DNA of 14,313 nucleotides from an uncultured archaeon (GTDB lineage Archaea > Asgardarchaeota > Lokiarchaeia > Sigyniarchaeales > SOKP01), in the NCBI GenBank assembly GCA_964388035.1, contig CAYLZE010000027.1, positions 1 through 14,313 of the forward strand. Direction: 5' to 3'. The translations under genes were made by a program, and so were the position numbers. The notes beneath the pieces are model-generated. The model was not told the origin of the DNA. It worked only from the letters and a program-made list of their open reading frames with translations, and did not search any database. Shown here one piece after another: positions 1 through 14,313 of the stretch (position 1 is the first letter of the stretch; each line of letters opens with the position of its first letter).

Positions 1-63
1 TATTTGATGAAAAATAATCTTGAACGTAATAACAAAAGTAGAAAGACAGATGACCAGGATTAG
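1..63 (+). CDS. Probable 3' end of a gene entering from the left, convergent with smc (partial, product unknown)
   Basis: Frame 1 is open from the window edge (YLMKNNLERNNKSRKTDDQD) to TAG at 61-63, 28 nt from the smc stop. It looks like a hydrophilic C-terminal tail but is too short to identify. Confidence 0.45.
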   Translation, partial: YLMKNNLERNNKSRKTDDQD

Positions 64-91
64 GGTTCTATTTTCATCTTAATACTTAAAT

Positions 92-3000
92 TTAAGCATT
101 TACCGTTTCCTCTCCTAACATCTCATCGACATTTTCAAGATCAACGCTAAAAACATCCGTGATTCCACTTTGCTGCATGGACACCCCATAAATTCTGTCC
201 GCATTCACGATATTCTCTTCTCTGTGACTGATGACGATGAATTGTGATTGCTCTGCATACTCCTTTATGACCAGCGAGACCCTGTTGGCGTTCAAAGAAT
301 CGAGAGCTGCATCTATTTCATCTAAAACGAAGAACGGTGCCGGAAAGAACTCCTGGACGGCAAAGATGAACGAGAGAGCCACCAGCGTTTTTTCACCACC
401 ACTTAACATTTCAATCGAGCTGATAGGTTTTCCGTGAGGACGAGCATTAATACTTACGCCCCCTTCAAAGGGTGATTCGGGCCGATCTAATAACATTTTA
501 GCGGAACCGCCTGGAGATAATTTTTGAAAGGTATTAGAAAAAGCACGATTTATTTCATGGTATGCCTTCATGAACGTTTTTGTTTTTTCCAGCTCGATTT
601 TTTCAATAGCATCTAATATAGCTTTTCGCTCTCTTTGTATCGTTTGCCTACGCATGTCAATTTCATCGAATCGTTCTTTAGTCACATCATATTGTTCAAT
701 TGCTTTGAGATTAACGGGTTCAAGAGCTTTTTTCTTATTATTTGCATCAACAATCTGATTTTGTAGCATTGACTCTGTCAAATCTGCCGTAATTATTGGC
801 AGCGTTCCATATTCCTTGGAACGTTCATATAAAGTTTCTATTTGATCGACACAGATAATTTTTTTCGATTCATAGTTATTTAATTTAGAATTTTCCATGG
901 AATGAGAGGTTTTGAAATCGGAGACTTTTTCCTGGATCTGCTTTTGTTTCTCCCAAGATGCATCTTTTTGTGCCAATAAATCATCAATTTCTTTTTGTTT
1001 TTCTTCCTTTCGTCCGCTTTCAATTTGGAGGGAATCTTCAATGGTCTTTATTTGAATATTTAAATTATTTATTTTATTCTCAGTATTTGACTTTTCTTCA
1101 ATTAAGGAAAGGATGAGATTATCTCTTTCTTTATTTTTATTAAGCTCATTCAAATTATTCTGTAATTCTTGCAATTCTTTATTCAAATTGTTCAATTCTT
1201 TTTGAACCGATTTTTGCTTCTTTAATTCTTCTGCTTTTTCCGATCGCAATTCTTCTATCTTATTTTGAAAAGAGTCTACATCTATCTGGATTTTCTCAAT
1301 TTCAGAAGTTAATTTATCTATCACTTGCTTGCTATTCTCCATTTTTTGTTCTGCTTCAGAATTCTCTCTGGAAATCTCTTCAATTGAAGTGATTATCCTT
1401 TTGACATTTTCAAGGCCTCTCTTTCTATCCAAAACGTTTTCCAATAGTTCATTTTGATTATCAATTTTCTTATTTATATTCTCTGTCTTTTCCCAAAATC
1501 TATCTTTTTCTTTATTCAAATTATCAATTTCTTCTTGTATCTGTTTCTTCTGTTCATCAAGCTTTTCAATTTGCTTTTGTATATCATTGATTTTCTCCTT
1601 ATTCTCCTTAATTATACTTTCCAATTTTTGAATATTACCTTCAATTTCAGCAATATTTTCATATAACGTTTGAATTCCTTGCAAATCTTGTAATTTTTCT
1701 TGTATATCGTCAAAAATTTTCTGATTTTCCTCAATTGCTAATTGTAGTTGCGATAAATTATCCCAATAAGTGTTTTTTGCCTCATTTATGGTATTAATCT
1801 CACTTAATAACTTCTTAAGATCATCTTTTTGTGTAGTGAGTGATTGTACTCTCTCTTCGTTTTTATTCTCAATCTCGGTAATTTTTTCATTTAATTCAGA
1901 TATTCGTTGATTTGCATCATTTAATCTTAATTCTTTTGCTTTTAAATTTTCATTATCATGATCTTTATTTAATTGAGTTTCAGAAAGTTCTCTTTCCAAA
2001 GTGCTTAATTCTTTCTGTTGCGTATTAATGTTTTCAGAGATATCCTCTAATTGTTTATACAAATCTTGACTTTTTGATATAGTTAAGGTTTTTAGTGATA
2101 AATGAATATCTTGTAAGATTTCCATTAGATCTTGAACAAATGTATCAAAACTTGAAGTGGAATCTTGAACCGCAATATCTACAGATTCTCTTACTTTAAA
2201 AATCAACTGCTCTATGGAAGAATCTACGTTTTCAATGAACATATCCAAGGTTTGGCGTATAGAATTAATTACGGTTGACATTTCCTGTATTTTTTCCTCT
2301 TCACATTCTATTCCCTCCATAGTTTTCATGATATCAACGACATCAAGTACAAATTTTCTGAGATCCTCTCCCGCTGATCCAATTGCTTCCGAATTTGATT
2401 GTTGGATATTTCCTTTTATAGAATCTACGGAAATTTCTATGTTTTGCGTGAGCATGTTTAATATTTGTAGAATTGCTCTGATATCTTCCTTATTTTTTTC
2501 ATATTCTTCTTCGGATTTGTCAATTTTTATCATCATATTTTCCTTTTCCTGTAATAACTCAGCCAATCGCCTTTGAATATTATCCTTTTTAATATTAAAA
2601 TTTTCTACTTCATTGTCCATTTTATTGATTTTCTCTCTTAAATTGTTTATATTCAATTCTAATGTTTGCTTTTCTCGTTGTAATCCGGTTAATTCCTTTT
2701 TGAAAATATTCAATTCGATTTGAGAATTATCAATTTTACTTTGAATCGTATTAATTTCTGAATTAATTGAATTTTGCTTCAGTTTATATACTTCTAATTC
2801 TTTTTCATTAGTCCGAAAGTTTGACTCATTTTCTTTGGATCTTGCTTTAAGATCTTGGATCTTTTGAGATGATTCATTTTTTTTTTGGATTAATTCTTTA
2901 GCAATTGCCTCGGTATCTTTCCCCTTACTTATTTCTCTTATTCGATCTTCTAGTTTTCGTTTCTTGTTAGTTAAATCTTCTATATTATCGCTCTGTAACT

Positions 3001-4528
3001 TAATTTCGGTAGTATAAGACGTTAAAGTGGCTTGATTATTTGCCAATTGTGAATTTAATTGATTTTTCTCTTCTTGCTTTAAACTTCTCTCTTGCTCAAG
3101 ATCTTTTTGTCTTTCATTTTCGCCGGATATTTCTTGTTTTAGATTTTCTATTAAACTTCTGATTTGTTGCTCCTCGGCACTTGCTTTTTGTATTGCCTCT
3201 TCTATGTTTTCTGCATCTCCTTTCAATAAATTTAATTCTTTGTTCAATTTAATTCTCTTTTCTTCGTTCTTCTTAATGTTTTCCTGGAGAAGTTTTATTT
3301 GGGCTTGGTTTGAGGAAACATTTTGCTTCTTTATAGAAATTTCTGAATTTAACTTTCCTTTTTCTTCTTCTTGAATACCTATTTTTTTTTCCAGTTCAGA
3401 TTGAAGTTGTTGTCTACTATCTATCTCATTTTTTGCCTTTTCGATTTGATTTTCACAATTAGTTATTTGCTTTCTTTTAATTTCAATTAAAAGATCATAG
3501 GTTTGACCCTCTTCTAATTCCATTTGTTGCTTTACTAATTGCTCCTTATCTTGAATTATTTTATTAAGCGACTGTTCGGAAATATTTAATTCTGTTTTTG
3601 TAGAAGACAAATTCGTTTTCAAATTAGTTAAAGATTCGTTTATGGACTCTCTTTCTTTCTCTTTTTCAATTATCACTCTCTGAACATTTTCCATGACTAA
3701 AGATTCTTGTTTCAAGAGACCTTCTTCTCTTTTAATTTTCTCTTCTAATTCACCAACAAATCTTTTGGTTTTTTCGATATTTTTCTCCAGCTCTTTTTCT
3801 TCTTCTTGTAATTCAGATATTTTTAAAGCAATTAATTGAGCATTAAATAAATTAATCTTTTCTTCTAACTCTTTCCAAGCTAATGCATCATTTTTCTCCT
3901 TTTCAACCTTTTTCAATTGTGAGGAAACTTCCTTGAAAATGGCTTCAAATTGTCCCAAATCTCTTTCTGCTTTTTCTAATTCCTTAAAGGTAACATCTTT
4001 CATCTCATCGTATTTTTCTAATCCGATAAGTTCTTCAATAAATTTGCGCCTATCATTACTGTCCATGTGGGTTAATTCCACTATTTTTCCTTGTAGAATA
4101 AATTGGTTTGAACCGTCAGGATCAATATTTCCCATTGCTAATGCATTTAATATTTGCTGACGTGTCGTAATTTTCCCATTCATTTTATACTTTCCAATGC
4201 CTCCTTTTTTGATTACCCTCGTAATCTCAAAAGTCTCAGTACCCCCGGGAAATATTCCCTCCGAATTATCAAAGGTTATCGTGACTGCGGCTCTTTTTGC
4301 GGGGTTCTTACCCGTTGATCCCGCAAAGATCAAATCTTCTAAACTTTTAGCTCTCATCGTTTTTTTGCTTAGCCTTCCTAATGCAAAACATAAAGCATCA
4401 ATAATATTTGACTTCCCTGCGCCGTTAGGGCCCACCACGCACGTAAACCCGCGTGAGAAATTGACGGTAACTGTTCGATCACCGAAAGATTTAAAACCGC
4501 TCATGGAAATCTTTTTTATAAAGGTCAA
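92..4528 (-). CDS. smc: SMC-family chromosome segregation ATPase (condensin-type head) with extended arms and a non-canonical hinge
   Basis: Head motifs: N-terminal GFKSF, Walker A GPNGAGKS, R-finger region MRAKSL, Q-loop ILQG, PVNLKAIEQY, signature LSGGEK, Walker B/D-loop VLDEIDAALD and H-loop ISH. About 1000 aa of heptad-rich coiled coil lies between the head halves. TTG start with AGGAG 7 nt upstream. Confidence 0.95.
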   Translation of the reverse strand: MTFIKKISMSGFKSFGDRTVTVNFSRGFTCVVGPNGAGKSNIIDALCFALGRLSKKTMRAKSLEDLIFAGSTGKNPAKRAAVTITFDNSEGIFPGGTETFEITRVIKKGGIGKYKMNGKITTRQQILNALAMGNIDPDGSNQFILQGKIVELTHMDSNDRRKFIEELIGLEKYDEMKDVTFKELEKAERDLGQFEAIFKEVSSQLKKVEKEKNDALAWKELEEKINLFNAQLIALKISELQEEEKELEKNIEKTKRFVGELEEKIKREEGLLKQESLVMENVQRVIIEKEKERESINESLTNLKTNLSSTKTELNISEQSLNKIIQDKEQLVKQQMELEEGQTYDLLIEIKRKQITNCENQIEKAKNEIDSRQQLQSELEKKIGIQEEEKGKLNSEISIKKQNVSSNQAQIKLLQENIKKNEEKRIKLNKELNLLKGDAENIEEAIQKASAEEQQIRSLIENLKQEISGENERQKDLEQERSLKQEEKNQLNSQLANNQATLTSYTTEIKLQSDNIEDLTNKKRKLEDRIREISKGKDTEAIAKELIQKKNESSQKIQDLKARSKENESNFRTNEKELEVYKLKQNSINSEINTIQSKIDNSQIELNIFKKELTGLQREKQTLELNINNLREKINKMDNEVENFNIKKDNIQRRLAELLQEKENMMIKIDKSEEEYEKNKEDIRAILQILNMLTQNIEISVDSIKGNIQQSNSEAIGSAGEDLRKFVLDVVDIMKTMEGIECEEEKIQEMSTVINSIRQTLDMFIENVDSSIEQLIFKVRESVDIAVQDSTSSFDTFVQDLMEILQDIHLSLKTLTISKSQDLYKQLEDISENINTQQKELSTLERELSETQLNKDHDNENLKAKELRLNDANQRISELNEKITEIENKNEERVQSLTTQKDDLKKLLSEINTINEAKNTYWDNLSQLQLAIEENQKIFDDIQEKLQDLQGIQTLYENIAEIEGNIQKLESIIKENKEKINDIQKQIEKLDEQKKQIQEEIDNLNKEKDRFWEKTENINKKIDNQNELLENVLDRKRGLENVKRIITSIEEISRENSEAEQKMENSKQVIDKLTSEIEKIQIDVDSFQNKIEELRSEKAEELKKQKSVQKELNNLNKELQELQNNLNELNKNKERDNLILSLIEEKSNTENKINNLNIQIKTIEDSLQIESGRKEEKQKEIDDLLAQKDASWEKQKQIQEKVSDFKTSHSMENSKLNNYESKKIICVDQIETLYERSKEYGTLPIITADLTESMLQNQIVDANNKKKALEPVNLKAIEQYDVTKERFDEIDMRRQTIQRERKAILDAIEKIELEKTKTFMKAYHEINRAFSNTFQKLSPGGSAKMLLDRPESPFEGGVSINARPHGKPISSIEMLSGGEKTLVALSFIFAVQEFFPAPFFVLDEIDAALDSLNANRVSLVIKEYAEQSQFIVISHREENIVNADRIYGVSMQQSGITDVFSVDLENVDEMLGEETVNA
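2105..2482 (-). repeat. Protein-level tandem repeat (2 x ~55 aa, period 71 aa) at the SMC apex
   Basis: aa 683-737 and aa 754-808 align without gaps, sharing I..I.Q.L.M...N...S..........S...A..........FV.D...I. Confidence 0.75.
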
Positions 4529-4535
4529 AATAATT

Positions 4536-4540
4536 CTCCT
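4536..4540 (-). promoter_or_regulatory. Shine-Dalgarno site (AGGAG) for smc
   Basis: The minus strand reads AGGAG-aattatt-TTG. Confidence 0.7.
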
Positions 4541-4574
4541 TTTTCCTTTTATATAAAAGAGGAGGAATTCTAAC

Positions 4575-4590
4575 TATAAAATTTTTTTTG
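4575..4590 (-). promoter_or_regulatory. Candidate BRE/TATA promoter for smc
   Basis: The minus strand reads cAAAAAAAAt-TTTATA, an A-rich BRE-like run followed by a TATA box about 47 nt upstream of the start. The AT-rich background lowers specificity. Confidence 0.4.
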
Positions 4591-4666
4591 ATATATTTTT
4601 TAATTGTCCACAAGTAATGCGAATTCAATACAGGTTCTAGTATACCATTAAAATGGACAAGAATAT

Positions 4667-4673
4667 AAAAAAA
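4667..4673 (-). terminator. Oligo-T archaeal-type terminator after the cdc6-like gene
   Basis: T7 tract on the minus strand 2 nt after the stop codon. Confidence 0.4.
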
Positions 4674-4675
4674 GA

Positions 4676-5875
4676 TTAAACTGGTGAATTAGAAAATATA
4701 GTATCGACCATTATTTTTAAGCGATTTGGACTGATTCCCATGAAGTAATTATTTAAATCAGGATTTTTCTCTGAAGAATAACCATGAACATGGTGAAGTT
4801 TTCTTGCTTTACTTAGAATCCCGATTCCATTAATCATCTCAAGCATGCCATTAAATTCTGATCTATCTTTTTCGTAGATTAGAGATTCACAAGAAAGTTC
4901 ATATAATTCATAGAGGTCTTTTAACTTAATATAAAATTTGGTTGAATTGGTTAGAAAATAATTGGCTAAGTTGTCTAAGAAAATTATGGTTAATATGTTC
5001 TCTTCAGAAAGATAATTAACCATGTTGAACTCATCCGTCATGCCTAGCGTTTCAAAATTGTTTTGACAAATCTCTAATATTTCCGTTTGCCCCAAGACAT
5101 CACTCTTTTGAAGGAATGGATAAAGATCTCGTAGAATTTCTATACCTTTACCCGGAACCGGTACATGATGCTCGAAGATTAAATCCACGATATATTGTAT
5201 TAATTCATCATCAATTTCATGAGAAAAAACAAGGGAAATTCTCTGCTGAAGGATTTGGTATAATTGATTGAAGGTATAATAGTTTAATTTATTTTTAAAG
5301 TCAAATTTGGAGAATACTTCAAGAGTTGAAGGATTCAAAACCTTATTTAAGGTATAAATAGAAGTGATATTTACATCCTTACCCAAAAAAAGCAACTTGT
5401 TTAAAAATCTGGGTTCTAAATATTCTGCATTATTAAAGACTAAGAGGTATTCATTTTTTAGTTTTCCATAAATTAATTTGAGTAAATTCCAAAGGTAAGA
5501 GATTTTTGAATTAAGAATTAAACTTAAATCTATATTTAGATTAAGAACTTCTTTTGTTTGAGAGATTAATGTAAATAAGAGTTCATCCACTTTTTTTTCC
5601 TTACAATCTATATTAATTTTTTTTAGTGCTTTAAAATCTTGATTTTGATTTATTAAATCATTTAAAACTTTATTTACTATTGCTTTTTTACCAATTCCTT
5701 GGGTTCCTTGAACCATGATATTTAAACTAAAATTATCCACTATGGAATCATTTAATAATGAGAGAAGGGTATTTTCTTCTTTTTTCCTAAATAAAAGCTT
5801 TGGCGGGAGAAAATTCTCGTCAAATATGGCTTTTGCCCCTACAAAATTAGATTTTTGGATTGTTTTTGCTATCAT
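4676..5875 (-). CDS. Cdc6/Orc1-like AAA+ and winged-helix protein with degenerate ATPase motifs
   Basis: N-terminal FDENFLPPKLLFRKKE matches the Cdc6 'F..ny.P..L.hRe.e' pattern. It also has P-loop GTQGIGKK, INIDC, Walker B-like LLVFNNAEYL, YTFNQLYQILQQR (Cdc6 'Y..eql..IL..R') and a C-terminal WH-like segment (LKDLYELY...LEMINGIGIL). The length of 399 aa is typical. Confidence 0.82.
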   Translation of the reverse strand: MIAKTIQKSNFVGAKAIFDENFLPPKLLFRKKEENTLLSLLNDSIVDNFSLNIMVQGTQGIGKKAIVNKVLNDLINQNQDFKALKKINIDCKEKKVDELLFTLISQTKEVLNLNIDLSLILNSKISYLWNLLKLIYGKLKNEYLLVFNNAEYLEPRFLNKLLFLGKDVNITSIYTLNKVLNPSTLEVFSKFDFKNKLNYYTFNQLYQILQQRISLVFSHEIDDELIQYIVDLIFEHHVPVPGKGIEILRDLYPFLQKSDVLGQTEILEICQNNFETLGMTDEFNMVNYLSEENILTIIFLDNLANYFLTNSTKFYIKLKDLYELYELSCESLIYEKDRSEFNGMLEMINGIGILSKARKLHHVHGYSSEKNPDLNNYFMGISPNRLKIMVDTIFSNSPV

Positions 5876-6184
5876 TTTATGGGTTTACATGTATTTTTAT
5901 TTAGTATTTTTGACCAGCCTATTTAAACCCCACCCACCCAGAGGTCATTGGAAGTAAAAATTTGTTTATAATAAAAAGGCCCAAAGGAGAAATACTTAGG
6001 AAATATGGAATATATATACTTTAAAATAGGAAACTATTCACTTAATTTTTAATTATCAATTAAAATGACCATTAATTAAGGCCAAACAGTACTTATTTTG
6101 GAGAAAAAAGTAAATATTTCAGAAATTTAATTATTTTAATTGTACTTTATGAAAAATTAGAATTCATTAAATTTTTATAAAAAA

Positions 6185-6997
6185 CTAATCAACAACATTT
6201 ATCTGAATACTATTCATGTCAATCTTTTCATTCAATCTAATCTTTCGCATTTTTCTTGGAAAATCTGTATCGATGTTATCAAAAATATACCCTTCCTTAT
6301 CATCAGGAGCTTCTACCACTTTAAGTCTTGAAGGTGTAATATATCCTTTTAGAAAGGAAATTATTTTACTATTCCCCGTGAATTTTCTATCAAGTACCAT
6401 TCCAAGGCTATTACATGCTACTACGGGAATCCTATTTTCTAAAGCCCTTGCTTTTAAGTATATTTCCCAATTTGGCAATCCATCCACTCTTATTTGAGTT
6501 GGAGAAAATAAAATATCCGCCCCATTTAATGCTGCTGCTCTCGGGGTTTCATAGAAGGCCATATCGAAACAGATTAATATGGAAAATCGAATATCATGTA
6601 TTTTAAAAACGTTTAACTTATTACCCGAGGTAAAGTACTTTCGTTCATAAGTATATAAATGAAGTTTATCTTGACGCCCTGTTTCTTCGCCCTTCGCATT
6701 AATGTAATAACAGGTAATCCAAGGTTTTTTATGTGAATTTCGTTCTTCCCATATCGCACCGCTTAGTACGTTTATTTCATTATTTCTTGCTAGTTCCTTA
6801 ATAAAGGTATAATCTGCCCCGCGTTCTTTTTGTAAATTTTGGGAGAGTTCAGTCTGGAATGGGGTCCATCTTTCAGGCAAACATATTATGTCACAAGTAT
6901 CGGATTCTTTTATTAAATTTCTTACCAAATAATCTATCTCGGTGTAACATTTTTCCCTTTCGGGATAAATTCTTGGCTGAATGCAAGCAACTCTCAT
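6185..6997 (-). CDS. Carbon-nitrogen hydrolase (nitrilase superfamily)
   Basis: Glu-Lys-Cys triad motifs IICLPE, QDKLHL and LICFD, plus ARALEN and GNSKII. It lies 17 nt downstream of the HAD gene. Confidence 0.92.
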   Translation of the reverse strand: MRVACIQPRIYPEREKCYTEIDYLVRNLIKESDTCDIICLPERWTPFQTELSQNLQKERGADYTFIKELARNNEINVLSGAIWEERNSHKKPWITCYYINAKGEETGRQDKLHLYTYERKYFTSGNKLNVFKIHDIRFSILICFDMAFYETPRAAALNGADILFSPTQIRVDGLPNWEIYLKARALENRIPVVACNSLGMVLDRKFTGNSKIISFLKGYITPSRLKVVEAPDDKEGYIFDNIDTDFPRKMRKIRLNEKIDMNSIQINVVD

Positions 6998-7014
6998 TAA
7001 TTCATTCTCTCTTT

Positions 7015-7761
7015 TTATTGATCATTTAATTCTCCAATGATAGTTATAAGTTCCTTCAAATCTTTTATTTCATAATCGGGATTTATTCCATTGGGAATGC
7101 GCATGCCCGTAGTCCTAATATCATACTTCCCTCCGCGGTGAATATATACACTGATCATGTTATTTAACAATGCGGGAATTATATCTTTCTCTATTCGATC
7201 TCCAACATAAATGGTTTCCTCTCCTTTAACACCAAACTTTTTTAAACAATAATCAAAAAGTTTCGGATTAGGCTTTCTTATTCCTAATTCATCAGAAATG
7301 ACTACCAAGTCAATTAAATCGTTAATTTTAAGTCTTAAGATCTTTTCATATTGTTTAATGGGAATTCCATCAGTAATAATTGCGGTTTTAATGCCCATTT
7401 CCCTTAACTTAGTCAAGCAGCTTTCCACGTCATCATATAGCTTAATGTTTTCTATTTTTTCCCTATGATATGCGATCACCGCAGCTGCAATGTACTTATA
7501 TTGTTCACTAGGAGATAAGTTTACATTCTCTTCAAAATTATTTAACCGTTTTAAGAAATAATTATAATGTTCTGAAAAATTGCTGCCATAATCATTGACA
7601 ATTTCTTGCATCATTGCTTCTGCTCTATCTAAACTGATGTTCAATCCTAAGTCAATCATGGCTTTAATGCCTGCAATCCTGGCTCTAATACTTAGTTCAG
7701 TGGAATTAAATAAGCAATCGTCTAAGTCAAAAGCCACCAAAACAACACGCTGCCTAATCAT
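7015..7761 (-). CDS. HAD-superfamily hydrolase, subfamily IA (archaeal type)
   Basis: Motif I FDLDDCL, motif II IITDG, motif III KPNP and motif IV YVGDRIEKDI. GAGGA SD at 7769-7773. Confidence 0.93.
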   Translation of the reverse strand: MIRQRVVLVAFDLDDCLFNSTELSIRARIAGIKAMIDLGLNISLDRAEAMMQEIVNDYGSNFSEHYNYFLKRLNNFEENVNLSPSEQYKYIAAAVIAYHREKIENIKLYDDVESCLTKLREMGIKTAIITDGIPIKQYEKILRLKINDLIDLVVISDELGIRKPNPKLFDYCLKKFGVKGEETIYVGDRIEKDIIPALLNNMISVYIHRGGKYDIRTTGMRIPNGINPDYEIKDLKELITIIGELNDQ

Positions 7762-7834
7762 TTTAATTTCCTCAATATTTATGTGAAACTATCTTAACTT
7801 TCGATTTGCAATCTCAAATTGAATACATCTATAC

Positions 7835-7842
7835 TATATAAA
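7835..7842 (-). promoter_or_regulatory. Candidate TATA box for the HAD-nitrilase operon
   Basis: TTTATATA on the minus strand upstream of the HAD start. Confidence 0.35.
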
Positions 7843-7974
7843 AAAATATAAAGTGAAATCATTATTTATTTGCATAATGTAACTTAATTAAAAATATAAT
7901 TTTTTGTATTATTAATCCAAATCAACAACACCATATCTTTTTATACTTGAGGATAAAAATAGGGAGATTCTATT

Positions 7975-9147
7975 TTGAAAACTATTGTTGCATTGTCATA
8001 TTTTCATAAAAAAATAGGCCCATTAAACGCTTTTTCTTATCCGGAATCTCTATTAGATGAACAATTATCCGTGAGAATTGCTAATATAATGGATCAAATC
8101 ATGGAAGAGGGATTTTTTACTCATTCTTTCGAAAATTTTCATTCCATGAATTATTATTTTGAAATTCATTCTGATTGGGCACGTGGAAATCGAGAAATGT
8201 TAATGCTCTCAATCATTTTTGATCATAAAACCACCCCGGAAGTGGAATCGAAGGTATTAAATTTATGCAATGAGTTTTCTAAAATGATTCAAGCTAATGA
8301 AGAAATATTTACTGCTTTTCATATTAACGAATTAGATTATTATGATGAGGAGGATAAAAATTTAATTATAAAGAATCATCTTTTAATGAAAGATCTAATT
8401 AGGGATTTATATCGGTCGACTATCGAAGAGACAAGAGAAAAAAGTGAAGAAGAAATTATCGCTTCTCTATTAAATAAAAAACACATATTTCTAACATTGA
8501 AAAAACTATCAAAAGGACCTACAACTCTTGAGGATTTAGAAGAATGGTTCATGGAACGCTTTCCAGAAAAGGATTTCCAAGAACTTATTAATAAATTGGT
8601 TAATAAACAGTTTATCTTCATCAATCAAATTGGTAGAATTGAAAAATACGTGCTATTATTAAAAGAGGTAAATGCCGAAAGAATACCCCCCTTCAGCGTT
8701 ATAGAGTATATAGATGAAACTCCTGAATTAATCGATTTAATTCTTCCAGAAGTGAAAGAGTATTTTAGTGATTATGAAGCGAAAACTAAAGAAGAAATTA
8801 TAGAAGATGCTTTCGTATTGTTTCAGATAATGGCAGATCCCAAAAAATATAATGTATTGTCAGAATTACGGGATAGGTTAATTCCAAGTAAAAAATTACC
8901 CGAGCTTGTATCTAAAAAAACGTTAGTATCGCTAAATGAAATATTAGACTTTTTAAAAGCTAAAGATGTGATAGATGAATTGCAGCATGAAGGGGAACAA
9001 TATGTATTTCTCAAAACGAACATTCAAATTTCTACGAGTTTTCCTCAATACTTACGAAAACTCTTACCTAAGGAAACAAAACCCGTAATAGCCGATAAAT
9101 ACAAACCAATGAATGATAATATTAATGCGAATAATAATATGGAGTAA
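7975..9147 (+). CDS. Longin/uDENN (folliculin/SMCR8/NPRL2-like) domain protein with two C-terminal winged-helix-like repeats
   Basis: N-terminus IVALSYFHKKIGP matches the F-x4-GP first hairpin of uDENN/longin domains. YFEIHSDWARGNREML resembles the ARG loop of FLCN/SMCR8. The C-terminal half has two similar helix-helix-helix-hairpin units. TTG start with AGGGAG SD at 7961-7966. Confidence 0.72.
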   Translation: MKTIVALSYFHKKIGPLNAFSYPESLLDEQLSVRIANIMDQIMEEGFFTHSFENFHSMNYYFEIHSDWARGNREMLMLSIIFDHKTTPEVESKVLNLCNEFSKMIQANEEIFTAFHINELDYYDEEDKNLIIKNHLLMKDLIRDLYRSTIEETREKSEEEIIASLLNKKHIFLTLKKLSKGPTTLEDLEEWFMERFPEKDFQELINKLVNKQFIFINQIGRIEKYVLLLKEVNAERIPPFSVIEYIDETPELIDLILPEVKEYFSDYEAKTKEEIIEDAFVLFQIMADPKKYNVLSELRDRLIPSKKLPELVSKKTLVSLNEILDFLKAKDVIDELQHEGEQYVFLKTNIQISTSFPQYLRKLLPKETKPVIADKYKPMNDNINANNNME

Positions 9148-9233
9148 AATTCCTAAATTAATTTTCTTAAGAAATATAAATGAAATCTGATCTCATAGAT
9201 TTCTAAATTATAAAAAAAACGCTTCTTGTAAGT

Positions 9234-9512
9234 ATGTCTTCCGAAGAAAACAATTCTTTTGAACACTTGAAATATCTTCTGGGAAATATTGGGATAGAAA
9301 TTTTGGTCTCTATCAATAAGGGTGCAAAAACCCCCAAAATTATAAAATTATTTAGCGGAGTGTCATATAATTGCATTTTGGGGCGGTTGCCCGTATTAAT
9401 CGATTTAGATCTCATCACAAAAGAAGATGATGATTATATTCTAACTCTAAAAGGCATTCAATTTCTTTCATTTTTAAAAAAGGAATGGAATCAATTTAAT
9501 CGCGAACACTAA
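9234..9512 (+). CDS. Small winged helix-turn-helix protein (putative regulator)
   Basis: 92 aa with the wHTH pattern EILVSI...RLPVLIDLDLI...YILTLKG, including the typical Y-x-LT-x-KG wing signature. Confidence 0.8.
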   Translation: MSSEENNSFEHLKYLLGNIGIEILVSINKGAKTPKIIKLFSGVSYNCILGRLPVLIDLDLITKEDDDYILTLKGIQFLSFLKKEWNQFNREH

Positions 9513-9605
9513 TAATTAGCACTAAAATTAATAATTGGAATCTTATTGCTCATGATAAAGATCAGAGAAAGAAAAAATCAGTTTTGGGGCATGACTTAAT
9601 CATTA

Positions 9606-10169
9606 CTACGAGCAGTAGTTCTTCTTGTCATTGAGCTCATCATCTTTTTTCTCGCTCTTTTCGTTTTTATTTTCTACTTGAAAATCTTCAATTTTTTGTT
9701 TTCTAGTTAAATAAAATTTTCTTTCATAATAACCGGGCCTTTTAAAACCTCCACTTTCTTCAATTAATCTCTCTAAACCTTCATTTTCATTCAATCTTCT
9801 TACTAATTCATTGTACTCTTCTTGATTTATTTCTTTCCGTTTTAAAAGATAACTTATAATATCAATTGCTTGTTCCTTCGTGGAACATCTTCGGATAAAA
9901 TCAATAGCCCCTGGACAAGTAAGTTCCTTTATCTCCGAATCGTTTAATTGTTGAGAACAAGTTATATTTGCATTTAATATTTCATTAATTTCATTAAGAT
10001 TAATAGATTTACCCTTAGCATTTAAATTTTTATCGTTACAAAGTTCGCTCATCAAATTAGGAAAATGGGTGGTAAATTCCTTTTTATCGTAATGTATCTT
10101 TAACCCATTCTCATCATCGATAATTGGATCATTAAAAGGCTTATCATCCTTTTTCTTTTTTTCACTCAC
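9606..10169 (-). CDS. DUF2095-like conserved archaeal protein
   Basis: Motifs FPNLMSEL, PGAIDFIRRC-T-EQA--II-YL-KR-EI and GFKRPGYY are as recalled for DUF2095. GTG start. Confidence 0.75.
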   Translation of the reverse strand: MSEKKKKDDKPFNDPIIDDENGLKIHYDKKEFTTHFPNLMSELCNDKNLNAKGKSINLNEINEILNANITCSQQLNDSEIKELTCPGAIDFIRRCSTKEQAIDIISYLLKRKEINQEEYNELVRRLNENEGLERLIEESGGFKRPGYYERKFYLTRKQKIEDFQVENKNEKSEKKDDELNDKKNYCS

Positions 10170-10226
10170 GATTATTTCCCATTTTATGAATAATACATAC
10201 TTTAAGGGGTAAAATTTTTATCCCAT

Positions 10227-10249
10227 TTCTCATTATACTTCTCATTATA
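10227..10249 (+). repeat. 11-bp direct repeat TTCTCATTATA x2 (12-bp period)
   Basis: Exact copies at 10227-10237 and 10239-10249 in the divergent DUF2095/serA intergenic region. Confidence 0.7.
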
Positions 10250-10295
10250 ATAAAAAACCCTCTAGCAAATAAGTTTTTTTCTTAAATTTAGACAC

Positions 10296-11228
10296 ATGGA
10301 ACAAATAAAAATATTAATCGCAGATAAAATTGATGAAGAAGCTATTACAATCCTTCAAAGCAATGGATTTATCGTAGATATGAATTTTCTCATAACTAAG
10401 CAAGAGTTAGAAGAGAAAATCGAAAATTACGATGCAATAATTGTTCGCTCAAGAACCAAATTAACAAGAGATCTCTTGGAAAAAGCAAAACGATTAAAAA
10501 TAATCGGGAGAGCAGGTGTAGGTGTGGATAATATTGATGTCGAGCATGCTGAGAAACTTAATATTAAAGTAGTTAATACTCCCGAAGCTCCTTCGATTTC
10601 TGTTGCTGAACTTACAATAGGTTTATTGATCTCTTTAGTGAGAAATATTTCTATAATAGATAAAAAAATGCATTGCGGGGAATGGTGTAAAAATGATTAC
10701 ATTGGATTTGAGCTAAAAAATAAACGTATTGGATTAATCGGGTTTGGAAACATCGGACAAGCGGTAGCCAAAAGAGCAGAAGCATTCGAAATGAAAATTG
10801 GAATCTATGATGTAGATCCTATTGTAAAACAAAAAGCGATGGAATTAGGATATGAAGTTTTTCCATCTGTTGATGAATTAGTTCAAAAATCGCAAATAAT
10901 TTCCCTGCATGTGCCTTCCACGGTAAAAACTGAAAATACTATAAATGAAAAACGGTTAAGCTTAATGAATAAGGATGCCTTAATTATAAATACCGCTAGA
11001 GGAAATCTTATTGATGAAAATGCATTATTAAAAGCTTTAAAAAATAAAACTATCGCTGGTGCCGCTTTGGATGTTTATAGAAAGGAACCTTTTGAAAACT
11101 TGGACTTATGCAATTGCGAAGAAAACTTGATTCTAACCCCCCATATCGGTAGTCAGACGATAGAGACGCAAAAAAATGCGAGCAGGCAAGTCTGCATGAT
11201 GATAAAAAAATTCTTAGAAAAATCATAG
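10296..11228 (+). CDS. serA: D-3-phosphoglycerate dehydrogenase-like D-2-hydroxyacid dehydrogenase (short form, no ACT domain)
   Basis: IVRSRTK, GRAGVGVDNID, Rossmann GFGNIG, catalytic INTARG, DVY-KEP and TPHIG. At 310 aa it ends after the catalytic core. The family call is firm; the substrate is less so. Confidence 0.8.
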   Translation: MEQIKILIADKIDEEAITILQSNGFIVDMNFLITKQELEEKIENYDAIIVRSRTKLTRDLLEKAKRLKIIGRAGVGVDNIDVEHAEKLNIKVVNTPEAPSISVAELTIGLLISLVRNISIIDKKMHCGEWCKNDYIGFELKNKRIGLIGFGNIGQAVAKRAEAFEMKIGIYDVDPIVKQKAMELGYEVFPSVDELVQKSQIISLHVPSTVKTENTINEKRLSLMNKDALIINTARGNLIDENALLKALKNKTIAGAALDVYRKEPFENLDLCNCEENLILTPHIGSQTIETQKNASRQVCMMIKKFLEKS

Positions 11229-11233
11229 AAATT

Positions 11234-11241
11234 ATTTTTTT
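11234..11241 (+). terminator. Oligo-T terminator after the serA-like gene
   Basis: T tract a few nt after the TAG. Confidence 0.35.
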
Positions 11242-11325
11242 ATTGAAACAATTAACTAAAACAATAAATTTCTAAAATTATGCAATATTCATATTATTAG
11301 AATTTAAAAAGCAAAGCTGATTATA

Positions 11326-11910
11326 TTGAAGTCAGGATATCAATACGTTAAGGACACTTTTGAAGAACACAAAAAGGGGTATGATACACCATATTGGCAT
11401 AGAGGAATTGAATATCGTAAAGGACGTTCCGTTCAACGAGTTGAGAGACCTACCAAAATTCATAGAGCTAGAACTTTAGGATATAAAGCAAAACAAGGAT
11501 TTATTGTAGTCCGTGCTAGAATTAGGAAAGGGGGAATGCACAAGGTAAGACCAAAAATGGGAAGAAAACCCCGTTCTCTGGGTGTAACTAAATATACTAC
11601 GGGCAAAAACTTACAATGGATTGCGGAAGAAAGAGCTAACAGGAAATACCCTAATATGGAAGTGCTAAATAGCTATAAACTATTTGCAGATGGAAAACAT
11701 CACTATTATGAAGTTATATTGGTTGATCCCCATCATCCTGTAATTAAATCCGATCCTAAAATTAATTGGATACTAGATTCATCTCATAAAAAAAGAGTAA
11801 CTCGAGGATTAACTTCGGCTGGAAGGCGATCGCGCGGGTTACATAAGAAAGGTTGGGGTAGTGAGAAAACTAGACCCAGTGTAAGAGCCAATGAAGGAAT
11901 TGGAAAATAA
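11326..11910 (+). CDS. rpl15e: 50S ribosomal protein L15e (eL15)
   Basis: ARTLGYKAKQG, IAEERANRKYPNMEVLNSY, YEVILVDPHHP and RGLTSAG; 194 aa, very basic. Confidence 0.98.
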   Translation: MKSGYQYVKDTFEEHKKGYDTPYWHRGIEYRKGRSVQRVERPTKIHRARTLGYKAKQGFIVVRARIRKGGMHKVRPKMGRKPRSLGVTKYTTGKNLQWIAEERANRKYPNMEVLNSYKLFADGKHHYYEVILVDPHHPVIKSDPKINWILDSSHKKRVTRGLTSAGRRSRGLHKKGWGSEKTRPSVRANEGIGK

Positions 11911-11937
11911 TTTTTGTTTTATTTTTTGGCTTTTTTA
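11911..11937 (+). terminator. T-rich terminator of rpl15e in the convergent gap
   Basis: Consecutive T5/T4/T6/T6-7 tracts directly after the TAA. Confidence 0.55.
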
Positions 11938-11942
11938 TAATC

Positions 11943-12743
11943 CTATAATTTATTAATCGAGATTGTCATGCCCCCGTCTAAAATTATATTTTGTCCCGTA
12001 ATGTAATCTGCCGCGGGTGAAGCTAAGAACGATGCGATATCCGCAACCCATTTGGCTTCTCCGATTCGATCTAACGGAAGTTTTACTCCTCTTGACACCA
12101 AGAATTGACGGATTAATTTGGGATCGTTATTATAAATAGGGGTCAAAAATACTCCGGGAGATATCGCATTTACCGTAATATTGCTAGAACCTAATTCTAA
12201 TGCCCATAACTTGGTAAAAGCTATTACCGCTGCTTTACTAGCACTATAAACTCCAATAAAAGGATTGATTCCATTTTCAGTTCCAGCACAAGATGCAATA
12301 TTTATTATTTTTCCCGCAATTGGTTTAAATTGTTTTTGCCTCTTCATTCTTCTAAATAATGCTTTAGTAACATTCCAAGCACCTTTTACATTAACTGCCA
12401 TCACTTTATCATATACTTCTTCTTTAACTTTAAGAGAAGAATATAATCCCCCATCAATACCGGCATTATTAACTAGTAAAAACACGTTGTCAAACTTTTT
12501 AAACACTTCTTCAATCATTTCATTTACTTCGTTAGAATTTACAATATCTGCTTTAGCTAATAATATTTCACACTCGTGATCCTTTAAAATTAATTCCTTG
12601 GTTTCCTCTAATCCTTTCATGTTTATATCATTCAAGACCAAATTAGCACCCAAGTAGGCAAAACGACGTGCCATTTCTCTCCCAAAACCACTCCCGGCCC
12701 CCGTGACTAATGCTACTTTATTATTTAAAAATTTCTCTTCCAT
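11943..12743 (-). CDS. Classical SDR oxidoreductase (FabG-like, probably NAD-preferring)
   Basis: TGAGSGFG, Asp at the end of beta2 (LNDIN), NNAG, IAS...YSASK, VNAISPG and YITGQ-I-LDGG. Start moved from GTG 12755 to ATG 12743 because AGGTGA (12752-12757) is an SD 8 nt upstream of that ATG. Confidence 0.93.
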   Translation of the reverse strand: MEEKFLNNKVALVTGAGSGFGREMARRFAYLGANLVLNDINMKGLEETKELILKDHECEILLAKADIVNSNEVNEMIEEVFKKFDNVFLLVNNAGIDGGLYSSLKVKEEVYDKVMAVNVKGAWNVTKALFRRMKRQKQFKPIAGKIINIASCAGTENGINPFIGVYSASKAAVIAFTKLWALELGSSNITVNAISPGVFLTPIYNNDPKLIRQFLVSRGVKLPLDRIGEAKWVADIASFLASPAADYITGQNIILDGGMTISINKL

Positions 12744-12846
12744 ACATTCTCTCACCTTTTAGTGTATTTTTTAATAAAGATATTCATTCATTTTATATTA
12801 AAAAAATTGGTTTAGATTTGAAAAATAAAGGTTACTTTTCACTTTT

Positions 12847-14313
12847 TCACCCTAATAAACCTTTTGACTTTTTATAGAGCCCGATCATTTTCATCGCAGG
12901 TGGTGTTTCAAAAGCGATCTTTACATCTAATACAGCGGGTTTTCCTGATGCAAAAGCACGTTGTAAGGCAGATTTTATTTCATTGGGATCCGTTACTTCC
13001 TCGCCATAGCATCCAAACCCTTTTGCAATTTCGGCATAATTCGTATCGGGAAGCTCAGTGTCCTTGTATCTTTTACTATAGTTTAGCTTTTGATTAGATT
13101 TAATCATCCCCCAAGCACTATTGTTTCCTATAATGGTCACAATTGGAAGTTTTAATCTAACCGCGGTCTCTAATTCTTGTACGTTAAATAAAAAACTCCC
13201 ATCTCCCGTGATACATATCACGGGCTTTTCTGGATGAGCCATTTTTGCTCCAATTGCATAGGGAATGCCCACTCCTAAATGCCCCATGGACACCGAATAG
13301 AACGTGCTTCTTGGAGGACGGGGTTTAATATTAATGAAACTCATCATAAAAACAAAGATATCTCCTCCATCAAAAGCTAACAAAGTATCATCAGGGATAT
13401 TTGTTAATACTTCATATGCAAGGCGTTCTGGTTTCATTGGCAATTTATCATACTTTAATAGTTTTTCGATAATTTTGGCATCATTTTGCCTTAATTCCTG
13501 CAAATAATCATTCCATCTGGTCCATTCGCTAACTTTTTCCTTAGGTAATTTCTTTTCCATTGTTTCTAGAAGTTGATTTATGACAGCTTTCGCATCTCCT
13601 ACGATTCCTACTTCAACCGGGCGATTTTTTCCAATCTCTTCTGGATCGATGTCTACCTGAATTATCTTCTGATCTTGATTCCAAAGGGGAGGAGCACCAT
13701 ATATAAGAGAATAATCCCACTTGCATCCAATAGAAAGGACAAGATCTGCTTGACCTGCTGCTGTTCTATATACGTTATCTACTAAATACGAACCCAGAAA
13801 TGTCTTCTTATCCGATGCAATAGATCCTATTCCATTAATCGATGTTCCGGCAGGGATGAGATAATTCTCCGAAAGTTTCTGTAATTCTTGATACGCTTCG
13901 GAAGCAATAACTCCTCCTCCAGCAACGATTATGGGTTGAGAAGATTGTTTTAACAATTCAACTGCTTCTTCAATTGCAGTAGGATTACCGCTTGGCCTGT
14001 AGAGGGGTCTGTATTGTTTCGGCTCTTTAATATTACTAATATCTTCTTCCGATGCTTTTCTTACTAATGCTGTTTCTCTTAACTCCAAAAATACAGGACC
14101 ACGTCTACCAGACATTGCGATTTTGATAGCTTTTTGTACTGCATTTGGAATTTCATAGGGATCTTCTACAGAGATTTGAGCTTTTGTTACCGGTTTCATT
14201 AAGGCAACTTGGTCTAATCCACCTTGAAGGATACCAGTACCTTCAAACATCCTTCCTACTTGAGCTCCAATTACCAACATCGGAATGGAGTCCGCATTTG
14301 CTGCAGCAACAGC
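12847..14313 (-). CDS. Thiamine diphosphate-dependent enzyme (acetolactate synthase / 2-hydroxyacyl-CoA lyase family), 5'-partial
   Basis: ThDP motif GDGSF...NNSAWGM, GRRGPVFLE, IIQVDID and GHLGVGIPYAIGA. The frame stays open to the window edge (AVAAANADSIPM), so the true start lies outside the window. Confidence 0.93.
   Translation of the reverse strand, partial: AVAAANADSIPMLVIGAQVGRMFEGTGILQGGLDQVALMKPVTKAQISVEDPYEIPNAVQKAIKIAMSGRRGPVFLELRETALVRKASEEDISNIKEPKQYRPLYRPSGNPTAIEEAVELLKQSSQPIIVAGGGVIASEAYQELQKLSENYLIPAGTSINGIGSIASDKKTFLGSYLVDNVYRTAAGQADLVLSIGCKWDYSLIYGAPPLWNQDQKIIQVDIDPEEIGKNRPVEVGIVGDAKAVINQLLETMEKKLPKEKVSEWTRWNDYLQELRQNDAKIIEKLLKYDKLPMKPERLAYEVLTNIPDDTLLAFDGGDIFVFMMSFINIKPRPPRSTFYSVSMGHLGVGIPYAIGAKMAHPEKPVICITGDGSFLFNVQELETAVRLKLPIVTIIGNNSAWGMIKSNQKLNYSKRYKDTELPDTNYAEIAKGFGCYGEEVTDPNEIKSALQRAFASGKPAVLDVKIAFETPPAMKMIGLYKKSKGLLG

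What the first reader, a model, noticed from the sequence alone, without database searches (positions are those of the whole stretch)
2105..2482. SMC whose hinge is replaced by a pseudo-symmetric duplicated helical apex
Seen: the centre of the protein lacks the canonical alpha/beta SMC hinge motifs (G-x-x-G-x-x-x-L, GR-x-TF-x-PL, the glycine-rich G-x6-G-x3-GG) and has no Rad50-type CXXC. Instead two ~55-aa amphipathic helical repeats align gap-free at a 71-aa period: IRAILQILNMLTQNIEISVDSIKGNIQQSNSEAIGSAGEDLRKFVLDVVDIMKTM and INSIRQTLDMFIENVDSSIEQLIFKVRESVDIAVQDSTSSFDTFVQDLMEILQDI. They flank an acidic turn EGIECEEE whose single Cys742 is almost exactly at the protein midpoint. Established: SMCs with this head type dimerise through the globular hinge, which also contacts DNA. 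Inference: this is a distinct SMC subclass that dimerises or polymerises through a helical bundle (RecN-apex-like or domain-swapped). The acidic apex would bind DNA poorly, so the mechanism may differ from condensin.
Basis: partly seen in the sequence, partly recalled or inferred. Interest (0 to 1): 0.85.

Follow-up and report, generated by a model that had tools for sequence, protein, structure and literature searches.

The report
Hingeless Asgard SMC, duplicated helical tip
This Loki-type Asgard archaeon's main chromosome-organising SMC motor has intact ATPase heads and its usual partner genes, but a conserved, internally duplicated helical hairpin replaces the hinge that normally joins two SMC arms, which makes it a natural test of what the hinge is for.

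Summary
Window 92-4528(-) encodes a 1478-aa SMC with intact ATPase motifs. No SMC_hinge or zinc-hook match appears even at E<=10, and there is no CxxC.

Two 55-aa repeats (aa 683-737 and 754-808) align gap-free at a 71-aa offset. Profile-profile E is 2.4e-8, against >=0.12 for arm controls.

AlphaFold2 folds aa 600-900 as one long helical hairpin with no beta structure. The apex helices are as conserved as the heads, richer in hydrophobic residues and poorer in charge than the arms. The acidic tip varies in sequence and length. Cys742 occurs in only 8 of 105 homologues, so it is irrelevant.

The protein is order-wide in Lokiarchaeia/Promethearchaeia (112 species representatives). It forms a 100/100 clade inside canonical archaeal SMC. 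In relatives it sits in an smc-scpA-scpB operon. Here a 55-nt contig overlap restores that link.

It is a paralogue. Some genera also keep a 1.2-kb-shorter hinge-bearing SMC with its own ScpB. This genus keeps only a free 233-aa hinge protein.

Dimerisation through a helical bundle is plausible but unproven; the dimer prediction gave no verdict.

This scan has already found the same protein in several other genomes. I found no paper describing it.

The parts
92..4528 (-). Whole gene: 1478-aa hingeless long-armed SMC (TTG start; stop at 92-94)
   Evidence: ORF. PF02463 SMC_N E 2e-42. TIGR02169 scores 579 bits, below its 729 cut-off, and there is no PF06470 hit.
4019..4528 (-). N-terminal half of the ATPase head (aa 1-170), Walker A GPNGAGKS at aa 33-40
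   Evidence: SMC_N profile positions 1-135 match aa 3-138. Motif position. Mean column identity 0.85-0.97.
2504..4018 (-). Ascending arm helix (aa 171-675), containing about four ~97-aa tandem modules (aa 290-672)
   Evidence: Helical in the AF2 model for aa 600-675. Module-to-module hhalign reaches 95.6% probability. Composition 27% hydrophobic, 40% charged.
2318..2482 (-). Apex repeat 1 (aa 683-737), ascending helix
   Evidence: duplication. Column identity 0.90-0.98 over aa 681-720. Composition 41% hydrophobic, 19% charged.
2270..2317 (-). Variable acidic tip (aa 738-753); AF2 places the chain reversal at aa 739-743
   Evidence: AF2 turn at segment residues 140-144. Column identity 0.46, indels of 0-9 aa, net charge -2 to -9, Cys742 in 8/105 homologues.
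2105..2269 (-). Apex repeat 2 (aa 754-808), descending helix
   Evidence: Column identity 0.70-0.92. Composition 38% hydrophobic, 24% charged.
2033..2104 (-). Conserved helix following repeat 2 (aa 809-832), part of the apex module
   Evidence: Column identity 0.93-0.97. Included in the 186-column homology with the non-SMC family.
659..2032 (-). Descending arm helix (aa 833-1290), containing about four ~90-aa tandem modules (aa 833-1192)
   Evidence: hhalign between modules reaches 95.3% probability. Helical in AF2 for aa 833-900.
95..658 (-). C-terminal half of the ATPase head (aa 1291-1478): signature LSGGE at aa 1375, Walker B FFVLDE at aa 1399, H-loop ISH at aa 1433
   Evidence: Column identity 0.89-0.98.
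1..55 (.). 55-nt exact overlap with the end of contig C39. It links smc to a small-GTPase gene, then scpA-like (C39:38092-39198, minus) and scpB (C39:37323-38060, minus).
   Evidence: The overlap is unique in the assembly. The kleisin homologue is 68% identical to the one beside the giant smc in G144. PF04079 scores 107 bits.

Best explanation
The gene encodes the SMC subunit of a lineage-specific Smc-ScpA-ScpB (condensin-type) complex of Lokiarchaeia/Promethearchaeia.

It is a paralogue that arose within the canonical archaeal SMC clade. Its globular hinge has been replaced by a helical hairpin module of about 150 residues (aa ~676-832). That module is made of two homologous 55-aa helices around a variable acidic turn. 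Both arm strands have also been lengthened by tandem 90-97-aa modules.

The ATPase heads are intact, so the motor should work as in Smc-ScpAB.

The most likely role of the apex is the constitutive job of the hinge. It would hold two SMC arms together by packing two hairpins into a helical bundle along the conserved, hydrophobic-rich, charge-poor helix faces. The acidic tip would be a mere connector. The hinge's DNA contacts would be dispensed with, or supplied elsewhere, for example by the HhH or SAP/HeH-like domain fused to the N-terminus of the cognate kleisin.

Shown here: loss of the hinge, the duplication, the all-helical prediction, the conservation pattern, the phylogenetic position, the operon partners and the distribution.

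Inferred: that the apex dimerises, the geometry of the bundle, and that DNA binding has moved elsewhere.
For: - No hinge or hook. There is no sequence relative among solved structures.
- The ATPase motifs are intact.
- AF2 with a 103-sequence alignment gives pLDDT 85.6, helices 2-139 and 145-300 and no strand. Foldseek finds only long helical hairpins; the best is the chemoreceptor cytoplasmic domain 2ch7 at TM 0.53.
- The duplication is real.
- Apex helices are conserved like the heads (0.90-0.98) while the arms score 0.53-0.77.
- The apex is 38-41% hydrophobic and 19-24% charged. The arms are 27% and 40%, with sd 5-7 points. This fits more buried surface than a two-stranded coil needs.
- Head tree: giant clade 100/100, inside canonical Asgard SMC (97/97) and apart from the weak-hinge SMC clade (97/97).
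- Operon smc-scpA-scpB in relatives, restored here by the contig overlap.
- Only one ScpA-like gene is detectable per genome, always beside the giant smc.
- Found in 23/25 genomes of the family and 2/2 of the sister family, and in 112 species representatives.
- Many genera have no canonical SMC found, so this protein is then the only condensin-type SMC detected.
- Precedent: B. subtilis Smc stays functional when its hinge is swapped for the unrelated Rad50 zinc hook, and arm lengths are tolerated in steps of about 91-99 aa (PMC5344682).
Against: - Nothing here demonstrates apex-apex contact.
- AF2 models the monomer as a self-sufficient hairpin.
- No known dimerisation motif is present.
- The conserved surface could equally serve a different partner.
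- In genera that keep a canonical SMC, the division of labour between the two SMCs is unknown.
- No expression or localisation data were obtainable.
Confidence: 0.6

Rival explanations
1. The conserved apex is not a self-dimerisation element. Instead it is a docking site for another factor, or for another part of the same complex (heads, kleisin or ScpB, by folding back). The two SMCs would then be held together only by the heads, the kleisin and arm-arm contacts.
For: - The same module occurs, twice per protein, in a non-SMC family of about 920-1180 aa, some with a lysine-rich H1-like tail (hhalign 99.2%, E 7e-20). This shows it is an autonomous interaction module that could pair heterotypically.
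- Hinge-less B. subtilis Smc still dimerises through arm contacts (PMC5526789).
Against: - That non-SMC family was not found in this genome, nor in the family f1 genomes with the apex query. It therefore cannot be the general partner.
- No candidate partner gene is conserved beside smc other than scpA and scpB.
Confidence: 0.2
2. The protein is not a ring-forming condensin. It would be a Rad50/RecN-like tether or polymer in which apexes join tip-to-tip or in a domain-swapped way, giving very long rods that bridge DNA molecules.
For: - There is no hinge.
- Each arm strand is about 500 aa.
- The pseudo-symmetric repeats could pair in an antiparallel way between molecules.
- RecN and Rad50 are known to join at their coiled-coil apexes (established knowledge, not tested here).
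Against: - The heads group with canonical SMC, not Rad50 or RecN: TIGR02169 scores 579 bits, against 30-86 bits for the RecN and Rad50 models (tree).
- The gene sits with kleisin and kite genes, not with a nuclease.
- The tip itself is variable in length and sequence, which is a poor fit for a tip-to-tip interface.
Confidence: 0.13
3. The centre is a very divergent hinge that HMMs miss, or the region is an assembly artefact.
For: None found.
Against: - The prediction is all-helical, with no strand, at pLDDT 72-95.
- No hinge match appears in 30 family members at E<=1.
- The same architecture, with 51-77% identical apex, is seen in more than 100 independently assembled proteins and 112 species representatives.
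- True hinges in the same genomes are detected at E 1e-28 to 1e-39.
Confidence: 0.02

Closest known systems
Canonical archaeal/bacterial Smc-ScpAB (NCBIfam TIGR02169/TIGR02168; Pfam PF02463 + PF06470)
   Same: - ATPase heads with all motifs.
- A long antiparallel coiled-coil arm.
- ScpA-type kleisin and ScpB kite genes in the operon.
- Heads nest among canonical Asgard SMCs.
   Different: - No hinge domain; a duplicated helical hairpin takes its place.
- The protein is about 280 aa longer, through 90-97-aa arm modules.
- It scores below both NCBIfam cut-offs.
- The kleisin carries an extra N-terminal HhH or SAP/HeH-like domain.
Engineered B. subtilis Smc(Zh), with the hinge replaced by the P. 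furiosus Rad50 zinc hook (Burmann et al. 2017, PMC5344682)
   Same: An SMC that works with a dimerisation element structurally unrelated to the hinge. Arm length changes are tolerated in roughly 91-99-aa steps.
   Different: - That construct is a laboratory chimera with a Cys-zinc hook.
- This protein is natural and order-wide, has no Cys motif, and its apex dimerisation is not yet shown.
RecN and Rad50/SbcC (SMC-like proteins joined at a hinge-less coiled-coil apex)
   Same: SMC-type heads on an antiparallel coiled coil that ends without a globular hinge.
   Different: - No CxxC is present.
- The RecN and Rad50 models score 30-86 bits against cut-offs of 408-1087.
- The partners are kleisin and kite genes, not Mre11/SbcD.
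- The arms are far longer than RecN's.
Methyl-accepting chemoreceptor cytoplasmic domain (e.g. PDB 2ch7)
   Same: It is the best structural match (TM 0.53). It is a long helical hairpin whose region near the tip is the most conserved part. From established knowledge, it homodimerises into a four-helix bundle.
   Different: Sequence identity is 11-13% and there is no evidence of homology. It is an analogy for how such a hairpin can dimerise, not a family assignment.
'Hinge-less' SMC clade of marine Actinobacteria (Sussfeld et al. 2025, PMC12153180)
   Same: A natural SMC-family clade lacking both hinge and zinc hook.
   Different: It is bacterial, and is described only from ocean metagenomes, without operon context. 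Homology of its apex to this one was not tested here.

Membership tests
Prokaryotic Smc of Smc-ScpAB (TIGR02169/TIGR02168) | ABC-type SMC head with Walker A, signature motif, Walker B and H-loop | tested here: met
   PF02463 E 2e-42. The motifs are at aa 33, 1375, 1399 and 1433.
Prokaryotic Smc of Smc-ScpAB (TIGR02169/TIGR02168) | Central SMC hinge domain (PF06470) | tested here: not met
   No hit at E<=10. None in 30 family members at E<=1. The AF2 model is all-helical.
Prokaryotic Smc of Smc-ScpAB (TIGR02169/TIGR02168) | Score above the curated equivalog cut-off | tested here: not met
   TIGR02169 scores 579.1 against a cut-off of 729.4. TIGR02168 scores 566.4 against 567.35.
Prokaryotic Smc of Smc-ScpAB (TIGR02169/TIGR02168) | Genomic association with ScpA (kleisin) and ScpB (kite) | tested here: met
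   Relatives carry smc-scpA-scpB. Here the link is made through the 55-nt C39/C27 overlap, with scpB at 107 bits. Physical binding was not tested.
Prokaryotic Smc of Smc-ScpAB (TIGR02169/TIGR02168) | Heads group with canonical archaeal SMC in a phylogeny | tested here: met
   Canonical plus giant clade 97/97; giant clade 100/100. Its sister group is unresolved.
Rad50/SbcC | CxxC zinc hook at the coiled-coil apex | tested here: not met
   There is no CxxC anywhere in the protein, and no hook family hit.
RecN | Match to TIGR00634 above the cut-off; short protein of about 550 aa | tested here: not met
   It scores 30 bits against a cut-off of 408, and the protein is 1478 aa.
SMC5/6-related archaeal SMC (Yoshinaga & Inagaki 2021, PMC8665677) | Heads group with the divergent, non-canonical archaeal SMC clade | tested here: not met
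   The weak-hinge SMCs of the same genomes form a separate 97/97 clade. Whether that clade is the published SMC5/6-related one was not tested.

The most novel reading that the evidence does not exclude
The duplicated helical apex is an autonomous, transferable bundle-forming module; it is also present twice in a non-SMC protein family with an H1-like tail. In this reading the module alone closes the SMC dimer. A whole order of the archaea nearest to eukaryotes would then run its main, and often only, condensin-type motor with no hinge at all. That would show the hinge fold, its DNA-binding surface and any hinge gate to be dispensable in nature. In this genus the old canonical SMC would survive only as a free hinge protein, which may act in trans.
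Probability: 0.3. Interest if true: 0.85.

Novelty: new variant of a known kind. Interest (0 to 1): 0.7.

Why it matters
The hinge is treated as a universal feature of true SMC proteins. It is credited with dimerisation, DNA binding and possibly DNA entry or obstacle bypass.

This is a natural, strongly conserved, order-wide Smc-ScpAB-type complex that lacks the hinge. In some genera it coexists with a hinge-bearing paralogue, and in others it has outlived that paralogue. It therefore offers a comparative system for asking which hinge functions are essential.

It lies in the archaeal lineage used to reason about the origin of eukaryotic condensin and cohesin. Earlier notes of this scan say cultured species carry the same protein, which I did not verify; if so, the question is open to experiment.

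The arm modules of 90-97 aa also match the length periodicity found by engineering B. subtilis Smc.

Tried and rejected
- Dimer prediction. The apex (aa 650-850, two copies, own alignment) was folded with complex prediction. The tool was unreachable eight times and then ran. The verdict was 'no answer' (score 0.12, mark 0.42). This is no evidence either way.
Misassembly is instead excluded by the many independent assemblies.
- Foldseek of the apex model gave only generic long helical hairpins.
- A 520-aa model of the non-SMC family was made in the hope of seeing two apex modules pack together. Its Foldseek matches all had TM <=0.3, so they were uninformative. No coordinates were available for inspecting the packing.
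- Profile search of PDB sequences with the apex found nothing below E 0.07.
- Split-SMC idea. I considered that the 233-aa hinge ORF on contig C96 is the missing hinge of this SMC. This is rejected as the general explanation. Only this genus has it. Other genera have either a full canonical SMC or no strong hinge at all. The ORF is best read as what remains of the canonical paralogue.
- Cys742 as a functional residue is rejected, because it is present in only 8 of 105 homologues.
- Cultured Lokiarchaeum and Promethearchaeum. Earlier notes of this scan say they carry the protein. The 80 loci listed are all MAGs, so this remains untested here.
Full report
OBSERVATION. The window holds a 1478-aa ORF at 92-4528 on the minus strand. 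The finding's coordinates, 2105-2482, are aa 683-808. The two quoted 55-aa stretches sit at aa 683-737 and 754-808, 71 residues apart. They align without gaps, with 13 identical and 32 similar positions. The BLOSUM62 score is 66. All other registers within the arms give -36 +/- 17, with a best of 23, and none of 5000 shuffles reaches 66. I also compared profiles built from 105 full-length homologues. Repeat 1 against repeat 2 gives 95.3% probability and E 2.4e-8 in exactly that register. Seven arm segments used as controls give at most 0.5% probability. The duplication is therefore real and old.

Neither the whole protein nor aa 600-900 matches SMC_hinge or a Rad50 hook at E<=10. No apex from 30 family members does so at E<=1. 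The protein has five cysteines and no CxxC. Cys742 is present in only 8 of 105 homologues. The turn around it is the least conserved stretch of the centre, varies by 0-9 residues in length and keeps only its negative charge.

WHAT THE PROTEIN IS. The ends are canonical SMC head halves (PF02463, E 2e-42). Walker A, the signature motif, Walker B and the H-loop are all in place. The archaeal SMC model TIGR02169 scores 579 bits. That is far above the Rad50, RecN, ASRP or arcadin models, but below its 729-bit cut-off, because the centre does not align.

AlphaFold2, run with a 103-sequence alignment, folds aa 600-900 at mean pLDDT 85.6. The model is two continuous helices joined by a five-residue turn at aa 739-743, with no strand anywhere. 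Foldseek returns only long helical hairpins. The best is a chemoreceptor cytoplasmic domain (2ch7, TM 0.53), followed by MukB and Smc arm fragments. No solved structure is a sequence relative of the apex.

ANATOMY OF THE APEX. Across 105 homologues the heads have mean column identity 0.85-0.98 and the arms 0.53-0.77. The helices at aa 681-720 score 0.90-0.98 and those at aa 801-830 score 0.92-0.97. The tip at aa 741-750 scores 0.46. The repeats are 38-41% hydrophobic and 19-24% charged, whereas the arms are 27% and about 40%. A two-stranded coil does not need that much apolar surface. I read this as extra buried surface, either in a bundle with a second hairpin or against a partner. That is an inference.

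In the hairpin the two repeats run antiparallel to each other. The module therefore has an approximate two-fold axis across the helices.

DISTRIBUTION AND ORIGIN. The apex region finds more than 120 protein clusters of about 1470-1487 aa, 51-77% identical, and none of them carries PF06470. They come from MAGs labelled Promethearchaeota, Promethearchaeia or Lokiarchaeota; a few from one study are labelled Thor-, Hod-, Hermod- or Odinarchaeota. Among 151 genomes of the phylum, the apex query matched in 23 of 25 genomes of the window's family and in both genomes of a sister family of the same order. The sister-family matches are 27-29% identical. It matched in no other family. A scan of species representatives gave 112 loci. 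A profile search of 1.8 billion representatives added a 1296-aa version labelled Sigynarchaeota.

I built a head-domain tree from 37 sequences, rooted on the genome's Rad50-like protein. The giant SMCs form a clade with 100/100 support. That clade sits inside the canonical Asgard SMCs (97/97). It is separate from a clade of roughly 1150-aa SMCs with weak hinge matches (97/97). The sister group of the giant clade is unresolved.

The giant SMC is a paralogue. Genera g4, g7, g54 and g57, and the sister family, also have a 1193-1205-aa SMC with a strong hinge (E 1e-32 to 1e-35). With the hinge-only ORF as query (E<=1e-5), no such gene was found in genera g2, g3, g5, g6 and g55 among those searched. 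The canonical SMC is followed by its own short ScpB (188-197 aa). Genomes without it have only the ScpB of the giant operon.

CONTEXT. In relatives the giant smc is followed directly by two genes. The first is a 334-aa ScpA-like kleisin. It gives a weak PF02616 match at its C-terminus and a sub-threshold SAP/HeH/Ish1-like match at its N-terminus. The second is a ScpB scoring 117-125 bits. Only one such kleisin is detectable per genome, always beside the giant smc.

In this window smc stops 92 nt from the contig end. That led another first-stage note to say that no kleisin follows. The last 55 nt of contig C39 are identical to the first 55 nt of the window's contig, and occur nowhere else in the assembly. 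On C39, about 2.9 kb beyond the join, lie the scpA-like gene and scpB (107 bits). The scpA-like gene encodes 368 aa, is 68% identical to its G144 counterpart and here has an N-terminal HhH_5 domain (E 9e-14). A Gtr1/RagA-like small GTPase gene is inserted between them and smc. The upstream Cdc6/Orc1-like gene scores 46.6 bits on TIGR02928 (cut-off 181) and has no Pfam hit. A comparable upstream gene is adjacent in G135 but not in G144. I do not count it as part of the system.

THE REST OF THE GENOME. Contig C80 carries a 1160-aa divergent SMC. It scores 213 bits on TIGR02169 and its hinge scores 29 bits. Contig C96 carries a 233-aa ORF that is essentially a hinge domain alone. It scores 98.6 bits on PF06470 and matches positions 481-660 of TIGR02169.

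A tblastn search with the nearest genus's canonical SMC finds three things in this 96.7%-complete assembly: the giant SMC, the C80 SMC and that hinge ORF. The other genome of the same genus has the same hinge-only gene. It encodes 245 aa, is 53-56% identical and has the same neighbours. Both keep the hinge motifs and stop just after the closing GG. It is best read as the retained remnant of the canonical paralogue. Because only this genus has it, it is not the general answer to how the giant SMC does without a hinge.

THE MODULE ELSEWHERE. The profile search also found proteins of about 920-1180 aa with no SMC heads and no Pfam domain. One of the six scanned, and the related G089 protein, show a sub-threshold match to the lysine-rich, H1-like HC2 family at the C-terminus. 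These proteins carry the module at about aa 65-236, with a second copy further on. The homology is secure: hhalign gives 99.2% probability and E 7e-20 over 186 columns. AF2 again predicts long helical hairpins, at pLDDT 88. The module is therefore autonomous. This family was not found in the window's genome.

MECHANISM. My best reading, at 0.6, is a condensin-type Smc-ScpAB in which the apex does the hinge's constitutive job. It would join two arms by bundling two hairpins along the conserved faces. The acidic tip would be a connector, and DNA contacts would be made elsewhere. Engineering gives precedent. B. subtilis Smc supports normal growth with a Rad50 zinc hook in place of its hinge. Arm length is tolerated in steps of about 91-99 aa (PMC5344682). 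That matches the 90-aa and 97-aa tandem modules in these arms.

There are three rivals. The apex may dock another partner or fold back on the complex (0.2). The protein may be a tip-joined tether like Rad50 or RecN (0.13). The centre may be a hidden hinge or an artefact (0.02). The single dimer prediction gave no verdict and counts for nothing.

KNOWN OR NEW. I found no description of this protein in the papers I could search on Asgard or archaeal SMC evolution. Those papers are 10.1101/2024.01.07.573240, PMC8665677, PMC9389158, PMC7055376 and PMC5228436. A 'hinge-less' SMC clade has been reported, but in marine Actinobacteria (PMC12153180).

Within this scan the same protein has already been followed up in several other genomes, with the same main conclusions. 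My run adds five points:
- The giant SMC is a paralogue that coexists with a canonical SMC and its own ScpB in some genera.
- This genus keeps a free hinge protein.
- The contig join restores scpAB downstream of smc.
- Cys742 is not conserved.
- The apex module recurs in a non-SMC family.

VERDICT. I rate it a new variant of a known kind, with interest 0.7.

Noticed in passing
G000 contig C96:12716-13417 (L014:4716-5417, minus); also G154:C72 (L054:1486-2223, minus): A free-standing SMC hinge protein of 233 aa (PF06470 98.6 bits). It has no heads and no arms, and stops just after the closing GG motif. The other species of the genus has it too (245 aa, 53-56% identity, same neighbours). It looks like the retained remnant of the canonical SMC paralogue, and no full canonical SMC was found in either genome.
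   Followed up: partly
window 1-55 and G000 contig C39:37323-42095: The end of contig C39 overlaps the window's start by a unique 55 nt. Downstream of smc lie a Gtr1/RagA-like small GTPase gene (about C39:39458-40105), then an scpA-like kleisin with an N-terminal HhH_5 domain, then scpB. In relatives the kleisin's N-terminus instead looks like SAP/HeH/Ish1.
   Followed up: partly
P0136, P0138, P0142, P0145, P0146, P0148; L025:178-3255 (minus) in G089: A non-SMC protein family of about 920-1180 aa carries two copies of the SMC apex module near its N-terminus (hhalign 99.2%). Two of those scanned show a sub-threshold lysine-rich H1-like (HC2) tail, and the middle is uncharacterised. It was not found in the window's genome.
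   Followed up: partly
window 953-3661 (aa 290-672 and 833-1192 of the SMC): Both arm strands are built of tandem modules, about 97 aa on the ascending strand and 90 aa on the descending strand. Module-to-module hhalign probabilities reach 95-96%. The sizes match the roughly 91-99-aa length periodicity reported for functional B. subtilis Smc arms.
   Followed up: partly
G000 contig C80:1602-5084 (L013, minus) and flanking ORFs at 5105-6370, 955-1584 and 410-940: A second, divergent 1160-aa SMC with a weak hinge (29 bits) belongs to a separate clade present across Asgard families. Its flanking ORFs of 421, 209 and 176 aa have no Pfam match and may be its kleisin and kite partners. Whether this is the published SMC5/6-related archaeal SMC was not tested.
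   Followed up: no
L026:990-1556 (G144) and L027:873-1466 (G147): Where a canonical hinge-bearing SMC is kept, it is followed by its own short ScpB paralogue (188-197 aa, 59-63 bits). No second ScpA-like kleisin was detectable in those genomes.
   Followed up: partly
window 4676-5875 (minus): The upstream neighbour is a Cdc6/Orc1-like protein far below family cut-offs (TIGR02928 46.6 bits against 181; no Pfam hit). A comparable upstream gene is adjacent to smc in G135 but not in G144, so the gene is probably only a neighbour.
   Followed up: partly
P0144 (1296 aa, labelled Sigynarchaeota): A shorter hingeless SMC carries the same apex module at aa 575-750. This suggests the hinge replacement is not tied to the full arm lengthening.
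   Followed up: no
window 7975-9147 (plus): A 390-aa ORF with no Pfam match at E<=0.001. Another first-stage note calls it longin-like. I did not examine it.
   Followed up: no

Follow-up and report, generated by a model that had tools for sequence, protein, structure and literature searches.

The window analysed here, 14,313 nucleotides of contig CAYLZE010000027.1 from an archaeon of the Sigyniarchaeales, carries on its minus strand a gene with a TTG start codon that encodes a hinge-less, long-armed Smc paralogue of 1478 aa (Table 1). Residue i of the protein corresponds to window positions 4526-3(i-1) to 4528-3(i-1). The neighbouring genes include a 399-aa ORF with only a weak Septin-like P-loop match, a CN hydrolase, a HAD hydrolase and others. 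An adjacent Mre11/SbcD gene, as expected for Rad50/SbcC, was not found among these window neighbours.

Table 1 Features of the long-armed smc gene and its product, with window coordinates.
Feature	Residues (aa)	Window position	Strand	Evidence
Whole gene, hinge-less long-armed Smc paralogue, TTG start	1-1478	92..4528	-	ORF and translation
ATPase head, N-terminal half (Walker A GPNGAGKS, Q-loop)	1-167	4028..4528	-	Translation, PDB head matches
Head-proximal N-strand coiled coil and joint region	168-244	3797..4027	-	Register trace
N-strand module 1, ends in G341 loop	245-341	3506..3796	-	Lag-97 diagonal, unit z-scores, AF2 loop 335-343
N-strand module 2, ends in G437 loop	342-439	3212..3505	-	Lag-98 diagonal, AF2 loop 437-441
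N-strand module 3, ends in G536 loop	440-536	2921..3211	-	Diagonal, unit z-scores, AF2 loop 535-538
N-strand module 4	537-634	2627..2920	-	Lag-97 diagonal, 445-535 vs 542-632
Apex replacing hinge, two long helices and variable loop	676-832	2033..2503	-	Conservation, AF2 model
Apex variable loop joining the two helices	739-743	2300-2314	-	Homologue alignment
C-strand module 1, with W922, ends at skip 951/952	862-951	1676..1945	-	Register, lags, AF2 kink 951
C-strand module 2, with W1012, ends at skip 1041/1042	952-1041	1406..1675	-	Register, lags, AF2 kink 1041
C-strand module 3, L1102 at Trp position, skip near 1132-1136	1042-1131	1136..1405	-	Register, diagonal
C-strand module 4, with W1192	1132-1221	866..1135	-	Lag-90 diagonal positive to about residue 1130 plus 90
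ATPase head, C-terminal half	1265-1478 and stop	92..736	-	5xei, 5xns and 4i99 matches

The whole protein matched PF02463 in a Pfam search (145 bits). Against TIGR02169 it scored 579 bits, under the equivalog cut-off of 729.4 bits; the canonical paralogue P0123 scored 835 bits. The motifs of a prokaryotic Smc head (GPNGAGKS, QFILQGK, LSGGEK, FFVLDEIDAALD and ISHR) were all present in the translation, with the signature LSGGEK, the Walker B motif FFVLDEID and the H-loop ISHR in the C-terminal half. Conservation across the N-terminal half was 0.8-0.98. In the joint region, which contains the invariant W218, the register trace showed heptad breaks at 218 and 237, and a canonical Smc used as a control broke in the same places (217 and 232). 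The heads of the hinge-less protein are ordinary archaeal Smc heads.

Where a prokaryotic Smc has a central hinge dimerisation domain, the long-armed protein has none. No PF06470 match was obtained at E<=1, although the same model found hinges elsewhere in the genome; residues 660-860 had no hinge match in the PDB, and the apex region matched neither a hinge nor a hook. The apex was modelled by AF2 as a two-helix hairpin (pLDDT 80). Its sequence is highly conserved (0.92-0.94) and contains an internal duplication at lag 71 (z=5.5). The loop, GIECEEEK, holds a single Cys and so lacks the CxxC zinc hook of Rad50/SbcC; across 45 homologues it is variable, with indels. The hinge is thus absent, and its place is taken by a conserved, internally duplicated helical hairpin, a feature that the earlier sequence-only reading had overlooked. 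This conserved apex may supply dimerisation in place of the hinge.

That reading had likewise overlooked that the long-armed protein is a lineage-specific paralogue of canonical Smc. In the phylum sample searched, hinge-less Smc was found in one order of Loki-type Asgard archaea only, and in some genera it occurs alongside canonical Smc. A tree of the heads placed the hinge-less clade among the canonical Asgard Smc proteins. In three related genomes (G138, G147 and G089), a kleisin-like gene, with weak ScpA and Rad21_Rec8 matches, and an ScpB gene (PF04079, 1e-34) lie directly downstream of smc. The genome studied here has a single ScpB gene and a kleisin orthologue, 65% identical to that of G138, on contig C39. 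These genes are putative kleisin (ScpA) and kite (ScpB) partners of the long-armed protein.

Long arms and the lack of a hinge are the norm among Rad50/SbcC-like proteins. The missing hinge, the TIGR02169 score and weak matches to Rad50, SbcC and ASRP models would all suit a Rad50/SbcC-like or other SMC-like repair ATPase, whose arm modules would be unrelated to the tuning of Smc arms. However, the head matched that of Pyrococcus Smc (PDB 5xei) at E 2e-115, compared to 7e-08 for Rad50, and its phylogenetic position is among canonical Smc proteins. In addition, a conserved CxxC is lacking at the apex, and the genes downstream in relatives encode the kleisin-like protein and ScpB, not Mre11. A repair ATPase of this kind is consequently very improbable.

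Between conserved anchors, the N strand of the arm spans residues 173-738 and the C strand residues 744-1269. Residues 165-1265 were modelled as all-helical (pLDDT 76.5), with the arm helices at 168-738 and 747-1240, and the AF2 model and the heptad register trace both indicated a long intramolecular antiparallel coiled-coil arm like that of prokaryotic Smc. An earlier estimate of about 510 aa per strand and an arm of about 75 nm was roughly right when compared to these anchor and helix spans. Each strand comprises four tandem modules (N, 245-634; C, 862-1221), which are 96-98 aa long in the ascending strand and exactly 90 aa, or 13 heptads minus one residue, in the descending strand. The landmarks from which the sequence-only reading had proposed these repeats were all recovered. 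The codons of W922, W1012 and W1192 lie at window positions 1763-1765, 1493-1495 and 953-955, and L1102, within EKAEELKK (1097-1104), fills the gap in this 90-aa series. In the N strand, ESINES, GKLNSE, NQLNSQ and NSINSE start at 294, 391, 489 and 586, with spacings of 97, 98 and 97, and G341, G437 and G536 were confirmed. Only four Trp occur in the whole protein, all of them invariant in 120 homologues (58-74% identity); in the same set G341 was retained in 99, G437 in 69 and G536 in 118.

As a null for the repeat, family-profile columns were permuted only among positions of the same heptad-register class, with the register trace kept. In 400 shuffles, the maximum z of each shuffle, taken over lags 30-250, had a 99th percentile of ~4.0 and a largest value of 4.5. 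Under this heptad-preserving null, the C arm had peaks at two lags only, 90 (z=6.05) and 180 (z=4.47), and lags 97, 98 and 195 of the N arm reached z=4.0-4.1. The repeat therefore passed the check that had been named beforehand as decisive, a comparison with shuffles that preserve the heptads. Lag 90 was also the top or second lag of the C arm in single sequences of four lineages (z of 3.96 in P0001, 3.16 in P0122, 3.74 in P0144 and 4.66 in P0163). By the same test, the arms of canonical Asgard Smc had no internal repeat, with a maximum z of 2.4-2.8 in a 21-sequence profile and in single sequences. All 12 pairs of units gave positive z values (1.3-5.4), among them N 2-3 (5.4), N 3-4 (4.1) and C 3-4 (4.4). 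The resemblance involves 20 of 90 and 28 of 97 columns and extends beyond the Trp motif. Identity between units is low, at 14-20% ungapped, so that common descent of the modules is a statistical inference and cannot be seen by eye.

Heptad phase combined with a composition biased toward E, K, N, I, L and Q might by itself produce such a signal, with the three spaced Trp falling in place by chance. Under a composition-only null, all top lags did equal 90+7k or 180+7k, which indicates a strong heptad-phase component. With the register fixed, however, the only lags to stand out were 90 and 180 in the C arm and 97, 98 and 195 in the N arm, C-arm lags 83, 97, 104 and 111 dropped to |z|<2, and a z of 6 was reached in none of the 400 shuffles. 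Such an artefact would also not be expected to replicate in four lineages and be missing from canonical controls. This reading, tested with the register-preserving null, was rejected and retains next to no credibility. The modular repeat of the arms is confirmed as a real feature.

The module boundaries coincide with interruptions of the coiled coil. The register trace placed heptad skips at 952, 1042 and ~1136 in the C strand and at 342 and 537 in the N strand, with no N-strand break at G437. The AF2 arm model interrupts the N helix three times (335-343, 437-441 and 535-538) and the C helix twice (951 and 1041), leaving the C helix continuous at its third boundary (~1134). The surplus residues of the N strand had been proposed to form joints, and they were indeed modelled as loops (9 residues at G341, 5 at G437 and 4 at G536). 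Pairing of the strands was inferred by counting residues from the apex loop (741), from which the N breaks lie 403, 303 and 205 residues away and the C breaks 392, 299 and 209. The Gly loops of the N strand match the one-residue skips of the C strand (951/952, 1041/1042 and ~1134) in their distance from the apex. Skips at or near the same places were traced in a 40%-identical orthologue, and also, with one fewer per strand, in a clade with three modules. At each module boundary, a one-residue heptad skip in the descending helix would face a loop of 4-9 residues in the ascending helix, at a conserved Gly. With skips facing Gly loops, the arm may be a chain of ~13-nm coiled-coil segments with regularly spaced joints, ~74 nm in all.

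The three-module proteins, P0144 (1296 aa) and P0163 (1293 aa), group together (support 99) as sister to the four-module clade (95) inside the hinge-less clade (100), and are labelled Sigynarchaeota and Promethearchaeota. Their N strand is shorter by 96 aa, a Gly-to-Gly cut, and their C strand by 90 aa. The module absent from the N strand is module 3; the best single gap spans residues 438-533, and a junction scan was sharply optimal after residue 437. The C gap is poorly localised; its optimum (883-972) is displaced by ~70 aa toward the apex from the segment presumed to pair with N module 3, which speaks against the modular reading. Orthologue lengths had been predicted to vary step-wise, and the hinge-less orthologues do fall into two classes, 1293/1296 and 1464-1497 aa. 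With one module fewer per strand in the sister clade, arm length changes in whole steps near the period that Bacillus Smc tolerates. From periods of 90 and 97-98 aa and a difference between clades of 96 plus 90 aa, changes in arm length appear confined to steps of roughly one superhelical period. Between anchors, the N and C strands measure 566 and 525 aa, compared to 333 and 317 in P0123. This excess of 233 aa (N) and 208 aa (C) equals ~2.3-2.4 modules. The proposal of coordinated duplication in steps of ~91 aa is supported by the four ~97.5-aa and four 90-aa modules, with the caveat that the excess over canonical arms is not a whole number of modules.

The periodicity of 90 and 97.5 aa might instead be convergent, with selection setting similar residues (such as Trp, or those on the faces where arms touch in the rod-shaped dimer) once per superhelical turn and without duplication. 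The period does equal that reported for Smc arms, both functional and superhelical (PMC5344682), rod contacts recur with the coiled-coil pitch (PMC5526789), the invariant Trp residues share one unit position, and the units are only 14-20% identical. Yet the units resemble one another diffusely, across a quarter of their columns and not in one motif alone, canonical Smc arms under an equal superhelical constraint have no repeat, and the sister clade differs by exactly one N unit and one C unit, a whole-module indel. We regard convergence as unlikely, if less so than a repair ATPase.

The explanation that we consider probable is that the protein is a condensin-type Smc paralogue without a hinge, whose arms are built of tandem modules, each about one superhelical turn long, that are gained and lost as N and C pairs. 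Duplication would have given rise to the modules, and the copies in the two strands would have become fixed jointly, since a hairpin with mismatched strands cannot zip up. If a module corresponds to roughly one superhelical turn, gain or loss of a pair would change the reach of the arm and leave the rotational phase from heads to apex unchanged. Two points count against this explanation: to our knowledge, no single genetic event would extend both strands by a unit, and intermediates, having mismatched strands, should be unfit. Constancy of phase may be the constraint encountered when the B. subtilis Smc arm was resized, with a viability period of 91 aa and a superhelical period of ~99 aa (Burmann et al. 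2017, Mol Cell 65:861, PMC5344682). The 91-aa engineering period, which the sequence-only reading had cited, was traced to this study.

The same study reported that the B. subtilis hinge can be replaced by a Rad50 zinc hook and that natural Smc arm lengths are multimodal (PMC5344682). Its period came from engineered truncations and length histograms of hinge-bearing Smc, and its data set was hinge-seeded, so that hinge-less proteins fell outside. In the Asgard hinge-less Smc, by contrast, the period is written as sequence repeat units and as a natural pair of three- and four-module proteins. The family shares head motifs, joint, antiparallel arm and kleisin/ScpB neighbours with canonical Smc-ScpAB (Pyrococcus and B. 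subtilis; TIGR02169/TIGR02168; PF02463 and PF06470), but canonical Smc has a hinge. The Asgard hinge-less arms are ~1.6 times longer, with four modules and spaced breaks, whereas canonical Asgard arms have no repeat. Hinge-less SMC variants from ocean metagenomes also combine SMC heads and coiled coil with the lack of both hinge and CxxC hook (Environ Microbiome 2025, PMC12153180). Those variants were assigned to Actinobacteria-like marine bacteria, and neither their partner genes nor any modularity of the arms was described (PMC12153180). The present family, by contrast, is archaeal, and in some genera a canonical Smc accompanies it. A literature search found no published description of a hinge-less modular Asgard Smc. 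Tropomyosin and the myosin rod likewise have a supra-heptad period and tolerate only whole-period deletions. They are, however, parallel dimers whose period fits an external lattice (actin or the thick filament), whereas the Asgard arm is an intramolecular antiparallel hairpin with unequal unit lengths in its strands and no known external periodic partner.

SMC motors fold chromosomes across all domains of life, and this family bears on how their arms transmit the movements of the ATPase and on what the hinge does. Asgard archaea are the closest known relatives of eukaryotes, and the family therefore adds a third type of Smc to the two already discussed there. Natural repeats in both strands, and a difference of one module pair between clades, provide comparative support for the idea of a tuned arm, and the hinge-less three- and four-module proteins are ready-made material for EM, cross-linking and loop-extrusion assays. 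More tentatively, and with doubt still outweighing confidence, we propose that the paired module, a Gly loop facing a skip, may be the natural quantum of SMC arm length, one turn that is added or removed as a unit, and that the joints may act as functional hinges for segmental bending or folding of the 74-nm hinge-less Smc. If this is true, the family would offer a natural series for testing the roles of arm length, phase and hinge in DNA loading and loop extrusion.

The longest open reading frame in the window starts with TTG and encodes P0001, a protein of 1478 aa. Its Pfam matches, none of them a hinge, were limited to PF02463 (the SMC head family) and to generic P-loop models, and TIGR02169, the NCBIfam archaeal Smc equivalog, scored 579 bits, under its 729-bit cut-off. 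Against PDB sequences, the head halves matched Pyrococcus Smc head constructs (5xei, E 2e-115), and matched Rad50 at about 1e-07 only. The Walker A, Q-loop, signature, Walker B and H-loop motifs were all intact in the translation. The TTG start yields the canonical Smc first strand (TFIKKISMSGFKSF); an internal Met 8 residues downstream, the annotated start in ~38% of database homologues, is probably a mis-called start. By source name the homologues belong to Promethearchaeota and Lokiarchaeia, and the window contig also carries what we take, from reading its translation, to be a ribosomal protein L15e-like gene; both point to a Loki-type Asgard archaeon as the origin of the contig.

The sequence-only reading had proposed that the arms of this Smc are lengthened by matched modules of ~97 aa on the N strand and 90 aa on the C strand, and every residue and coordinate on which it relied was correct. 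W922, W1012 and W1192 (codons at 1763, 1493 and 953) were present, with L1102 inside EKAEELKK; the N-strand motifs lie at 294, 391, 489 and 586 (spacings 97/98/97), and G341, G437 and G536 are all in place. The four Trp residues of the protein are invariant in 120 homologues (58-74% identity), 118 of which conserve G536.

Composition-only autocorrelation gave top lags of 90 in the C arm and 195 in the N arm, and every strong lag equalled 90+7k or 180+7k. Heptad phase, which raised all 90+7k lags, was therefore a confound, so this shuffle was set aside as inadequate and a register-preserving one was used instead. The heptad register was traced on the hydrophobicity profile of the long-armed family, and profile columns were shuffled within register classes only, with the trace and its breaks kept. 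Under this null, the C arm stood out at lags 90 (z 6.05) and 180 (z 4.47) only, and the N arm peaked at lags 97, 98 and 195 (z 4.0-4.1). When the highest z of each shuffle across 220 lags was taken, its 99th percentile was about 4.0. The repeat thus survived the heptad-preserving control named in the sequence-only reading. Sliding diagonals placed the C repeats at 865-1220 (4 x 90) and the N repeats at 250-640 (4 x ~97.5), with the N lag switching between 97 and 98 at the three glycines. Lag 90 was also the first or second peak (z 3.2-4.7) in each of the single long-family sequences taken from four lineages. Applied to the arms of 21 canonical, hinge-bearing Asgard Smc, the same pipeline detected no repeat, either in their profile (max z 2.5) or in single sequences. 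The modular repeat is real, and the reading of matched arm modules is supported.

An apex profile searched against 1.8 billion cluster representatives returned 39 matches. Full-length proteins with four modules per strand span 1464-1497 aa, while P0144 (Ca. Sigynarchaeota by name) has 1296 aa and an apex 93 residues earlier, and P0163, from the cluster of a fragment, has 1293 aa. These two three-module proteins (MDO8116617.1-type) group together (support 99) as the sister of the four-module clade (support 95), and orthologue lengths thus differ in steps, as had been anticipated. When one gap was allowed per strand, the best N-strand gap was 96 aa and fell sharply after G437, which leaves P0001 residues 438-533 without a counterpart, cut from Gly to Gly. 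On the C strand a gap of 90 aa fitted best, with poorly determined placement. The two indels, roughly 1.3-1.6 kb apart within the gene, were presumably fixed together, and the change may have run from three modules to four or the reverse. P0144 and P0163 have two breaks per strand versus three, and their top lags are still 97 and 90. Within P0001, all 12 unit pairs scored above the null (z 1.3-5.4), and unit similarity was distributed over 20 of 90 columns on the C strand and 28 of 97 on the N strand. Such likeness could instead reflect convergent selection acting once per turn, which we consider unlikely; we infer that the modules arose by duplication.

The register trace placed one-residue skips at 952, 1042 and ~1136 on the C strand, so that the 90-aa unit equals 13 heptads minus one residue, and at 342 and 537 on the N strand. 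Breaks at or near these positions also occur in P0122, an orthologue of 40% identity that belongs to a different family within the order. An AF2 model of the arm (residues 165-1265, 45-sequence alignment, pLDDT 76.5) was all helical, with interruptions confined to loops in the N strand (335-343, 437-441 and 535-538), single-residue kinks in the C strand (951 and 1041) and, in the apex, a loop (739-746) and a minor break (817-818). Measured from the apex, the N loops are at 403, 303 and 205 residues and the C breaks at about 392, 299 and 209, and by this count each Gly loop would face a C-strand skip. The N-strand surplus would then be taken up by the 4-9 residues looped out at the Gly loops. 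Together, the modeled loops and kinks and the register skips fit the proposal of a segmented arm with regular joints, in which the facing of loops and skips comes from residue counting. Taking a rise of about 0.15 nm for each residue, the descending helix of ~497 residues would measure about 74 nm.

Apart from the heads, no part of the protein is better conserved than the apex (residues 676-832). It matched no hinge or zinc hook in Pfam or PDB sequences, a point absent from the sequence-only reading, and searches of PDB sequences, the ESM Atlas and PDB folds returned generic helical hairpins only, the best (E 0.15) being Smc coiled-coil fragments and chemoreceptor hairpins. The apex was modeled as a plain hairpin of two helices; the loop joining them is variable and bears indels. 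It also contains an internally duplicated segment (z 5.5 at lag 71). The apex may dimerise; a two-copy complex prediction (residues 640-880) gave ipSAE values of 0.08 and 0.04 against a mark of 0.42 and weighs neither way. A copy of the apex module was also found near the N terminus of a non-SMC family of ~920-1180 aa (profile E 1e-11 to 1e-25), comprising the L018 protein, P0143, P0145, P0146, P0150, P0152, P0155 and P0156. By eye, the L018 protein appears to hold several apex motif copies, and its C-terminal tail is lysine-rich and histone-H1-like.

In a sample of 151 Asgard genomes, the window's own family had the apex in 23 of its 25 genomes, and a second family in that order had it in both of its genomes; elsewhere there was one marginal match only (E 5.5e-4, 1145-aa frame, another family). 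Three genera hold both the hinge-less Smc and a canonical hinge-bearing Smc (1196-1205 aa), and the latter was not found in the other genera, the window's genome included. In a head-domain tree, the hinge-less proteins formed one clade (support 100) among Asgard canonical Smc. The sole strong hinge in the window's genome (PF06470, 99 bits) lies in P0124, a stand-alone protein in which ~50 aa of coil precede the hinge, and which is 43% identical to canonical Asgard Smc residues 469-665. No other hinge in so short a frame was found among the 151 genomes. P0124 may be either a free hinge protein or what is left of a canonical smc that was lost.

In three relatives' genomes (G138, G147 and G089), a kleisin-like gene and a gene with a strong ScpB match come directly after the hinge-less smc. 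Where both Smc types are present, a genome has two ScpB genes, one adjoining each Smc; that beside the canonical Smc is shorter (191-199-aa frame, 62-75 bits). Since the canonical Smc has its own ScpB, genera keeping it have, besides an SMC5/6-like protein, two complete condensin-type sets. Gene order differs in the window's genome (G000), where smc abuts the contig start: a small Ras/Arf-like GTPase gene, not smc, precedes the kleisin orthologue (65% identical) and the genome's single ScpB, both on another contig. This difference from the three relatives reflects either a rearrangement or an assembly break. The kleisin-like partner bears an N-terminal SAP/HeH/Ish1-like or helix-hairpin-helix DNA-binding module that ordinary ScpA lacks.

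Coordinates of the genes and features discussed
Feature	Location	Coordinates (strand)	Remarks
Hinge-less smc (P0001)	window	92..4528 (-)	1478 aa
TTG start and first strand	window	4505..4528	
Contig start to smc end	window	1..92	91 bp
ORF directly upstream of smc	window	4676..5875 (-)	399 aa; P-loop-like motif GTQGIGKK; weak Septin match only (E 0.003); no family assigned
ORF	window	7975..9147 (+)	390 aa; no Pfam match
Winged-helix (HTH_45) protein	window	9234..9512 (+)	92 aa; after the 390-aa ORF
Stand-alone hinge protein (P0124), L009	G000 C96	1423..2124 (-)	233 aa
Kleisin-like partner, L044	G000 C39	2210..3316 (-)	
Kleisin and ScpB loci, L044 and L045	G000 C39		
Kleisin-like partner, L040		4590..5594 (-)	
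Apex-bearing non-SMC protein, L018	G089 C26	678..3755 (-)	
Canonical smc, L022, L021, L024	G138 C139, G147 C10, G089 C3		adjoins own ScpB

The arms exceed those of the canonical paralogue by 233 and 208 aa, or about 2.3-2.4 modules per strand. Because this excess is non-integer, a long arm built as the canonical arm plus n modules is unsupported as stated and is not claimed. Aligning the long family to the 21 canonical Asgard Smc with hhalign gave a forced global alignment and otherwise generic N-arm/C-arm coiled-coil matches, which prevented mapping of the modules to the canonical arms. The ~91-aa arm-length step of Bacillus Smc, given in the sequence-only reading, is accurate: resized B. subtilis arms showed a viability period of 91 aa, the superhelical period is ~99 aa, natural arm lengths are multimodal (238, 341 and 515 aa), and a hinge-to-zinc-hook swap was functional (Burmann et al. 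2017, PMC5344682). That sequence set was hinge-seeded and thus could not include a hinge-less family. The joint and periodic rod contacts of Smc have been described (Diebold-Durand et al. 2017, PMC5526789), and a hinge-less SMC cluster has been reported in marine bacteria (PMC12153180). Studies of Asgard SMC proteins recognize two types, condensin/cohesin-like and SMC5/6-like, and the literature we searched describes no Asgard Smc that is both hinge-less and modular-armed. The family is of moderately high interest as a natural, sequence-encoded counterpart, in a hinge-less Smc, of the engineered arm-length period.
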